Source: Planctomycetota bacterium (lineage in GTDB: Bacteria; Planctomycetota; JAJSAM01; JAJVHW01). From it: a stretch of 64,000 nucleotides of DNA. The position numbers and the translations under genes were made by a program. The notes below the pieces were generated by a model. That model made no database searches and was not told the DNA's origin. It worked only from the letters and a program-made list of their open reading frames with translations. The stretch lies in NCBI GenBank assembly GCA_965248445.1, contig CBDFJG010000003.1, positions 1,536,001 to 1,600,000 of the forward strand, in the 5' to 3' direction. Shown one piece after another: positions 1-64,000 of this stretch (position 1 is the stretch's first letter; each line of letters opens with the position of its first letter).

Positions 1-2017
1 CGAGCGCGATGCCGGTGAGCGAGAGCAGCTTGCGGCGCGCGGCCGCGGGGTCGTCCGGCGTCTCCGCCAGGTAGTGCTCCTCTGCCGCGACCAGCACTGC
101 CACGCAGAGCGCGTCGTCGAGGTCCCGCAGCAGCGCGCGCGTCTTGCTGAGGTCGCCGGCACAACCCGCGAACAACGCCGCACCCTGCGCGCGCGGGCTC
201 GTGTACTGCCCGTCGCCGTCGGCATCGAGGTAGACGGGGTTCGTCGCGGCGATCGAGTACCCGAAGATCGTGCGCCACGACGGATCATCGACGCTGTCGC
301 CGATCGCGACGCAGATCAGATGTGCGTCACCCGCCGGGCGCGGGATGTCGAACGTCAACGTCACGTCGGTCGCCGCCCCCGCCACGGCGTCGATCGACCG
401 GTGCGCCACCTGCACACCATTCAGGAGCACCGCCGCGCGACGCGGGGCGATCCAGCTCGGTCCGGCCACGCGAAGTCGGACCCGTACTGTCGGCTCCGTC
501 GCCGTCACCGTGTCGCCCATCGACTTCCCGCCGACGTCCACCGTGGCGAACAAGCCCAGGCTGATCGAACTCCGCCCCGCGACGAGCGCGTCGATCACGC
601 CGTCCGTGTCGATACGCGACGGGTCGTCCGTCTTGCTTGCGAGATACGTGCGGCCCTGCCCCACCGGGTCGCCGACGGTGTGCGAGTCAGAGGTCCCGAC
701 TGCCGCGACGCGGTGCCCGTTGTTCAGCAGCGCAATCCAGTCGCGCAGCACGAACACCGGATCGCCCGTCGGGGATCCGGAGTTGATGACCTCGAGCGCG
801 TCGAACGGGAACGGCCCGTCGTTGCGGAATCGGCCCGTGACCCGGCTGAACCCCTGCCGCGCGAACTCGCTGCGGGTGACCGCGGGGTAGTTCGGGTGAT
901 TGAGGACGATGGCCTTCGCACCCCTCGCACGGATGTCCGCGACCAGCTTGACCCAGTCGCTCTCCCGGTGGTTCGGTAGGTCGCCGGGCTTCATCGGAAA
1001 CGCATTCACGTGGCCGACCCCAGTCGTCACCTCGTTCCCCGGCACCGGCGTGTAGTGCTTGCGCAGCTTCAGCTCACGCTGCGTCGGCTCGTAGTCGGTG
1101 ACGTGGTTGTGGTCGGTCGTGATGGCAAGTTCGACACCCTCAGCAGCCAGTGTCACCGCGCGCTCCTTCAGCGTCGCATCACCGTGGTTGCTCGCGGGGA
1201 CGGAGTGGATGTGCGAGTCGCACACGACGAAACCCGTCGTATCGACCTCCCGCTCGATTGTCAGGGCGACCTCGGCGCTCTTCCCGGCCTGCAACTGCAG
1301 CGTCGTCTGCGGCCGGCTCCACTCCATGCCGCGGGTCGCGTAGAGCGTGTACGTCCCGGGTGGCAGTTCGAACACTGTCTTCTCGCGGGCCGAGTAGACG
1401 ATGCCCTCGCGCGTCGCCTGATGGTCGTCGGCCGCGTAGTACACCGGCGCCGCCGCGCCCGCGGCATCCAGAATCGTGAGCTTCGCGGGCACGGCCTCGC
1501 GCGCCACGTCGGCGACCAATACGGTCACCTTCGACAGCTTCAAGACGCTGCGCAACGAGTCGCGATGCAGGCGAATCTCGCCGACCAGGATGTCGTCGCT
1601 GCGCCTCGTCGAGACGATCTTCAGGATGTTCCTGCCATTGGTGACCGCACGCGCGGGAACCACGACATGCCGCCGCTTCCACGGCTTGTGGGGCTTCAGC
1701 GTCGCAATCCGAGTGTCGTTCAGGACGACGCGCCATGAGTTCTCGACGTGGTATGTGCGGAGCGCGAGGACGTACTCCTTCGAGTTCGCAGGACTCTTGA
1801 ACTCCAGGGTGAGGGTCGTGCCCTCGGGTGCCGCGGGACCCTCCGGCCAGTCGGTGACGTGCGAGTCGCCCAGATGGTGGTAGGCGTCCTCGATGACGAG
1901 AACGCCCCGATCGGCCGCGTCGCCGACGAACGGGATGGCAGCCGCGACAAGGCACGTGGCGGCAACGATCGCGACGTGGCGCCGAGCCCTCGTCCTCGTC
2001 GTTACACGTCGCCGCAT
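1..2017 (-). CDS. CehA/McbA-like PHP-domain metallohydrolase, secreted; 3' end runs off the window
   Basis: Absent from the ORF track because no stop lies in the window. Manual minus-strand translation from ATG 2017 gives MRRRVTTRTRARRHVAIVAATCLVAAAIPFVG (signal-like), then PHP motifs DSHIHS, ITTDHN, GNEVTT, GHVNAFP and LNHP. Confidence 0.8.
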   Translation of the reverse strand, partial: MRRRVTTRTRARRHVAIVAATCLVAAAIPFVGDAADRGVLVIEDAYHHLGDSHVTDWPEGPAAPEGTTLTLEFKSPANSKEYVLALRTYHVENSWRVVLNDTRIATLKPHKPWKRRHVVVPARAVTNGRNILKIVSTRRSDDILVGEIRLHRDSLRSVLKLSKVTVLVADVAREAVPAKLTILDAAGAAAPVYYAADDHQATREGIVYSAREKTVFELPPGTYTLYATRGMEWSRPQTTLQLQAGKSAEVALTIEREVDTTGFVVCDSHIHSVPASNHGDATLKERAVTLAAEGVELAITTDHNHVTDYEPTQRELKLRKHYTPVPGNEVTTGVGHVNAFPMKPGDLPNHRESDWVKLVADIRARGAKAIVLNHPNYPAVTRSEFARQGFSRVTGRFRNDGPFPFDALEVINSGSPTGDPVFVLRDWIALLNNGHRVAAVGTSDSHTVGDPVGQGRTYLASKTDDPSRIDTDGVIDALVAGRSSISLGLFATVDVGGKSMGDTVTATEPTVRVRLRVAGPSWIAPRRAAVLLNGVQVAHRSIDAVAGAATDVTLTFDIPRPAGDAHLICVAIGDSVDDPSWRTIFGYSIAATNPVYLDADGDGQYTSPRAQGAALFAGCAGDLSKTRALLRDLDDALCVAVLVAAEEHYLAETPDDPAAARRKLLSLTGIAL

Positions 2018-2084
2018 GGGCCCTCCGGGGACGGAGCGTACACGACGTCGTGTCGCAGATCGCACCCGTTGGTACTCTCTGTGC

Positions 2085-3233
2085 ATGGCCACCACACACT
2101 ACGCCGCTGCTCTTCTCGTCTTCGCCGCCGCCGGCTCCGCCTTCGCGGACGGAGCGGTCACGGCCGCGATCCAAGGGGAGGACCTGATCATCCGAGGTGA
2201 CGGGAGTGACAACCACATCACCTTCATCAGCGATGAGTTGTTCCAGTTCACGATCATCCCGGCCAACAACACGACGCTCAACGGCGCGATGCAGCCCGTG
2301 GTCTTCGACGTGCCGGCGGGCACCGTGGACATCCGTCTGGACGGCGGCAACGACTTCATCTCGATGGCTGGCGGCGTGGAAGGGAACAAGCTGCAGGTCA
2401 CGTTCGGCAGCGGCACGAACGACCTGTCCGCGACCGGCATCCGCTTCAACGACGTGACGGTTGAGGGCGGAGCAGGCCGCGACCACATCGTGTTCCTCGA
2501 CTCCGCCATCGACGGCAAACTGGTCTTCGACGCGGACGACGGTGACGACCGGCTCGACATCCGGGACTCGGCCGTGGGCAGCAAGACCACCGTGAAGGCC
2601 GGGGCGGGCGACGACGTCATCACGTTCGACGGAGTCAACTTCGGCAAGACGGTGAAGTTCGATCTGGGGACCGGCATCGATACCGTGAATTCGGAAGGCG
2701 CCACGTTCCAGGGCGCGCTGAAGGTCACGTTCGGCGCCGGCGGCGACGACTCGACCAATCTCGACAACCTCATCTGCCTCAAGAAGGTGAAGATCACCGG
2801 CAGCAGCGACACGCTCGCCCTCGGCCTGTTCGACTCCGACCTGCAGAAGGGCGGCAAGCTCAAGACCGGCGCCTCGAACGACCCGGTTCTGTTCGGGGGG
2901 ACCTCGTCGGGCAAGACGCTTTCGATTTCGAGCGGAGGCGGCGACGACGTGATCACCGGCGGTACCGACGCCGCGGTCTTCGGCGGCGCGCTCAAGATCA
3001 ACGCGGGTGACGGCAACGACTCGATCAGCGTCCGCGACGCCGAGCACGCCAAGAAGCCGAAGCTGAGCGGCGGCGACGGCGGCGACGCGTTCACGTTCGT
3101 AGGGAACACGCTCGCCAAGGGGGCCGTCCTGAACGGGGGCGCCGGAGACGACATCCAGGTCAACGACTTCGAGGCCGACAACACGGTCAATGGCGGGAAG
3201 CTCAAGGTGAAGAGCATCGAGCTCATCCCCTAG
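2085..3233 (+). CDS. Secreted repeat (beta-solenoid-like) protein with G-x-G-D-D turns
   Basis: Signal peptide MATTHYAAALLVFAAAGSAFA; repeated GAGDD/GGGDD/GDGND motifs; GC-rich third codon positions. Confidence 0.75.
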   Translation: MATTHYAAALLVFAAAGSAFADGAVTAAIQGEDLIIRGDGSDNHITFISDELFQFTIIPANNTTLNGAMQPVVFDVPAGTVDIRLDGGNDFISMAGGVEGNKLQVTFGSGTNDLSATGIRFNDVTVEGGAGRDHIVFLDSAIDGKLVFDADDGDDRLDIRDSAVGSKTTVKAGAGDDVITFDGVNFGKTVKFDLGTGIDTVNSEGATFQGALKVTFGAGGDDSTNLDNLICLKKVKITGSSDTLALGLFDSDLQKGGKLKTGASNDPVLFGGTSSGKTLSISSGGGDDVITGGTDAAVFGGALKINAGDGNDSISVRDAEHAKKPKLSGGDGGDAFTFVGNTLAKGAVLNGGAGDDIQVNDFEADNTVNGGKLKVKSIELIP

Positions 3234-3255
3234 CGGGCAGATACGGAGGGGACGG

Positions 3256-4611
3256 ATGAACGCAACCGGCAAGTGGCTCGGCTCCGCGCTGGGTAGCGCG
3301 GCAGCACTCGGTCTGATCTGGTGCGGCGCGATCCTCGCGCAGGACGAGGGCGCCATGCCGTTCGACCGGGCGAGCGCCGTCGGAGACTGGATACACGAGG
3401 ACATCGAAGCCGGCTACGCCGCAGCGCTGGAGTCGGGCAAGCCGCTCCTCGTCGCGTTCAGATGAGTCCCGTGAGCTGGCTGCGCCAGCATTGACGACCA
3501 GTTGGTCGTCCCCACCGACGAGGAACTCGCCAAGCTCAAGGACCAGTTCGTCTGCGTGCGTCTCATCCAGATGGGCGGGGTCGACCTCGCCACGTTCCAG
3601 TTCGATCCGCACCTCTCGTGGTCGCTGTTCTTCATGAACGGCGACAAGACCATCTACGGGCGCTACGGCCGTGCGCACCCCGACAGCAAGCGCGCCAAGA
3701 AGGACTCGAACACCAACCTGAACGTTCCCGGCATGAAGTCCGCGCTCGCCAAGGCGCTCGAGGTGCACGGCAACTACACCGCTGACAAGGAGACGTGGGC
3801 GCCACGACTCGCCGGCAAGACCGGACCCGAGCCGGCGTGGCGCTTCGCGGAGAAGACGCCGTCCGCCAAGAAGTACAAGCGCCAGAAGCGCGTGGAGAAG
3901 GAAGGCGAGCACGGTTGCGTGCACTGCCACGAGGTGCATCGCCACAACGTCGACTCGCACTTCATGACGAAGAAGGAGGTGCCGGACGACCTCCTGTGGC
4001 TGTATCCGCGACCACACGTGCTCGGACTCACGATGGTCGAGTCGGAGTGCGCGCGCGTCGAAGCGGTCTCAGAGGGTTCTCCCGCCGCCGCGGCCGGCAT
4101 CGCCGTCGGTGACGACATCGTGTCGCTCGGTGGCCAGCCACTCGTCTCGATCGCCGACCTGCAGTGGGTGCTGCACACGTTCCCCGACGAGGGCGGCAAG
4201 CTCGCGGCCGAGTTGCAGCGGGGCGAGAAGACCGTGAAGGTCGAGATCCCCCTCGCGCCGATGTGGCGACGCACCGAGGACTTCGCGTGGCGCTACCGCA
4301 CGTTCGGGTACGCGCAATGGCTGTGGGCAGGCGTCAGCTTCGAGGACTCGGCCGGAGGCGTGCGCGTCGCGGCCCGTGCGCCGTCGTGGTTCAAGCGCGT
4401 CCACCGAAGGGCCAAGCGCGAGTTCGAGGTCGGTGACGTGATCATCGACGTCGACGGTCGCGGCGACTTCGATCGCAGCGGCCTGATCGCGTACCTGATG
4501 CGCGACAAGAAGCTCGGCTCACGCGTGAAGATCAACGTCTTGCGTGACGGGAAGAAGGAGAAGGTCCAGTTCGACCTGCCCAAGAAGCAGCCCGAGGTCA
4601 TGGGCTACTGA
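3256..4611 (+). CDS. Thioredoxin-like (Trx7)/PDZ-domain selenoprotein with two in-frame UGA codons (U-V-P-U-A-G-C)
   Basis: ORFs 3256-3465 and 3502-4611 share a frame, separated by TGA GTC CCG TGA GCT GGC TGC. Read-through gives GKPLLVAFR-U-VP-U-AGC-ASIDDQL at the thioredoxin CxxC position. Later CVHCH and PDZ motifs (VSEGSPAAAAGIAVGDDI). Confidence 0.8.
3475..3510 (+). promoter_or_regulatory. Two tandem hairpins, candidate bacterial SECIS elements
   Basis: gctggc-tgc-gccagc (3475-3489) and gacgacc-agtt-ggtcgtc (3493-3510), immediately 3' of the UGA codons, each with a G in the loop. Confidence 0.5.
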
Positions 4612-4629
4612 CCGGCCAGTGCGGCGCCG

Positions 4630-5165
4630 CTACTTCTTGTTGACGACTGCGTCCTCGAGGTCCTTCAGACCCTGCTCGAATTTCGGGCCGAGCATCGGTT
4701 CCATCATCTTGGCGAACGCCTTGCCCATGAGGCCCTCGTTGACGCCGCGGTCCGTCCACGTGACGAGCGTCGTCCCTTCGCGGCTGCCGTCCGCGTAGAG
4801 GATCTCCCCCTCGAACGACGGGAAGCCCTCCATCGTCAGGTCGAACGTCATGCCCTTCTCGGGGTCGCTCATGGTGATGACCATCGAGCCGTTGCCCTGC
4901 GACTCGCTGATCCACGAGCGCGACGCGCCGACGCCCGTGGACTCCCCGTCGATGGTGATGACCATGTTTGGGTCCTCCTTCTCGAAGGGGCTCCACGTGG
5001 GCCACTTGTCCCAGTCCGCGGTGTACGCATGGATCTCGGCGCGCGTCGCGTTCATCTCCATCGTGCGCGTGACTTCCCACTCGCCCGACGAGAGCATGAT
5101 GCCGCCGCAGCAAAGCACGATCAGTGCGACCAACACGATTGCCACCCACTTGAGACCTTCTTCAT
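4630..5165 (-). CDS. SRPBCC (START/polyketide cyclase) family protein; apparent 1-nt frameshift near the start
   Basis: Core VTRTMEMNATRAEIHAYTADWDKWPTWSPF...GVGASRSWIS. An RBS (gaaggag) and ATG at 5165 would give MKKVLKWVAIVL if one C were restored near 5154; otherwise GTG start at 5145. Confidence 0.75.
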
Positions 5166-5278
5166 CGCTGCGTCTCCTTCACGTCTCGGGCGCTCCTCGC
5201 CCGGCGGCCGGTAGGGTAGGCACTCCCGGCCGCGCGAGTCCCGCCGAAACCGGAGCGCCGCCGACGGTTTGGAAACAC

Positions 5279-6544
5279 ATGCACGCGCGAATGACCCTGC
5301 TCTGCCTCGTGCTCGCCGTGGCCGCGCCCGTGGCGGACGGGCAGGACGCACCGACAGCCGCCCCGCCCGCGGCCCCCGCCAAGCCGAAGACCGGCCCCGC
5401 GAGCCCGGCCAACCAGCGACTCGCCGCCGAGTACAACGCGGCGCAGGCGGGCGTCTCGATGCTGGTCATGATCGGCGGGGAGGTCGTGTTCGAGGACTAC
5501 CCCACGAAACAGGGCGCCGACGCCGCGCACAGGCTGGCGAGCGGCACCAAGAGCTTCTCGGGCGCGATGGCAGTGGCTGCGCAGATGGACGGCCTTCTAA
5601 CCCTCGACGAGAAGCTCTCGAAGACGCTGACCGAGTGGGAGAAGGACGATCCCCGCTCGAAGATCACGATCCGCCAGTTGCTCTCGCTCTGCAGCGGCCT
5701 CGACCCGGGTGACAACTTCCGGCCGCCGACGTACGCCGACGCCGTGAAGGCGAAGCGCGTCGCCCCGCCGGGCAAGCGCTTCGCATACGGCCCCGGGCCG
5801 TTCCAGCTGTTCGGAGAGATCATGCGGCGCAAGCTCGCGGCGCAGTCCGCGGAGAAGACGCCCGACGTGCTTCGGTACCTGACCGAGAAGGTGCTGACTC
5901 CGATCGGACTCGACGTCGCGGAGTGGAGCCGCGGCAACGACGGGAACCCGTTCCTCCCCCACGGCGCGCGGCTCACAGCGCGCGAGTGGGCGAAGTACGG
6001 CGAGCTGATCCGGCGGCGCGGCAAGTGGGGCGAGAAGCAGGTGCTCGACGCCAAGCTGCTCGAGCAGCTGTTCCAGCGCAGCGAGGCGTTCCGGTGGTAC
6101 GGCGTGACGTGGTGGCTTCCGCAGGCGAAGCGCGGCGTGCGCGTCGACCTGCCCGAGGACCTGGTACTTGCCGCCGGACTCGGGGGACAGAAGCTGTGGG
6201 TCAGCCGCGACAACAAGATGGTCGTCGTCCGCCAGGCGCCGATGTTCAACAAGGCCGACTTCGACGACGACGAGTTCCTCGCACGTCTCCTGCACGGCAC
6301 GAACCGCGTCGGCAAGCCGCTGACGCCGGCGGGCGGCACAGGAGGCGGCGACGACGGGACCAAGCCGAAGCCAAGCGCCGCCGCCGAGCGCTTCCTTTCG
6401 CGGCACGACAAGAACGACGACGACATCCTGACCGCGGACGAGCTACCCCCCCGGCTCGTCGCGAAGTTCGACGATGCCGACGAGGACGGAGACGGCCGTC
6501 TCACACTCGCTGAGATCGCCGCCGCGTTCCCCGGCGCGCGCTGA
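5279..6544 (+). CDS. Serine hydrolase (class C beta-lactamase-like) with C-terminal EF-hand pair
   Basis: SxxK motif ASGTKS, ITIRQLL, FAYGP, LTAREWAKYG; C-terminal DKNDDDILTADE and DEDGDGRLTLAE EF-hand loops; signal peptide. Confidence 0.85.
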   Translation: MHARMTLLCLVLAVAAPVADGQDAPTAAPPAAPAKPKTGPASPANQRLAAEYNAAQAGVSMLVMIGGEVVFEDYPTKQGADAAHRLASGTKSFSGAMAVAAQMDGLLTLDEKLSKTLTEWEKDDPRSKITIRQLLSLCSGLDPGDNFRPPTYADAVKAKRVAPPGKRFAYGPGPFQLFGEIMRRKLAAQSAEKTPDVLRYLTEKVLTPIGLDVAEWSRGNDGNPFLPHGARLTAREWAKYGELIRRRGKWGEKQVLDAKLLEQLFQRSEAFRWYGVTWWLPQAKRGVRVDLPEDLVLAAGLGGQKLWVSRDNKMVVVRQAPMFNKADFDDDEFLARLLHGTNRVGKPLTPAGGTGGGDDGTKPKPSAAAERFLSRHDKNDDDILTADELPPRLVAKFDDADEDGDGRLTLAEIAAAFPGAR

Positions 6545-6596
6545 CGGGAGCGCGTGGCGTGCGACAATCGTCCAGATGAGGGCACGAGGACAGCCG

Positions 6597-7634
6597 ATGG
6601 CACGCTGGGCGCTCGTCGCTCTTCTCGCGTCGGCCGCCGCATTCGCCGGTGAAGAGCGCACCTACCCGAAGGGCGCGTCGCAGCAAGTCTGGGAAGGACG
6701 CAGCTTCGATCTACGCGTCCCCGACGACTACGACGCAGCGAAGGAGTACTCGCTCATCGTCACGCTGTCGTCCAGCCTCGAGGACCTGGCGCCGCTCCTC
6801 GCGGACGGCTACATCCTCTGTCGCACATACCCGCGCATCGACCCGGTCGGCGGCATGTGGTCGGGTGGCGAGATCCAGGAGGTTCTCGACCTGACGGCGC
6901 ACCTTGAGAAGGCGCTTTCGATCGGCGAGGGACGGGTGCACACAACAGCGCGCTCGGAGAGCCGGCATTCGATCGGACCGCTCATGGTGTTCGGCAAAAA
7001 GAGCCCGTTCGTGAGCGCCTGCTTCGACAACTCCGGAGTCGGTCAGGGATCGGTGGCCAAGCGCGCCAAGAAGGAGCTCGGCGTGCTGGCGTTCGGGCGC
7101 GAGGTAGAACCGGGCTCCAAAGGCGACCTGCTCGGGAGGCTGCGCGGCAGGGTCCGCGTGGCGGTGGTTCGCGACGACCCGAAGGGGGTCACGTCCGCCT
7201 ACTACCGGTTCTTCGTCGGCGCGATGGAGGGACGCTTCAAGCCGGGCGAAACGCTGGTCTTCGACTGGGCCGAGGATCCCGCGGATGCGAAGCAACTCGC
7301 GGTGCTCGAGGAGCGCGCGAAGTCCGAGAGTCTCGCCACGATCCTCTACTTCTGGTCGGCCGACGATGCAGAGAACGCCGATGCCAAGGCGCTGCAGAAC
7401 GGCGTGTTCTTCGAGCAGTCCGTGCGCTCGCCGGTGGGCACGATGCTCGCCGTCAAGCTGGACGTTTCGAAGCACGGCGCGCGCTTCGAGACGCTCGCAC
7501 TGGACGAGACTCCGGCCGTCGTCGTGCTGGACCATGAGGGTGGCGTCGCCCGCTCGTTCACCGGCGTGATCAAGGCCAAGAGCCTCGCCAAGACGCCGCA
7601 GTCCGCCGCCAAGAAGGCCGCCAAGGCGCGCTGA
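6597..7634 (+). CDS. Secreted hypothetical protein, possible degenerate thioredoxin-fold C-terminus
   Basis: Signal peptide MARWALVALLASAAAFA, RBS gagga; C-terminal TPAVVVLDHEG. Confidence 0.65.
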   Translation: MARWALVALLASAAAFAGEERTYPKGASQQVWEGRSFDLRVPDDYDAAKEYSLIVTLSSSLEDLAPLLADGYILCRTYPRIDPVGGMWSGGEIQEVLDLTAHLEKALSIGEGRVHTTARSESRHSIGPLMVFGKKSPFVSACFDNSGVGQGSVAKRAKKELGVLAFGREVEPGSKGDLLGRLRGRVRVAVVRDDPKGVTSAYYRFFVGAMEGRFKPGETLVFDWAEDPADAKQLAVLEERAKSESLATILYFWSADDAENADAKALQNGVFFEQSVRSPVGTMLAVKLDVSKHGARFETLALDETPAVVVLDHEGGVARSFTGVIKAKSLAKTPQSAAKKAAKAR

Positions 7635-7842
7635 TTCCGCGCGGCTACGCGCGCCGCAAGCCTGCGTCGTGCCTGGCGTTGTCAGAGTGAGAATCCGCCC
7701 AGAGAGGGAATCTCCCGGAATGATCCCGGGGGGACTACCCTCCTGTCAGTTTAGTGACACACTTCGCGCGGTCAGATAGGCGGAAGCGACCAGGTGACAT
7801 CGACGGCACGTGCATTACGCAAGCGCCGGGGCGAGGCAAGTC

Positions 7843-8124
7843 ATGGTCATTTACGAAGCACTGAGACGGAAGTACGAGAGAGAGCAGCGCGCTCAGCAGA
7901 TCGGGCACTCGCTCTCCCCCACACCGACTCCTCTCAGCACGCAGAACCGTTTCTGTTCGAACTGCCTCCGCACCCAGCGCTTCCTCGATCACGGCACGTC
8001 CCTCGACTGCCCGAATTGCGACAAGCGCCTGTATCCGGTGACGGTCGCCGGACCATCTCCTTCATCCAGTTCCAGTCCCAGTTCCCTCAGAGAGACAGGA
8101 GTTCTTCAGCGCGGCGTCGCGTAG
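7843..8124 (+). CDS. Small zinc-ribbon protein
   Basis: Two CxxC pairs (FCSNC, DCPNC); RBS-like gagg upstream of ATG 7843. Confidence 0.6.
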   Translation: MVIYEALRRKYEREQRAQQIGHSLSPTPTPLSTQNRFCSNCLRTQRFLDHGTSLDCPNCDKRLYPVTVAGPSPSSSSSPSSLRETGVLQRGVA

Positions 8125-8270
8125 TCGGGCGCATCCTTCCCCTCCTTACCCCCCAACGCACTCCACACACGCCACGACAGCGACGACGCGCACGCATCTC
8201 CTTCGGTAAGCGGCGGTCCCGGAAGCCCGGGGCCGCCTGCTTCGATTCCGGGGGCGGTCACGCTGGCGCG

Positions 8271-8410
8271 CTACAGGAACACGACCGGATCGGCCTTGTT
8301 GTTCTCGTAGGTGTTGGTCTGACCGCCTGAGTCGTCAACCAAGTCGTCGCTGTCACTCTTCGAGATCTTGCAGTTCTTGACGGTGTTGTTGGCGGGCACG
8401 ACGACTTGCT
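8271..8410 (-). pseudogene. Orphan C-terminal fragment of a right-handed beta-helix protein
   Basis: VVVPANNTVKNCKISKSDSDDLVDDSGGQTNTYENNKADPVVFL-stop with no credible start of its own. Confidence 0.45.
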
Positions 8411-8440
8411 CGCGCCTCCTCCCGCTGCCGGAGCCGTTGT

Positions 8441-9567
8441 TTACGGCTCCAGCACGGTCACCGTCACGCGCTTCGGCCCCTTGTGCTCGCCGGGCCCGAC
8501 GTCCGACCCCTCGAGCGTCACCGTCGCGCGGTCTCTGAACGTCCACCCGTTCACAACCGCCATGCGCGTGTACCCGGCGACGTAGATGTTGTTCCCGTCG
8601 AAAAGGTCCATCTTCCCGCTGATGCCGCCCATCACGCGCAGGTTGGCGTAGCTCGTGGACTTGAACGCACCACTGAGCGACTCGCGCACGAAGACCGTCA
8701 CGTAGCTGTTGGCAGCGATGCTCCCCGTCACGGACCCTTCGACGATCACGGTCGTGTAGCTGTCCATGACCAGCTTCCCGGCGAGGTCGCCCTTGCAGAG
8801 CACCGCCCCACCGCCCCACCGCCCTGCAGCGTCACCACGGCATCCGTCCCGATGCCCTGCTCGAAGACCAGTGACACGGCGTGCTCCGTCGCAACGTTGC
8901 GACCGAGCCGCTCGGTGAACACCCACGCCCCTTCCTCGCGCGTCGGATCAAACCCCTCGGCCCCCGCGCCCAGAATCTCGTAGCGCTCGGCATCCCGCTC
9001 GATGAAGCCCAAGTTGTTGCTGGGCCAGACGCGCTCGTCTCCCAGCAGGTCCACGAGCGATGGATCCGGCCGCCGCAGCCGCGCCGCTTCCCCGAACCCC
9101 ATCTTGTACTTCATGCTGTTGGCGACGACGACGTGCCTCAGCCCGAGCACCGCCTCCTTGACCGCCGCCCGCCGCTGCGCATCCGCGTTGAGCTCCGGAT
9201 CCGCCGGGTCCGGCGGCGGCGGCCGCCCCGCGCCCTCCCGATCGAACCGCGCGAGTTCCTCGGCAACGATGCGCCGTACCTGCTCGGCGGTCAGTCCATC
9301 GTCGCCAATGCGCGGCCGCCGTTCCGGTCTCGTTCGGGGCGGCTCAGCAGCAGCAGCAGCAGGAGAGGCAGGAAGAGGAGCAACGAAGTCGCGGCCCGGG
9401 TGCGGGACCTGCGACACCGTCACGGGGACAAGCGTCTCGTCAGTTCGCTCGATCACCTTCGGATCGGAGCTGATCATCGGTGCGACGACGACTCCGATCC
9501 CGACACCGAGCGCCAACAGCGCCAGTGCACCGACGACAACGGCGACGGTGTTCTGCGTACCCGACAT
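8441..9567 (-). pseudogene. Membrane-anchored hypothetical protein frameshifted at an 8-bp triple repeat
   Basis: N-terminal TM in ORF 8746-9627; C-terminal beta-repeat part in ORF 8441-8926. The frames switch at caccgccc x3 (8801-8824). Confidence 0.65.
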
Positions 9568-9681
9568 GACGAGCGTCCCTCCGACCGCTTGAGTGACCGA
9601 CGATACCGGAACCGGGGCTCGTCGCACCCCGGCGGCAGGAGAAAGCAGGCATGGAAGCTCACGGTCACGCCAATCCAGTCG

Positions 9682-11688
9682 CTACCGCCCGTCACGCCGC
9701 CGGATCACCACGACCGAGCCCTTGATCTCCCAGTCCAAGCCCCCACCGGCCGCGTCGCAGAGTGCGCGCAGGGCGCCCTCGATCGTGTCGTCCTTCACCG
9801 TGAGCGAGATCGGAACGTGCGCGACGCTGACCGCGGAGGCATCGAAGACGACGTTGAGTCGCCGCGTGGACCGGATGTAGTCGACGACATCCACAAGCCG
9901 CGCCTCGTCGAACACGAACGAGATGCGCTCGTCTCGCAGGCGCTCGAGGATGGTGGCGGCGCGCAACCGCACGGTGATCTCGGTCGTCTCACCGGCAACA
10001 ACGGTCACGGTTCGCCGTTCCGGCACATGACCCTTGGCGGACACGTCGACGACCACGTCGCCGGGCGCGACGCACTCGTGCAGCGCAACGCCATCATCGC
10101 CCACGCGAACTCTCTCGCCCACGCGGCGCGGCACCTCGCGTCCGTTGACCGCCCGTACCTGGTCGTGCTCTGCGACCCACGACAGGGTCACTCTCGCGAC
10201 CGCGGACTCCGCGGCGGCGTCGGTCGCGACGGTCACGCGGACGCCGCCCGCGGCAGGTCCCAGCACGAGCTCCGCCGTGAGTTCGTCACCGTACGCACCC
10301 GTCACACGGAAGCGCGGCGAGTCCTGCATCCCCGGCACGCGTGCGGTCAGCCACTGGAACGACTTCTTCAGCGCGACCTCGAACGCGCCGTCCGACCGTG
10401 ACGTCCCCACATCGCGCGTCCCGTGACGCAGCCGCGAATCCGCAACGGGGCTGCCCGCCGCATCCAGCACGCGCCCGCGCACGATCAGCGCGGTGGGCGC
10501 GTCCGGGTCCAGGCTCTTCGGCTCGATAACCACGGTCGCGCCACCTGTCTCCCAGGTCTCCGCCGCACGGTGAATGACGACGCGCTCTTCCTCGACGACC
10601 GCGCCGAATCCCTGGAGGCGCAAGATGAGTTGCAGAGCGTCCCGTGCCAGCACGGCCTCCGACAGCCGCAGATGGATGCTGCTGCCCTTCAGCGCTTCCA
10701 TGGCACGTTCGTCAACGTGGACGGGTACGTCGGTCACTGCGGAGAAGTGCGCCAGCAAGTCCAGTCCGCCGACGCCTTCGACGTCCAGGTCCATCTTGCG
10801 CGAGTCGAGCAGCTCCGGCACCGAGAGCGTCTTCTCTTCGGTGGGATCGGGCGCGTCCGCCGCGTCGGCGCCATCGGCGGCTCGCGGCTGGACTCGATTT
10901 CGTACGCGCGGCGTGTCCGCCGTCTCCGTTGCTGGTTCGGCCGGCCCCACCTCGTCGGTTCCCGGCTGCGCAGCGGCGTCCGCGACGTCCTGACGCGCGC
11001 CGCCGTCGTCGTGGGTCGCTGCCCACCACCACGCCGCACCCCCACCGACCACAAGAACCACGGCTGCCATCGTCGCCTTCCCCATCAATGCCCCTCCTGT
11101 GGCGACGGCGGCCGCTGCCCCGCTTCCGGTCCGTGTGATCTCCTCACGCATCAGCGGCAGCAGCGTCACGGCGAGCGGCCGGCCATCCGTGTCCTCGCCT
11201 TCGAGCCGGGTCCGTAGCAGTGCACGTGCGCGGCGAAGACGCGCACGTACCGTTTCGAACGGCGCCTCCATCTGCGCTGCGACGTCTGCCATCGACAGTC
11301 CCTCGAAGTAGCGCAACAGGATTGTCTGACGGTAGGGCTCGCGCAGCGCGACGACCGCGGCGGCCACGCGGGCATGAAGCTCCGCGCGCGCCGCGAGCTC
11401 CGCCGGATCCCCGCCGAGCGGCTCCGGTCGCGCGACATGCAGCTCGCGGCGCCGCATCCGCTCACGCGAGCGCCGCCGACGGTACGTGGCGTTGCGCGCT
11501 ACCGTGCGGAACCAGCCCCGCGTCGCAGCGCGATCCACGGGCGGACGGCACAGGGCGGCGAGCCACGTCTGCTGCTCGACGTCGTCCGCCTCGTTCTCGT
11601 CGTCGCAGAGGGCGACGGCCAGGGCGCGGACCCACACACGGTGGACCAGCAGCTCTTCCAACGGGACCACAGCGCCATCTCGACTCAT
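9682..11688 (-). CDS. ECF sigma-70 factor with TM and extracytoplasmic extension (STN-like and carboxypeptidase-regulatory-like domains)
   Basis: Region 2 (EADDVEQQTWLAAL...WFRTVARN), region 4 (LREPYRQTILLRYFEGLSMADVA), a TM segment, and VRGRVLDAAGSPVA. Confidence 0.9.
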   Translation of the reverse strand: MSRDGAVVPLEELLVHRVWVRALAVALCDDENEADDVEQQTWLAALCRPPVDRAATRGWFRTVARNATYRRRRSRERMRRRELHVARPEPLGGDPAELAARAELHARVAAAVVALREPYRQTILLRYFEGLSMADVAAQMEAPFETVRARLRRARALLRTRLEGEDTDGRPLAVTLLPLMREEITRTGSGAAAAVATGGALMGKATMAAVVLVVGGGAAWWWAATHDDGGARQDVADAAAQPGTDEVGPAEPATETADTPRVRNRVQPRAADGADAADAPDPTEEKTLSVPELLDSRKMDLDVEGVGGLDLLAHFSAVTDVPVHVDERAMEALKGSSIHLRLSEAVLARDALQLILRLQGFGAVVEEERVVIHRAAETWETGGATVVIEPKSLDPDAPTALIVRGRVLDAAGSPVADSRLRHGTRDVGTSRSDGAFEVALKKSFQWLTARVPGMQDSPRFRVTGAYGDELTAELVLGPAAGGVRVTVATDAAAESAVARVTLSWVAEHDQVRAVNGREVPRRVGERVRVGDDGVALHECVAPGDVVVDVSAKGHVPERRTVTVVAGETTEITVRLRAATILERLRDERISFVFDEARLVDVVDYIRSTRRLNVVFDASAVSVAHVPISLTVKDDTIEGALRALCDAAGGGLDWEIKGSVVVIRRRDGR

Positions 11689-11754
11689 CGACTCCTAAGA
11701 TCCCGCAACCGGTCCCCACGGGTGCAGCGCAATTCTGAACGCCAACGGCGCCTT

Positions 11755-11930
11755 GCGCAGCCGGCTCGTCGGTCGGCGGACCTCGCGGAGGGCTCGGGCA
11801 GACGAAGGCGCGGTTCAAGCCGCGGGTGCGGCGGCTCAAGAACCTCGGGCTGACGGAGAGTCTCGAGGTCGGGTACCGGCTGTCTCCGCGCGGGGAGGTG
11901 GTGTTGCGGGATTTGCGGGGCGGGGGAGGT
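11755..11930 (+). pseudogene. C-terminal remnant of a conserved hypothetical (winged-helix-like) protein
   Basis: FKPRVRRLKNLGLTESLEVGYRLSPRG matches a C-terminal motif I recognise from a widespread hypothetical family; no N-terminus, and a frameshift upstream. Confidence 0.5.
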
Positions 11931-11983
11931 CCGCCGAGCAGCCCCGCCTACTCCCGCTGCGAGTGTGGACGCGCGCCCGCGTC

Positions 11984-12415
11984 TCACGGCACCACGATCG
12001 CCACGGCGCACTCCCCGAACCGCTCGAAGTCCCCGGGGTTGAGCGTCAGCAGTTCGGTCGCCCCGGCCGCTTGCGCCGCGCGCAGGATGCGCAGGTCGTA
12101 CACCGCTCCGCCCGCGATGTCGTCGTGCGCCGCACGTTCGAGCAGCGCCCAGGTGGCGTTGGGATCCTCCGCAACGATCCGCGCGCGCCCGTGCAGCGCG
12201 GCGTGCAGCAGCGAGAGCGCGTCGCGCGGCGAGATGCGGTAGCCGGCCGGCAGGCGGGTGAAGACCGAGAAGGCCTCGACCAGCACGTGCGCGGGGACCA
12301 CGGGACCGTCCTCCGCCCGCAGCGCTGCCGCGACCGCCACGCGCGCGTCGGCGTGCCGCTCGTGCCATGAGGCCAGTGCGGCGACCAGCACGGATGAGTC
12401 GAGCGCCGTCGTCAC
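11984..12415 (-). CDS. vapC: PIN-domain toxin (VapC-type)
   Basis: ALDSSVLVA, VLVEAFSVFTR, GGAVYDLRI and LLTLN PIN motifs; start overlaps the antitoxin stop. Confidence 0.9.
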   Translation of the reverse strand: MTTALDSSVLVAALASWHERHADARVAVAAALRAEDGPVVPAHVLVEAFSVFTRLPAGYRISPRDALSLLHAALHGRARIVAEDPNATWALLERAAHDDIAGGAVYDLRILRAAQAAGATELLTLNPGDFERFGECAVAIVVP

Positions 12416-12678
12416 TCCCCCCGCTCCCGCAGCCGTCGGCGAGCGCGCCGCACCTCGTCCTCGCCGAGCTCCGGCTGCGGCTCGACCAGCTCGGCCACCT
12501 GGAGCCCGTCGCGCTCGACGGTCCGGATCGCGGCATACACCGGTTCGATCTCGAGTCGCCCGTCCCGCACCCGCAGGCGCAGCGGCGTCCCGGGCACGAT
12601 CCCGAGCTCGTCGCGGAGTGCCTTGGGCACGACCAGCCGCCCCGATCGGTCAATGGCAGTTCGAATGGCAGAACTCAT
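12412..12678 (-). CDS. AbrB/MazE/SpoVT-family antitoxin (VapB-type)
   Basis: TAIDRSGRLVVPKALRDELGIVPGTPLRLRVRDGRLEIEP; GTGA overlap with vapC. Confidence 0.9.
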   Translation of the reverse strand: MSSAIRTAIDRSGRLVVPKALRDELGIVPGTPLRLRVRDGRLEIEPVYAAIRTVERDGLQVAELVEPQPELGEDEVRRARRRLRERGE

Positions 12679-12739
12679 GCCATTCATCCTACCACACGCG
12701 CCCTTCGGCACGCGTGGGGGTCGCTCACGCGTCGCGTGA

Positions 12740-12935
12740 GAGCACCTCCACCCGCGCCACGTGGGCGCCGCGGCGAGCGACGCGTCGAACGTCACGAGCG
12801 GCGCGTCGAGTGCCTCCGCCAGCACGACGTAGGCGGCTTCGTACGCGGTGAGGTTGTCGCGGTACGCAAACAGCCGGTCGAGCCAACGCCGGCTCGCGTG
12901 CCGGCGGATCTGCAGCGACCCAGTAGTAGTCGAGC
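12740..12935 (-). pseudogene. Degraded second PIN/VapC toxin gene
   Basis: Manual translation RHASRRWLDRLFAYRDNLTAYEAAYVVLAEALDAPLVTFDASLAAAP is a typical VapC C-terminal half; the N-terminus is disrupted. Confidence 0.7.
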
Positions 12936-13046
12936 CCGCGCGCGTGGGACGCGCGCCGCTCGGCGCCGCTCGGCGCCGGCGCGCCGCGCTCCCCCTTTAG
13001 CGCTTCGGGATGGCGCGGCGCGACGACCAGATCGTGAGCCAGATCC

Positions 13047-15527
13047 CTATTGACACGTCCTGAATCCCACGTAGGTCGTGAACTCCGCGTTGGTGTCAAC
13101 GGGAATCGAAAGAACGGACCCCGTGCCAGTCAGCGTGCCCGTGTGGAGCGGAGTGCCGTAGATGGAACGCGGATCGAACAGATCGATCGAGTCGCCTGGT
13201 TCGAGGTAGCCCGCGAAGTCGATGTCCACGGGCGAACCCGGCGCGTTCATGATCACGAGGTGGAACCGGCGCGCGTCGTACCTGTTCTGGCGAAGGATGA
13301 CCTTCGGATTCCAACCGCTCGGCCACGCCGCCCCCGAGTCGAATCCCGCACACGTATCCCCGGCTGGGTTCACATTGACGTTCCCGTGTACGAGCGTGTT
13401 GTCTTGCTGCGTGACCCCGGCGGCGGGGAAGTTGAAGATACACAGAGCGCCGTACGCGACGATGTTGTCGTGCACGACGCAATCGACGTTCGGGACGGTG
13501 AGCCCCATCTGCGTGATCTGCATGCCGATCTGCATCCCCGCCCGGGCGCCCCAGCCGGTGGGAAGCGGCCCGGTCGTCGTCCCGGTCCCGTAGCGGCCAC
13601 CGTCCTTGTAGAAGATGCTGTTCTTCACGAGCACGTTCGTCACGGGCTGTGAACCGCCAATCAGGAAGCGGCCGAACCGCTCCACGTCTGGGTTGGTGTT
13701 CAGGTAGCTGATGTGTCCGTCGATGATGTAGTTCTCGATCGGCGGGGAGTCGGTGTGGATCAGCATGCTGTAGCCCTCGTTCGCCGTCACGATGCAATCG
13801 GCGATCGTCTGACCGCCGTCACCCCGGCTGTAGATCGGAGAGGCCTCGCCTTCCGTCAGTTCGCCCTTGCGCAACTCCCATCCGGAGTCGATCTGCTGCG
13901 GAAGGTCGGCCTGGATGCCGCCGGCTCCGACCGAGATGACACTCGTGACAAACCGCTCACCGGTCGCGCGGTTACGGACCACGATGAACTCGCCTGCGTT
14001 GAACGTCGGTGTTGTCGGCAGCGTGGCATGAGCAATGCCCACGCCGCTGCCGGCGCCGTACGGCCCCCCCACCACGTCGACACCGTTGATCGTCGGCGGG
14101 TCGTCCTCGATCGCCTGGACACTCGTGTGGCCGATGTCGTGGATGATGCAGCCGTAGACCATGGTGTCCGTCACCGGGTCGTTCGCCAGTGATTGGAATC
14201 CCTGGTAGCTGTCGTGGATGTGCGTGTTGATGCACCGGCAGCCGTGCGCCTCGAGGAAGTGGAATCCGCCCGGCGGACGGTTCATGGTCCGCACGTCCGC
14301 GACCCCCGGTGGCGGCCGTGGCGTGGTGGTCATGATCTCCAGGTCCCAGAACCACACGTATTGTGACGCCGACGTGAGACCAGTAGCCAGGCTCAGCGAG
14401 CCGTCGATGCGCGCCCGCAGCGGCCGCATGCCCGCATCTCGGAACGCGCGCACGTGGATCGGACTCCCCGCGGCCCCGACCAGTCCGACGAGGTAGCCCC
14501 CATCCCAGCGCGCGTAGCCCGTCGACTTGTAGGTCCTGTTGCTGGGCGAACCCGGGAGGAGCCACACCGTGTCTCCCGGTCCGACGCCCTGATCCCCGCG
14601 CATCGTCGATTTCAGGTCCCACGGGCGGCTTCGCGTGCGCCCGTTGTTCCCCGACACGCCGTCGGGCGACACGTACCACCACTGCCGCTTGACGATCAGG
14701 TCGCCGACGCGCAACTTGGTCGAGGAGGTGCCGAAGAACACGTGGCTGTTCGCACTGGTCAGGTACGGCGCGACCGTGGTCACATCGACGTCGACCGTGT
14801 GCGCTGGCGCGAAGGTCTCGTGCCAACTACCGCCCCACGCGCTGTCGAGGTCGAACCGGAGCGCATGTCCCTGCTTCCGCATCGAGAGCCAGTACCGACC
14901 GGGCGCGGCGGCCGCGATGACCGGAGACGTGGCCGAGTAGACGGACGCGCCCGTCGAGTCGCGGGACTCGATTTCCACGATGAACGCCTGGATGGTCTGC
15001 GCCAGCGGCGGGGGGATCACGAGCCGGAAGCAGTGCACGCGTACGAACACCGAAGAGGCGGGCTCGTTCGCGTACGCCGACCCTCCGGGCTCTCCCTTCC
15101 CGACACCGAAGTGCAGAAGGGCGTGCGGGTCGAGTATCGCCGACGTGTCGAACGTGAGCTGAGCGGTGAAGTCCTCGCCGTTGTAGTCCGCGTACGTCGT
15201 CCGCATGTAGTGCTTGTCGTCGACGCCCGTGGACGTCGCGAGCGCGACGGTCTCGCCGCCGACCACGAACGCTCCGTCCGGGTCCTCCACGTTCTCGTGC
15301 AGGTAGTCGCACTCGAACGGCTCCACGAAGTAACGCGTGCCCTCTCCAGGCGATGCAGCAGGCATCGTGAGCACACTGTCGCTGTCGAGTGTCCCCACGG
15401 TTCCTGCAGCACCACTCACAGGCGGTGCAGTCGTCGTGGTCGGCGGGCCGGAGGGGGCCGCAGCACACATCGGGGCCAGCAGCATTGCAACGACAACAAG
15501 GCCCCAACGAACGGATCGATTCAGCAT
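13047..15527 (-). CDS. Large secreted protein with a right-handed parallel beta-helix (pectate-lyase-like) domain
   Basis: RBS ggaggg and signal peptide MLNRSVRWGLVVVAMLLAP; WYVSPDG...G...PWDL...GPGDTVWL; CINTHIHD and VYGCIIHD repeats. Confidence 0.8.
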   Translation of the reverse strand: MLNRSVRWGLVVVAMLLAPMCAAAPSGPPTTTTAPPVSGAAGTVGTLDSDSVLTMPAASPGEGTRYFVEPFECDYLHENVEDPDGAFVVGGETVALATSTGVDDKHYMRTTYADYNGEDFTAQLTFDTSAILDPHALLHFGVGKGEPGGSAYANEPASSVFVRVHCFRLVIPPPLAQTIQAFIVEIESRDSTGASVYSATSPVIAAAAPGRYWLSMRKQGHALRFDLDSAWGGSWHETFAPAHTVDVDVTTVAPYLTSANSHVFFGTSSTKLRVGDLIVKRQWWYVSPDGVSGNNGRTRSRPWDLKSTMRGDQGVGPGDTVWLLPGSPSNRTYKSTGYARWDGGYLVGLVGAAGSPIHVRAFRDAGMRPLRARIDGSLSLATGLTSASQYVWFWDLEIMTTTPRPPPGVADVRTMNRPPGGFHFLEAHGCRCINTHIHDSYQGFQSLANDPVTDTMVYGCIIHDIGHTSVQAIEDDPPTINGVDVVGGPYGAGSGVGIAHATLPTTPTFNAGEFIVVRNRATGERFVTSVISVGAGGIQADLPQQIDSGWELRKGELTEGEASPIYSRGDGGQTIADCIVTANEGYSMLIHTDSPPIENYIIDGHISYLNTNPDVERFGRFLIGGSQPVTNVLVKNSIFYKDGGRYGTGTTTGPLPTGWGARAGMQIGMQITQMGLTVPNVDCVVHDNIVAYGALCIFNFPAAGVTQQDNTLVHGNVNVNPAGDTCAGFDSGAAWPSGWNPKVILRQNRYDARRFHLVIMNAPGSPVDIDFAGYLEPGDSIDLFDPRSIYGTPLHTGTLTGTGSVLSIPVDTNAEFTTYVGFRTCQ

Positions 15528-15749
15528 CGCACCCTCCCCGCTGATATGTCTCACCCGGTGACATGTTCGCGGGTCAGTCAGTCGCGATGCAACACGCGCT
15601 TACTACGAGTGAGCGCTCCCCATATCGAGACGTTCGTCAGGTTCGAAGTGTGAGCAACTGCCACCGGAACGCGTTGCAGAGTGGTTCCCTTCGCATACGA
15701 GCAAGCACTTGCGACAGCGTCCGACGCGAGCCTCGCGCCAGTCTCCTGC

Positions 15750-16147
15750 ACCACACCCACGCCGCAAGCGGAACATGGTGAAGGCGACGGGCTGAACGCA
15801 GGCGGCGACGGCAGCCCCATCGAGCGCTGCAACGTCTCTCGCGTGCATGGGAACGGGATTCAGAGCAACGGCGCCGGGAATGCCGTGCGCCGCTGCAAGA
15901 TCAACGGCACCGGTTCGCGCGGCATCCAGACAGCGGACGACGACAGCGGCGCTGAGCGCTGCGTGGTGATCGACGTGGGACAGCTCTCCGTCGCGGACTC
16001 GAACGTCGAGAACGGCATCGACGTGGTGCGGCCGGGAAGCCACGTCATCAGGTGCAAGATCATCACGCCCGCGAACCATGGGATCAACGTGCGCGGACCG
16101 GGCATCGACGTCGACCGCTGCAAGATCACGCGTCCCGGCGGACGCGG
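15750..16147 (+). pseudogene. Beta-helix repeat gene fragment cut by IS66 copy 1
   Basis: Repeats IERCNV, VRRCKI, VIRCKI, VDRCKI with NGI/RGI turns; the frame runs into the IS end at 16148 and no continuation is seen after either IS. Confidence 0.6.
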
Positions 16148-17679
16148 GTACCCGTTCAGGGTATGACGATCCGCGGCCTCAGCGCGTGATCGGGAGCGCG
16201 ACGAGAGCCGGCGGCGAGCGGTTGTGCGCGAGTGCCGCGCTGACGTCTGCGAGGTAATCGAAGACGCTCTCGCCACGCTGGCGGAGCGTGGCGGTGACGG
16301 TCAGGATGCGCTCGACGAAGCGGAGTCCGCGCTCGCTCTGACTTCCGTGCGTTGCGCGTCTCCACAGGACCGGCTTGCGCACCGCGCGCTCAGCGGCGTT
16401 GTTCGTCGGGGAGACGCCAGGGACGTCGGCGAAGGTCCACAGAGCCTCCGCTCGGTCGAGCAGATGCCGAGTCGTTCCGCGTACTCGGCGGTGCTTGCTG
16501 TCTGCGCCGCGCACGAGCAGCGTCAGGAGTCGGTCCCATGTGAGACGCAGCTCACGCCGCATGCGGTCGCGGTCCCCGTGCTCGCCGAAGTGACGCTGAG
16601 CTCGCATGACAGCCTGGGCGAGACGCACGGCCTGCTTGCCGAAGCGCCGGCCGCCGCGCGAGCCCTCGGCCAGCGCTCGAAAGTCCCTCTCGAGATGCGC
16701 CCAGCAGATCTGGCGGCGCTCGGTGGGATGCTGGTCGTAAGCGCCCATACGGTCGGTCACGAGGACGCCCCTGAAGCGCTTGCCCACGAGTCGCCGCATG
16801 GCCTTGGCGCTCCTGCGCCGATCGATACGATGGACCGTGGCGTGCTCACAGACCGCGCTCCACAGCCAATGCAGCGTGCCACGACGCGACCACGGTGTCT
16901 CGTCTACATAGGCGACGCTGCTCGTGCGTACGGCCCCGAGGGCCTCGATGTGCGCTGAGGAGATGGCTCCCGACACCCGCTCCTCGATCGCACTGACCGT
17001 GCCCGGTGACATCGAGACGCCGATGACGTCACGCAACAGACGACTGGTCTCGCGCCGCGACAGGCGGAAGACGCCGACCAGAGCCGCGGTGAGCGCACAG
17101 AGTCGCGGGCCGAAGGGACTCGCCGTCACACCGCTTGGCAGCGAGGCAGTGGACGTGGCGCCACAGTCCGTGCACCGTGCCCGGTGCAACCGGTGCTCGG
17201 TCACCTGGATCAGCCGTGGCGGGACCTCGAAGACCTGCTGGCGTGTCGGGGCGCGATCGATCGGGACGAGCACGTCGCTCCCACACGCGCTGCACTCGCG
17301 CGGGCGGTGGTCCTCTACGCCATCGACCTCGGACTCGTCCACGAGCTTGCGCGTCGCCCCTTTGTGGCCGGGCTGCGCACCCTGGCGCTTGTCCGACGGC
17401 GGCTTGCGCCGCCGCCGCTTCTTGGACCACGACGGATCCGAGGACGGTGGGCGCGAGGAGGTGCGGGAGTCCCGGCGAAGACGGCTCTCGAGATCGTCGA
17501 TCCGTGCCGCCTGCCGCTCGATCACCTCCGCCTGCTCGGCAATCGTCTCGTCCCGAGCGTCCAGACGACGGGTCAGGCGCTCGACCAGATCACGCAGCTC
17601 ATCGGTGCCCACATCCGATTCATCGACCGAACGGAAAGCGATCTGGATCCGAGCTCAGAACCAAGGGCTGAACGGGTAC
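16148..17679 (-). mobile_element. IS66-family insertion sequence (single-ORF, ISBst12-like), copy 1, 1532 bp
   Basis: Perfect 12-bp terminal inverted repeats gtacccgttcag...ctgaacgggtac; one transposase ORF; no target-site duplication evident. Confidence 0.9.
16179..17612 (-). CDS. IS66 transposase (TnpC-like)
   Basis: SRTSSRPPSSD, GAQPGHKG, zinc finger CSACG...CTDCG, YVDETPW, VLVTDR, QICWAHL, PTNNAAERAVR. Confidence 0.95.
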   Translation of the reverse strand: MGTDELRDLVERLTRRLDARDETIAEQAEVIERQAARIDDLESRLRRDSRTSSRPPSSDPSWSKKRRRRKPPSDKRQGAQPGHKGATRKLVDESEVDGVEDHRPRECSACGSDVLVPIDRAPTRQQVFEVPPRLIQVTEHRLHRARCTDCGATSTASLPSGVTASPFGPRLCALTAALVGVFRLSRRETSRLLRDVIGVSMSPGTVSAIEERVSGAISSAHIEALGAVRTSSVAYVDETPWSRRGTLHWLWSAVCEHATVHRIDRRRSAKAMRRLVGKRFRGVLVTDRMGAYDQHPTERRQICWAHLERDFRALAEGSRGGRRFGKQAVRLAQAVMRAQRHFGEHGDRDRMRRELRLTWDRLLTLLVRGADSKHRRVRGTTRHLLDRAEALWTFADVPGVSPTNNAAERAVRKPVLWRRATHGSQSERGLRFVERILTVTATLRQRGESVFDYLADVSAALAHNRSPPALVALPITR

Positions 17680-17840
17680 GCGCGCCTGACGGGTGGTCCT
17701 TCGCTATTCGCGGCCCAAACTGTCGTCCGTGCCTGACGAAAGCGGTGGTTCGCTGCCGACGATCGTCTGTCGCGAGGGCCGGGAGCCCGCATCGTTCACG
17801 AGGCTTGCGCGGCAGGAGCGGACCCCGTGAACCATGCGGG

Positions 17841-18950
17841 CTAGCGGGCTGCGACGACGGTGCCGCGACGGACGCCCGGAGTGGCCCGGAACGCGAACCC
17901 GCGCGGGAAGTGCGCGCCCGGGCAGGCCGTCTCGCGGAACTCGTTGTGCAGGCGGAGGTTCTGAGGCGGAATGCCGCAGTAGGCCGCCAGGAACCCGCAC
18001 AGCCGCTCGAGTGCGCGCATCTGAGGAGCGGTCGGGCTGCTCTTCGAGAAGTCACCCACCAGGCAGATCCCGATGCCGTGCTGATTCATCAGGTCGTTGC
18101 CCGCGTGCGCCCCGTCGCGCTGCTGCGTCCACCGGAATCCGGTCTCCACGCGCCCATCCGGCGACCCCGACCCGTTGCCGATCACGAAGTCGTATCCGAG
18201 TCCGTCCCAGCCCTTCTTGCGATGCGCCTCGTCGAACGAGGCGGCGCTGCCGCGGGCGGTCGCGCTGTGATGAACCACGACGTACGTCCATCGGCGGCGA
18301 AGCGACGCGCTCCACTGCGCCCGTTCCACAGGCGTCGGGGAGTTCGCTGCCGCGGGCACCGGAGCCACCGGCGGCGGCCGCCGGCGTGTGACGACAGGAG
18401 GCGGTAGCCGGAAGTCGTGGTTCGGTGTCGTCGGCGTGTATCGCGGTGACGGGGCGTAGCCGGGAGTTGGCGTGTAGATGCGCGGAGCATGCACGACGGG
18501 CGTCGCTTGACCGGCGGTGGCGCCCCAGGCGCGTCGCACCCGCGACGCGTCGCTCGGATCGACCCACGCGGTGCCCTCGGCGACCATGACGGGGAACGTG
18601 GTCGAGAGCCGCGTGCCGCGGACGGTGACCTGAGTGCTCCCCGGGAACAGGGCGATCCGGCCACCGCGCGGCCCCTGGAGCACGATCCGCCCGGAGCTCT
18701 CTTGCGGCAGCTCGTGGAGCCCGAGCGGTCTCGAAATGTCCGCGACCGGGACATAGCCCCCGGGCACCGCTGTCGCCGTGTTGGTCGACGCGCACCCCGC
18801 TGTCAGCAGGAGCCCAGCTGTCAGCAGGAGCCCAGCTGTCAGCAGGAGCCCAGCTGTCAGCAGAGACCCGGCTGCCAGGGGAAGCCCCGCTCCCAGGGGA
18901 AGCCCGGATGCCTGACCGGCGTCGCGTGTTGCTCTCAACGCTCGGATCAC
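17841..18950 (-). CDS. N-acetylmuramoyl-L-alanine amidase (Amidase_2/PGRP-like) lipoprotein
   Basis: WTYVVVHHSAT, GWDGLGYDFVIGNG, GAHAG, IGICLVGDF, H...TACPG; lipobox LTAGC; RBS gagggag before GTG 18950. Confidence 0.9.
   Translation of the reverse strand: MIRALRATRDAGQASGLPLGAGLPLAAGSLLTAGLLLTAGLLLTAGLLLTAGCASTNTATAVPGGYVPVADISRPLGLHELPQESSGRIVLQGPRGGRIALFPGSTQVTVRGTRLSTTFPVMVAEGTAWVDPSDASRVRRAWGATAGQATPVVHAPRIYTPTPGYAPSPRYTPTTPNHDFRLPPPVVTRRRPPPVAPVPAAANSPTPVERAQWSASLRRRWTYVVVHHSATARGSAASFDEAHRKKGWDGLGYDFVIGNGSGSPDGRVETGFRWTQQRDGAHAGNDLMNQHGIGICLVGDFSKSSPTAPQMRALERLCGFLAAYCGIPPQNLRLHNEFRETACPGAHFPRGFAFRATPGVRRGTVVAAR
18799..18906. repeat. 18-bp tandem repeat (3 perfect plus 3 degenerate units) in the amidase signal region
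   Basis: gctgtcagcaggagccca x3 followed by degenerate units; encodes (GLLLTA)n before the lipobox Cys. Confidence 0.9.
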
Positions 18951-19535
18951 GCGCGCTCCCCTCGAAGACCGGCCACGGCTTCCGGGGCCCACTTCATGGA
19001 TCGACCAACGGGCCGCGCGCATGCAACCACCCTGCAGAGGGCCAGACGGAGAACTGCGCGGAGAGGCGGCCGACGGGCGGTCCTCAAACACACCCGACCG
19101 TCGACCTGCCTGATCGTCACACCCTGCGTCCATCGGCGCACGGCTCCGTCAGATGCCGCGGAACGCGAGGCGACGACGACCGGCCGCGCGAGCGTCTCCG
19201 GACCACGACATCTTGTGGACCGATGGACAACGAGCGCCATTCTTGGTGGGTTCAGCCTCTCCGTCAAGGCAGTTCGTCGGATTCGCCGTCCGTGGGCAAT
19301 CGTGTTCTCCACGTCTGTGGAATGTCGATTTCCGCAGAAAGATTCACCGTCGCCCACGCGCTCGGCAGCGACGGGTCGCGGAGCGGGCGTCGCGCGGCTC
19401 GCCGACGTCTCCACCGCCGCGTCGCGGTCGCAACGACCGACCGCACCGATGCTTGCGTTCTCGCGCTGCCGACTCTCCACATTCCACCGTCTCTCCCGGG
19501 CTCCTGTGGAGGCCGATGTGGACGCATTTTCGCCG

Positions 19536-19564
19536 TTGAAACCCAACGCCGCCGGTCCTAGCTT
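19536..19564 (+). promoter_or_regulatory. Sigma70-type promoter for the candidate large ncRNA
   Basis: TTGAAA (19536-41), 17-nt spacer, TAGCTT (19559-64); the closing helix starts 8 nt downstream. Confidence 0.6.
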
Positions 19565-19571
19565 CTCCCTC

Positions 19572-20639
19572 GGTCGGACGCGGTAGGCGACATCGTTGAC
19601 CTGCGCGCCGAATAGCTCTTTGAGATCTCGGTGGCAACGGAAGGAAGGGCACCAAGACGCGGTTCGCCGCGACGAGGTGTCGGTGGGGACTTCGGTCCTC
19701 GAACACTTCCGGAACCGCGTGGTGTGCCGGCATCGCGCGGAATGCATCGGGAGGCGCCTGAGGCGTCTCGGCGATGCGCAGAGAAACCCCAGGGGAGTCG
19801 CGGATCTCATCGAGAACCGCACGTCACCCTGTCGGACAGACCCTGTGACAACGGCCCGAGGGGCGCAGTTCGCTGCGTGACACGGGTGGAATTGTGCGAG
19901 GGGGATACGGCGGGTCCCGGCCCGTCTGCGACAGATGATGGACTTCGAAGGGGAACCCCGATACGGCGAGAAAGCTGCACTTAACGGGTGTGGCGGAACC
20001 GCTGGGCAATGTGAACGGAGGGCGCCGAAGCAAACGGCGATCGGCCTCGTGAAGCCTCAGACTTCGAGACTGGTCGCAACCAACACGGCGTACCGGAGCA
20101 ACGGTCGGCGAGAGCTGCCCGGACTGCAACGGACACACGGCCCCACAAGGTACGGGGCGAGGAAACCCCACGAGTGGCGATGGTCGTCGACGACCGTCAA
20201 GTGACAGGGGAGTAAACCGTCGAGGAGGGAAAGAACCTCGAGGACGGAACGTGCCGGGTGAGGCAAACCCGGGTTAAGCGGACCCTGCCGCCCACGCCGC
20301 TGGAGGGGCAATGAACCCCAGGAGGGGAAGTGAGGATCACCGTAATGATCCACACCGGCGGTAAGGCAAGACCCTGAGCGGGCAGCCAAGCCTGAGGGAG
20401 ACGTCCACGTGGCAACACGAGGACCGGTCGCCCGACTGAAGACCCCACGGTCGTGTCACTCGGCACGACGAAGCAGGTCGCCGCAAACCAATACGCGGCT
20501 AGGTTGAGCGAAGAGGAACTCCGAGAGGCGGCGAAACCCTGAGAGGTGTCGGTCCTGAGACGGCAACGTCCCAAGACACAATTCCCTACCGACCGCAAAC
20601 CCCTGAAGAGGCAAACACGAATAGCCACCGCGTTCGACC
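19572..20639 (+). ncRNA. Candidate large (~1070 nt) highly structured non-coding RNA, class unassigned
   Basis: Nested 5'/3' helices 19572-88/20624-39, 19616-21/20605-10, 19628-34/20586-92 and 19639-42/20582-85; many UUCG/GCAA hairpins; repeated AA(A)CCCYGARRG-like modules; promoter upstream and hairpin downstream; no credible protein ORF. Confidence 0.75.
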
Positions 20640-20648
20640 ACCCGGCAG

Positions 20649-20682
20649 CACGGCCCGCGCACCAATCGGTGCGCGGGCCGTG
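20649..20682 (+). terminator. Perfect 15-bp hairpin 3' of the ncRNA (terminator or processing stem)
   Basis: cacggcccgcgcacc-aatc-ggtgcgcgggccgtg; the U tract is weak. Confidence 0.65.
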
Positions 20683-20731
20683 GTCGATTCGTAACCGTTC
20701 ACCCCTTGACAGCGTGTGAGCCTCAGCGTGC

Positions 20732-22263
20732 GTACCCGTTCAGGGTATGACGATCCGCGGCCTCAGCGCGTGATCGGGAGCGCGACGAGAGCCGGCGGCG
20801 AGCGGTTGTGCGCGAGTGCCGCGCTGACGTCTGCGAGGTAATCGAAGACGCTCTCGCCACGCTGGCGGAGCGTGGCGGTGACGGTCAGGATGCGCTCGAC
20901 GAAGCGGAGTCCGCGCTCGCTCTGACTTCCGTGCGTTGCGCGTCTCCACAGGACCGGCTTGCGCACCGCGCGCTCAGCGGCGTTGTTCGTCGGGGAGACG
21001 CCAGGGACGTCGGCGAAGGTCCACAGAGCCTCCGCTCGGTCGAGCAGATGCCGAGTCGTTCCGCGTACTCGGCGGTGCTTGCTGTCTGCGCCGCGCACGA
21101 GCAGCGTCAGGAGTCGGTCCCATGTGAGACGCAGCTCACGCCGCATGCGGTCGCGGTCCCCGTGCTCGCCGAAGTGACGCTGAGCTCGCATGACAGCCTG
21201 GGCGAGACGCACGGCCTGCTTGCCGAAGCGCCGGCCGCCGCGCGAGCCCTCGGCCAGCGCTCGAAAGTCCCTCTCGAGATGCGCCCAGCAGATCTGGCGG
21301 CGCTCGGTGGGATGCTGGTCGTAAGCGCCCATACGGTCGGTCACGAGGACGCCCCTGAAGCGCTTGCCCACGAGTCGCCGCATGGCCTTGGCGCTCCTGC
21401 GCCGATCGATACGATGGACCGTGGCGTGCTCACAGACCGCGCTCCACAGCCAATGCAGCGTGCCACGACGCGACCACGGTGTCTCGTCTACATAGGCGAC
21501 GCTGCTCGTGCGTACGGCCCCGAGGGCCTCGATGTGCGCTGAGGAGATGGCTCCCGACACCCGCTCCTCGATCGCACTGACCGTGCCCGGTGACATCGAG
21601 ACGCCGATGACGTCACGCAACAGACGACTGGTCTCGCGCCGCGACAGGCGGAAGACGCCGACCAGAGCCGCGGTGAGCGCACAGAGTCGCGGGCCGAAGG
21701 GACTCGCCGTCACACCGCTTGGCAGCGAGGCAGTGGACGTGGCGCCACAGTCCGTGCACCGTGCCCGGTGCAACCGGTGCTCGGTCACCTGGATCAGCCG
21801 TGGCGGGACCTCGAAGACCTGCTGGCGTGTCGGGGCGCGATCGATCGGGACGAGCACGTCGCTCCCACACGCGCTGCACTCGCGCGGGCGGTGGTCCTCT
21901 ACGCCATCGACCTCGGACTCGTCCACGAGCTTGCGCGTCGCCCCTTTGTGGCCGGGCTGCGCACCCTGGCGCTTGTCCGACGGCGGCTTGCGCCGCCGCC
22001 GCTTCTTGGACCACGACGGATCCGAGGACGGTGGGCGCGAGGAGGTGCGGGAGTCCCGGCGAAGACGGCTCTCGAGATCGTCGATCCGTGCCGCCTGCCG
22101 CTCGATCACCTCCGCCTGCTCGGCAATCGTCTCGTCCCGAGCGTCCAGACGACGGGTCAGGCGCTCGACCAGATCACGCAGCTCATCGGTGCCCACATCC
22201 GATTCATCGACCGAACGGAAAGCGATCTGGATCCGAGCTCAGAACCAAGGGCTGAACGGGTAC
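20732..22263 (-). mobile_element. IS66-family insertion sequence, copy 2 (direct repeat of copy 1)
   Basis: Same terminal inverted repeats and length, offset 4584 bp; identical transposase translation. Confidence 0.9.
20763..22196 (-). CDS. IS66 transposase (TnpC-like)
   Basis: Identical 477-aa translation to 16179-17612. Confidence 0.95.
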   Translation of the reverse strand: MGTDELRDLVERLTRRLDARDETIAEQAEVIERQAARIDDLESRLRRDSRTSSRPPSSDPSWSKKRRRRKPPSDKRQGAQPGHKGATRKLVDESEVDGVEDHRPRECSACGSDVLVPIDRAPTRQQVFEVPPRLIQVTEHRLHRARCTDCGATSTASLPSGVTASPFGPRLCALTAALVGVFRLSRRETSRLLRDVIGVSMSPGTVSAIEERVSGAISSAHIEALGAVRTSSVAYVDETPWSRRGTLHWLWSAVCEHATVHRIDRRRSAKAMRRLVGKRFRGVLVTDRMGAYDQHPTERRQICWAHLERDFRALAEGSRGGRRFGKQAVRLAQAVMRAQRHFGEHGDRDRMRRELRLTWDRLLTLLVRGADSKHRRVRGTTRHLLDRAEALWTFADVPGVSPTNNAAERAVRKPVLWRRATHGSQSERGLRFVERILTVTATLRQRGESVFDYLADVSAALAHNRSPPALVALPITR

Positions 22264-22303
22264 CCTGCAAGTGCCCCCGCGGGCCACCGGGATTCCCGGA
22301 CGG

Positions 22304-24148
22304 TCAATTCGCGTGGATCGCTCCCCACATGAACGGACGGAACAGCGAGTACGCGTCGAGGCCCGACAGCAGCGGCTCCGGCACGCCGGGGCGGCGCAGG
22401 CCGCTGCCGGCGACGTTCAGCAGGAAGACGTCCGGGAGTCCGTCGGGGAAGACCTCGTCGACGGACACCGCGAGCGTGAATCGGAACTCCGAGTCGTTGG
22501 CGTGCCCGCCGTACCGCAGCCCGCCGAGGCCGCCGCGAGGCGAACCTCCGTCCAGATGGACGCGGCGCGGGCGGATCTTGCCCTCTTCGGTGCCTGTGAG
22601 CGCGAGCTGGAAGTCGCCGTCGCCGACCCTCAGGTTCTGCTCCTCGCCGATGACGATGATCACCGCGGTCCCGAGTCCCCCGGTCGCCGACGACGGGAAG
22701 AACGAGTCCTCGAGGTAGAAACGGCCGTCGAAAAACAGCTGATCGTCCGAGACGCCGAAGCGCAGGAACTCACCGCTCTTGGCGTTCTTGATCGGCATCT
22801 CGGCAAGCAGCTCCATCGGCGGCATCTTGGCTTGCAGCGCCTCCTTCGTCAGCGGAACGCGCTTCAGGTTTGCGGACGTGCGCGGGGGCAGCCACCAGTA
22901 CTCCGCGACCCACATCACCTGCTCGATCTGATACACGTCGCGCTGCTCGTTCGTGAAGACCAGAGTCTCGCCGGCGAATGCGAGCGCCTCGTTCTGCCGC
23001 GCGTGTAGCGCGAAGCCGCCCATCGGTTCGCCGTCCAGGCGATCACTCGGGTAGAGCAGCAACTCCGCATAGGTCATGACGGCGATCGTCAGTCCGTCAG
23101 CACTGATGTCCGCAGCCGTCACCTGCTCGCGGTCGCCGATGGAGAGGTTGCCGACAAGCTGTCCCATGTTGCGCTCACCGACCGGCAGCACCGACGCGTC
23201 GACGAGGTCAGTAAACGCGAACACCGGAGAGCCGTCTTCGCCGCGGTTCTTCACGATCAGGTGGACGACGCCCCCGATCACCACGGCGGCCTCGACGTCG
23301 TGCGGACCGTCGGGGTATGCGATCGGGTACGTCGCCACCAGCTCGAGGCCGCTGACGGCCGCGCGCACGCGGTAGAGCGTCGGGTCGTTGCGTTGGCGCA
23401 GATTGTCGCCGACGTCGCAGATGAGCAGGTCGCCGTCGATTACGGCGAGGTCCTCCCAGTCGACGGCCTCGGCCCCGGGGACGGTCAGCTTCTGCGCACC
23501 CGCGAAAGACGGTACGCTGCTGCGATAGACGTACGGACCGTCACCGCTGTCGTTCACGGTCCAGTAGTCGCCATGCAAGTACGCGAGACCGCTGTTCTCT
23601 CGGATCTCCGGGTGCTCGATGCACGCGACCGGCGTGAGCCGTGCGGCGCCCGGGCCGAGTTGCGAGAGCGAGTCCTCGCCCGTCGAAGCGATCCCCGGCT
23701 GGTAGGACGGCTCCGGGGCGTACGTTCCCGCCGCCGGGTCGACCACCGGCTGCGCGGCGATCTCCGGCGTCCCCGCCGATCCACCCGATTCGAGTGGCAG
23801 ACGTGGCTCGAGCTCACCGGGGAGTTCGACAGCCGTGCCGGCCTCCGGCCAGTCCTCCTCGAGTCCGTACGCGCCGGCCGTCGCGTCGGCCGGTTCCGCA
23901 ACCTCGTACCCGACCGAAGCCGACGCGCCCGACGACGCTCCGCCGCGACCGCGCATCGACATCGCTTCTTCGACGGGGATCAGGTCGATGTCCGGCGAGT
24001 CGTAGAACGGGTGCGAGCTCGTGCCCGACGGTGTGCTCCGCGCCGGACCCGAGCGCGATGAACGGGGCGAGTCGCAACCCGAGAGCAGCGGCAAGCCGGC
24101 CAGCGCGGCGAGTGCGAGCAGAGTGATGCAGCAAGATGACGAGGGCAC
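22304..24148 (-). CDS. Lipoprotein with a probable beta-propeller domain
   Basis: Lipobox LLSGC, low-complexity linker, then ENSGLA, WTVNDSG, DWEDLA, DVGDN, HDVEA and QVTAADIS motifs. Confidence 0.7.
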   Translation of the reverse strand: MPSSSCCITLLALAALAGLPLLSGCDSPRSSRSGPARSTPSGTSSHPFYDSPDIDLIPVEEAMSMRGRGGASSGASASVGYEVAEPADATAGAYGLEEDWPEAGTAVELPGELEPRLPLESGGSAGTPEIAAQPVVDPAAGTYAPEPSYQPGIASTGEDSLSQLGPGAARLTPVACIEHPEIRENSGLAYLHGDYWTVNDSGDGPYVYRSSVPSFAGAQKLTVPGAEAVDWEDLAVIDGDLLICDVGDNLRQRNDPTLYRVRAAVSGLELVATYPIAYPDGPHDVEAAVVIGGVVHLIVKNRGEDGSPVFAFTDLVDASVLPVGERNMGQLVGNLSIGDREQVTAADISADGLTIAVMTYAELLLYPSDRLDGEPMGGFALHARQNEALAFAGETLVFTNEQRDVYQIEQVMWVAEYWWLPPRTSANLKRVPLTKEALQAKMPPMELLAEMPIKNAKSGEFLRFGVSDDQLFFDGRFYLEDSFFPSSATGGLGTAVIIVIGEEQNLRVGDGDFQLALTGTEEGKIRPRRVHLDGGSPRGGLGGLRYGGHANDSEFRFTLAVSVDEVFPDGLPDVFLLNVAGSGLRRPGVPEPLLSGLDAYSLFRPFMWGAIHAN

Positions 24149-24331
24149 GGGCAGTCTCCAGGGATACCGGCCCGCCACTCCTTCGACTTCCTGGGGGGCG
24201 CCGGGACCCACGTTCTACCCGCCCCGCGGGGCGCCTGTCCCGTCCCGGCGCCCCGCGCATCCAGGGGCTCGGGGGAGGCTTCGCGTGCGCGGGCGGGCCG
24301 GCTCGCGAAGCCTGCGGGGTAGGTTGTGCCG

Positions 24332-25012
24332 ATGATCGAGCCCGAGTTCGTCCCCCACGCCGACCGCTACCTCCCTCCGGACCCGCCCGGGCGGGCCGCG
24401 CGCGCGTTCGCCGAGGCGATGAGCCGGCGGCGCAGCGTGCGCCAATTCTCCGACCGGCCGGTGGCCCGCGAGACGATCGAGGAGATCGTGCGCGCCGCGG
24501 CGTGGGCGCCCAGCGGTGCCAACAAGCAGCCGTGGCGGTTCGTCTGCGTCAGCGACCCTGGACAGAAGCACCGCATCCGGATGGCCGTCGAGCAGGCCGA
24601 GCGGGAGTTCTACGCCGAGCGCGCGAGTGAGGCGTGGCTGCGGGACCTCGCTCCACTCGGGACGGACGCCGACAAGCGCTACCTCGAGGTCGCGCCTTGG
24701 CTGATCGTCGTGTTTCGCATGACGAAGACCGACGCCGGCGGACAGGTGTACTACGGCGACGAGTCGGTGGGCATCGCCGTCGGCATGCTCCTCACCGCCG
24801 CGCACATGGCGGGGCTCGCGACGCTCACACACACGCCGGCGCCGATGAAGATCCTCGCCGAGGTTCTCGGACGGCCTGCTCACGAACGGGCCTACATGCT
24901 CATCCCGGTCGGACACGCCGCGGACGACTGCGCCGTCCCGAAACACGCGTTGACGCGCCGCCCGTTCGAAGACGTCGCCGTGTTCGTGGAACCGTCCTCG
25001 CGCAGCACCTGA
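24332..25012 (+). CDS. Nitroreductase family, iodotyrosine deiodinase-like
   Basis: RRRSVRQFS, APSGANKQPW, AEREFY, WLRDLAPLGTD, YLEVAPWLIVVF, LTHTP. Confidence 0.85.
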   Translation: MIEPEFVPHADRYLPPDPPGRAARAFAEAMSRRRSVRQFSDRPVARETIEEIVRAAAWAPSGANKQPWRFVCVSDPGQKHRIRMAVEQAEREFYAERASEAWLRDLAPLGTDADKRYLEVAPWLIVVFRMTKTDAGGQVYYGDESVGIAVGMLLTAAHMAGLATLTHTPAPMKILAEVLGRPAHERAYMLIPVGHAADDCAVPKHALTRRPFEDVAVFVEPSSRST

Positions 25013-25013
25013 G

Positions 25014-25110
25014 ACTCGGCACCCGAGATTCGGGCCTGACAGCCGGCATCCGACAGAGTCGGCACCGCGTACTTGGCATCGGGTAGTCGGCACCGCGTAG
25101 TTGGCACCAC
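25014..25110. repeat. Degenerate ~14-bp tandem repeats between convergent genes
   Basis: Units actcggcacccgag, agccggcatccgac, agtcggcaccgcgt, acttggcatcgggt, agtcggcaccgcgt, agttggcacc. Confidence 0.6.
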
Positions 25111-25117
25111 TGAGACG

Positions 25118-25852
25118 TCACCGGCAAGACAGGCCCAGCGCGTCGCAGAGGAACCGGAGGTAGGGCGCTCCCGACTCGAACGCCTCCACCGCCTGGTCGA
25201 CGAAATCGGGTCGGGCGACGTCCGCCAGGCGCACGCGAGCCTCTGCGCGGAAGTCCTTCCGCCGCAGGTCCGTCGCAAACGGGTGATCCGCGTCGTAGCC
25301 CGCGGGGACGCGGCGGAGCTCAGGCGGTCCCAGGACTCCCGAGGTCGCGGCGCCGAACGTGCTGACGAACTGCTCGTTCTCTGTCGCAGCGGCCCAGCGC
25401 CGCCGATGCTCGTCGATGTGACGGCGGATGCGGCGCAAGGTGACGGGACCGCGAGGGCGGACCCCGACTCCCAAGTGCACGGCGTCGGGACGCACGCGCA
25501 GCCAGAACCCCGGGGCGGTCGCCCGCTCCTCGTCCTCGTGCGGGAAGCTGAGGAACACGCGCGTGTGATACGGCCGGCGGTCGGCACTGAAGCGAATGTC
25601 GCGGTGCATTCGGAGCATGGAACCGCCGGTGCGGGATGCGTCGATGACCAGGCGCGGGCAGATCCTCAGGACATGCGGACGGATCGCACGAGTGAAGGCG
25701 AGCGCGGGCTCGCGCACCTCCGACTCGAAGCGGTCCTGCTGCGAGTGAAACCAATCCCTGTCGTTGTTCGCCTGCAACTCCTTCAGGAACTTGCGCAGGC
25801 CCGGCCGGAACCCCGTGAAGTCGGGCTCCGCCCTTGCTTGAGAGATTGGCAC
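25118..25852 (-). CDS. DUF2461 / TIGR02453 family protein
   Basis: FLKELQANNDRDWF, RMHRDIRFSADRRPY, LRRVPAGYDADHP...LRRKDF; RBS ggagg. Confidence 0.88.
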   Translation of the reverse strand: MPISQARAEPDFTGFRPGLRKFLKELQANNDRDWFHSQQDRFESEVREPALAFTRAIRPHVLRICPRLVIDASRTGGSMLRMHRDIRFSADRRPYHTRVFLSFPHEDEERATAPGFWLRVRPDAVHLGVGVRPRGPVTLRRIRRHIDEHRRRWAAATENEQFVSTFGAATSGVLGPPELRRVPAGYDADHPFATDLRRKDFRAEARVRLADVARPDFVDQAVEAFESGAPYLRFLCDALGLSCR

Positions 25853-25971
25853 GAGAGGGTCCTCCGAATGACTGATTCGGAGAGAGAGGACGGTGCTCGG
25901 CAAGCGGCGGTCACATGCGGTTCGGCGTTTTTCGCGGCAGGCGTCGCCCACGCACCGCAGACTCTCTCTCG

Positions 25972-27291
25972 ATGTCCCGGTCGCGTCCCGCCACCGCCCT
26001 CCTCGTGATCGTCCTCGCGGCGGCGATGGCTCCCCTCGCGCGCGCGGAGCAGATCGTGGAGACGGACGACGACGGCAACGTCATCCTCAAGTACTCCGTC
26101 GACGACGACGGCCTGTCTCACGGCGCATACCACGAGTTCTTCCCCGGTGGGAAGCGCACGAAACAACGCACGATGTTCAAGCACGGCGTGCGCCACGGCG
26201 ACATGGTCACCTACCACCCGAACGGCAAACTGCGGGTGAAGACCCGCTACAAGGACGGCAAGCCGGACGGCCCCTTCGTCGAACGCGACGACGACGGCCG
26301 CGACACGTATCGCGCGAACTACGCCGCCGGGCTGCGCGACGGGGAGTTCGTCCGGCTGAAAGAGGGGCGCGTCGTCGAGACGCAGGTCTGGGACGAGGAC
26401 ATGATCGTGTCGATCAACGGCGCGGTCGTCCATCCCCGCACACGCGACGAGATCGCCCGCGAGATCGAAGACGCATTCTCGACGAACGATCCTCTCGAGA
26501 AGGTCGAGGGCGACGAGAAGGCGAAGGCCCGCGGGGAGAGTCTGCGGCGGCTCAAGGCGTTCCGCGCGGTCGTGGGCGTGCCGTGGCGGGAAATGCGGCT
26601 CGACGCGCGCATGAATGCGCACGGAGACGCGGGGGCAGCGCTCTGCGAGCGCATCGGCCGGCTGGACCACACGCCCGCGAACCCCGGGATGCCCGAGGAG
26701 AAGTACAAGTTCGGATACACCGGCACGAGCAACTCGAACCTGTACGTCGGCCCGCCGGAGACGCCGATGATCTCGTCCGTGCGGGCGTACATGGACGACT
26801 CCGATCCGTCGAACATCGCGAAGGTCGGCCACCGGCGCTGGTGCATCAATCCGCGCATGCTGAAGACCGGCTTCGGTTCGTCCGGCCGCTACTCCGCCAT
26901 GTGGTCGATGGATCAGTCGAACCGGACGGTCAGCGGCCACGACACCGTCTCGTACCCGCCGGGCGGATACGCGCCGACCGAGTACTTCGCCGCGACGTAC
27001 GCGTGGAGCGTGGGGTTCCGCGCACGGGACTTCGCAGCGCCGGGCTCCGGTGGCGTGAAGATCGAGGTCGTCGCCGTCGACGAGGAGTACCAGGCCACGG
27101 GTGAACCGCTCGGACTCGAGGCGGTCGTCGTCGCGAAGGGCGGCACCGGAGACCGGTTCTGCGTGATCTTTCGCCCCCTCGGTCTCGACGTGAGCGACGG
27201 CGCACGGTATCGGGCCACGATCGAGGGCGTGACGCGCGGAGGCGATCCCTACACGCACCGCTACTTCGTGCATTTCTTCGACCTCTTGTAG
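25972..27291 (+). CDS. Secreted protein with MORN/YwqK-like repeats and a CAP-like domain
   Basis: HGAYHEFFPGG, RHGDMVTYHPNGK repeats; CAP-like LDHTP...SNL...YMDDSD...GHRRWCINP...TGFG. Confidence 0.8.
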   Translation: MSRSRPATALLVIVLAAAMAPLARAEQIVETDDDGNVILKYSVDDDGLSHGAYHEFFPGGKRTKQRTMFKHGVRHGDMVTYHPNGKLRVKTRYKDGKPDGPFVERDDDGRDTYRANYAAGLRDGEFVRLKEGRVVETQVWDEDMIVSINGAVVHPRTRDEIAREIEDAFSTNDPLEKVEGDEKAKARGESLRRLKAFRAVVGVPWREMRLDARMNAHGDAGAALCERIGRLDHTPANPGMPEEKYKFGYTGTSNSNLYVGPPETPMISSVRAYMDDSDPSNIAKVGHRRWCINPRMLKTGFGSSGRYSAMWSMDQSNRTVSGHDTVSYPPGGYAPTEYFAATYAWSVGFRARDFAAPGSGGVKIEVVAVDEEYQATGEPLGLEAVVVAKGGTGDRFCVIFRPLGLDVSDGARYRATIEGVTRGGDPYTHRYFVHFFDLL

Positions 27292-27329
27292 CCGCGCCGC
27301 TCTTGTAGATTGCCTCCGGAGGCAACGCG

Positions 27330-28595
27330 ATGGCGATGGCAGCGGACGAGAGGACGGCGGTCGTTGCGTTCCTCTCCTCGTCCACCGCCATGGCCGGCCT
27401 GCCCGAGCCGGTGCTCGAAGTCGTTGCCGAGAACCTCCGCGTCGAGACGTTCGCCCCTGGCGAGTCGCTGATCGAACAGGGAGCGACCGGCGACTCCGTC
27501 ATGATCCTCGCCGAAGGAAACGCGCAGGTCTCGGTGCGCGACGACGACGGCATCGCGACCGTGCTCGCGATGACCGGACCCGGCACCGTTCTCGGCGAGA
27601 TGGCGCTTCTCACGCAGGAGCCCCGATCCGCCGACGTGATCGCGGTTGCCGACGTTCGAGCGCTGGTCCTCGACGCCGACGACTTCCGCCGCCTGGTCGC
27701 GGAGCACCCTGAGATCGCCGTCGTCCTGACCTATCTGATCGCGGACCGCCTCGGGCACGCGCGCAAGGACGGCCTGCGGGACAAGGTGCTCGGGGGCTAC
27801 CGCATCAAGCAGCGGCTCGGCCGTGGAGCCACCGCGGTCGTCTATCGCGCCGAGCGCGTCACCGACGACGAGACCGTGGCCCTCAAGATGCTCTCCCACC
27901 GGCTGGCATTCGACGACATCGCCATCGCGCGCTTCCACCGCGAGCTCGACATCGTGGAACGGCTGCGACATCCGAACGTGGCACGTGTGCACGGCCGCTT
28001 CGAGGGGTTCGCAACGTACTTCCTCGCGATGGAGTTCGTGAAGGGCCAGGACCTCGACGACGTCCTGAACGAGTACGGCGGCCTCGCCTCCGACATGGTG
28101 CGCGCGCTCGTCGGCCAGGTGGCCGCGGCCCTCTCCCACGTTCACCAGCACGGCGTCGTGCACAAGGACCTGAAGCCCGCGAACGTGATGCTGCACGAGA
28201 ACGGCACAGCGAAGCTGATGGACTTCGGCATCGCGGAACCGCCGCCCAGCGAACGCGCCGCCCTCCAGGGCAGGCAGCTGTTCACGGGCACTCCGCTCTA
28301 CATGGCGCCGGAGCAGTTTCGCGAGCCGGAGGTCGGCCCCACGGTCGACGTGTACGCGCTCGGCTGCTTGACGTTCGAACTGCTGACCGGCACGGCGCCG
28401 TTCGCGGCCGAGGGTTTGGGCGCGCTGGTCATGCAGAAGTCCCGCGGCGAGACTCTCGACCTCGCGGCGCTCTGCCCCAACGTCGATCCGGATCTGCTGG
28501 AGGTGGTGAACACCAGCCTGCTGCCGAACGCCGCCGACCGCACGCTGGATCTCGACGCGATCACGTCGTGGGGTTCGCCGGTCGTCTTCGGCTAG
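27330..28595 (+). CDS. cNMP-binding domain fused to a Hanks-type Ser/Thr kinase
   Basis: LIEQG...GEMALL...PRSADV (cNMP); LGRGATAVVY, VALK, HKDLKPAN, DFG, GTPLYMAPE, DVYALG. Confidence 0.92.
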   Translation: MAMAADERTAVVAFLSSSTAMAGLPEPVLEVVAENLRVETFAPGESLIEQGATGDSVMILAEGNAQVSVRDDDGIATVLAMTGPGTVLGEMALLTQEPRSADVIAVADVRALVLDADDFRRLVAEHPEIAVVLTYLIADRLGHARKDGLRDKVLGGYRIKQRLGRGATAVVYRAERVTDDETVALKMLSHRLAFDDIAIARFHRELDIVERLRHPNVARVHGRFEGFATYFLAMEFVKGQDLDDVLNEYGGLASDMVRALVGQVAAALSHVHQHGVVHKDLKPANVMLHENGTAKLMDFGIAEPPPSERAALQGRQLFTGTPLYMAPEQFREPEVGPTVDVYALGCLTFELLTGTAPFAAEGLGALVMQKSRGETLDLAALCPNVDPDLLEVVNTSLLPNAADRTLDLDAITSWGSPVVFG

Positions 28596-28952
28596 CCGCG
28601 ACTCAGCCAGACGACCACCGCGATCGCAGCAGCAGCGAACAGTCGAAGGGCGAGTCGACGAGCTTTCATGGTGGCGCACCCGCGAGCGAGGAGCGGCGCA
28701 AGGTTCGAATCGCTGCGCGATCTGCGGGCCGCGAGATTGCGAGTTGCACGGATGGCGCCGGTGTTGCAGCGGAGACCGACGCTCTTGCGTCCAGGTGTGT
28801 GTTGCGTATGGGCGCGACTCCCGAAGCGCGACGCGACAGCCACCCGTGCAAGAGACGGATCGGGATCGGAGCCCTCCCCACTTGAGCCGTCAGTTCTGTC
28901 CGGTCGTCCCCCCGGCGCGGCAGTACTCTTGTGGGGCAGCCAGGAGAGACGC

Positions 28953-31352
28953 ATGTCACCCCACGCGAAGATCAGCCCCCGTCCGGCCGCCCTGCTCGTC
29001 GCTACGCTCCTGGCCGCGTTGGGCCCCGCCTCACTCGCTCACGGCGACGTCGACGTCTCGGTCGGGAACGGCCAGAAGATCACAGGCACGCTCGACCCCG
29101 GCGACGAGACAGAGACCTTCCGCGTAAACATCCCGGCCAGGGCGCGGCTGTCCGTCACCGCGAAGGGGAAGAAGCAGAAGGGCTCGAAGGATGTGCCGCG
29201 GGTCGGCATCGAGGTCTTCGACGAGGAGGGCACAGACGTCGCTGCCGGGGAGATCGCCTCGTCCGGCAGCGGATCGAAGCTGCGAGGACTGACGATCGTG
29301 GTCAGTGGCGAGTACCGGGTGGTGATCGCGGGGAATGGCACGCCGGGCGCCTACAAGGCGAAGATCAAGTGGAAGGCGGCGCGCACCTTCCAGGACACCC
29401 TGCAGCTCGCCCCGGGCGAGCCGCAGGGTGTGACGTTGGACATCGACGCGGGGGCCGTCGTCTCGTTCAAGGCGGCTCCAAGCAAGGGCTCGCCCGTCCA
29501 GGCGCGCCTCGACCGCGCCGACCACGACGGAGGGACCGTCCACACGTTCACGCCGCCGACCGGCGGGGCGTCCTCCCACACCGAGAAGAAGGTCCCGTTC
29601 GACACCTTCGGCCGCCACACGGTGTTCCTGTCCGACGAAACCGGCGCGGGCGGCGGCACGACGTACAAGTTCAAGGTCAAGGCACCGAAGGGCGTCAAGA
29701 CGCCGGTGGACGTGACTGCGAAGTCAATTGCGGTGTCCGATGCGCGAGGCGGCGTCATCGGTCCTATGGGCGGAAGCGTCTCCCTGGACGACGCACCGCC
29801 CGGCTCGTCCCTCGAGCAGCTCGTCGGCGCGGGAATCGAGGTCGAGCCCGGCGCGGTCGGCAAGCCGACGACGTTCGTGTACGGCCGCGGCGCGGACATC
29901 ATCGAGATCCCGGGCGGGGACACGCGCCCAGCGGGACCGGCCGTCGCGTTCGGTCCGGCGGGCCTCTCGTTCGACGCGGACGTGCGCGTGATCCTGCCGT
30001 TCGACGCCTCGCGCTTCGACGATCCCGCCGACGTTCGCGTCGCGGTCCGCGACTCCCGCGGGCGGGTCTCCCTGGTCCCGGCCGCGAACATCACCGTCGA
30101 CCTCGTCTCGGGCATCGTCACCGTGATCGTGGCCCATTTCAGCGAGTACCAGGTTGTGCAGGACCGCGTGCCGCCAGTGCCCGGTGACCTCAACGCCGAC
30201 GGCGTGGGCGACGTGATCTGGAACATCGAGGGCGACAGCGTCCGGGTGTGGTTCGGTGGGAGCGCGAACCTGACGGGGGCGCGCCTCGACGCACCGGAGG
30301 CCCTCTTCACGCTGGCCGGACTCCTCACGCAGTTCGGGGACACCGTGGACACCGGAGACCTGAACGACGACGGCGTCGAGGACCTGGTGGTCGGCGCCTG
30401 GCAGGGCAACGGCTCCGGGCAGGTCTTCGTGTTCTTCGGCGGGCCGTCCTTCGGTGGCACGGGCGACGCGGCGGGCCTGGCCGATGTCGTCCTGACGACG
30501 GCGGACGGCTTCAACTACGGGCGCACGGTCGCCGTCGGCGACATCATCGGCGGCCCAGCCCCGGACCTGCTCGTGAACACCGGCGTGTTCTCGGAATTGC
30601 CACGCATCGTGATCTACGAGGGCGGCGCGAGCTTCGCGCCCGCGAACGCCGAGGACACCGACGTGGAGATCATCGCCAAGGACGTGTTCCAGCCCTTCGC
30701 CGAGTCGTTCCGTGTCGGCGACGTCAGCGGCGACGGCAAGGCCGATCTCGTCATCGGCTCCGCCGTCTCCGGCAGCCCGCCGCTGGACAACAGAGGCGGA
30801 CTGCGTGTGTTCCTCGGCCGAGTGGACTTCACCTCCCGGAGCGAGTCCCAGGCCGACATCAGCATCGACGGCAATGCGAACGACAGCATGGGATCGATCT
30901 CCGCTCTCGCCGACTTCGACAACGACGGTGTGCTCGACATCCTGACGACGGCGCGGCTGGAGGTCTCCGGCCCGCTCGTCAGGGTATACCGCGGCGGCGC
31001 CGCGCTGACGCCGGGCGCCGCACCGTTCGCGCAGATAACGGGCAGCGGGTCCTTTGGGCAGCGCATCGCGTTCGCGGACCTGAACAACGGCGGCCTGGCC
31101 GACGTCCTGGTGGGTGACTTCGGCAGCGTGTTCGCACTTGCCGGAAGCCCCACGCCCGTGTCGACCACGTCCGGTTCCGTCCCGTCACGCGGCACGGGCG
31201 GCGGCTTCATCAGCATCCGTGATGTCACCGGCGACGGCAACCTCGACCTGATCCTGGTCGAGAACTCCGGCATCTCGATCTTCGCCGGCCCGGTCCTCTT
31301 GACCGCGCTCAGCGGGCTGGGCGCCACGTTCCGCATCACGTCGAGCCCGTAG
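28953..31352 (+). CDS. Secreted FG-GAP (integrin-alpha) repeat protein
   Basis: RBS aggag and signal peptide; GDLNADGVGD, GDLNDDGVEDLVVGA, GDVSGDGKADL, ADFDNDGVLD; ZU5-like middle ending VAHFSEY. Confidence 0.85.
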   Translation: MSPHAKISPRPAALLVATLLAALGPASLAHGDVDVSVGNGQKITGTLDPGDETETFRVNIPARARLSVTAKGKKQKGSKDVPRVGIEVFDEEGTDVAAGEIASSGSGSKLRGLTIVVSGEYRVVIAGNGTPGAYKAKIKWKAARTFQDTLQLAPGEPQGVTLDIDAGAVVSFKAAPSKGSPVQARLDRADHDGGTVHTFTPPTGGASSHTEKKVPFDTFGRHTVFLSDETGAGGGTTYKFKVKAPKGVKTPVDVTAKSIAVSDARGGVIGPMGGSVSLDDAPPGSSLEQLVGAGIEVEPGAVGKPTTFVYGRGADIIEIPGGDTRPAGPAVAFGPAGLSFDADVRVILPFDASRFDDPADVRVAVRDSRGRVSLVPAANITVDLVSGIVTVIVAHFSEYQVVQDRVPPVPGDLNADGVGDVIWNIEGDSVRVWFGGSANLTGARLDAPEALFTLAGLLTQFGDTVDTGDLNDDGVEDLVVGAWQGNGSGQVFVFFGGPSFGGTGDAAGLADVVLTTADGFNYGRTVAVGDIIGGPAPDLLVNTGVFSELPRIVIYEGGASFAPANAEDTDVEIIAKDVFQPFAESFRVGDVSGDGKADLVIGSAVSGSPPLDNRGGLRVFLGRVDFTSRSESQADISIDGNANDSMGSISALADFDNDGVLDILTTARLEVSGPLVRVYRGGAALTPGAAPFAQITGSGSFGQRIAFADLNNGGLADVLVGDFGSVFALAGSPTPVSTTSGSVPSRGTGGGFISIRDVTGDGNLDLILVENSGISIFAGPVLLTALSGLGATFRITSSP

Positions 31353-31361
31353 CCGACGACG

Positions 31362-32417
31362 CTACGGCTCGAGGACGTCGACGTCCTCGACCCGCACGGT
31401 CTTCAACGCGTCGAGTTCACCGTCGGTGCGCCAGCTGTCCTGGCCAACGGAGCCGTCGTACTTGCTGTTGTGGCCCAACGTGCAGTTCGTCGTCACGAGC
31501 GCATCGTCGTCCTTGCCCAACAGGACCGTGAGCTTCCCGAACGTCGAGTTGGAAATGGTGACCGTGTCGTCCTTGTTGCCGAGGCCGATGGCCGCCTTCC
31601 CAGTGACATCGAGATCGTCGATCATCAGCTCCTGCTCGTGAGAGTTCGACTTCGCAGAGAAATTGCCGGTGACGTCGACGTCGTCGAGGAACAGGTCTAT
31701 GTCGGCACGGAGACTCACGTTCCCGTTGACGGCACAGCGCTCGAACATCACGTTCGAGCTGTTGATCTTCACCCCCAGCGAGAGCGCGCCCAGCGTGCAG
31801 TCGAGTACGGAGTACGTGGTATTGCGCCCGACAGTTCCGGCCTGCGCCCGGACGCTGATCTTCAGGGCCTTCGTGACGGTCGTGTTCGACACGATGACAT
31901 CATTCACCTCGTCCTTCACGCCGACCTTGGCTTTGATCGACTTCGCGACGGTGCAGTCGTCAACGACGAGGCTCGCGAACTGCCGCGCGCGGCCGAGGTC
32001 CACTTTCAGGTTGCTCGCAACGTCGAGTCCGGACAGGACGACGCCGCCGTTGACTCCGCCGAAGAAGTTGAGCTTGCGAACCGACGCACGGGGGATACCG
32101 GCACCCGGCGTGTTCGCCGTGAATCGAACGCGGCTGGTCCGGGCGAAGCGCCGTCTCCTGTCGCCGTCGACATCGTCGGTGACGAACGGGTCCGTGCCGC
32201 CGTTCAGCGTCGTCTCGCCCAAGCCGTCGATCTGGATGCCGGTCGTAGTAGGTGTGATCGTCACCTCGACGTCGCCGCCCACCTGACCAGTCATCGTGAG
32301 ATGACCGCTCTTCACCTTGACGGCCACGTTGTCGGCGTATGCACTCGAGACAAGCGCGAGCGCCACGACCCCGAATGCGAGTCCACGAATCACGCGAGCG
32401 CTGCGAAGTGTAAGCAT
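31362..32417 (-). CDS. Secreted hypothetical beta-rich protein, tandem paralog B
   Basis: Signal peptide ending ALVSSAYA-DNV; colinear with 32492-33544. Confidence 0.75.
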   Translation of the reverse strand: MLTLRSARVIRGLAFGVVALALVSSAYADNVAVKVKSGHLTMTGQVGGDVEVTITPTTTGIQIDGLGETTLNGGTDPFVTDDVDGDRRRRFARTSRVRFTANTPGAGIPRASVRKLNFFGGVNGGVVLSGLDVASNLKVDLGRARQFASLVVDDCTVAKSIKAKVGVKDEVNDVIVSNTTVTKALKISVRAQAGTVGRNTTYSVLDCTLGALSLGVKINSSNVMFERCAVNGNVSLRADIDLFLDDVDVTGNFSAKSNSHEQELMIDDLDVTGKAAIGLGNKDDTVTISNSTFGKLTVLLGKDDDALVTTNCTLGHNSKYDGSVGQDSWRTDGELDALKTVRVEDVDVLEP

Positions 32418-32491
32418 GATCCCTGTCTCTTGGCGGGCAGTAGGTTGGGGGCGGGCCGCTGCGCCCGCCCGCGATCGGACGATGCCGCTTG

Positions 32492-33544
32492 CTACTCCAG
32501 CGTGTCGATGTCCTCGACCCGCACGGTCTTGATCTCGTTGAGCGCGCCCGTCGTGCGCCAGCTGTCGTTCCCGAACGAGCCGTCGTACTTGCTCTTGGTG
32601 CCGAGCACAGAGTCTGCCGTCACGAGCTCGTCGTTCCCCTTGCCCGTCGTGACGATGAGCTTCCCGAACGTCGAGCCGTTGATGTCGATGAGATCGTCTT
32701 CGACGCCGACGACTATGACCGCCTTCCCCGTGACGTCGAGGGACTCGATGAACAGCTCCTGCTCGTGGAGGTTCGCCTTGGCGGAGAAGTTTCCGCCCAC
32801 GCCCACGTCGTCCAGGAACAGGTCCATGTCCGCGCGGAAGTTCAGGTTGCCGGCGACGTCGCACCGCTCCATTGTCACGTTCGAGCTGTTGACTTTGACG
32901 CCCAGGGACATCGATCCGAGCGTGAGGTCCGTGAACACGAAGTCGGTGTTGCGGCCCGCGGTCCCAACTTGCGCCACGGCGTTGACCTTGAGCGCCTTGG
33001 CGACGGTCGTATCCGCGATGGCGACGGTGTCGATCTCATCGCGCACCCCGATCTTGGCCTTGATGGACTTCCCGACGCTGCAGCCCACGATCTCGAGGCT
33101 CGCGTTCTGACGCGCACGGGCCAGATCGACCTTCAGGTTGCTCTCGACGTCGACCTGATTCAGGACCAGGCCGGCGTTGATCCCGGCGAAGAAGTTCAGC
33201 TTGCGCACCGAGGCGCGCGGATCCTCACCGGAGGGGCCGTTCACCGTGAGCCGCACGCGGTCGGTGCGCGCGAAGCGCAGCCGCCAGTCGCGCGTGACCT
33301 CGTCCGTGACGAACGGGTCGCCCGACCCGTTGATCGTGGTGGTGTCAACGCCTTCGATCTGGATGCCGGTCGCGGTCGGCGTAATCGTCACCTCGACATC
33401 GCCGCCGACCTGTCCGGTCAGCGTCAGGTGGCCGTTCTTGACCTTGGCGTTCACGTTGTCGGCGTACGCACTCGAGACGAGCGCGAGTGCCATGGCACCG
33501 AACACGAAGCCACGAATCAAACGAGTTCGAAACGGTCTGAGCAT
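32492..33544 (-). CDS. Secreted hypothetical beta-rich protein, tandem paralog A
   Basis: RBS aaggag; shares blocks ALVSSAYADNV, TGQVGGDVEVTITPT, PRASVRKLNFF, SKYDGS and KTVRVED with paralog B. Confidence 0.78.
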   Translation of the reverse strand: MLRPFRTRLIRGFVFGAMALALVSSAYADNVNAKVKNGHLTLTGQVGGDVEVTITPTATGIQIEGVDTTTINGSGDPFVTDEVTRDWRLRFARTDRVRLTVNGPSGEDPRASVRKLNFFAGINAGLVLNQVDVESNLKVDLARARQNASLEIVGCSVGKSIKAKIGVRDEIDTVAIADTTVAKALKVNAVAQVGTAGRNTDFVFTDLTLGSMSLGVKVNSSNVTMERCDVAGNLNFRADMDLFLDDVGVGGNFSAKANLHEQELFIESLDVTGKAVIVVGVEDDLIDINGSTFGKLIVTTGKGNDELVTADSVLGTKSKYDGSFGNDSWRTTGALNEIKTVRVEDIDTLE

Positions 33545-33638
33545 GATCCCTCTCTCTCCTTCGGGCGGCTGCGATGTCGCCCGGCCGTCCGCAGCCTAGC
33601 CGTGATCGGCAGAACTGCTGGGAATGCCCGGTCCGGCG

Positions 33639-34364
33639 CTATTCGGAGTTGTACCGCAGTCCCCTCACCCGGCGTGCGGGACCCTCCAGGCAGAGGGCTC
33701 CGACGTAACTGCGATGCGGTCTCAGGTGGATCAGCGTCCAGCGGCGCCGTTCGGGCGGCTCGAAGCGTGTCGCGACGACGCGCGGCACCTCGTCGCTGAG
33801 CAGCGTCACGTCAAACTGGTGGAGCGGGGTCATCAAGCCGGTTCCGCGAGCCTTGAGCAGCGCCTCCTTGCGCGTCCAGCAACGGAAGAACGCCGCGTGC
33901 GGGTCGACCGCCCGTGCCAGGCGCTTCCGCTCCGCCGGTGAGAAGAACCGCTCCCCCACTCCCGAGTGATCGATGTCGTCACGCACGAGCTCGACGTCTA
34001 CGCCGAGCACGCCCCTGCGCGTCATCGCCACGAGCAGGAGGTCGCCGGAGTGCGTCACGTTGAACTCGATCGCGCTCTCGTCGTCGACGAGCGACGGCCG
34101 CCCGTCCTTGCTGTACTCGAACGCGAGATCGCTGGGATCTGTGCCGGTGTAGAGGCCCAGCAGCCGCCGCAAGGTGCCGCGCGAGACGACGGACTGCTCG
34201 CGCTTCTCCGGCACCACGATTCGGTCGGCCTTGGCGATCTCGTCCGCCGCGAGCAGAGAGCGCATCGCGCGACGGACCCGCGACGGGACCCGCAGTGGCG
34301 CGGACCACACGTGCACATCCGTGCCGGTCAGGCCCGGGCGCCCGGCGGGCGCGCGCCACCTCAT
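33639..34364 (-). CDS. Sfp-type 4'-phosphopantetheinyl transferase
   Basis: FNVTHSG, LGVDVE, WTRKEALLKARGTGL; ATGA overlap with oleD. Confidence 0.92.
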   Translation of the reverse strand: MRWRAPAGRPGLTGTDVHVWSAPLRVPSRVRRAMRSLLAADEIAKADRIVVPEKREQSVVSRGTLRRLLGLYTGTDPSDLAFEYSKDGRPSLVDDESAIEFNVTHSGDLLLVAMTRRGVLGVDVELVRDDIDHSGVGERFFSPAERKRLARAVDPHAAFFRCWTRKEALLKARGTGLMTPLHQFDVTLLSDEVPRVVATRFEPPERRRWTLIHLRPHRSYVGALCLEGPARRVRGLRYNSE

Positions 34365-35356
34365 GCGCTGCTCTCCGCAAGCCAGGCTGCGAGGCGCTCC
34401 AGGCCCTCGTCCGTGGAGACCTGCGGGTCGTAGCCGAGGTCGCGCTTGGCCGCCGTCAGGTCGAACCAGTGCGACGTCGCGAGCTGTTTGGCGACGAAGC
34501 GCGTCATCGGCGGCTCCTCCTCGCGCCCGATCAGGTCGTAGTACGCCTCGAGTGCCGCGCCGACCGCATACGCGATGCTGGGGGCGATGGTGCGCGCCAC
34601 GGGTTGCACGCCGCCCGCTGCGAGGATGCGATCGATCAACTCCCACACGACGATGGGCTCGTCGTTCGCGATGAAGTACGGCTTCCCCGCGCACGGCGCA
34701 CCCGGGCCGAGACGGTCCGCGGCCTGGATGTGCGCGTCGGCGGCGTTCTCGACGTACGTGGCGTCGATGAGGCAGTCGCGCGTTCCGACCCGCCGCAGCT
34801 TTCCGGCCCTGCCCCGCTCGAGCAGCCGCGGCACCAGATGGTTGTCATGCGGCCCCCACACGAGATGCGGGCGAAGGGCGACCGTCGAGAGCTGCGGATT
34901 GTTGGCGGCCAGGACGTTCTGCTCGGCGCGCGCCTTCGTCGCCGGGTACGCGCACAGGAAGCGCTGCGCGTACGGCGCGCTCTCGTCCACGCCCTCCTGG
35001 TCGGTGCCGTCGTGGATGACGCTCGGTGTACTCGTGTGGACCAACTTCGTGACGCCGTGCTTGCGGCAGGCGTCGAGCACGTTGCGCGTCCCCTTGACAT
35101 TGGCTGCGTGATAGTCCTCGTCCGGTCCCCACACACCGGCCTTCGCCGCAACGTGGAAGACGATATCGACGCCTTTCACGGCGTCGTGCACGGCGTCGGC
35201 ATCGGCGATGTCGCCCCGCCGTGCGTCGACACCGAACTCCTCGAGCCACGGATACGCGCTCCTGTTGATCGTCCGGACCTCGTCGCCGCGAGCCGTCAGC
35301 TTCCGCACGATCCACCCGCCGAGGAAGCCGCCGCCGCCGGTGATCAATGCCTTCAT
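34361..35356 (-). CDS. oleD: 2-alkyl-3-oxoalkanoate reductase (3-beta-HSD-like SDR)
   Basis: MKALITGGGGFLG, FHVAAKAGVWG, HTSTPSV, YPATKA, LRPHLVWGP; operon position. Confidence 0.88.
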   Translation of the reverse strand: MKALITGGGGFLGGWIVRKLTARGDEVRTINRSAYPWLEEFGVDARRGDIADADAVHDAVKGVDIVFHVAAKAGVWGPDEDYHAANVKGTRNVLDACRKHGVTKLVHTSTPSVIHDGTDQEGVDESAPYAQRFLCAYPATKARAEQNVLAANNPQLSTVALRPHLVWGPHDNHLVPRLLERGRAGKLRRVGTRDCLIDATYVENAADAHIQAADRLGPGAPCAGKPYFIANDEPIVVWELIDRILAAGGVQPVARTIAPSIAYAVGAALEAYYDLIGREEEPPMTRFVAKQLATSHWFDLTAAKRDLGYDPQVSTDEGLERLAAWLAESSA

Positions 35357-36972
35357 CCGTACAGCTTCTTCTGCGCCCACGCGGCGAGCAACTCCCGCCG
35401 GATCTTGGCGTTGTGGCGGGGGTCGACGGGGAAGCCCCTGTGCTCCAACGCATGCCGGAGCAGGGCGAATTCGGGACGCTCGCGTGCAACGGAAGCGATG
35501 CGTGCCGAGACCGGAGTCGGCGCAGGGCGGCCCGACATGCGCTCGAACACGAGGACTGCCTCGCGGCCCTGCGGCCCGTCCACGCCCACGAGCGCCGTGC
35601 GCACATCCACTGTGTCGAGCACTCGTTCGATCGGGATCGTGAAGAGCGTCCGCCCTGCCAGCACCACTCGGTGCGCCTTGCGGCCGCAGTACCAGATCCG
35701 TCCGGCTTCGTCGAAGTAGCCGACGTCCCCCATGCGGTGCCAGATCGAGTCCGTGTCCCGGATCTTCGCGTGTTGCGTCTTCTCCGGCTCGTCCGCGTAC
35801 GAGAGCGTCACCGACGGGCCGCGCACGCAAATTTCGCCGATCTCACCGGCCGGGACCGGGAGGTCGTCGGACCACGACTCGATCCGATCGTCGGAGATCC
35901 CGATGATGCGCACCTCGCTCGGCGCGGTGGGCCGGCCGACGCAGACACCGGCGCCGTCACGCGTCTTCGCCGCCGTCTCGCCCAAGATCTCCGCATCCTG
36001 AATCGTCGCAACGGGGAGCGCCTCGGTGGCTCCGTACGGGGTGTGCACCGGAGTGGTCGGCGGCAACACGTCGCGCAGGTCCTGCAGCACCTGGGCCGGC
36101 ACGGGAGCGCCGGCCGAGATGACCCTGCGGAGCGTGCGGACGTCGACGGGATCGAACTCCCCCGCGACCCGCCGCAGCAGGGCGGGCGAACCGAACAGGT
36201 TCGTCACGCCGAAGCGCGCAATCGGCGCGGTGATCTCGTCCGGATCCACGCTGCCGGGCTTCGTGAAGTCCATCTTCGGCACGACGGTCGTCATCCCGAG
36301 CGCGGGATCGAACAGCGCAAACAACGGGAACGTCGGCAGGTTGATCTCACCGGGCTCGATGCCGTACAGCTCCTTCAGCATCGCGACCTGCGCATTGAAC
36401 GTGCGATGCGTGTAAACCGCGCCCTTCGGCGATCCGGTGCTGCCACTCGTGAAGATGATCGCAGCGGGCTCGTCCATGCCGATGTCCACGAGTGGGCTGC
36501 GACCCGAGACATGGCCGAGCCGGCGGACCTGCTCGAGCGTCTGACAACCGGGGAGGTAGTTGGGTCCCACCCACACGGTCTTGGTGACGCTGCCCTTCGC
36601 CCAGCCCGCGAGCTTCCGCGCGAGGTGCGCCTTGATCACGCCGATGAACGCCTCGGGCTTCACGCGATCGAGGGACGTCTTCAACGCAGCGAGGCCCATA
36701 CCGGGGTCGAGCAGCACGGGGATCGCACCGCACTTGAAGAGTCCGAAGAACAGCGCGAACAGATCGCGGCCGGGCGTCACGAACAGAGCAGTCCGCACGC
36801 CCTTGCCGATCCCGATCTCGGTGAGTCCCCGGGCGATGCTGTCGCTGTCCGCATCCAACTCGCGGTACGAGATCGTCCAGTAGTCACCACCGGAGGGGAC
36901 GATCAGCGCAGGCAGGTCAGGCTGCGTCCGCGCCAGCTCGGTCAGGTGCCGCGCAATGCTGGCGTGGCTCAT
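35353..36972 (-). CDS. oleC: Olefin beta-lactone synthetase (AMP-dependent ligase)
   Basis: FTSGSTGSPKG, TPYGATEALP, WHRMGDVG, PVDPRHNAKI. Confidence 0.9.
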   Translation of the reverse strand: MSHASIARHLTELARTQPDLPALIVPSGGDYWTISYRELDADSDSIARGLTEIGIGKGVRTALFVTPGRDLFALFFGLFKCGAIPVLLDPGMGLAALKTSLDRVKPEAFIGVIKAHLARKLAGWAKGSVTKTVWVGPNYLPGCQTLEQVRRLGHVSGRSPLVDIGMDEPAAIIFTSGSTGSPKGAVYTHRTFNAQVAMLKELYGIEPGEINLPTFPLFALFDPALGMTTVVPKMDFTKPGSVDPDEITAPIARFGVTNLFGSPALLRRVAGEFDPVDVRTLRRVISAGAPVPAQVLQDLRDVLPPTTPVHTPYGATEALPVATIQDAEILGETAAKTRDGAGVCVGRPTAPSEVRIIGISDDRIESWSDDLPVPAGEIGEICVRGPSVTLSYADEPEKTQHAKIRDTDSIWHRMGDVGYFDEAGRIWYCGRKAHRVVLAGRTLFTIPIERVLDTVDVRTALVGVDGPQGREAVLVFERMSGRPAPTPVSARIASVARERPEFALLRHALEHRGFPVDPRHNAKIRRELLAAWAQKKLYG

Positions 36973-37862
36973 TCCGGACCGACGGGGTGACGCAGGAGGA
37001 AGTCGCGCACGAGCGGCGCAATCTCCTCCCCCGCGTCCTCCAGCACGTAGTGGCCGGCGTTCTCGAAGCGGTGCACCTCGGCGTCCGGGAAGCGGCGCTC
37101 CCATTCCTCGCGGAACACGGCGTCGAAAACGAAGTCCTGCTCACCCCAGCAGATGAGCGTGGGCCGCGACGACAAGTCACTGAGCGACGCCTCAGTCCAC
37201 TCCACGATGTCGTAGCCCGCGTCCTGTGGCGAAAGCGGGATGGTCTTCACGAATTCGTGGATCGCAACGCGGTTGGCCCACGAGTCGTACGGACGCTCGT
37301 ACATCGCGCGAACCTCGTCGGGCAGCGGCTTCACCGTGCAGGTACTCGACGCGCCTTTCACGAACGCGTTGAACCCGCGCGTGATCAGTCCTCCGACGAG
37401 CGGATTGCGGCACGCCGCAATCTGCCACGGCAGTTTTGTGCCCTTTGGATTGCGAAAGGCCGCCGTGTTCAGCACGACGAGGCGTGCGACACGGGACGGA
37501 TCACGTGCCGCCCAGGCCATGCCGATCATGCCGCCCCAGTCGTGCACGACCAGCGTGACCCGCTTGGCCGCGCCTGCCTGCACCAGGACGGACTCGAGGT
37601 CGTCCACGCGGCGACGCAACGAGTAGTCGTAGTCCTCGCTGGACGGCTTGTCCGAGAGGCCGCAGCCGACGTGGTCGATCGCGATCACGCGGTGGTCGCT
37701 GCGCAGTTCCTGAACGAGTCGGCGGTAGTAGAACGACCAGGTGGGGTTGCCGTGGACCATCACGACCGGCGGAGCGTCCCGCGGCCCCTCGTCCACGTAG
37801 TGCTGCCGCACCCCGCCGTGGTCCACGAACTGCCCCTCGAAGGGGTACAGTTCCGACTTCAC
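36969..37862 (-). CDS. oleB: Beta-lactone decarboxylase (haloalkane-dehalogenase-like alpha/beta hydrolase)
   Basis: HGNPTWSFYYR, DHVGCGLSDKP, VHDWGG, WGEQDFVF, AGHYVLED; lies between oleA and oleC. Confidence 0.88.
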   Translation of the reverse strand: MKSELYPFEGQFVDHGGVRQHYVDEGPRDAPPVVMVHGNPTWSFYYRRLVQELRSDHRVIAIDHVGCGLSDKPSSEDYDYSLRRRVDDLESVLVQAGAAKRVTLVVHDWGGMIGMAWAARDPSRVARLVVLNTAAFRNPKGTKLPWQIAACRNPLVGGLITRGFNAFVKGASSTCTVKPLPDEVRAMYERPYDSWANRVAIHEFVKTIPLSPQDAGYDIVEWTEASLSDLSSRPTLICWGEQDFVFDAVFREEWERRFPDAEVHRFENAGHYVLEDAGEEIAPLVRDFLLRHPVGPE

Positions 37863-38905
37863 CACCGGCATCCGAGCATCAGGCAGTTCAGCCCGCTCCC
37901 GATCCCGAGGAAGCCGACGTTCTGGCCCTCCTTCAGGACGCCGCGCTCCTCTGCCAGGGCCGCCGTCAACGGAAGCGCGACCGTGCCCATGTTCCCGAGG
38001 AACGGATACGTGACGTAGTCCTTGTCGTCACTCAAACCCGTGCCCGCGAGCATCGCTTCGCGGTGCGCGCGGCCGATCTGGTGCGCAACCCAGCGATCGA
38101 CGTCGTCGAGCGTCCACTCCATCTCGCGCAGGAGGTCGTGCCACGTCGCCGTGAACAGCGCCTCGCCGTGCTTGAGGACACCGATCGCATCGGTCTGCGC
38201 GTACTCCTCGACGTGCGGACCGCCAGCGACCTCGCGGACGCCCCAGCGGCACAGGCGATGGTGCGCCGGCTCGGCTCGCTGCACCGCGCCGAGGATGCGC
38301 CGCCGGTCTCCTTCACCGAACGACCCGTCGGTGACGAGAACGGCCGCGGCACCCGAGCCGCCGGTCAGCGTCGTCAGCGAACCTCGGAACGCTTCCATCG
38401 TCGGTGCGGCGAGGAGCCGCTCGACGGTGAGTTCGTTGATGCGCCGAGCGCTCTCGCACGCGACGACGAGGCCCGCACGAATCTGTCCGAGCTCGATCCG
38501 GTTGCTGACGTCGATGATCCCGTTGACGACGCCGAGGCACGCGTTCGATACGTCGTACACCGCGGCGTCCGGCGCGCACCCGATCACCGCCGCGACATCA
38601 CACGCGGTGGCCGGCTCGAAGTCCTCGCGGCACACGCCGCAGTACAGGAGTGCGCCGATATCCGACGGCGCGACGGAGGAGGCGGCGAGGGCCTTTTCAG
38701 CCGCTCGGATCGCGCCCTCGGAGACCGAGAACCCGCGTTCCCACCAGCGCCGCTCCTCGATCCCCGTCCACGTGACCAGTTGTCCCTCGGGGATGCGGAG
38801 TGCCGCGAAGAGCGGTGCCAGACGATCCTCGAGTTCCGCCGTGGTGACCACGACGGGCGCGAGTTCGTACGCCAGGGAGGCGATCCGGGCCTTCGAGAAG
38901 CGCAT
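37859..38905 (-). CDS. oleA: Acyl-CoA condensing enzyme (FabH/thiolase-like)
   Basis: FEPATA (Glu), SNACLG (Cys), AHQIG, LGNMG, GIGSGLNC. Confidence 0.9.
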   Translation of the reverse strand: MRFSKARIASLAYELAPVVVTTAELEDRLAPLFAALRIPEGQLVTWTGIEERRWWERGFSVSEGAIRAAEKALAASSVAPSDIGALLYCGVCREDFEPATACDVAAVIGCAPDAAVYDVSNACLGVVNGIIDVSNRIELGQIRAGLVVACESARRINELTVERLLAAPTMEAFRGSLTTLTGGSGAAAVLVTDGSFGEGDRRRILGAVQRAEPAHHRLCRWGVREVAGGPHVEEYAQTDAIGVLKHGEALFTATWHDLLREMEWTLDDVDRWVAHQIGRAHREAMLAGTGLSDDKDYVTYPFLGNMGTVALPLTAALAEERGVLKEGQNVGFLGIGSGLNCLMLGCRW

Positions 38906-39068
38906 GACCGAGCGATCCTACCGACCCTGCCTGGGGCACGTGCGGGAGGTTCGGGGGACCTGGGTCGCGGTGCGGGAGACCACTCGCGCCGACACCCGTT
39001 GCCGCCTCGCCGTCCGCTGCTACGCTTGAACGCGGGAAGGTTGGGGATGATCGGGGAAGGAGCCTCTC

Positions 39069-40904
39069 ATGGCCTCTCGCAGCACCCTCCTCGCCGCCTT
39101 CGCGGCCACTGCCCTCAGCGGCGGACTCCTGGCCCTCGCCCCGCCGGCCACCGGCGGATCCAAGCCCGATCCGTTGCGCGACCTCGTCCGGCGGGACGAT
39201 GCTCTCGCGCTGCGCCTGTCGGGCCGCACCCGGATCAGTTCGGACGGCTGGATCGCCGGGCTGACTATTCGGCGGCTCACGGACGGTACCCAGGTTGACG
39301 GCACGTTCGTCCGTGGCCGGCCGCTGACCGACCGGAGCGGCGGCCGCGTCCGGGTGATCCCCTGGCTCATCGAGGACGAGTTGCAGTCTCAGGGCGCATC
39401 TGCGGCGGAGGCGGCGGCGTCCGTCGATCAGTTGCTCTCCGGACGGCGCACCACGCGCCTGGGCAAGCTGCTCCGCTTCGACCGGGCGGTCCGGGACCGG
39501 CTGCCCCTCGGCGCGTACGGCGGCGTCCTGGTGGGCGAAGGCGTCGCGGCGCCCATCCCTCCACCCGTTGACGGGGGCTCCGCGTTGGCCGCGACGCGTC
39601 GGCGCATCGCGGGCGACGACACGCTCTGGGCCGCCGCGCTCGCCGGCGACGCCTCCGCGTATGCACAGCTGCGGTCCGATCCGGAATTCGGTGGCCTGCG
39701 GTTCACCGATGCCTCGGACGGACAGCGGCGCATGGCTCATTTCCGTCACTCGACGCTGGTGCTGAAGCGCGCCCGGCGGGACGTCACGCTGCTGCCGATG
39801 GTGCCGGCCGAGAGCTCCCTGACCGGCTGGCTCGTGGACGAGTCCCAGTACGAGATCGCCGTCGCGGGACGCCGGCGCGTGCTGAGCGCGCGCGTCGCGT
39901 CGAGCGGCAAGCGCATCCAGGGGGCACGCGGCAGGCTGCGATTCCGAACGCCGACGGCGGACGAGCGGTTCCTGCTGCACTCCGGCGCTTTGACCAGGCC
40001 GCGCCCGATCACCGTGACGCCGCCCAATGGCGACTACCTTGTCCACCCGCGAATGGACTGGGAGAGTCCGCAGGACCCGACGACGTACGCGGGCGGAGAG
40101 AACGAGTTCGTGGTGCGCTTGCGCTTCCCCGAGCCGCTAGATCCCGCGACCGTCACGGACCGGGAAGTGTCTCTCACCGCAACTCGCGTGCACGTAGGGA
40201 CGGAGGACGAAGCGGTGGTCGCCGCGTACGTCCCCGGCCACGTGACGTTGACGCAATCCGTGCGAGACGGAGCGATCGTAGAGCTGCGACCGAACGAGCC
40301 CCTGCAGCCGAAGACCGAGTACGAGGTCCGCGTGCGGGGCAGCGTCACGACCCTCGGCAACCAGTACGCGGGATCGGACTGGCTCTCGCGTTTCACGGTC
40401 GCCGGCTCGGCACCCGCGCAGGAACTGACGCAGACGTTCGAGGGATCGCCGCCGGCGGACTACCTCGGTACCGTGCCGACTCCGACGGCGCTGTGGCCCC
40501 GGCCCGAGACGTTCCCGGACGGATCGCAGCGGCTCGCGCCCGATCCGTCGCTCACGACGTCGGTCGCGCACACGGCGTGGCTCGACACGGGACGTCTCGC
40601 GGCGCGTCTCTCACACGTGCTCGACGATCCGGACACGCCCGGGATGGAGGGCAGCGAGATCGACGTGCCCGCGAACGGCTCGACCGTCACTATCGAGGTG
40701 CGGACCGCGCCGCGACACCCGGTGGATCCCTCACTGCCCCAGCCCCTGCTTGCGACATCCTGGCAACCGATCGACGACATCGCCGTGCTGGACGACCGGG
40801 CGTTCGCGCAGGTTCGCGTGACGTTCACGCTGCCACCCGATCTGCCCCCGGGTGCCGCACTGCCGTCGGTCGAGCGCATCGTGATTGGGGTCGCCGCTGA
40901 GTAG
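39069..40904 (+). CDS. Secreted hypothetical protein with a bacterial Ig-like (Big_5/SbsA-type) domain
   Basis: Signal peptide; LRFPEPLDPATV...LRPNEPLQPKTEYEVRV...FTV. Confidence 0.7.
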   Translation: MASRSTLLAAFAATALSGGLLALAPPATGGSKPDPLRDLVRRDDALALRLSGRTRISSDGWIAGLTIRRLTDGTQVDGTFVRGRPLTDRSGGRVRVIPWLIEDELQSQGASAAEAAASVDQLLSGRRTTRLGKLLRFDRAVRDRLPLGAYGGVLVGEGVAAPIPPPVDGGSALAATRRRIAGDDTLWAAALAGDASAYAQLRSDPEFGGLRFTDASDGQRRMAHFRHSTLVLKRARRDVTLLPMVPAESSLTGWLVDESQYEIAVAGRRRVLSARVASSGKRIQGARGRLRFRTPTADERFLLHSGALTRPRPITVTPPNGDYLVHPRMDWESPQDPTTYAGGENEFVVRLRFPEPLDPATVTDREVSLTATRVHVGTEDEAVVAAYVPGHVTLTQSVRDGAIVELRPNEPLQPKTEYEVRVRGSVTTLGNQYAGSDWLSRFTVAGSAPAQELTQTFEGSPPADYLGTVPTPTALWPRPETFPDGSQRLAPDPSLTTSVAHTAWLDTGRLAARLSHVLDDPDTPGMEGSEIDVPANGSTVTIEVRTAPRHPVDPSLPQPLLATSWQPIDDIAVLDDRAFAQVRVTFTLPPDLPPGAALPSVERIVIGVAAE

Positions 40905-40933
40905 ACGACTGGCGGGCGTGGACGTCGTTCTGA

Positions 40934-41512
40934 TCACGCAGGACTGAGGACGCCTGCGTCGCGCATGTCGTGCAGCAGCCGGCCGATGCCACCGTAGTGG
41001 GCGGCGAAGTGTTCGAGCACGTGGTAGAGCATCCAGCGGCGGGCGAACGTCTTGTTGCGCATCTCGATCGTCAGCGAGAGGTCGGCATCGCTCCACGCGA
41101 GGAGCACTTCGCGCACCCGCGCGCGCGCCTTGCTCAGCATGTCCTGATAGTCGGCCAGCGTCTTGCCGCGCAGCGCCTCGGGGAACGCGCCGTCCGGCGG
41201 CTGCGGCATGCCGTCGTCCTCACCGGAGAGGCCGATGATCCGCGCGTACTCCGCGTAGACCTCCGGCCGCTCGTCCACGCCGAACGGCGCGCAGGTGAGC
41301 CACCAGATCTCGACCATCGCGAGATGCGCCAGCAACATCCCGACGGAGTTGTGACCGGGTCCCGGCCGCCACTCCAACTGCTCTACCGACAACCCGGCGA
41401 CGGTGTCATTCAAGCGGCGGAGCTGGTCGTCGAGAGACGCGGTCAACACACCGACCAGTTGCTGGGTCACCGGGTCGAACGCGGCGTCGATCTCGAGAAG
41501 GCGGTCGCTCAT
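40934..41512 (-). CDS. DinB family protein
   Basis: NSVGMLLAHLAMVE and WMLYHVLEHFAAHYG. Confidence 0.85.
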   Translation of the reverse strand: MSDRLLEIDAAFDPVTQQLVGVLTASLDDQLRRLNDTVAGLSVEQLEWRPGPGHNSVGMLLAHLAMVEIWWLTCAPFGVDERPEVYAEYARIIGLSGEDDGMPQPPDGAFPEALRGKTLADYQDMLSKARARVREVLLAWSDADLSLTIEMRNKTFARRWMLYHVLEHFAAHYGGIGRLLHDMRDAGVLSPA

Positions 41513-41660
41513 CGCGGCATCGTAGCGACCCCAGACCGCGTACGGCCGTCGCATCCTCGCAGGGACCGCGGACGGGTTGACGCCTCTGCGGTGCCCGCTA
41601 CGGTCGATGTGGTTGGACTTGGCAGAGTTGGCTTGAGGGCCGCGCTAGACGGAGGACTGG

Positions 41661-44003
41661 ATGTCCCTACGCACTCAGCGCGCTACGTTGTTCGTGTTCT
41701 TGGCTGCCGCCGGCCTGCTGGGTGGTGGAGGGACGCACGCAGCCGAGGCGCCCGGGTCGGACTGGCTGGACCCCGGGTTTGGCGTGGCGACCACGTGTTA
41801 CGAGGGCTACGGCGACCCAAGCTCCGAGGAGCAAGAGCTGCTCGAGCACATGAACCGCGCGCGAAGGGATCCTGTCGGCGAGGGCGATCGTGCGGCGGCC
41901 TTCTACCGCGATGTGTCCTTGCAGTCGTCGCACCTTCTCGCGGCCGCCCGGCTAACCGGGGTTCCGGAGTTCACTCCCGTCGAGACTCACGATGCGATCA
42001 CGGCGATTCCCCCGGCGCCGCCGCTCGTTTTCGACGGCACCCTGATCGACGTCGCACGTGCCCACGCTCAGGTGATGTCCGACCTGGATCAGCAGACGTT
42101 TCAGGGTCCGGGCGAGGCCGTGCTCGAACAGCGCGTCGTGGATGCCGGGTACCCCGATGGCGCCACGTTCGACGAGTTCATCTACGGGTACGGCCGCGAA
42201 CCACTCAACATTCACGGTGTGTTCATGCTCGACGTCGGCCAACCTGTGGACGCGACCACCGGCCGGCGCGCTACCGGTCACCGCGACACGATCATGGACC
42301 CGGACTTCATAGAGATCGGCGTCGGGATCGTCGATCGCCAGCGCACAGACGGCTCGCCGCCTCTCGTTACGCTCGGCCCCAAGGTCGTCACGATCGACTT
42401 CTCGAAACCGCTCTCCCCTCTGCGCTACGTGACCGGTGTCTGCTACGTCGACTTGGACGGAGACGGTGCGTACGGCCGCGACGAGGGCATCGAGGGCGTG
42501 CGTGTAGAGACCGACGCGACGAGCGAGTACACGATCACGTCGTCAAGCGGCGGTTACGCCATCCCGGTCACCCCCGGGATTGGCGAGATCCAGGTGCGTG
42601 CCACGGGACGTCGCGGACATCTCTCGGCGCGCTTCGGTGTGGACACGAAGACGGTGAACGTCGGTGACAACAGTGTGAAGGTCGACTTCGTGGTGCCGTT
42701 CGAGTTCCCGCAGCCGACCCGGATCTCGGCGTCGTTCATCGATCTCGACGATGGCGAGACGACCGTCATCGATCTGCCGATCGCCGAATCGGAGCCGGCC
42801 GTGGGCCGCGTCCATCGGGTCGACCTGGATGTCGGCATCGGTCACTCCGACCGTGCGGATCTGACGCTCGTGCTCGAGTCTCCCGACGGCAGACTGGTCA
42901 CCTTGATCCGCGGCGGTTCGCCCGGGGTCGACTTCCGCGGGTCGTTCCCGCTGAACCTGGCCCCGGTCGAGGACATGCGAGCATTCGCGGGGGCGCCCGT
43001 GTCGGGCACGTGGCGATTGCACGTCACGGACGCCGCCGCAGGCGGCGTCGGCCGCGTTGACGCAGTCATGCTGCACGTGCTTCCCGAGCAGTTCGAACCG
43101 ATCGAGTCACCACTGACGGGGCTCCGACTCACGCGGCTGCGGCTGCGCAATTCGAAGCGCTCGGGACGGGACAGGGTCGAGATCGCGGGGACGATCGACG
43201 CGTACGGCAACGTGCTCCAACCGGCCGAGGGAGCGGAGATCCGCATTCGCGTACCGGGCGACGGCGGTGCCGAGATCCTCCGGGCTGTGCTGGTCGGCGA
43301 CGACGTCAACAACGCTCCGCTCAAGGTCCGCTCGAAGTTCCGCTGGAATCGCAAGGGCACGACGCGCACGACGTTCACAGCGACGATCAAGAGAGCGAGT
43401 CTGCCGGCGTTGCCGGAGCGCGTGATCGTGGAGCTGCATCTCGGTGGAGTCATCGTTGCGGAAGACGTGCCGCTGTACTCGAACGGACGTCTCGCCGGGC
43501 AGTTCGCGAGCCCGAGCCGTCGCGACCCGGAACTGCGTCTCAGCATCGACCGGGTCACGACGAGTACGCGCCGCGGCGTTCGCGTCCTGAAGGTCCGGGC
43601 GAAGATGTCGGTGCCGCCCGGACTGGTCCCGCCGCCGGTCCTGCGTCCGATCGTCTTCCCGGACGGGCGCGCGCACCTGCGAATCGGTCGTGTGACGATG
43701 ACGGCTCCCGTGGATCCGGCTCCGTTCGCCCGGCGCGGCTGGGCCAACACTCCGCTCGCAGACTTCGCCGTTTCCCCGGAGCACAAGGCCCTGCTCGCGC
43801 AGCCGGAATTCGCGCTGTTGCACGATCCGTACGCCGAGATCCGGAGCGTGAGCATCAACTTCCGAACGGGTGGGGTCATCATGCACGTACCGGCGGCGGA
43901 AGCACTGCTGGATGGCACTGTGCTCGTGCGGCTGCGCATCGGCTCGCATGTCGCCTTCGCCAGCGTGGGCGTGCGCACGACTCGGCGCGGCGTCCGCTAC
44001 TGA
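41661..44003 (+). CDS. Secreted CAP-domain protein with prealbumin-like and proprotein-convertase P domains
   Basis: EQELLEHMNRARRDP, GHRDTIM...EIGVG, YVDLDGDGAY...EGI, HSDRADLTLVLESPDG, GTWRLHVTD. Confidence 0.8.
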   Translation: MSLRTQRATLFVFLAAAGLLGGGGTHAAEAPGSDWLDPGFGVATTCYEGYGDPSSEEQELLEHMNRARRDPVGEGDRAAAFYRDVSLQSSHLLAAARLTGVPEFTPVETHDAITAIPPAPPLVFDGTLIDVARAHAQVMSDLDQQTFQGPGEAVLEQRVVDAGYPDGATFDEFIYGYGREPLNIHGVFMLDVGQPVDATTGRRATGHRDTIMDPDFIEIGVGIVDRQRTDGSPPLVTLGPKVVTIDFSKPLSPLRYVTGVCYVDLDGDGAYGRDEGIEGVRVETDATSEYTITSSSGGYAIPVTPGIGEIQVRATGRRGHLSARFGVDTKTVNVGDNSVKVDFVVPFEFPQPTRISASFIDLDDGETTVIDLPIAESEPAVGRVHRVDLDVGIGHSDRADLTLVLESPDGRLVTLIRGGSPGVDFRGSFPLNLAPVEDMRAFAGAPVSGTWRLHVTDAAAGGVGRVDAVMLHVLPEQFEPIESPLTGLRLTRLRLRNSKRSGRDRVEIAGTIDAYGNVLQPAEGAEIRIRVPGDGGAEILRAVLVGDDVNNAPLKVRSKFRWNRKGTTRTTFTATIKRASLPALPERVIVELHLGGVIVAEDVPLYSNGRLAGQFASPSRRDPELRLSIDRVTTSTRRGVRVLKVRAKMSVPPGLVPPPVLRPIVFPDGRAHLRIGRVTMTAPVDPAPFARRGWANTPLADFAVSPEHKALLAQPEFALLHDPYAEIRSVSINFRTGGVIMHVPAAEALLDGTVLVRLRIGSHVAFASVGVRTTRRGVRY

Positions 44004-44096
44004 CCCCTGCCCTCAACGCTCGGTCGGCGGGCAGACAGAGCGCCGGTAGCATCCCGGGTCCGCCCTGCGGGAGCAGCGCGGGCACGGAGCAGAACG

Positions 44097-46748
44097 ATGT
44101 CGATGGCCAAGCACTGGGTCCCGAAAGACCACGAGCAGGAGATCTACCGCCGCTGGGAGGAGTCCGGCGCGTTCGTCGCGGACGCGAGCTCGGACCGACC
44201 GGCGTTCACGATCTCCATGCCTCCGCCCAACGCCACGGGAACGCTGCACCTCGGGCACTCGATCATGCTCGCCATCGAGGACGCAATGGCCCGCTGGCGG
44301 CGCATGTCGGGCGACGAGGTGCTCTGGCTCCCGGGCACCGATCACGCGGCGATCGCGACCGAGGCCGTGGTGATCCACCAGTTGCAAGCGAGCGGCATGG
44401 CCGACCCGCGTGGTGAGCTCGGGCGAGATGAGCTGGTACGGCGGATCGCCGAGTTCGTGGACGGCTCGCGAAGCACGATCCGCTCGCAGATCCGCGCCAT
44501 GGGCGCATCGTGCGACTGGTCGCGCGAACGTTACACAATGGACCCGTCACTGCACCGCTGCGTGGACGAGGTGTTCGCCAAGATGTTCGCGGACGGACTG
44601 ATCTACCGAGGGCCGCGCATCGTGAACTGGGACCCCCATCTCCAGACCACGGTGTCCGACGACGAGATCTACCACGAGACGCGCCAGGCCAAGTTCTACA
44701 CGCTGCGGTACGGGCCGTTTCTTGTCGGCACCAGCAGGCCGGAGACGAAGCTCGGCGACACCGCCGTCGCGGTGCATCCGGACGACGATCGCTACAAGCA
44801 CCACGTCGGCAAGACGTACGAGGTGCCGTGGCCCAAGGGCCCGACGATCTCGGTCAAGGTCGTGGCGGACGAGGCCGTGGACCCCGAGTTCGGGACCGGC
44901 TGCCTGGGCGTGACACCGGCACACAGCGCGATCGACTTCGAGATCGCCCAGAAGAACGACCTGCCGCTCGTCCAGATCATCGGCGAGGACGGTCGCATGA
45001 CCGAGGCCGCCGGTCCGCACTACGCCGGCATGACCGTGCTCGAGTGCCGCAAGGCGTTCGCGGCCGAACTCGAAGCCGTCGGCTTGCTCGCCGACGTGAA
45101 GGACTACGACCAGCAGCTGTCCCTCTGCTACCGGTCGAAGAAGCCCATCGAACCGTTGCCCAAGGAGCAGTGGTTCGTGAACGTGAACCGCTCCGTGGTC
45201 CCGTGGAAGGGCCGCAGCATGTCGCTCAAGGAAGTGATGCGCGACGTGGTCGAGTCCGGCGACATCCGCATCCTCCCGGACCACGAGGAGCGCAAGTACT
45301 TCCACTGGATCGACAACCTGCGCGACTGGTGCGTGTCGCGGCAGATCTGGTGGGGTCACCGGGTGCCCGTGTGGACGCGCGGCGACGAGCAGCACGTGGG
45401 ACACGTGGCGCCGACCGGCGATGGCTGGGTGCAGGACAACGACACCCTCGACACGTGGTTCAGCTCGGCGCTCTGGACGTGGAGCACACTGCTCGATCCG
45501 GCGATCGTCGAGGACACGTCGCGCGACCTGGCACAGCTCCTCGCGGACAGCCCGGACTTCCAGAAGTTCCACCCGACCTCCGTGATGGAGACGGGCTACG
45601 ACATCATCTTCTTCTGGGTCGCGCGCATGATCCTGATGACGACGTACGCCACGGGACAGATCCCGTTCGAGACCGTGTACCTGCACGGCATGGTGCTCGA
45701 CCGCGACGGCGACAAGATGTCGAAGTCCAAACCCGAGACGTCCATCGATCCGGTCGAGACGATCGACGAGCTCGGTGCCGACGTCCTACGCCTGGCGATG
45801 ATGCTCGGCAACTCGCCCGGCCGGGACCTCAAGCTCGGCAAGGAGCGGCTGACCGGCTGCAAGCGGCTGATCAACAAGCTCTGGAACGCGACGAAGCTCG
45901 TGCTCATCACACTCGGAGACGACCGTCCGGACGGGCTCCCTGCAACGATCGAACACCCCGTCAACCGTTGGATGGTGGCCCGTCTGGACACCGTCGTCTC
46001 GGAGGTGGACAAGCGATTCACGGGCTGGCACTTCGGCGACGCTGCCGAGGTGATCCGCGCGTCGTTCTGGGACAACTTCTGCGATGTGTACCTCGAAGCG
46101 ATCAAGGTGCCTGAACTCGCGGAGCTCGCCGAGACCAAGGGCGTCCTGCTGCACGGACTTCGCACCTACGTCGCACTGCTGCATCCGTACATGCCGTTCG
46201 TGACGGAGCACCTGTGGGCCAAAACCGGCGGCGAAGGCATGCTGGTCCGCGCACCGTGGCCGACGGCTTCGGGCCACGAGATCCACGCATCCGGCATCGA
46301 CGCCGTCGTGCGTCTGCTCAACGCCGTGCGCGGCATCCGCGCCGAGCAGGAGATCGACCCGCACAGCAAGGTGGACGTAACCGTCATCGCGAATCGCGAC
46401 ACGGCGGCATTCGAAGCATCCCGCGCGGTGATCGAGCGCTTGATCAAGAGCGACAAGCTGACGATCACGGCCGACGGCGAAGCTCCCGACGGCGCCGCCG
46501 TCGCTGTGGACCCGGAATTCCAGGCCGCCGTCATGCTCGGCGCCGCCGACCGCGAGGCCATGCGCGCCCGCTTCGCGAAGCAACTCGAGAAGTCCGAGGG
46601 ACAGCTCGCGGGCGTCGAGAAGCGGCTCGCGAACGAGAACTTCGTCAACCGCGCGAAGCCAGAGGCCGTCGAACGCGCCCGCAACGACGCCGAGAGCCTC
46701 CGCACGACGATCGCAGCACTGCGCGAACGCCTTGCGACGATGAACTGA
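44097..46748 (+). CDS. valS: Valine--tRNA ligase
   Basis: PPPNATGTLHLGH, PGTDHAAIATE, DWCVSRQIWWGH, DTWFSSALW, KMSKS, C-terminal coiled coil. Confidence 0.97.
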   Translation: MSMAKHWVPKDHEQEIYRRWEESGAFVADASSDRPAFTISMPPPNATGTLHLGHSIMLAIEDAMARWRRMSGDEVLWLPGTDHAAIATEAVVIHQLQASGMADPRGELGRDELVRRIAEFVDGSRSTIRSQIRAMGASCDWSRERYTMDPSLHRCVDEVFAKMFADGLIYRGPRIVNWDPHLQTTVSDDEIYHETRQAKFYTLRYGPFLVGTSRPETKLGDTAVAVHPDDDRYKHHVGKTYEVPWPKGPTISVKVVADEAVDPEFGTGCLGVTPAHSAIDFEIAQKNDLPLVQIIGEDGRMTEAAGPHYAGMTVLECRKAFAAELEAVGLLADVKDYDQQLSLCYRSKKPIEPLPKEQWFVNVNRSVVPWKGRSMSLKEVMRDVVESGDIRILPDHEERKYFHWIDNLRDWCVSRQIWWGHRVPVWTRGDEQHVGHVAPTGDGWVQDNDTLDTWFSSALWTWSTLLDPAIVEDTSRDLAQLLADSPDFQKFHPTSVMETGYDIIFFWVARMILMTTYATGQIPFETVYLHGMVLDRDGDKMSKSKPETSIDPVETIDELGADVLRLAMMLGNSPGRDLKLGKERLTGCKRLINKLWNATKLVLITLGDDRPDGLPATIEHPVNRWMVARLDTVVSEVDKRFTGWHFGDAAEVIRASFWDNFCDVYLEAIKVPELAELAETKGVLLHGLRTYVALLHPYMPFVTEHLWAKTGGEGMLVRAPWPTASGHEIHASGIDAVVRLLNAVRGIRAEQEIDPHSKVDVTVIANRDTAAFEASRAVIERLIKSDKLTITADGEAPDGAAVAVDPEFQAAVMLGAADREAMRARFAKQLEKSEGQLAGVEKRLANENFVNRAKPEAVERARNDAESLRTTIAALRERLATMN

Positions 46749-46791
46749 GGCGCAGAGACCGGATCGCCCGAGCGTGTCGTAGCCTGCGACA

Positions 46792-48669
46792 GTGAGTGCC
46801 AGGGCGGGTCGGAGGGAGCGGGTGGTGGCGGCGCTTCTGCTCGTCGCGTCCGTCGTCGCCGGCGTCCAGTGGTTTCGCCATCCGCAACTGCAGGACGGAG
46901 TGAACTGGACGCGCGCTGCGCCCCCGGCCGACGAACAGCCGCGCAGCCGTGTGACGAACTTGCTCCTGCGTTTCGCGGACGGCGCGTGGTCGCTCGACGA
47001 GAGCGAGACCGTCGCGGTCGCCCCCGCCTACAACGCCGGGTGGACGCTGCAGCGGCCCCTGGGACCGTCCGCCCTCGACCGGCGGATCATGGGCCTGTGG
47101 CCCGTCGGAGCGACGTACCCGCGGTGGTCCGGGCCGTCCGCGACGCTGCGGAGCGAGTACGAGTTCGTCGGCGACGAGGCCGTCGACCTCGCACACATCT
47201 CGGCGCGGCCCACCTGGTACGCGCGCGTCAGCGACTGGCCCACACAGCGGACCCTACTGCCCGGCCGGTTCGCAACGCTCAACGCCCCGAGCCTCTGGTT
47301 GCCGTACGCGCAACCGGCCAACTCGCAGCACCGGGCCGTGCTCCAGGTGGTGAGTATGGACTCCGCGACGGCCGATGAGATCACCTCGCTGGAAGACGTG
47401 CGCACTCGCATGGCGCTGCTCGCGGGAGAGATGGCCCGGTCGGCAGAGCTCTACACCGGCGACCGGCACGGCTGGCTGCATCTGTACGAGGAGAGACTCG
47501 TCGACGCGTTCGGGCTGACTCTCGTGCTGAATCTGCGTCGCGACTCTCTCCGGCCCGTGCGCGATCGACTGGCGGAGTGGGTCTCGGCGCCGGACACGGA
47601 TATTCGCGACGGTCACGCGAGCCTGGATCGGGTTCTCGCCTGGGGACGCTTACTCGGACCGGCTCAGCCGACGGACGACGAGGTCGCGACCGCGTTGGAG
47701 GAACTCTCGAGCTGGGCCGGGGATCGCGCCGTGCGTTGGGTCGTCTCGTCGAACGAACACGCGCTGCGCGACCACCCGGCGGTCGTGCGGAGACGCGCGC
47801 AGCTGTCTGCGCCGCACTCCCGTCCGCAGCGTGCCATCGCGTTGGTCAACACGTTCATGGTGTCGATACTCGTGGCCGCAGGTGCCGGCGTGTGGTGGGT
47901 GCTGCGGCGCGGCGGATTTCGTCTCGCGGCCGGCCCGGATGGCGAGCGCCGCTTGCAGCTGTCTCTGCTCGTCGCTCTGATCCTCGCGTCGGTCCACCGG
48001 CCGGCGTGGGCCCGGATCGATCTCGGCAACGTTGGGCTGCTGTTGGCAGCTCTGTCGTGCTGGTCGCTTGCATCATCCCGGCGCGCGCGCTGGGCCGGCG
48101 TCGCATTCGTGACGGCCGCGTTGCTGCAGCCCATGTCCGAGTGGTTCGGGTCCGCCGCGCTGGATGCGCTCTCCCGCGCCGCCGCGTTCGCCGGGCTGGC
48201 ACTCGTCGTTGTCGCCCGGCGCGCGACGACTGCGGTCGACGAGACGCTGCCCCCCCGTCGCGCCGCGCCCGCGACCCGGCGAACTGCACTTCAACACGTG
48301 GCCGTGGTCGGCGTCGCGGTGCTTCTCATCCACTACGCGTTCGGTTTCGACTACACGGGTCTGGTCCGGCCCGAGCCCGAGGCGCTCGGCCGTGCGGCAT
48401 GGCTTGTGCTCGCGCTGCTCGCCGGGGCGGTGCTGGTCGTGCCTCGCCGCAGCCCGCGGGATTCCGTGCTGCGCGTTCCACTGGCCGCTTACGCCCTGGC
48501 GGTCGGGGCGTCGGCCCACATCGTCACCTGCCTGCTCGCGGCGACGGGTAGCCGGATCGACGCCTGGGACAGCCCGTCCGCCATCGGAGCGCTGGCAGCC
48601 GTCGTACTGCTCGGCGGCGTCGCGATCCGGATACTCTTCCGCGCACGGTTGCACGGGAGGGCGACGTGA
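46792..48669 (+). CDS. Hypothetical membrane protein (extracytoplasmic domain plus multiple C-terminal TMs)
   Basis: 625-aa ORF with an N-terminal TM and many hydrophobic segments; GTGA overlap with the next gene. Confidence 0.6.
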   Translation: MSARAGRRERVVAALLLVASVVAGVQWFRHPQLQDGVNWTRAAPPADEQPRSRVTNLLLRFADGAWSLDESETVAVAPAYNAGWTLQRPLGPSALDRRIMGLWPVGATYPRWSGPSATLRSEYEFVGDEAVDLAHISARPTWYARVSDWPTQRTLLPGRFATLNAPSLWLPYAQPANSQHRAVLQVVSMDSATADEITSLEDVRTRMALLAGEMARSAELYTGDRHGWLHLYEERLVDAFGLTLVLNLRRDSLRPVRDRLAEWVSAPDTDIRDGHASLDRVLAWGRLLGPAQPTDDEVATALEELSSWAGDRAVRWVVSSNEHALRDHPAVVRRRAQLSAPHSRPQRAIALVNTFMVSILVAAGAGVWWVLRRGGFRLAAGPDGERRLQLSLLVALILASVHRPAWARIDLGNVGLLLAALSCWSLASSRRARWAGVAFVTAALLQPMSEWFGSAALDALSRAAAFAGLALVVVARRATTAVDETLPPRRAAPATRRTALQHVAVVGVAVLLIHYAFGFDYTGLVRPEPEALGRAAWLVLALLAGAVLVVPRRSPRDSVLRVPLAAYALAVGASAHIVTCLLAATGSRIDAWDSPSAIGALAAVVLLGGVAIRILFRARLHGRAT

Positions 48670-50588
48670 ACGAGCGGCAGGCACCCCGGTGGCGCGGGCT
48701 TCTTGGACTGCGTGCCGCCCTCGCCGTGGCGATCGCCATAGGCGTCGTGCTGGCGTTGGTCCTCGAGATCGATCGAGCACAGGACGGCTTTCACTTCACA
48801 CACCGCGCGGTCACCGCGGACGACAGGCCGGCCGGCGTCGCCCGGTACGCAGTCATCCGTAAGACCGAGACCGGATGGGAGATCCTCCGCGGGAGCGCCG
48901 TGTCGCAGCCCGTGCGTGACCGAGAGAGGTGGCACTACCAGACCTCCTCCAACACCGGCGAGCTGGGCCCCGTCCAGTACATGCTGCTGCAGCCTCCCGG
49001 CACGGCGGCGCTTGCGGACTGGACGCCGGAGTCCTGGGTTCGTCTGTCGGTGAGCGTGGCCGACAAGCCACGTCTGCTGAACCCGACTCAGGAGAGTTAC
49101 GACGGCGCCCGGCTGATGTTCGGCGACGGGGACCGCTTCCTCTGGACGCCGGGCAATGCCACGCTCGTTCCGCGGGACATCGTGAGCGTCCCGTGGAATT
49201 CGTATCCGGATGCGAGTGAAGCGGGTCGTGCCCACGTCCTTCTGGCTGTGCTCGACTCGCAGGGTGACGCGGAATGGACCCTCGACACCTGGCGCTCACG
49301 CATCGCCGAGAGTCTGTCGCTTGCGGCGGACGCGCTGGAGCGAGACGTCGGGCGAAACTTCGAGAGACAGCGAATCTACGCCATCGCGTGGGGAGCTCAC
49401 TGGGAACAGAACACGGCACAACTCGCGGACCTGGCGATGTTGCTGCGGATCCACGAGGCGGCGCCCGCTCTCGAGCGGCTGGAGCAACACTGGCAGGGAA
49501 GAGGCGGCGCGCACGCCCGCTTCGTGCTGCGCGTGCTGACCGATGAGGTGAGTCCGGCCGACCTCGAACCGGATCACCTCTGGACGTTCCTCGCGCGTTG
49601 GCAGGGGAACCCGTGGATTCTGGATTCGATCGCGCACGGCGACGCGTATCCGCGACATCTGCGCGATGCCGCCACACGCGCCGCGACCTTCGCCTGGCGA
49701 CGCCAGCGAGACCAACGGTCCCGACACTGGTCGGAGTGGACTCGCGGCGAACGACTCGCGGTGTTTGGGTCGCTCCTCTTGCTCTCCGCCGGGCTGGTCG
49801 TGCTCGGCCTGCGCGGCGCCGGGTGGCGAACGCAGATGGCCGGCGGCGCCCTGGCGATCGCGCTGTTCGCTGCAACGCTGGCCGGCGTCGCCGGATTCCC
49901 CCTCGTCACGTGGGCGGCGGCGGGCGTCATGGCCGCGACCGCGGTCGCTCTCGCGCACCGCGCTGCGCGCCCCGCGGCGAGACCCTGGCCGGCGTGGCTC
50001 ATGGCAGTCGGCGCGGCCTGCACAGCCGCGGCGCTGGCCGACGGCGGGTTCGCAGCGGTGCTCGCCCGTGCGGGGGCGTTCTGCACGTTCGTCTCGCTTG
50101 CCGGACTCGCGATCGCCGCGGACGATCTGTGGACGACGACGGATGTGCCTCCACCGGTAAGTCCCGGGCGGGTACGCCGTGGTCAAGTCGTGGTCCTCTC
50201 ACTGGTGGCCATTGCCGGTGCGGCCGTTGTCGTCTGGGTGTACGAACCCGGCTATGGCAAGGCGCTCTTTCGGCTGTTGCGACGCGCGGCCTACCTGGTT
50301 CCCACGGGGACGGTGCTACTGCTGGCCACGGTCGGCGTCCTGATCGGAGCATCACGCTTCTCCACGCGGGACGGAGAGCGCTCCCTCGGGCACGGCGCCG
50401 TGTTCACACCCGCCCTTCTCCTGGGCGTGTGTGCGCATGTGACGTTCCTCGTGCTCGCAGCGCGCAGTGCGGTGACCGACCAGCGGGCACACGTTCTCTC
50501 GTGGATCGGGATTGCGGCCGCGCTCATCGTCGTGTGGACCGCTGTCACGCGCGTGCTTGCAGGCGGACGCCCACGGCGGCAATCATGA
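48666..50588 (+). CDS. Hypothetical membrane protein, same architecture as 46792-48669
   Basis: 640-aa ORF with an N-terminal TM, a soluble domain and C-terminal TMs. Confidence 0.6.
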   Translation: MNERQAPRWRGLLGLRAALAVAIAIGVVLALVLEIDRAQDGFHFTHRAVTADDRPAGVARYAVIRKTETGWEILRGSAVSQPVRDRERWHYQTSSNTGELGPVQYMLLQPPGTAALADWTPESWVRLSVSVADKPRLLNPTQESYDGARLMFGDGDRFLWTPGNATLVPRDIVSVPWNSYPDASEAGRAHVLLAVLDSQGDAEWTLDTWRSRIAESLSLAADALERDVGRNFERQRIYAIAWGAHWEQNTAQLADLAMLLRIHEAAPALERLEQHWQGRGGAHARFVLRVLTDEVSPADLEPDHLWTFLARWQGNPWILDSIAHGDAYPRHLRDAATRAATFAWRRQRDQRSRHWSEWTRGERLAVFGSLLLLSAGLVVLGLRGAGWRTQMAGGALAIALFAATLAGVAGFPLVTWAAAGVMAATAVALAHRAARPAARPWPAWLMAVGAACTAAALADGGFAAVLARAGAFCTFVSLAGLAIAADDLWTTTDVPPPVSPGRVRRGQVVVLSLVAIAGAAVVVWVYEPGYGKALFRLLRRAAYLVPTGTVLLLATVGVLIGASRFSTRDGERSLGHGAVFTPALLLGVCAHVTFLVLAARSAVTDQRAHVLSWIGIAAALIVVWTAVTRVLAGGRPRRQS

Positions 50589-50627
50589 TCGCCACGGCGA
50601 AGCGTATCCTCTGAGCAGGAGGACGGC

Positions 50628-51362
50628 GTGAGAGAGGTCCCATTCGAGACGCACGGGATGTTCGGGGAGCGCGCGCGGCTCTACGACCGCATCTACCACT
50701 GGAAGGACTACGCCGCGGAGTCGGAGGCGCTGCACGCGCTGCTGCAGGCCGAGGGCGTGGCCGACGGGGCGCGGCTGGTGGATGCGGCCTGCGGCACCGG
50801 GACACACCTCGTCGAACTCGCCAAGTGGTACGACGTCTCCGGGTTCGATCTGGCGGAACCGATGCTCGCGATCGCCCGGACGAAGCTGCCGGGCGTGTCG
50901 CTGGTGGAGGGAGATCTCGCGGATTTCACGGTCGACCGGCCCGCGGACGTCGTCACGTGCCTGTTCAGCGCGTTCGGGTGCGTCTATCCCGAGGAGCGCA
51001 TCCGTGCATCCGCGCACAGCTTCGCCCGGGCGCTGGCACCGGGCGGAGTGGCCCTGATCGAACCCTGGATCCAACCGGAAAGCTTCATTCCCGACCACGT
51101 CAGCGTGCAGACTGCGCTCGACGGATTGCCGAAGCTCGTGCGCGTCTGCCGGACGCGCTTGGACGGGCGCAAGACCGCCCTCGAGTTCACGTGGCTCGTC
51201 TGCAGTCCGGACGGGATCGAGCAGTTCGAGGAGACACAGGTGCTCTGGTTGTCCACGCGGGACGAACTGCTCGGCGCGTTCCGCGGCGCGGGACTCGACG
51301 CGCGCTGGGAGCACCCGGGGCCGATGGGCCGCGGACTGGTCGTCGCGAAGAAGCCGGCGTGA
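50628..51362 (+). CDS. Class I SAM-dependent methyltransferase
   Basis: YDRIY..KDYAAE, LVDAACGTG, DVVTCLFS, LAPGG..LIEPW; RBS aggagg. Confidence 0.9.
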   Translation: MREVPFETHGMFGERARLYDRIYHWKDYAAESEALHALLQAEGVADGARLVDAACGTGTHLVELAKWYDVSGFDLAEPMLAIARTKLPGVSLVEGDLADFTVDRPADVVTCLFSAFGCVYPEERIRASAHSFARALAPGGVALIEPWIQPESFIPDHVSVQTALDGLPKLVRVCRTRLDGRKTALEFTWLVCSPDGIEQFEETQVLWLSTRDELLGAFRGAGLDARWEHPGPMGRGLVVAKKPA

Positions 51363-52303
51363 CCGAGGACTTCCCCTGGACGCCGGATCACAAGCTCACC
51401 GTGGAGCAGGTGCGTACCGCTCTCGCGGACGCGCTGCCGGAATCAGCGCTCGGCGACGTCGCCTTCCTCGCCTCGGGCTGGGACAACTACGCCTACGAAG
51501 CCGAGGTCGACGGCGCGGCGTGGATCTTCCGGTTCCCCAAGCGCGAGAACCGCGTGGCGTGGCTGCTGCGTGAGGTCCGCGTGCTGGACGTGCTGCGGCC
51601 GCACGTACCTTGCCCCGTTCCTGCGGAAGTCGGACCGTTCACGTCGGATGCGGTGCCCTACCCGTTCGCCGGATATCCGCGGTTGCCGGGAAGGCAGGCG
51701 CAGTACCTCCCTGCGGACTGGCCGGGCGCCGTTCGTGTGGCCGAGGACCTCGCGGCGTTCCTGTCCGCGCTGCACGCGATCCCGGTCGACGCGTACGACG
51801 GCATCGACATCCACGACTATCGCGCGGGCGGCAGCCTCGCGAACAGCCGCAAGAAGGCCCTCGCCGCGCTGGACGTCGTGACGGACATGCTCACGCCCGC
51901 ACTCGTGCGCGACGTCCGAACTGCTCTCACGATCGAGGTCACAGAGGCGGCGGATCACTGCGGCATTCACTGCGACCTGGGTGACGACCACATCCTCACC
52001 GACGAGGCCGGCCGCGTGACCGGCATCATCGACTGGGCCGACTTCTCGCACGGCTCGCGGCACGTCGACTTCGTCGGCGGGACGATGACGTTCGGCGATG
52101 CGTTCCTGCTGCCGGCACTCGAGGCCTACGACCGGCCGATGGACGGCGACTTCGCGCGACGTGTGCGGTTCTCGAGCCTCTCCGTGATGGTGCGGTGTCT
52201 GGACTGGGGCCGGAAGGAGGAGGACCACCGGTGGACGGCGTGGGGTCGCGCGCGGTTGCCGTTCGTCGTCGCCGAGGTCCTGGGGAAGCCACCGATCGGA
52301 TAA
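51359..52303 (+). CDS. Aminoglycoside phosphotransferase (APH) family protein
   Basis: GWDN, IFRFPKR, HCDLGDDHIL, GIIDWAD; GTGA overlap with the methyltransferase. Confidence 0.85.
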   Translation: MTEDFPWTPDHKLTVEQVRTALADALPESALGDVAFLASGWDNYAYEAEVDGAAWIFRFPKRENRVAWLLREVRVLDVLRPHVPCPVPAEVGPFTSDAVPYPFAGYPRLPGRQAQYLPADWPGAVRVAEDLAAFLSALHAIPVDAYDGIDIHDYRAGGSLANSRKKALAALDVVTDMLTPALVRDVRTALTIEVTEAADHCGIHCDLGDDHILTDEAGRVTGIIDWADFSHGSRHVDFVGGTMTFGDAFLLPALEAYDRPMDGDFARRVRFSSLSVMVRCLDWGRKEEDHRWTAWGRARLPFVVAEVLGKPPIG

Positions 52304-52313
52304 CCTCCCTCTC

Positions 52314-52871
52314 GTGACGACCGAGCGGCGCCCGTGGATCCGATGGCTCAGGTATGCCGGCATCACCGCGGGCTGCCTGCTCGCACTCGTGGCCGGATTC
52401 GTCGCGTTCGTGAACGCCGGTGCCCCGCCTGCCGCGGACGCACCCTCAGAAGCCCAGCTCGACATGGTCATCCCGACCGACGACGGACCGAAGATGACCG
52501 TGCGCGACATCGCGAACGCGTTCGTGCCGAAGTCGAAGGAACCCATGGGCGCAGCGGACGACGACGAAGAGGGCGACGAGAGCGGAGTGCTCCCCGCGCT
52601 CACGGGGGTGGAGATCTACCGCATCGGGATCGAGCACACGTACGCGGGCCGGCTCGAACTCGGCGAGGCGATCTTGCTGACCATCCCGCGCGGAGATCCC
52701 GCGTACGCGCGGGCGCAGCGCCAGATCGCGCGCTGGGTCTATCTGGCCGGCCGCAACGACCCGAAGGGCGGTGTTCGCTACGCGACGCGTGCCATGTTCG
52801 CCGACCCCGTCGATCCGAAGGTCTGGGAGGACGTCGGCCGCGTGTACCTCGGCGTCGTCGGACTCGACTAG
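52314..52871 (+). CDS. Hypothetical membrane-anchored protein
   Basis: N-terminal TM and helical, TPR-like C-terminus. Confidence 0.6.
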   Translation: MTTERRPWIRWLRYAGITAGCLLALVAGFVAFVNAGAPPAADAPSEAQLDMVIPTDDGPKMTVRDIANAFVPKSKEPMGAADDDEEGDESGVLPALTGVEIYRIGIEHTYAGRLELGEAILLTIPRGDPAYARAQRQIARWVYLAGRNDPKGGVRYATRAMFADPVDPKVWEDVGRVYLGVVGLD

Positions 52872-54181
52872 ACCTGCGGGCGCAGGTGCTCGGGGGCCGG
52901 CGACCATGTCGCGGGATCGGCCGCAGCCTGCTCGCCCGCGCCAAGGTCCTTCACCTCGTGGGTGTCGCCGTCCACGAACCAGACGTACGGAATGCACCGC
53001 TTCTGGGCGTACTTGATCTGCTTCCCGAACTTGACCGGCTCGTGGAAGACCTCGGTCGCGATCCCGCGCGCACGCAGTGACTGTGCGACTGCGCGGGCGC
53101 TGCGTCGGGAGTCCTCGTCGTTCAGGATGACGAGCACGCACGTCGGCACCGGCCGTGACGCCGCAAGACCGCCCTTGCCGAGGACCGTCGCGAGCATGCG
53201 CGTGACGCCGATGGACACACCGTTGCCGGGGAGCTTCACCTTACCGCCGCCGACGAGGTCGTCGTACCGCCCGCCTGAGCACACCGTGCCGAGATCCGCC
53301 TGAGTCGGCATCACGCCCTCGTAGACCGTCCCGGTGTAGTAGTCGAAGCCTCGCGCGATGGAGAGGTCGAACTCGACAGCACCGGCCGGCAGATCGGAGA
53401 GAGCGTCGGCGACGTACGTCAACTCTGACAACCCGTCGTCCAGCAGATCGCCGGAGAGGCCGAGGCCCCGGACGGCGTCAGCGAACGACGCGTCCGTCGT
53501 CTTGATGCGGCCGAGCGCGAGGCAGGTGTCAGCGGCGGACTCCGCGAGACCGACCTCATCGGTCAGCGCCTTGCGCACCTTGTCGGCGCCGATCTTCTGG
53601 AGCTTGTCCACCGTGCGCAGCGCGGCGGTGATGTCGCCGACACCCAGACACTCGTAAGCACCCTGAAGCACCTTCCGGTTGTTGATGCCGATCGTCACCG
53701 GGTCGACGGGCATCGCGCTGACGGTCTCCCACAGAAGGCGCGGCATCTCGGCGTCGAAGTGCAGCGACAGCGTGTCGGTATCGACGACGTCGAGGTCCGC
53801 CTGCAGAAACTCGCGGTACCGCCCCCTCTGCGGCCGCTCCCCGCGCCACACCTTCTGGATCTGGTAGCGCTTGAACGGGTACGCGAGCTGGCCGCGGTTC
53901 TGCGCGACGTAGCGCGCGAACGGAACGGTCAGATCGAAGTGCAGGCCGAGTCCGCTGTCCGACCCGCCCTCCGCCGCCTGCAGACGCCGCAGGACGTAGA
54001 TCTCCTTGTCGGTCTCGCCCTTGGCCTGCAACCGTTCGAGCGGTTCGACGGCGCGCGTCTCGATGGACGCGTAGCCGTAGCTCTCGAAGCGTGCGCGCAG
54101 ATCGTCGAGCACGCGCTGCTCGATTATGCGCTGCGCGGGCAGCCACTCGGGGAAACCGCTGATGGGGTTGATCTTGGACAT
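52868..54181 (-). CDS. hisS: Histidine--tRNA ligase
   Basis: ISGFPEWLP, FDLTVPFARY, WRGERPQRGRYREFLQAD, RGFDYYTG, SGGRYD. Confidence 0.97.
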   Translation of the reverse strand: MSKINPISGFPEWLPAQRIIEQRVLDDLRARFESYGYASIETRAVEPLERLQAKGETDKEIYVLRRLQAAEGGSDSGLGLHFDLTVPFARYVAQNRGQLAYPFKRYQIQKVWRGERPQRGRYREFLQADLDVVDTDTLSLHFDAEMPRLLWETVSAMPVDPVTIGINNRKVLQGAYECLGVGDITAALRTVDKLQKIGADKVRKALTDEVGLAESAADTCLALGRIKTTDASFADAVRGLGLSGDLLDDGLSELTYVADALSDLPAGAVEFDLSIARGFDYYTGTVYEGVMPTQADLGTVCSGGRYDDLVGGGKVKLPGNGVSIGVTRMLATVLGKGGLAASRPVPTCVLVILNDEDSRRSARAVAQSLRARGIATEVFHEPVKFGKQIKYAQKRCIPYVWFVDGDTHEVKDLGAGEQAAADPATWSPAPEHLRPQV

Positions 54182-54183
54182 CG

Positions 54184-54237
54184 TCTGACGCGCCGGAATT
54201 CTCTGACTCGCCGAGTTCCTCTGACTCGCCGAGCCAG
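54184..54237. repeat. 18-bp tandem repeat x3 directly upstream of hisS
   Basis: tctgacgcgccggaattc / tctgactcgccgagttcc / tctgactcgccgagccag. Confidence 0.75.
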
Positions 54238-54281
54238 GGTAGCGCCGCACGCCGTCAGTCGCGGAGGTCGATCACGGGGCG

Positions 54282-56054
54282 TCAGTCGCGGAAGCGGGCA
54301 CTCTCGGTGTTGCGCCGCAGGAACTCCCGGGCGTCGTCGGGCTCGAAGCCCTCGACGACGACGACGATGCGCTCCTCGCGGTTGGCGATGACGCCCGCCG
54401 CGTCTCCGACCGCGTACTGGAAGATGCCCTGTGAGACCTCGTCGGCGCTGCGTGCCGCGCGCAGCGCCGCAGCGAACTCATTCGCGTCGGCCTGCGAGTC
54501 GAACACCACGGTCGTGGCGATGGCAGCCGCGCCATCGGGTCCGGAGTAGACGACGCGGATGTCTCCGTCCCAGCCCTCCGCGGCGCGGCGCGCCTCGAAG
54601 AACGACGCACCGTGCGCACCCAGGAAGCGGATCATGCCGACCTCTCCGAGCACGGCCCTCGTGCGTGTGCGCCAGCCGTCGGGCTTCCAGTCCGGTTCAC
54701 TCACCGCACTCGGCATGTCGCGCGGAACGCGAATCAGCTTCTCAGGGTGCAGGCACTGCTCCGTAGTCTCGGGAGGTCGGGAGTACAACTCGTTGACGCC
54801 CTCCCACCCCCGCTCCAGCCAGACCGAAGCGACCATGTACCGACCCAACCCGTACTCGATCCCTAGGCCCCAGACCGGCACGGCCGCCGCGGCGTCCGTC
54901 AGGGAGCGGTCGTAGTCGCGGAACATCCACCTCCGTTTCGCGCGGCGGTCGACGTTTGACGCTGCGGTGCTGCGCAGCGACGCGTCGAGGCCTGTGCGCT
55001 GATCGATCTTCGTCCGAATGACGTCTTCCACGAACTCGGGATCGCCCTCCACGAGGCTGCGCAGCGCGAGGGCACGGTCGAAGTTCACGACGTACCCTCG
55101 AAGGTGGCTGAACGCGTTCTCGAGGCGAGGGAAGTGATCCGCTTGCATCGCGTGCATGTGCTCGTGGGCCAGCAGCAGGTGGAGGTCTCGCGGATCCTCC
55201 TCGTCGGTGATGATCGTGATCCGGTGCGTGCTGGATGAGAAGTACCCCGCCGTGTTCTCCGCGCGCGCGTTTCCCACGGTATCGGCGTCGAGCTCCGCCT
55301 GACCGATCGTGTTGCGCGCCGCAGCGAGCACTCCGGAGTCCGATGCGCGCATCCACCCCACCGAGTCCTCGGCGTGGGCCTCGCGAGCGCCGTACACGAT
55401 CCTCGCCTCGCGACGGAACGCGAGCCCGCGAGCCTGCTGCACGCCCGCGCGGATCGAGGGCAGGCTGACGCCGCGCACGATCGCTTCGTACTTCGCCGGA
55501 TCGAGTTCCGAGGAGCGACGGTGATGGTCGAACCACCGGCTGTGAAACCCGCGCAGCTGTGACAGCGTCGCCAGATTGTGGTGGGCGTCGGCCGCGCGAT
55601 GGCCGAGGTCGATGGCGTATTGGTACATCTCCATCGCCCGCAGCTCGTCGCCGAAGTCCCACTCGAGTTCGGCGGTGTCGAACCACACCGCGCCGTCCGC
55701 CGGCTGCAGCTTTCTTGCGACGCCGAGCGCGTGGCGAGCCTCCTCGACCTGGCCCTGCCGCGCGGTGACACGGCCGAGGCCCTTCCAGCCGAGCATCAAC
55801 TCCGGGGCAAGTTGCACGGCGGTCCGCAGGCGGCGCCGTGCGCCGAGGAGATCGCCCTCCGCCTCGAAGATCCGGGCGCGTGAGATCAGAAGGCGCGCGT
55901 CGTTGCGCTTCTCGGCGAGGGTCGGCTCCGGCCGCGGCGGCTCCACGAGCTCGACGGACGTGAGCGTGAGGGAGACATGGACTTGGAGGACGACGATGGC
56001 GATGCACGCCACCGAGAGCGTCAACCATCTCAGCCCTCGCTCCAACCGAACCAT
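54282..56054 (-). CDS. TPR protein with a HExxH zinc-metallopeptidase-like domain
   Basis: N-terminal TM, TPR-like helices, LAHEHMHAMQ, SLVEGD, PPETTEQCLHPE. Confidence 0.8.
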   Translation of the reverse strand: MVRLERGLRWLTLSVACIAIVVLQVHVSLTLTSVELVEPPRPEPTLAEKRNDARLLISRARIFEAEGDLLGARRRLRTAVQLAPELMLGWKGLGRVTARQGQVEEARHALGVARKLQPADGAVWFDTAELEWDFGDELRAMEMYQYAIDLGHRAADAHHNLATLSQLRGFHSRWFDHHRRSSELDPAKYEAIVRGVSLPSIRAGVQQARGLAFRREARIVYGAREAHAEDSVGWMRASDSGVLAAARNTIGQAELDADTVGNARAENTAGYFSSSTHRITIITDEEDPRDLHLLLAHEHMHAMQADHFPRLENAFSHLRGYVVNFDRALALRSLVEGDPEFVEDVIRTKIDQRTGLDASLRSTAASNVDRRAKRRWMFRDYDRSLTDAAAAVPVWGLGIEYGLGRYMVASVWLERGWEGVNELYSRPPETTEQCLHPEKLIRVPRDMPSAVSEPDWKPDGWRTRTRAVLGEVGMIRFLGAHGASFFEARRAAEGWDGDIRVVYSGPDGAAAIATTVVFDSQADANEFAAALRAARSADEVSQGIFQYAVGDAAGVIANREERIVVVVEGFEPDDAREFLRRNTESARFRD

Positions 56055-56108
56055 GTCACGCCCCCGGACGGGCCCTGCGCTCCCCCAAGCTACCAGCGAT
56101 TGGCGCGG

Positions 56109-59100
56109 TCACTCTCTCCGGGTCACCAGCAGGGTGAGCAGCACGAGACCGGCAAGGACGAGGACGGGCGTGCTCAAGAAGCGCGGCCGACCCTTGCGCT
56201 CCTCGAGGAGGGTCATTCCGGGCCGGTCGAGCGTCTCCACCAGAGTATCCGCATCCGACGCGACCGCGGTTCCGGCGTCCTCGTCGGCGTCGAGGAAAGC
56301 CACCAGCTCGAGCAAGGGCTCGGGGTCGTCCTTCGTGTCCACCCACCGGCGGACGATCTGCAGCGCAGGCAGCGTCTTGCGGTCCATGATCTCGACCAAC
56401 TCGAAGTCGAGTGACTTGCCATACGCCTGGTGGATGACTTCCGTGCAGACCAGTTTGTCGGTTGAGAAGAAATCGAAGTCGAAGTCGTACGGCTTGCCCA
56501 GGTGGGAGAACGCGCGCGCGATGGCTTCGTCAATCGTGGCCTGCGGCAGCAAGGGACGCAGCACGCAGACTGCATCCGCCCCCCCCACCGAGTACTCGAG
56601 CGAGGTGAACACGACACCGTCGGAGATGGACTCGATCACGACACGTTCGCCGCCGTGGGGGTCCGGTAGGTCCAGATCGCTCACGTGCGGAGAAACGCGC
56701 TCGTCGTTGTGCAGCCCCAACTTCTCGATGTCGGCGCGGCTCCCGATGTAGAGCGCGGAGTGCGGCCAGAAGCCGGGCAGGAACGCGTTGGAGAGGTACC
56801 AGTTGCGGCGTTCGATGAGGATGTCGCCGGGACGCAGCTCACGACGCAGGTCCTCGACCTGCTTCTCACTGATCAGCCCGCCGTCGCCCGGCCGCTGACG
56901 CACGCGCGCATCACCGATCCACGTCGAGACGACAGCCGACACTTTGTAGATGCCGTCCTCGCCAAGATTGACGGTGTGCCTGAGCGAGTGCTTCACCTTG
57001 TACTTGACGACACGTTCCGAGAGCTGCTCCACGACGCGCGCACCGCGCTCGGCCTCGCGAGCCAGTCGCTCCCACGGTTCGCCACGTGGCAGCTTCCCGC
57101 CGTGATCGAGTTCGGCAAACGCCTCGGACCCCGCGGCCAGCGCCTCGAGAGCGGCGCGGTCGCCCAGGCGTGCCCGGATCTTGTTGAACATGCGCGGTGG
57201 CACGCCACGGGCCGGATCGGCCTCGTTGAGCTTGCGCTTGGCCTCGTCGTCGTCTCCGAACGTGTCGATGAACTGCATCTCGCGCGCGCACAGCTCGACG
57301 GTCGCGGTGTGCGCCAGGACGAGGGCGCGAGCGGTAGCGTCGTCGTCGCGCGTGTCGGGCGTCTCGCGGTAGTACCAAGCGATGCGTACGAGCCCTTGGC
57401 GGACATGCAGGAACCGCGCCAGAGCCATGTGAATCGCCAGATCGTCGGCCGGGGTGTAGTAGTCGCGACGCCCCTCGCGGAAGTCCTCGCGCAGTTCGAT
57501 CTCGGCCTGGTCGAGCGTGTCCAACGCATCCAGGTAGCCGGCGAGTGCGAGTGCATCGCGTTCCACCACGAGATCGGCCTGATCGGCCGGCAGTCGCATC
57601 CACGGAGACGGCACGTCCACGAGTTGATCGGGTACGGCCTCCTCGCAGCCGCGGATGACGAAGAACGCGGCCACCACGCCGGCCACGAGAAGGGCCCTGC
57701 GCACGAGGATCTTCATGCGCTGCCGCCGCTCTGCCTTGCGCAGGACCTCCGCCTCGGTCGGCAGGACCTGCTCACCGGCCTCCTCCTGGTACCGGACGAG
57801 CGCCTGGTGCACATACCACACGAGGCGGCTCCGCGACTCCCGGGCGGCAGCCAGCGCCTTGCGCTGGATGAACGCCGGAGAGAGCGCCAGCAGGCGGTGG
57901 TACCACGCGCGTGCGTGCCGCCGGTAACGCACCATGAACATCGTGCACGCGACGAGGATTCCGATGAACGCGAGCGACGCCCAGTGGCTCTGCGACCAGT
58001 CGTGGAACAGCCCGCCGATCACTCCGTAGAAAAGCAGGAACGCGAATCCGCCCACGACGACGCGCGTGACGGGCAGCGCGGCCTCGCCGCCACCCGTTCG
58101 GATGTAGCGGCGGGAGATGTACTCCGTGAGTCGCACCGGGAGCAGGCTGACCACAAACCCGATGGCGAAGATCGGGAAGCCCAGGATCAACTCGATGAAC
58201 AACCCGATGAACGTCAGGAACCAGCGCCTCTTGTGCCCGCGGACACGCAGCGCCGCTTCGCGCACCTTGCTGTCACCGGCCAATTCGACGTACTGGTCGT
58301 GGCGTCGCCGCACCTCGTCGATCACGGCGGGGTCGGTGGCCAGGAAGTGGTTGAACGCGAGGCTCGCGATGCGTTCGGACTCCGGGCGCGACGCGACTTC
58401 GCGCCCGGCCGCCTTCTGGTGCGCGCGATACGCCCTCGCGACGCCGTGCACGAGCGGCGCGAGATCCGGCCGCTCCATGTGGATCATCAACGGCTCGATG
58501 GCATCCCGAATGCGCTGCTGGACGACCGGGATCGACTCCTCGAACGGCCGCGCGGCAACGTCCTCGCACGTGAACGGCTGGCCGATGTTGACGTAGGCGT
58601 CGCCTCGGAACGCCTGCTCCGGACGGAACGACAGCCCGACGGGGACGATGGGGATCATCAGTCCCGCACCGCTCATCTGCTGCGCCACGAGCGCGATCTT
58701 CGCGGCGCCGGCCTTGACGACGCCGAGCCGCGGCTCGAGGTGGGAGAACCCCTCGGGGAAGATCGCGCAGACGTCGCCTGCGTGCAGCCCCGCCACGAAC
58801 GCGGAGTACGTGTCCTGGTTGCGCGTCGGGTCCGAGTCCTTGTCCTGTCGGCGGTGGATCGGGATGCCGCCGGTCCCCCGCAGGATCGGACCCCAGATCT
58901 TGTTGTGGAACAACGGCTCCTTGGCACCGAAGCGCACTGCCCGCGGGATCGCGCTGATCAGCGCGCCGGCGTCGAGAACCGAGTTCGGGTGGTTGACGAC
59001 CAGGAGGACGGGGCCCTGCGGCGGGACGTTGGCTGCGCCGATGACCTTGAACGACCGGTAGTACACCCGCGTGATCAACCACGCGAGCGTGAGCGCGAAT

Positions 59101-59120
59101 CGTCTCCACAAAGGCGACAC
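56109..59120 (-). CDS. Fusion of a PlsC-type lysophospholipid acyltransferase and a YiiX/YebB-like permuted papain (NlpC/P60) domain
   Basis: NHPNSVLD (HX4D), IFPEG, PIVPVG; central TMs; LRPGDILIERR...FWPHSALY...GKPYDFDFD...LVCTEV (His before Cys). Confidence 0.85.
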   Translation of the reverse strand: MSPLWRRFALTLAWLITRVYYRSFKVIGAANVPPQGPVLLVVNHPNSVLDAGALISAIPRAVRFGAKEPLFHNKIWGPILRGTGGIPIHRRQDKDSDPTRNQDTYSAFVAGLHAGDVCAIFPEGFSHLEPRLGVVKAGAAKIALVAQQMSGAGLMIPIVPVGLSFRPEQAFRGDAYVNIGQPFTCEDVAARPFEESIPVVQQRIRDAIEPLMIHMERPDLAPLVHGVARAYRAHQKAAGREVASRPESERIASLAFNHFLATDPAVIDEVRRRHDQYVELAGDSKVREAALRVRGHKRRWFLTFIGLFIELILGFPIFAIGFVVSLLPVRLTEYISRRYIRTGGGEAALPVTRVVVGGFAFLLFYGVIGGLFHDWSQSHWASLAFIGILVACTMFMVRYRRHARAWYHRLLALSPAFIQRKALAAARESRSRLVWYVHQALVRYQEEAGEQVLPTEAEVLRKAERRQRMKILVRRALLVAGVVAAFFVIRGCEEAVPDQLVDVPSPWMRLPADQADLVVERDALALAGYLDALDTLDQAEIELREDFREGRRDYYTPADDLAIHMALARFLHVRQGLVRIAWYYRETPDTRDDDATARALVLAHTATVELCAREMQFIDTFGDDDEAKRKLNEADPARGVPPRMFNKIRARLGDRAALEALAAGSEAFAELDHGGKLPRGEPWERLAREAERGARVVEQLSERVVKYKVKHSLRHTVNLGEDGIYKVSAVVSTWIGDARVRQRPGDGGLISEKQVEDLRRELRPGDILIERRNWYLSNAFLPGFWPHSALYIGSRADIEKLGLHNDERVSPHVSDLDLPDPHGGERVVIESISDGVVFTSLEYSVGGADAVCVLRPLLPQATIDEAIARAFSHLGKPYDFDFDFFSTDKLVCTEVIHQAYGKSLDFELVEIMDRKTLPALQIVRRWVDTKDDPEPLLELVAFLDADEDAGTAVASDADTLVETLDRPGMTLLEERKGRPRFLSTPVLVLAGLVLLTLLVTRRE

Positions 59121-59164
59121 GGGCGCAGGCTATACGAGTGGCCGGTCAGGCCATCGGCGGCGGG

Positions 59165-62100
59165 TCACGAACTGCGACGGCGGAGGGAGAAGCCTCGCAT
59201 CGCGTAGATCGACAGGCCGTCCACGGCGAGCGTCCCGTCGGCCGTGACGGTGCCGAGCTCGTCGTCGAACACCACGTTCCGCGCCTCGACCGAGACCCGC
59301 CGCGCGGAGGGAGTCACCTGTCCGCGGTAGGTCCACTCGTGCTCCATACCGGGAGACGTGGCCGACGCATCGAACGCCGCCTCGGCGCCCCATCGCTCGG
59401 CCGCTGCGATCTGAAGCAGTTGCACGAGCGCCTCGAGGCCGAGAGATCCCGGCCACACGGGGTCGTCCTTGAAGTGAGCGTCGAAGAACCAGGCCGACTC
59501 GTCGACGTCGATCCCGCCGCGGACGATGCCCTCGTCCAGATCCAGCCGCTCGATCTCAGCGACCATGCGCCAGCTCTCAGCAAGCGGCAGCGCAGCCTTG
59601 CGCGGGGCCAGTGCGACCGAGTCCTGGGTGAAGGCACCGAGGCCCTCCTGCCGCGCGAGGGAGTCCTCGGTGAAGAATCCGAAGTAGGACGTGCCGTCGT
59701 AGACGAGGTCACCGTCCTCGCGCACCTCGAACGCGTAGTTCTGCACGATCATGTCGCCGGCGGACGAGACGCTGGTACAGGTTGCGCGCGTCGTCAACCG
59801 GGCACCGGCGCGGACGTCCCGGTGGACGGTTGCCTGTCCGCCGAGGTTGCGGAAGCGCAGGTCGTTCGGACTCGTGAGCGCCGAGCCCATGTAGGCGGCG
59901 AACCACCCGCACGCCTGGAGCGCGATCTCGTTGAGCACGGCATACGGCATCGCAGTGCGGCCGGAAGCCGCGAAGTACCACGCGTCGCCGGGGACCTCGT
60001 AGGCGGCCTGGATCGTGCCGCCCTCCTGCATGGCAAACGGAGGCGCTGCAAGCGGATCGACGGAGTCGATGAACGAGAACGGCGGCGCCGGCAGCCGCGC
60101 CACGAAACGCGCGGTGTCGAACGCAGCGTACACCGGACCCCAGGCGTCGGACGGACGCCCGGTGGCAAACGCGAGAATTCCCTCCCGCGTCGTGGCCGGG
60201 AGGGCGCAATCGTCTGCACGGAACAGCGACTCGACCTCTTCCCTCGTCGTGCCGGAGACGCGCAGAGACATGTCCGTCATCTGCACGACCAACCGGCCGT
60301 CGGCGTACATGAGCGCATCGGCGATCGCGTACGGCTCGGGGCCGTAGCCGATCTCCTTGACGTGCACCTCGTACTGGGAGACGCGCGTCGAGGCGATCAC
60401 CTGACCGCGGCATTGGAGGCTGCTGGCAATGCCGGGAACCGGTTCGTACACCACGCTGTCGCGCTCGCCCACGAAGCCGAGGCGCATGAGGAACACGCGC
60501 AGAGTGTGCAGCGAGCACTCGTACATCAGCGTGCCGGGCATCACCTCGTCGTCCACGAAGTGGCACGTCAGGAACCAGTCGTCAGGGTGAATGTCGGTCT
60601 CGCCGCGCACGAACCCGCTGCCGAAGCGGCCGCCGTCCGGATCGAGGTCGGTGATGCGGTCGATCAACGCAAGACGACCGGACGGCATCGGAGCGGGGTC
60701 ACGAAGCCCTTCGAACTCCGCCCCGAACGCCGCCGCCAGGTCGCCGCGGCCGAGCGCCGCCATCCCGTCCTCGTCCAGTGACGTGCGTTTGACGTCGGCC
60801 GGCGGCCGCCAGTCCTCGGGCAGCACGCCCGACGCGGGCGCTCTGTCCTCTTCCGTCAGCACGACACCCTTGCCCGACGCCAGTTCCTCGTTCGTGAAGA
60901 AGCCGGCGCAGCCGTCGCGCATCGTCAGCAGGGGCCGGCCGTCGACACTGCCCTCGAACTGGAAACGGAAGAGATGTGTCTCGCCCTGCCGGAACCAGTT
61001 CAGGATGCGAATGTCGTAGCGGATCACGGCGCCGGGCCGCGGCAGCGGTGAGTGGAACGTCACCTCGGCGTCCAGCAACCGGTAGACAGCATCGCCCCAG
61101 GTGAGGAAGTCCACGCCCATGAAGGCGGAGAGGAACAGGTCGGCCTGACCGGACTCGATCGCAATCGAAGTCGGGATGCGGTCGAGATCCAGGTACCAAC
61201 CGTCGTCGAGCACGTCGTGCTCCGTGACAATGCGCCCCGGGCCGATGCGGCCCTGGTCCGCTTCGACCGACACGATGCGGTCGACGAGCATCAGCGGCTC
61301 GTCCGGTAGCCGCACGCGCGTGGGATGAGCGTCGACCGCCGCGAACTCCGGTCCGAGCACATCACCGATGCGCCCCCGGCCGAACGTCAAGCACGCCTCG
61401 CGGTCGAAGGCGACGTCGGTCCGCGGCGGCGCCGCCACCGTTGCTACGGACGCCCCGCCTGCGACGAGTGCCATCTGCGCCTGCATGTTCGCCTCGGCCA
61501 GTTGCGCGGAACGTGCACTCACCCGCAGGAACGCGTAGTGCGCCGCTGTGCGCGCCGCGCTGGCCCCGGCCACTGCCGCTGCAAGTCCGTCCGAGAGCGG
61601 CGGAGGCTGCGGCGACGCCACCGGCGGCCGCGGAACGTCGAACGGCGCCCCCCGCGCGCGCAGCGCGACGAGCGGTCCGGCACCCGGCCTGGCCTCGTAG
61701 TCGCGGTAGAGCGACAACAGGTCCAGGTCGACTCCGTGTGATGCGAGCGTCGCCAGTCCCTCGAACAGCGACTCGAGCGGATCACGATTACGCGGGCACA
61801 GGGCCACGGTGGCGTGCGGGCGGTCGGCCAGGATCTCGCCGATCATGCGCGTGCACGACGCACCCGGTCCGACCTCCACGAAGATGCGCACGCCGTCGTC
61901 GTACGCCTGCCGCACGAGCTTTGGGAAGTCGAACCCGTGGAGCGCGCCCTCGGTGATCGAGTCGGCGCACGCGTCGGGGCCCGGCTCGTACTCCCGGCCC
62001 CAAGCGGCACTGTAAAAGCGAACGCCGTCGACGGGAGACGCGTCCGGGAACATATGCAGCGCGCGGTACCGATCGCGGACCGGCTCGACGACCTCGCAAT

Positions 62101-64000
62101 GGACGGTCGTGACGCCGTGCAGGTTGTGGAACGCGGCGCCGACGTCCTCGACGAGATCGCGCATGGCACGGGAGTCGCCCCCGATCACACACTGGGTGTC
62201 CGTGTTCACGATGAGCAGGTACGTGCGCGGGTGGCGCGCCACGGCTTCGCGGACGAGCTCCGCCGGCGCGTCGACCACACCGACCGCCCACGAGACCGGT
62301 ACGTCGGCCCGCAGCTGCCATGTCTCACGGGCGGCCTCACACGGGCCGGCCAGGTCGCGGGAGAACAGCGTCGTGTCGCGCATGCGGAGCAGCATCTCGT
62401 CGCGGTGCCCCCATGCGTGCAACGCCCAGAGCGCCGTGCTCTCTCCGAGCGAGTAGCCGAGGGCCGCATGCGGCTCGACCCACAGCGCAGCGAGGATCGA
62501 TGTCACGAACATCCCCACGCCCACCTGCGCACGAAGGAGCGGCCCGTGGTCGTCCGGCCGCTGAGGCGCATCGGCGCGCCACGCGTACTCGGGGGCCATC
62601 TGCGAGCGCTCGGCGACGGTGTCGAGGCCCTGCGCTGCCGACGGGAACCAGACCGCGAGTTCGCGTCCCATGTCGGGGAAGTGGTTTCCCGAGCCCGGAT
62701 ACACGAACGCCACCTGGCCGGCGGCGGCGAGCGGCTCCGCTGCGACGCGCACTCCGCGCTCGGTCGAACCGGTGTCGAGCGCGCGACCGGCCGCCGCCAC
62801 GCGGTCGGCCAGGTCGTCCCTTTCGCGCACCACGAGCGCGACCCGTGCGGACTCGCTCTTCGCCTCACGCGACCACCAGCGTGCGGCGGCCGCATGGATG
62901 GACTCACCCGCGCGGCGCCACGCCGCCAGCGCACCGAGTTCGTGCGGCGCCGCCAAGAACACAGCGAGTGGCAACTCGCGGAGCCGGCGCATTCCGCCCG
63001 GCCGGAGCAGGACACCGCCCGCCTGAGCGATGCGCAGACCTCGGTCGTTCAGCCACGGCCGCGGCCGGTCAACCGTGCCGTCGTTGATTCCGGGCGGGAG
63101 GACGCCTTCGGTGAGGCAGCCCACGGCCAAGGCGACGTCGGCCATGCCGCTCGCCGACCCCAGGCCGCCGAGTCGTCCGGAGAGACCGTCGAACGGCAGT
63201 GTGGCGGCGACCGCCGCCGGCCATGCCGCCGGAGCAATCACAGCGACACAGGTGCGAGGATCCCACTCGTGAAGGCCCTCCTTCTCCCAGCGCTCGAGCA
63301 CGAGCACGGCAGCACCGTCGGCCGCGGGACGGTCCGCGCCCGTACGCCCCGACACGAGATTTCGCACCTCCCCGGCCGCGTCGACCGCCCCCACCACGGC
63401 ACAGTCGATCTCGCCGCGGCGGATCGCCTGAAGCGCGAGCGACATCGCCGTCGTTCCGGGGTCCGCGGCACCGATCGACATGCACGGTCCGCCAAACCCG
63501 AACTCTCGCGCGACGCGAGTCGCGATGACGCCACCGAGTGCTCCGAGCGTGCGATCGGCGGTGAGCGGGGGCGAAGCGAGATCCGCACCGGTCCAGCGAA
63601 CGTGAAAGTCGGTCGTGCCGGGATCGAGCTCGATCCCGAAGAAGACGCCGGTGCGAAGCGGGTCCTCCGCGTCGTGTGTACTGCCCTTCATGAGGTCGCT
63701 GCGAACCGCCCGTCGCTTGGCTTCAGCCATGTCGAGTGCGGCCTTCGCGACGTCCAGCGCGACGACCTGCTGCGGGAGCATCTCGCGGAGTTCGGTCGGG
63801 GGGATGCGGAAGCGGCGGGCCGGGACACTCAGCGTCCCCCAGCGGCGCGCGGCCGGGGCATCGATCCCGAACGAGCCCTGCGTCGTGGCGTCAACCGCCA
63901 CGTCCTCTGACAGGATCCGTTCGTACACGGCCGTCGTGTCCGCGTCTGGTCCTACTCGGAGTGCGAATCCCGTGATCGCGATCCGCTCCTCGCTCGGCAC
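59165..64000 (-). CDS. PUFA synthase subunit (CLF-AT-DH-DH; PfaBC/Pfa3-like), probably 5'-truncated by the window
   Basis: KS-like domain lacking the catalytic Cys (CLF); AT motifs FVYPGSG and GYSLG; FabA-type DH motifs WFLTCHF..DEVMPG and WFFDAHFKDDPVWPGSLG. Confidence 0.9.
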   Translation of the reverse strand: MPSEERIAITGFALRVGPDADTTAVYERILSEDVAVDATTQGSFGIDAPAARRWGTLSVPARRFRIPPTELREMLPQQVVALDVAKAALDMAEAKRRAVRSDLMKGSTHDAEDPLRTGVFFGIELDPGTTDFHVRWTGADLASPPLTADRTLGALGGVIATRVAREFGFGGPCMSIGAADPGTTAMSLALQAIRRGEIDCAVVGAVDAAGEVRNLVSGRTGADRPAADGAAVLVLERWEKEGLHEWDPRTCVAVIAPAAWPAAVAATLPFDGLSGRLGGLGSASGMADVALAVGCLTEGVLPPGINDGTVDRPRPWLNDRGLRIAQAGGVLLRPGGMRRLRELPLAVFLAAPHELGALAAWRRAGESIHAAAARWWSREAKSESARVALVVRERDDLADRVAAAGRALDTGSTERGVRVAAEPLAAAGQVAFVYPGSGNHFPDMGRELAVWFPSAAQGLDTVAERSQMAPEYAWRADAPQRPDDHGPLLRAQVGVGMFVTSILAALWVEPHAALGYSLGESTALWALHAWGHRDEMLLRMRDTTLFSRDLAGPCEAARETWQLRADVPVSWAVGVVDAPAELVREAVARHPRTYLLIVNTDTQCVIGGDSRAMRDLVEDVGAAFHNLHGVTTVHCEVVEPVRDRYRALHMFPDASPVDGVRFYSAAWGREYEPGPDACADSITEGALHGFDFPKLVRQAYDDGVRIFVEVGPGASCTRMIGEILADRPHATVALCPRNRDPLESLFEGLATLASHGVDLDLLSLYRDYEARPGAGPLVALRARGAPFDVPRPPVASPQPPPLSDGLAAAVAGASAARTAAHYAFLRVSARSAQLAEANMQAQMALVAGGASVATVAAPPRTDVAFDREACLTFGRGRIGDVLGPEFAAVDAHPTRVRLPDEPLMLVDRIVSVEADQGRIGPGRIVTEHDVLDDGWYLDLDRIPTSIAIESGQADLFLSAFMGVDFLTWGDAVYRLLDAEVTFHSPLPRPGAVIRYDIRILNWFRQGETHLFRFQFEGSVDGRPLLTMRDGCAGFFTNEELASGKGVVLTEEDRAPASGVLPEDWRPPADVKRTSLDEDGMAALGRGDLAAAFGAEFEGLRDPAPMPSGRLALIDRITDLDPDGGRFGSGFVRGETDIHPDDWFLTCHFVDDEVMPGTLMYECSLHTLRVFLMRLGFVGERDSVVYEPVPGIASSLQCRGQVIASTRVSQYEVHVKEIGYGPEPYAIADALMYADGRLVVQMTDMSLRVSGTTREEVESLFRADDCALPATTREGILAFATGRPSDAWGPVYAAFDTARFVARLPAPPFSFIDSVDPLAAPPFAMQEGGTIQAAYEVPGDAWYFAASGRTAMPYAVLNEIALQACGWFAAYMGSALTSPNDLRFRNLGGQATVHRDVRAGARLTTRATCTSVSSAGDMIVQNYAFEVREDGDLVYDGTSYFGFFTEDSLARQEGLGAFTQDSVALAPRKAALPLAESWRMVAEIERLDLDEGIVRGGIDVDESAWFFDAHFKDDPVWPGSLGLEALVQLLQIAAAERWGAEAAFDASATSPGMEHEWTYRGQVTPSARRVSVEARNVVFDDELGTVTADGTLAVDGLSIYAMRGFSLRRRSS

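Follow-up and report, generated by a model that had tools for sequence, protein, structure and literature searches.

The gene at positions 3256..4611 (+) of the window, meaning the whole 64,000-nucleotide stretch of planctomycetotal DNA that was analysed, is read here as one gene carrying two UGA codons that both encode selenocysteine (Sec), with a single downstream hairpin (hairpin 2) serving both codons and an extra hairpin (hairpin 1) acting as a collapsible spacer. On computational evidence, we assign this combined reading a probability of about 0.58. The gene belongs to a known family of Trx7/PDZ proteins, NF041199, and its UxxU form, together with the hairpin linked to the first UGA, is a new variant of that family.

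Gene and Domain Organization

The reading frame opens at ATG 3256, with a Shine-Dalgarno-like GGAGG visible in the sequence 6 nt upstream (3245..3249, +), and extends for 451 codons to a TGA stop at 4609-4611. As the first-pass annotation of this DNA had described, two in-frame TGA codons fall on both positions of a CxxC motif, giving FR-U-VP-U-AGC. UGA1 (3463..3465, +), likely Sec70, is the first position of UxxU, while UGA2 (3472..3474, +), likely Sec73 from the sequence and the homolog motifs, is the catalogued Sec position of the NF041199 family. The Trx7/PDZ assignment made in the same annotation agrees with a match to NF041199 of 326.1 bits (cut-off 300) that covers model positions 2-389 of 390.

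The protein begins with a likely signal peptide (approximately residues 1-30; 3256..3345, +), as judged from a hydrophobic core, pLDDT values below 50 and the similar leaders of homologs. In Pfam, a Thioredoxin_7 domain (PF13899, residues 45-121; 3388..3618, +) is matched at 37.5 bits, followed by PF13180 as two stretches. In the predicted structure (pLDDT 89.5, pTM 0.88, with both Sec modelled as Cys), a strand (residues 64-69) and a helix (residues 74-84) flank the UxxU motif, and the model places the motif between them in a thioredoxin-like manner. The third Cys of the motif, C76 (3481..3483, +), is kept in 71/81 UxxU homologs and absent in 10/81, and its codon makes up the hairpin 1 loop. 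Farther along the gene, the CxxCH motif and the PDZ domains noted previously are both found: CxxCH occupies residues 221-225 (3916..3930, +), PDZ domain 1 is recognized by Pfam at residues 256-333 (4021..4254, +), and PDZ domain 2 spans approximately residues 360-440 (4333..4575, +), with approximate limits drawn from the second PF13180 stretch and the strands of the model.

Plain ORF calling recovers only a 369-aa product from TTG 3502. At least 79 of the relatives listed are called in a similar way, and closer relatives are annotated as shortened proteins of about 350-400 aa. Calls of this kind are compatible with a pseudogene, a split gene or an assembly error. However, both TGAs recur in 73 of the family matches listed, follow selA across genomes and come with conserved hairpins, and a split would cut the thioredoxin domain. 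Confirmation of the TGA codons in reads had also been proposed, and contigs from 4/4 public runs cross the gene with both TGAs present and 0 differences; these contigs come from one sample that may be the genome's own source, so their agreement excludes a slip in the final assembly only. Given the recurrent TGAs, the selA association, the conserved hairpins and the concordant run contigs, the pseudogene reading was rejected; together with a split or misassembled gene, it is exceedingly improbable. A single intact gene, read through both UGAs, is predicted with near certainty.

Neighbouring genes in the window encode a Gly/Asp-rich repeat protein without a Pfam match (2088-3233, +), a Polyketide_cyc2 (SRPBCC-type) protein (4630-5145, -) and a beta-lactamase-family protein with an EF-hand-like tail (5267-6544, +). 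Across 80 family loci, 0/5 window neighbours recur and no neighbours are shared beyond near-identical loci. As there is no recurrent neighbour, the gene context gives no function.

Probable Selenocysteine at Both UGA Codons

The genome encodes selA, selB, selD and a tRNA-Sec with a UCA anticodon (selC), each above its curated cut-off, and thus the complete Sec machinery that the first-pass annotation had proposed to look for. A check of homologs for Cys or Sec at both motif positions had likewise been proposed. Cys is found at both in 39/39 full-length homologs among the 120 proteins listed, and Cys or TGA in 153/153 unique homolog motifs. Chance nonsense mutations at both Cys codons had been considered unlikely, in agreement with the presence of two TGAs in 73 among the 150 family matches listed. 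Additionally, selA occurs in 90/93 genomes with a TGA-type copy vs 8/25 genomes with Cys-only copies, related genomes in this comparison not being independent. With the machinery present, TGA kept in the run contigs and Cys carried by homologs, the original proposal of two Sec residues is well supported, and both TGAs are very likely read as Sec.

The protein would instead be CxxU or CxxC if tRNA-ReC (SelC*) read one or both UGAs as Cys. According to the available text of the 2026 study of UxxU hydrogenases, tRNA-ReC is found in about 56% of the genomes that encode these enzymes, and the same caveat is raised there (PMC13582414). In the present genome, searches with ARAGORN and Rfam found no tRNA-ReC; the genome is 92% complete, so such a gene could be missed. 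Default ARAGORN reports one tRNA with a UCA anticodon among 56, and one Rfam tRNA-Sec and one selB lie above their cut-offs, all of which argues against this alternative. Relaxed ARAGORN settings return 707 tRNAs, mostly false, and four non-selC UCA candidates inspected among those listed were rejected: one is a partial selC copy and no tRNA, two fold poorly and the last looks spurious. Reading of either UGA by tRNA-ReC is therefore considered very improbable.

An inverted duplicate of the 3' portion of selC, starting with the anticodon loop, lies at G000:C2:392732-392790 (-), about 63 kb from selC. This partial duplicate resembles an attachment-site remnant, and a transposase-like ORF pair lies 3' of selC. 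The selD gene (G000:C3:1080793-1081719, -; L004) contains a TGA within its frame and is a selenoprotein gene as well. Among its simple hairpins, the best has its loop at position +37, behind a stem of irregular shape.

Distribution and Evolution of the UxxU Motif

In a phylum sample of 401 genomes, 136 contain a family match. Among 150 listed matches, with 31 others beyond the listing, a hand count found two TGAs in 73, one in 44 and none in 33. UxxU is the commonest form of the NF041199 family among these phylum matches listed, and 13/14 named relatives belong to the Planctomycetota. The homolog set was assembled from all TGA-bearing matches listed, 19/33 of those without TGA and further loci, for a total of 170 loci, of which 164 have the motif and 153 are unique. 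The unique motifs (n=153), whose proportions under-count CxxC, comprise 81 UxxU, 52 CxxU, 20 CxxC and 0 UxxC. In a FastTree phylogeny with 149 rows, from which four short rows were dropped and the codons of the motif and hairpins were excluded, the first Sec switches state at least 22 times.

A paralog in the same genome (G000:C3:1610654-1611823, -; L008) carries UxxU as UDPUKDA, without the third Cys, and a GCAA tetraloop closes its hairpin 1. Adjoining family paralogs on one contig are seen at G235:C242, G306:C9 and G117:C255, and both copies are UxxU in the first two. The CxxC member L070 is nested among CxxU genes and retains hairpin 2, which suggests a recent reversion to Cys.

Hairpin 2 as the Candidate SECIS Element

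Both hairpins described in the first-pass annotation fold as claimed, starting 9 nt after UGA1 and 18 nt after UGA2, respectively. Folding z scores against shuffles are -3.4 to -3.8 for stretches of 46-58 nt and about -1.6 to -1.7 for stretches of 89-98 nt. Hairpin 2 (3493..3510, +; 7 bp with an AGUU loop), the likely SelB-binding SECIS according to folding and homolog comparison, has a folding energy of -10.8 kcal/mol. Its loop lies 25 nt from UGA2 and 34 nt from UGA1, and the loop G lies 27 and 36 nt from these codons. As set out in the available text of PMC13188914, the bacterial SECIS model has a loop of 3-9 nt with G as its first or second nucleotide, mostly before G/U, at 16-37 nt from the UGA and with an energy of -7.5 kcal/mol or better (PMC13188914). 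Hairpin 2 satisfies this consensus model relative to both UGAs. An Rfam scan of positions 3200-4700 found no match with an E value of 1 or below.

The signature of hairpin 2 (G39+U41) is present in 81/81 UxxU, 49/52 CxxU and 3/20 CxxC genes, and the loop is G(G/U)U in 79/79. Hairpin 2 tracks any TGA and does not differ between UxxU and CxxU genes, and it served as the control in the phylogenetic tests. We predict with great confidence that it is the SelB-binding site. One SECIS per UGA, as was implied earlier, is probably not the arrangement here, as the conserved GU loop is found in hairpin 2 only.

Hairpin 1 and the First UGA

Hairpin 1 (3475..3489, +) has 6 bp, a UGC loop and an energy of -8.9 kcal/mol; it begins 9 nt past UGA1, with its loop 15 nt from that codon. 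By folding and homolog comparison, it tracks UGA1 and is a candidate spacer. An energy of -4 kcal/mol or lower is reached in 56/81 UxxU, 5/52 CxxU and 0/20 CxxC genes. Relative to a synonymous null made of re-encodings of the same residues, the observed energy differs on average by -3.2 kcal/mol in UxxU, 0.0 in CxxU and +0.3 in CxxC genes. When UxxU and CxxU genes are compared along their length in 60 windows, a strong difference is confined to the two hairpin-1 windows (p ~1e-13). The association persists in PGLS (t = -6.3 to -9.7) and in continuous independent pairs across the whole tree, where 18.2/22 change in the expected direction (median sign p 0.004); binary independent pairs restricted to strongly supported branches give no significant result (median p 0.22-0.45 over 13 pairs). 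In the clade to which the present gene belongs, with 21 rows of both types, a two-sided change is seen in 7/13 pairs, a count over related sequences and not a probability.

Hairpin 1 is conserved as a shape rather than a sequence, with 31 loop-and-position types in 9 registers among the 64 genes that have it. GU is found in 9/64 of its loops, and the loop Cys codon shows no shift to TGT (10/81 UxxU vs 6/52 CxxU). G is the first or second loop nucleotide in 55/64 cases, mostly forced by the Cys codon, and some loops, such as AACG and UCG, have no early G. Judged against the SECIS model, the UGC loop (G then C) and the 15-nt distance of hairpin 1 fail, while its energy (-8.9) passes. In 17/81 UxxU genes, including the closest homolog, L047, no hairpin 1 reaches 4 bp and -3 kcal/mol, and hairpin 1 is thus not obligatory. 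Hairpin 1 is stable when up to 8 nt after UGA1 are hidden by the ribosome (p >0.9), and not when 11 are hidden (p ~0.3). Selection of hairpin 1 for the decoding of UGA1 is predicted with as much confidence as the role of hairpin 2.

Distance Parallels in Other Selenoprotein Genes

The selenoproteome of this genome is large: of 77 read-through candidates, some 20 or more are plausible Sec genes, most of them thioredoxin-like and several with no NCBIfam match. From the 77 candidates, 19 single-UGA genes were hand-picked by eye, and in 17/19 of these the loop G lies at +19 to +27. In the remaining two it lies at +32 and +35, with an intervening hairpin in each. These outliers, at G000:C4:671858 (+) and C4:186851 (-), represent thioredoxin-like single-UGA families (loci L270-L284 and L240-L269). 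Both families are unrelated to NF041199 and combine a far SECIS loop with an intervening hairpin at +9 to +12, which is better than its synonymous null in 11/12 members of one family and 28/30 of the other. In the 12-member family, the loops of the intervening hairpin are mostly without G (e.g., AUCA), and the sole member with a near loop (+26) has no intervening hairpin. In the 30-member family (+31), the extra hairpin is weak (mean -3.2, with -4 or better in 13/30), and the members are kin. When the hairpin-1 footprint is subtracted, the distance from UGA1 to the loop G of hairpin 2 becomes 18-25, with helix width not added.

In another family of this genome, the two UGAs are adjacent. The gene at G000:C2:719266 (+) (L192/L285, P0124; relatives L286-L288) encodes a likely exported protein with adjacent TGAs in GGDH-U-U-PS and no Pfam or NCBIfam match. 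In 61 genomes, 4/4 matches have TGA-TGA and a conserved hairpin, which is single in 4/4 and has its loop at +25/+22. These proteins are possibly an undescribed vicinal Sec-Sec family.

Proposed Decoding of the Two UGAs

While UGA1 occupies the A site, hairpin 1 would stand just outside the ribosome in its folded state, and the unpaired path from UGA1 to hairpin 2 would be shortened from 27 to about 12 nt. Three codons on, hairpin 1 would melt inside the mRNA channel, leaving hairpin 2 at the 18-nt distance from UGA2 that the CxxU forms with a single Sec also have. We infer that path shortening of this kind is the more plausible action of hairpin 1. A point against the spacer model is that the hairpin 2 loop, at 34 nt from UGA1, already falls within the published 16-37 nt.

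This loop lies within the published range of both UGAs, and hairpin 2 might thus reach the two Sec codons unaided. Hairpin 1 would then enhance readthrough or impose a pause at UGA1, by slowing either the ribosome or release factor 2, much as the Sec redefinition element acts in eukaryotes. Hairpin 1 begins 9-12 nt past UGA1, near the point of mRNA entry, and its sequence-independence fits a pause equally well. However, a pure pause signal need not depend on distance, whereas the extra hairpin occurs in genes with a distant GU loop (+31 to +35), and the adjacent-UGA family, with a loop near both codons (+22/+25), has no separate hairpin. We consider a pausing role unlikely. In another arrangement, hairpin 1 would be a second minimal SelB element for UGA1, with hairpin 2 acting for UGA2. 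Hairpin 1 does track UGA1, has a G in the first two loop places in 55/64 cases, and starts at a distance (9-12 nt) near the 11 nt of Escherichia coli fdhF given in the available text of PMC8659212. Nevertheless, GU is found in 9/64 hairpin 1 loops vs a GU-type loop in 79/79 for hairpin 2, no synonymous move to TGT has occurred even though GU would then be cost-free, and loops without an early G (AACG, UCG) exist. Furthermore, the loop at 15 nt is below the 16-nt minimum and nearer than in 19/19 genes of the genome that were examined. Two equivalent SECIS elements were rejected on the rarity of GU in hairpin 1 loops and the short distance, and a tandem SECIS is quite improbable.

The preferred reading remains a collapsible spacer with hairpin 2 serving both codons. 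It can be extended, tentatively, to a general two-part bacterial Sec signal, in which a sequence-independent hairpin at +9 to +12 would collapse the distance to a far SelB loop. Within this family, gains and losses of the first Sec may have been accompanied about 20 times by those of such a signal, which may also recur in unrelated single-Sec genes.

Protein Function

The product would be a redox protein with a thioredoxin fold, and its hydrophobic leader suggests export. A UxxU pair at the thioredoxin site is suggestive of a selenol/diselenide redox pair, which would probably cycle between selenolates and a diselenide. CxxCH is present in 149/149 full-length homologs and the genome has cytochrome c assembly genes (two PF01578 matches), making a putative c-type heme on this motif likely. 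H171 is invariant in 98 aligned proteins. The Pfam search of the protein found no cytochrome families, and in a search of solved structures the best 60 of 115 matches cover the PDZ region only and include no cytochrome. The two PDZ domains would bind substrates or partners, and the redox protein would act on, or sense, partners held in this way.

Identity as an HtrA/DegP protease was rejected, as the best stretches lie in the PDZ parts and reach 47 bits vs a cut-off of 416; Pfam found no protease families in the protein. The SelL-related family NF040769 is absent among the 16 families that match with E values of 0.1 or below. Both selenoprotein L and bacterial Prx-like proteins (NF040769; PF00578) share with the present protein a UxxU motif in a thioredoxin-type fold, and a diselenide has reportedly been shown for selenoprotein L. 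Unlike these UxxU proteins, the present one has PDZ domains and CxxCH and does not match NF040769. Among the 62 matches listed for the SelL-like family, none has two TGAs.

Relation to Known Selenoproteins

In the available text of two surveys, NF041199 is catalogued as a CxxU family with one Sec (PMC13188914; PMC9312934), under the name 'PDZ domain-containing protein' in the latter. From table order and the CxxU motif, it probably corresponds to the 'putative secreted serine protease MucD' in an earlier report, which describes UxxU Prx-like sequences along with the CxxU 'MucD' family (PMC2398784, available text). The present gene shares with the catalogued family the Trx7 domain, two PDZ domains and Sec at the second motif position, and differs from its CxxU form in having UxxU and the extra RNA hairpin tied to UGA1. 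The description of a hidden selenoprotein in the first-pass annotation thus holds as to the selenoprotein, whereas its family had already been catalogued as one, in the CxxU form. Similarly, UxxU is less rare in bacteria and less confined to selenoprotein L than was stated there, being listed for Prx-like, metal-binding (NF041115) and FmdB proteins in the parts of the surveys available (PMC13188914; PMC9312934), and 16 UxxU hydrogenases were added in 2026 (PMC13582414, available text). In the literature as available to us, no account was found of UxxU in the NF041199 family or of a second hairpin; such cases may be present in the sequence data behind PMC2398784 and PMC13582414.

The UXXU-type Group 4 [NiFeSe] hydrogenases likewise have UGAs three codons apart, and their SECIS core is common to CxxU and UxxU forms, as with hairpin 2 here (PMC13582414, available text). 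They are unrelated proteins, and the available text describes no second hairpin; it proposes a single SECIS for both hydrogenase UGAs and leaves 'additional factors' open (PMC13582414). In addition, tRNA-ReC is often present with UxxU hydrogenases (PMC13582414, available text), whereas it was not found in this genome. The consensus bacterial SECIS, to which hairpin 2 conforms, is one stem-loop, with no separate distance-compensating hairpin described in the available text (PMC13188914). The portions of PMC8659212 and PMC10778597 that were available deal with fdhF SECIS geometry and contain nothing on double UGAs.

Significance

How two Sec residues are inserted three codons apart with a distance-limited SECIS is an open point according to the available text of PMC13582414 (2026). 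The NF041199 family provides a natural experiment on this point, with dozens of UxxU, CxxU and CxxC versions, and a family catalogued with one Sec is most often two-Sec in form among the Planctomycetota matches listed. Gene callers shorten these genes and some sources call their products proteases, and the protein itself is a likely exported one, with a possible diselenide beside a possible heme c. If the general two-part signal is true, one SECIS would decode two UGAs in turn, in a signal that switches itself off as the ribosome advances, and this would supply a design rule for bacterial double-Sec proteins.

What the first reader, a model, noticed from the sequence alone, without database searches (positions are those of the whole stretch)
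19536..20682. Candidate ~1.07-kb large structured non-coding RNA with its own promoter, closing helices and terminator
Seen: TTGAAA-N17-TAGCTT lies 8 nt before ggtcggacgcggtaggc (19572-88), which pairs with gccaccgcgttcgacc (20624-39) over 16 bp with one G-U and one bulge. Three more helices nest in the correct order: ctcttt/gaagag, tcggtgg/ctaccga and ggaa/ttcc. Inside are tetraloop hairpins cgcgg-ttcg-ccgcg (19658), ggac-ttcg-gtcc (19687), gcag-ttcg-ctgc (19865), cgtg-gcaa-cacg (20408) and gacg-gcaa-cgtc (20559), plus other stems such as ccgggt...acccgg and ggatca...tgatcc. A perfect 15-bp hairpin follows 10 nt after the 3' strand. The + strand is visibly purine/A-rich in the linkers and no overlapping ORF resembles a protein. 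Established: bacterial RNAs of this size are few (rRNA, introns, GOLLD, ROOL, OLE, MISL). I see no rRNA, RNase P, tmRNA or group II intron hallmarks. Inference: a stand-alone, possibly undescribed giant ncRNA.
Basis: partly seen in the sequence, partly recalled or inferred. Interest (0 to 1): 0.92.

Follow-up and report, generated by a model that had tools for sequence, protein, structure and literature searches.

The report
New kilobase-sized structured bacterial RNA
This stretch is the gene for a roughly 1,070-base RNA that folds rather than codes for protein, recurs in several bacterial phyla and in environmental RNA samples, and matches no described RNA family.

Summary
Window 19572-20639 (+) is a stand-alone gene for a ~1.07-kb structured RNA. 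It has no Pfam-matching ORF, no conserved ORF, and no Rfam 15 match, here or in 7 homologous loci. It is single-copy in its genome. Homologues are collinear over the whole length in the window's order (14 of 17 genomes). A ~175-nt core recurs in other Planctomycetota (21 of 151 sampled), in a Myxococcota-labelled phylum (11 of 151) and in an Acidobacteriota-labelled phylum (2 of 151). Covariation is strong. In the core, 31 of 34 pairs show double changes across 74 sequences. Over the full length, 154 of 270 pairs do, against 63-97 in controls. The 5' and 3' ends pair in all 11 order genomes. Contigs from four RNA libraries of four studies cover 19579-20620. The RNA is modular. Each domain is closed by the same helix / 3x3 purine loop / helix motif. 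Some lineages carry a ~0.55-kb short form. Some copies have sigma-54-type promoters or an adjacent sigma-54 activator gene. In the window's order it sits between an amidase gene and a PTS EIIA (PtsN-like) gene. Function is unknown. Most likely it is a trans-acting, compactly folded particle.

The parts
19536..19564 (+). Promoter-like TTGAAA-N17-TAGCTT (sigma-70 type, weak match)
   Evidence: Read. The same two hexamers stand at the same alignment position in 10 of 11 order genomes. The consensus scan does not call it. A relative with 50% GC has TTGACA-17-TATACT at the equivalent place.
19572..20639 (+). The RNA itself, from the 5' strand to the 3' strand of the closing helix (~1,068 nt)
   Evidence: Homologues are collinear over the full length. 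Covariation: 270 pairs, 154 with double changes. RNA-library contigs lie on 19579-20620.
19572..19588 (+). Closing helix, 5' strand
   Evidence: Pairs with 20624-20639. Helix 1. End-to-end duplex in 11 of 11 genomes. At least five different complementary sequence versions can be read.
19589..19786 (+). Variable 5' region with UUCG-capped hairpins (19658-19671, 19687-19698) and the conserved GCUCUUUGA (19614-19622)
   Evidence: Lengths and sequences differ between genomes. UCUUUGA recurs near the 5' end of many metagenome contigs.
19787..19953 (+). Domain A, closed by CCCC-AGG-GGAGU / ACUUC-GAA-GGGG
   Evidence: Helices 14-21. Helices 14 and 15 are 98% paired, and 5 of their 9 pairs show double changes.
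20041..20073 (+). Conserved hairpin whose loop holds the order-invariant CCUCAGA
   Evidence: Helix 26: 8 of 11 pairs show double changes. The loop letters are invariant.
20166..20308 (+). Domain B, the pan-phylum core. P1/P2 close it. P3 is a hairpin. P4 encloses a three-way junction with P5-P6 and P7, and the junction letters GGAGnAAA, AACG and GUGGAC are near-invariant.
   Evidence: 33 sequences, 27 of 34 pairs compensatory. Model R1 hits window 20158-20332 at 146.8 bits. 74 sequences give 96.5% paired and 31 of 34 pairs with double changes.
20316..20611 (+). Domain C, closed by CCCC-AGG-AGGGG / CCCCU-GAA-GAGG, with nested sub-domains that repeat the same closing motif
   Evidence: Helices 36-51. 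In helix 45, 10 of 10 pairs show double changes. There is a weak second hit of the core model at 20382-20551, and hits of 33-38 bits at the equivalent place in relatives.
20624..20639 (+). Closing helix, 3' strand
   Evidence: As for 19572-19588.
20649..20682 (+). Perfect 15-bp GC-rich hairpin, the presumed terminator, with no U tract
   Evidence: A hairpin stands at the same place in most of the 11 aligned relatives. A 46-nt identical copy lies before the EIIA gene on another contig.

Best explanation
Window 19572-20639 (+) is the gene for a member of an undescribed family of large, independently transcribed, structured non-coding RNAs.

**Shown**
- It has its own promoter-like site and a terminal hairpin.
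- Its two ends are clamped by a long helix.
- Between them lie at least three domains, each closed by the same helix / 3x3 purine-rich internal loop / helix motif.
- One ~175-nt domain, with a near-invariant three-way junction, is conserved across three phyla.

**Inferred**
- The RNA acts in trans as a compact, stable particle, either RNA-only or with proteins encoded elsewhere. In this picture, the many A-rich loops and linkers (GAAAC, GCAAAC) dock into the repeated internal loops to compact the fold, and the invariant junction is the functional centre (a ligand, protein or catalytic site).
- Its synthesis is tied to nutrient or stress signalling. Some lineages drive it from sigma-54-type promoters or place a sigma-54 activator gene beside it. 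The window's order keeps it next to a PtsN-like EIIA gene.

**My odds:** real structured ncRNA gene 0.95. Family not yet described 0.75. Among mechanisms: compact scaffold or homo-oligomer of the OLE/ROOL/GOLLD sort 0.3, RNP with an unlinked protein 0.3, ribozyme 0.1, protein sponge 0.1.
For: **No known family.** 0 gathering hits in the window. Only chance hits at E up to 10. 0 hits in 7 homologous loci. OLE and ROOL models find nothing in the genome. RNase P, tmRNA, 6S and SRP RNAs are found elsewhere in the genome.

**Copy number and conservation.** Single copy in the genome. By BLAST it is in 7 of 7 same-family genomes and 4 of 9 other genomes of the order. The model finds 2 more. Homologues are collinear over ~1.06-1.25 kb.

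**Covariation, full length.**

| Measure | Observed | Shuffled | Slid |
|---|---|---|---|
| Cells paired | 84.0% | 72.5% (0 of 500 reach it) | 40-44% |
| Pairs with double changes | 154 | 97 | 63-75 |

**Covariation, core.** 27 of 34 pairs are compensatory in 33 sequences. In 74 sequences, 96.5% of cells pair against 68.2% shuffled, and the covariation score is 0.718 against 0.211 shuffled and about 0.10 slid.

**Ends pair** in 11 of 11 genomes.

**Distribution.** 21 of 151, 11 of 151 and 2 of 151 genomes in three phylum samples.

**RNA evidence.** Contigs of 4 RNA libraries from 4 studies lie on 19579-20620 at 90% identity or more. Contigs of two studies begin at 19579 and 19581, a weak hint of the 5' end.

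**Metagenome contigs.** More than 121 carry the core signature. In the 80 loci fetched with up to 900-nt flanks, 47 contigs end 360-560 nt after it, against 388-431 nt in the window. Several begin and end with the closing helix.

**A clean relative.** A 50%-GC genome has TTGACA-17-TATACT and a canonical terminator 1,115 nt apart around the core.

**Sigma-54 links.** The TGGCAC-N5-WTGCH pattern lies upstream in 5 of 19 non-Planctomycetota loci. I estimate about 0.1 expected by chance. A Sigma54_activat/HTH_8 gene lies directly upstream in 2 Planctomycetota loci.

**Synteny.** The EIIA gene follows the RNA in 9 of 9 order genomes whose contig reaches that far.
Against: - No experiment shows the transcript's ends, strand or level. 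Contigs cannot show these (note).
- The window's promoter match is weak and its hairpin lacks a U tract.
- The full-length structure was predicted from the same MAFFT alignment on which it was counted. The 74-row core alignment is fitted to the model. Both lean towards the structure.
- Some 5' and middle helices are only 65-75% paired, so parts of the fold are uncertain.
- No protein partner, ligand or activity is indicated. No neighbour is shared across phyla.
- The compaction and oligomer picture rests on analogy alone.
- The sigma-54 link holds for a minority of loci, and the EIIA link for one order, where it may simply be inherited gene order.
- The family could be in print somewhere the held library does not reach.
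Confidence: 0.8

Rival explanations
1. It is a protein-sequestering sponge RNA of the CsrB/RsmZ or 6S kind. The repeated helix / purine loop / helix modules would be multiple binding sites for one (perhaps dimeric) regulator. High RNA levels would titrate that regulator under conditions signalled through sigma-54.
For: The same closing motif recurs at least six times in the window. The core model weakly hits neighbouring parts of the RNA. Purine-rich loops with GGA or GAG are frequent. RNA-library contigs were assembled even from a 7-million-letter run. Promoters look regulated in some lineages.
Against: Known sponges conserve short loop motifs and little else. Here, long-range helices and a three-way junction with about 25 near-invariant letters are conserved across phyla. 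The loop letters of the repeated motif vary (ANG/GNA, GAG/GNG, GGA/AUG). No candidate binding protein is linked to the gene.
Confidence: 0.1
2. It is a long cis-acting leader or regulatory 5' region of the downstream PTS EIIA (PtsN-like) gene.
For: The EIIA gene follows on the same strand in 9 of 9 order genomes whose contig reaches that far.
Against: A GC-rich hairpin and about 250 nt separate the RNA from the gene. In G000 the RNA is kept although IS elements have moved it away from EIIA to another contig. Outside the order the downstream gene differs, and it is on the opposite strand in at least 10 loci. Many metagenome contigs end at the RNA's 3' end.
Confidence: 0.03
3. It is the RNA of a mobile element: a degenerate group II intron, a retron-like or IS-associated guide RNA, or a phage-borne RNA like GOLLD.
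For: Distribution across three phyla is patchy. Some genomes carry two copies. In G000 it is flanked by two IS66 copies.
Against: It is single copy in G000. The chromosomal neighbourhood is stable across three families, and the IS66 flanks are absent in relatives. There is no reverse transcriptase, transposase or phage gene beside it in about 40 loci. There is no intron or other Rfam match. Nothing was found in phage records, plasmids or viral contigs.
Confidence: 0.04
4. It encodes one or more small proteins, or is a pseudogene remnant, and the conservation is at the protein level.
For: High-GC DNA gives open frames of 89-117 aa on the + strand.
Against: Pfam finds no family in 10 overlapping ORFs. 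The longest sense ORFs differ in position and length in each of 11 genomes. Only 62 of 421 indels are multiples of three. The substitution pattern is pairwise compensatory.
Confidence: 0.02

Closest known systems
OLE RNA (ornate, large, extremophilic; Rfam RF01071)
   Same: Both are stand-alone bacterial ncRNAs of more than 500 nt. Both are highly structured, with many conserved junction letters, appear abundant, and have an unknown biochemical function tied to stress adaptation. (I saw the abstracts of PMC12054373 and PMC10898510 in the search listing.)
   Different: The OLE model finds nothing in this genome. OLE is about 600 nt, is found in Bacillota, and is co-transcribed with partner protein genes (oapA and others, as I recall). 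This RNA is about 1.07 kb, occurs in Planctomycetota, Myxococcota and Acidobacteriota, and has no partner gene shared across lineages.
ROOL and GOLLD RNAs
   Same: They are large, ornate, multi-domain RNAs without a known function. Cryo-EM shows them to form RNA-only homo-oligomeric assemblies (abstract of PMC12286853, search listing). That is the model for the particle I propose.
   Different: The ROOL model finds nothing, and neither RNA appears in the all-family scans. As I recall, ROOL and GOLLD are often in phages or prophages of Bacillota and rumen or lake bacteria. This RNA is chromosomal and was not found in phage, plasmid or viral collections. Oligomerisation is untested here.
RNase P RNA and group II introns (large catalytic RNAs)
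   Same: They are multi-domain folds whose ends or domains are closed by long-range helices, with GNRA-type loops and A-rich linkers for tertiary packing and invariant junction letters.
   Different: The genome has its own RNase P RNA elsewhere. There is no intron domain match. No catalytic motif is recognisable.
GlmY and Qrr-type sigma-54-dependent small RNAs; 6S and CsrB-type abundant regulators
   Same: Some family members have sigma-54-type promoters or an adjacent activator gene, as GlmY and the Qrr RNAs do (recalled). Like 6S and CsrB, it appears abundant.
   Different: Those RNAs are 100-350 nt, with simple folds. A 6S RNA is present elsewhere in this genome. This RNA is three to ten times larger, with a conserved complex junction.

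Membership tests
Any Rfam 15 family (4,227 models) | Score at or above the family's gathering threshold, or at least a credible E-value | tested here: not met
   0 hits in the whole window; at E up to 10, only miRNA-type models hit, on the terminal hairpin and at 12-22 bits against thresholds of 61-268; 0 hits at E up to 0.5 in 7 homologous loci from three phyla.
OLE RNA (RF01071) | Match to the OLE covariance model | tested here: not met
   no match at E up to 1 in the genome. The control genomes also gave none, so the search itself is unvalidated. The all-family scans agree.
ROOL RNA (RF03087) | Match to the ROOL covariance model | tested here: not met
   no candidates. The controls were silent too. 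Searches agree.
GOLLD RNA | Match to the GOLLD covariance model; frequent prophage context | tested here: not met
   This was covered only by the all-family scans, on my recollection that Rfam holds GOLLD. No phage context was found.
Group II intron | Six-domain fold with the domain V catalytic hairpin, usually a reverse-transcriptase ORF, and multiple copies | tested here: not met
   No intron model hit (group-II-D1D4-1). No Pfam family in the overlapping ORFs. Single copy.
RNase P, tmRNA, 6S, SRP RNA (divergent form) | The genome would lack the canonical gene | tested here: not met
   All four are found elsewhere in G000 above their cut-offs.
Csr/Rsm-type sponge RNA | Many GGA motifs in hairpin loops, with little other conserved structure | tested here: inconclusive
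   Repeated purine-rich loops exist, but the loop letters vary, and long-range helices and a junction are conserved. Protein binding is not testable here.
Large ornate stand-alone ncRNA (loose class: OLE, GOLLD, ROOL, raiA) | Own transcription unit, more than 500 nt, extensive covarying structure, conservation across genera | tested here: met
   This is a resemblance in kind, not homology.
Large ornate stand-alone ncRNA (loose class) | Homo-oligomeric RNA-only assembly | not testable with these tools
   This needs native gels, mass photometry or cryo-EM.

The most novel reading that the evidence does not exclude
A previously unseen class of kilobase-sized RNA machine. It would be a self-folding, perhaps self-assembling particle (or a ribozyme) built from repeated modules around an invariant three-way junction. 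It would be switched on through sigma-54 and PTS-Ntr-type nutrient signalling, and would be among the more abundant transcripts of uncultured Planctomycetota, Myxococcota and Acidobacteriota in sediments and soils.
Probability: 0.2. Interest if true: 0.95.

Novelty: categorically new. Interest (0 to 1): 0.88.

Why it matters
Bacterial RNAs of this size with conserved, covarying architecture are very few: rRNAs, RNase P, introns, OLE, GOLLD, ROOL. Each has opened a field. This one is larger than OLE, ROOL or GOLLD. It occurs in three phyla made up mostly of uncultured sediment and soil bacteria, and it appears in RNA libraries of several independent studies. That would explain why surveys centred on cultured genomes missed it.

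It offers several things:
- a new subject for RNA structure work, with a modular fold, a repeated internal-loop motif and an invariant junction;
- a possible new link between sigma-54 / PTS-Ntr signalling and a large RNA;
- a ready marker transcript for these lineages in metatranscriptomes.

I file it as categorically new because it is homologous to no described family. As a phenomenon it belongs beside OLE, GOLLD and ROOL, and its function remains unknown.

Tried and rejected
- **Flanks without cover.** No contig of the four RNA runs lies on 19300-19569 or 20650-20900. I do not count it as evidence for the ends.
- **Depth figures.** They sum contigs of many organisms and are not used as a measure of expression.
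- **ORF maps in high-GC loci.** Uninformative.
- **RNAduplex on the ends of whole metagenome contigs.** It did not separate from shuffles when long segments were used. Only individual contigs read by eye (L219, L263, L276) show the end-to-end helix.
- **Strand bias of metagenome hits.** It may reflect scan order and was not interpreted.
- **Sigma-54 pattern.** 0 of 17 other Planctomycetota loci match the strict form. Loose matches were seen only in L173 and L176.
- **window 15681-16163 (+).** I tested whether it is the EIIA gene. It is a beta-helix protein.
- **G025.** Its 27-nt BLAST hit is taken as chance.
- **Joints.** The skips of 165-492 nt and one back-joint are at low depth and read as chimeric assembly between repeated motifs, not as splicing or circles.
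- **Literature.** Searches found no description of this RNA.
- **Earlier findings of this scan.** Nothing.
- **Internal duplication of the core.** Only weakly supported: 12 bits in the window, and 33-38 bits in 9 places in relatives.
Full report
**What is in the sequence.**
Between a divergently oriented N-acetylmuramoyl-L-alanine amidase gene (17841-19133, - strand; Pfam Amidase_2) and an IS66-family element lies about 1.1 kb without a credible gene. ORFs of 57-143 aa overlap it on both strands. None of the ten tested has a Pfam family.

- TTGAAA (19536-41)-N17-TAGCTT (19559-64), 7 nt before GGTCGG at 19572.
- The complementary ends 19572-19588 / 20624-20639.
- Five tetraloop hairpins at the stated places.
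- A perfect 15-bp hairpin at 20649-20682.

The + strand is purine-rich, with AT skew up to +0.47. It folds more stably than 40 dinucleotide shuffles (-485.7 against -440.8 +/- 10.9 kcal/mol, z -4.1), while the - strand does not (z -1.3). The simple consensus scans call neither the promoter nor a terminator here. The second hexamer matches in only three letters, and the hairpin has no U tract.

**Not a known RNA.**
Rfam 15 (4,227 models) gives nothing at gathering thresholds in the 64-kb window. At E up to 10 on 19300-20900, only miRNA-type models hit, all on the terminal hairpin. It gives nothing at E up to 0.5 in seven homologous loci from three phyla. The OLE and ROOL models find nothing in the genome. 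A group II intron element model finds nothing either (I had meant GOLLD, but my remembered accession was wrong). Canonical RNase P, tmRNA, 6S and SRP RNAs are found elsewhere in the genome, so this is not a divergent form of one of them. Six full-text searches found no description. I saw search listings and abstracts only.

**Conservation.**
The stretch is single copy in its own genome. Only the 46-nt terminal hairpin recurs.
- BLAST finds it in 7 of 7 genomes of the same family and in 4 of 9 others of the same order.
- The covariance model later found 2 more, making 14 of 17 with the window's own genome.
- The three remaining genomes (88-93% complete) were not tested with the model.
- The matches are collinear from end to end, and the RNAs measure 1,059-1,248 nt.

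In the 11-genome alignment, the two promoter hexamers stand at the same position in 10 of 11, and a GC-rich hairpin follows the 3' end in most. The closest named records are MAGs labelled Planctomycetota.

**A core shared across phyla.**
The best-conserved part (window 20158-20332) was found in MAGs labelled Planctomycetota/Phycisphaerae and Myxococcota/'Deltaproteobacteria', in one labelled Vicinamibacteria, and in some with implausible labels.
- RNAalifold on 33 sequences gives 34 pairs, 27 with compensatory changes.
- Model R1, built from them, finds a full-length core in each of 65 non-redundant sources.
- On the resulting 74-row alignment, which is fitted to the model, 96.5% of cells pair. 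The figure is 68.2% in shuffles (0 of 500 reach it) and 40-46% with partners slid.
- 31 of 34 pairs show double changes, and the covariation score is 0.718 against 0.211 shuffled and about 0.10 slid.

The domain is built as follows. P1 and P2 are separated by a 3x3 purine loop. P3 is a hairpin, with loop UGAAACAA in most lineages. P4 encloses a three-way junction with P5-P6 and P7. The joining strands of that junction (GGAGnAAA, AACG, GUGGAC) are invariant or nearly so.

In even samples of whole phyla the model hits:
- 21 of 151 genomes of the window's phylum (13 of 95 good-quality ones);
- 11 of 151 in the phylum of a Myxococcales-labelled carrier;
- 2 of 151 in that of the Vicinamibacteria-labelled carrier.

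The query genome is included each time. Several genomes hold two copies.

**Full-length structure.**
I took the tool's MAFFT alignment of the 11 order members and an RNAalifold consensus of 270 pairs in 51 helices, and counted pairs.

| Measure | Observed | Shuffled | Slid |
|---|---|---|---|
| Cells paired | 84.0% | 72.5% (0 of 500) | 40-44% |
| Pairs with double changes | 154 | 97 | 63-75 |
| Covariation score | 0.389 | 0.200 | ~0.10 |

The structure comes from the same alignment, so these controls lean its way. The size of the gap, and helices such as number 45 (10 of 10 pairs with double changes), leave little doubt that most of the molecule is paired.

In window coordinates:
- closing helix 19572-80 / 20631-39;
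- a variable 5' region;
- domain A, 19787-19953;
- a conserved hairpin at 20041-20073 with an invariant CCUCAGA loop;
- domain B (the core), 20166-20308;
- domain C, 20316-20611.

The ends pair in all 11 genomes, at -31 to -51 kcal/mol. At most 1 of 200 shuffles reach that energy in 7 genomes, and at most 8 of 200 in 10. At least five different complementary sequence versions can be read.

Their 3' partners belong to domain C, or are too conserved to test.

**A repeated building block.**
Each domain, and several sub-domains, is closed in the same way. A 4-5-bp G/C helix is followed by a 3x3 internal loop of purine-N-purine on both strands, then a second helix. Examples are CCCC-AGG-GGAGU / ACUUC-GAA-GGGG, CCCC-ACG-AGUGGC / GCCGCU-GGA-GGGG and CCCC-AGG-AGGGG / CCCCU-GAA-GAGG. 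I count at least six in the window.

Covariation favours the long-range pairing over local CCCC-loop-GGGG hairpins. An example is C-G to U-A at both ends of P1.

The core model also hits the neighbouring part of the RNA. The hit is weak in the window (12 bits) and reaches 33-38 bits at nine places in relatives. This suggests growth by internal duplication, but the support is modest.

**Long and short forms; promoters.**
- A relative with 50% GC has TTGACA-17-TATACT and a canonical terminator 1,115 nt apart around the core.
- In other Planctomycetota lineages the closing helix is followed directly by a U run, so it doubles as the terminator stem.
- In a Vicinamibacteria-labelled and a Polyangiales-labelled MAG, the RNA is only about 0.55 kb: closing helix, core and 3' domain. 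It starts just after a TGGCAC-N5-WTGCT sequence.
- That sigma-54-type pattern lies upstream of the core in 5 of 19 non-Planctomycetota loci, at -67 to -690, and in 0 of 17 other Planctomycetota loci. By my arithmetic, about 0.1 matches would be expected by chance.
- In two Planctomycetota loci of one family, the gene directly upstream on the same strand encodes a sigma-54 activator (Sigma54_activat, AAA_lid_14, HTH_8), with loose -24/-12 matches at the expected distance.

**Expression.**
Nineteen RNA-library runs are listed as holding part of the stretch. I laid four, from four studies. Contigs at 90% identity or more lie on 19579-20620. Pieces reach 435 nt, with as few as 2 differences in 199 nt. 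Contigs of two studies begin at 19579 and 19581. Contigs cannot give strand, ends or level, so this shows presence in RNA libraries and gives only a weak hint of the 5' end.

In the 80 loci fetched with up to 900-nt flanks, 47 contigs end 360-560 nt after the motif, against 388-431 nt in the window. Thirty-three of these contigs are about 1.0-1.5 kb in all. Some begin and end exactly with the closing helix. That is what transcript-derived assemblies would look like. I cannot tell which of these records are RNA.

**Context.**
In the window's order the arrangement is amidase (divergent), then the RNA, then a ~150-aa PTS_EIIA_2 (PtsN-like) gene. This is kept in every genome whose contig reaches far enough: EIIA in 9 of 9 and the amidase in 9 of 9.

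In the window's genome the arrangement has been broken by IS elements. Two 99%-identical IS66 copies (16134-17693 and about 20720-22270) flank the amidase-RNA segment. The EIIA orthologue sits on another contig, directly after an identical 46-nt copy of the RNA's terminal hairpin and another IS66-family element. The RNA gene itself is intact.

Outside the order no neighbour is shared. BipA, YbeY with DksA, YggL, RtcB with archease, PhoH/PIN and a cold-shock protein each occur once or twice nearby. That is suggestive of RNA and ribosome stress biology, but I could not test it. Nothing was found in phage records, plasmids or viral contigs.

**What it most likely is and does.**
Shown: a conserved, independently bounded, heavily base-paired, non-coding transcript family with a pan-phylum core.

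Inferred: it acts in trans as a compact particle. Three things point that way:
- the clamped ends;
- the many A-rich loops and linkers next to repeated internal loops, which are candidates for A-minor docking;
- an invariant junction.

These are the hallmarks of RNAs that fold into defined three-dimensional bodies, such as RNase P, group II introns and the OLE, ROOL and GOLLD assemblies. The sigma-54 promoters and activator, and the PtsN-like neighbour, suggest control by nutrient or stress signals.

I put 0.95 on a real structured ncRNA gene and 0.75 on the family being undescribed. I spread the mechanism over scaffold or homo-oligomer (0.3), RNP with unlinked proteins (0.3), ribozyme (0.1) and sponge (0.1). 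The cis-leader, mobile-element and coding readings are each contradicted by tests above.

**Limits.**
- No wet-lab data.
- Alignments are MAFFT-based or fitted to the model.
- Parts of the 5' half are poorly resolved.
- Taxon labels are those of MAG records, and some are clearly wrong.
- The library of papers is incomplete, and I read no supplements.

Noticed in passing
window 16134-17693 and about 20720-22270: Two direct copies (99% over the 300 nt compared, spacing 4,584) of an IS66-family element. Each has a 477-aa transposase (DDE_Tnp_IS66, zf-IS66, DUF6444) and terminal inverted repeats. Together they bracket the amidase gene and the RNA gene like a composite transposon.
   Followed up: partly
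G000:C1:236681-237700 (loci L002, L200): An identical 46-nt copy of the RNA's terminal hairpin lies between another IS66-family element (66% identical to the window's) and the PTS EIIA gene that follows the RNA in all relatives. The ancestral locus seems to have been split at the hairpin by IS-mediated rearrangement.
   Followed up: partly
window 18795-18902: Six tandem 18-nt units (CCCAGCTGTCAGCAGGAG and variants) lie inside the amidase gene on the opposite strand. They would give a repeated hexapeptide linker.
   Followed up: no
window 11987-12825 (-): An adjacent PIN-domain gene and MazE/AbrB-type antitoxin gene, apparently a toxin-antitoxin pair.
   Followed up: no
window 9685-11688 (-): A 668-aa protein joining ECF sigma-factor regions 2 and 4 to a C-terminal CarboxypepD_reg domain.
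   Followed up: no
L173:3-572 (+) and L176:2677-3213 (-): In two Planctomycetota genomes of one family, a sigma-54 enhancer-binding protein gene ends directly upstream of the RNA on the same strand. Only loose -24/-12 matches were seen.
   Followed up: partly
L260/L261 (one metagenome contig of 1,799 nt): Two core motifs lie 899 nt apart on the same strand, so two copies of the RNA stand in tandem.
   Followed up: no
alignment, about 60-110 nt upstream of the RNA start (window about 19470-19535): Conserved upstream blocks (CTCAACAGTG, TGTGGAG, TGTGGAT) lie before the -35 hexamer in the family's genomes. They may form a regulator binding site.
   Followed up: no
L054 and L074, about 200 nt upstream of their sigma-54-type promoters: A shared block, TGTCCAGA..AATTCAAT.CACAGAGCGCG, is conserved between two Myxococcales-labelled MAGs. 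It may be an activator binding site.
   Followed up: no
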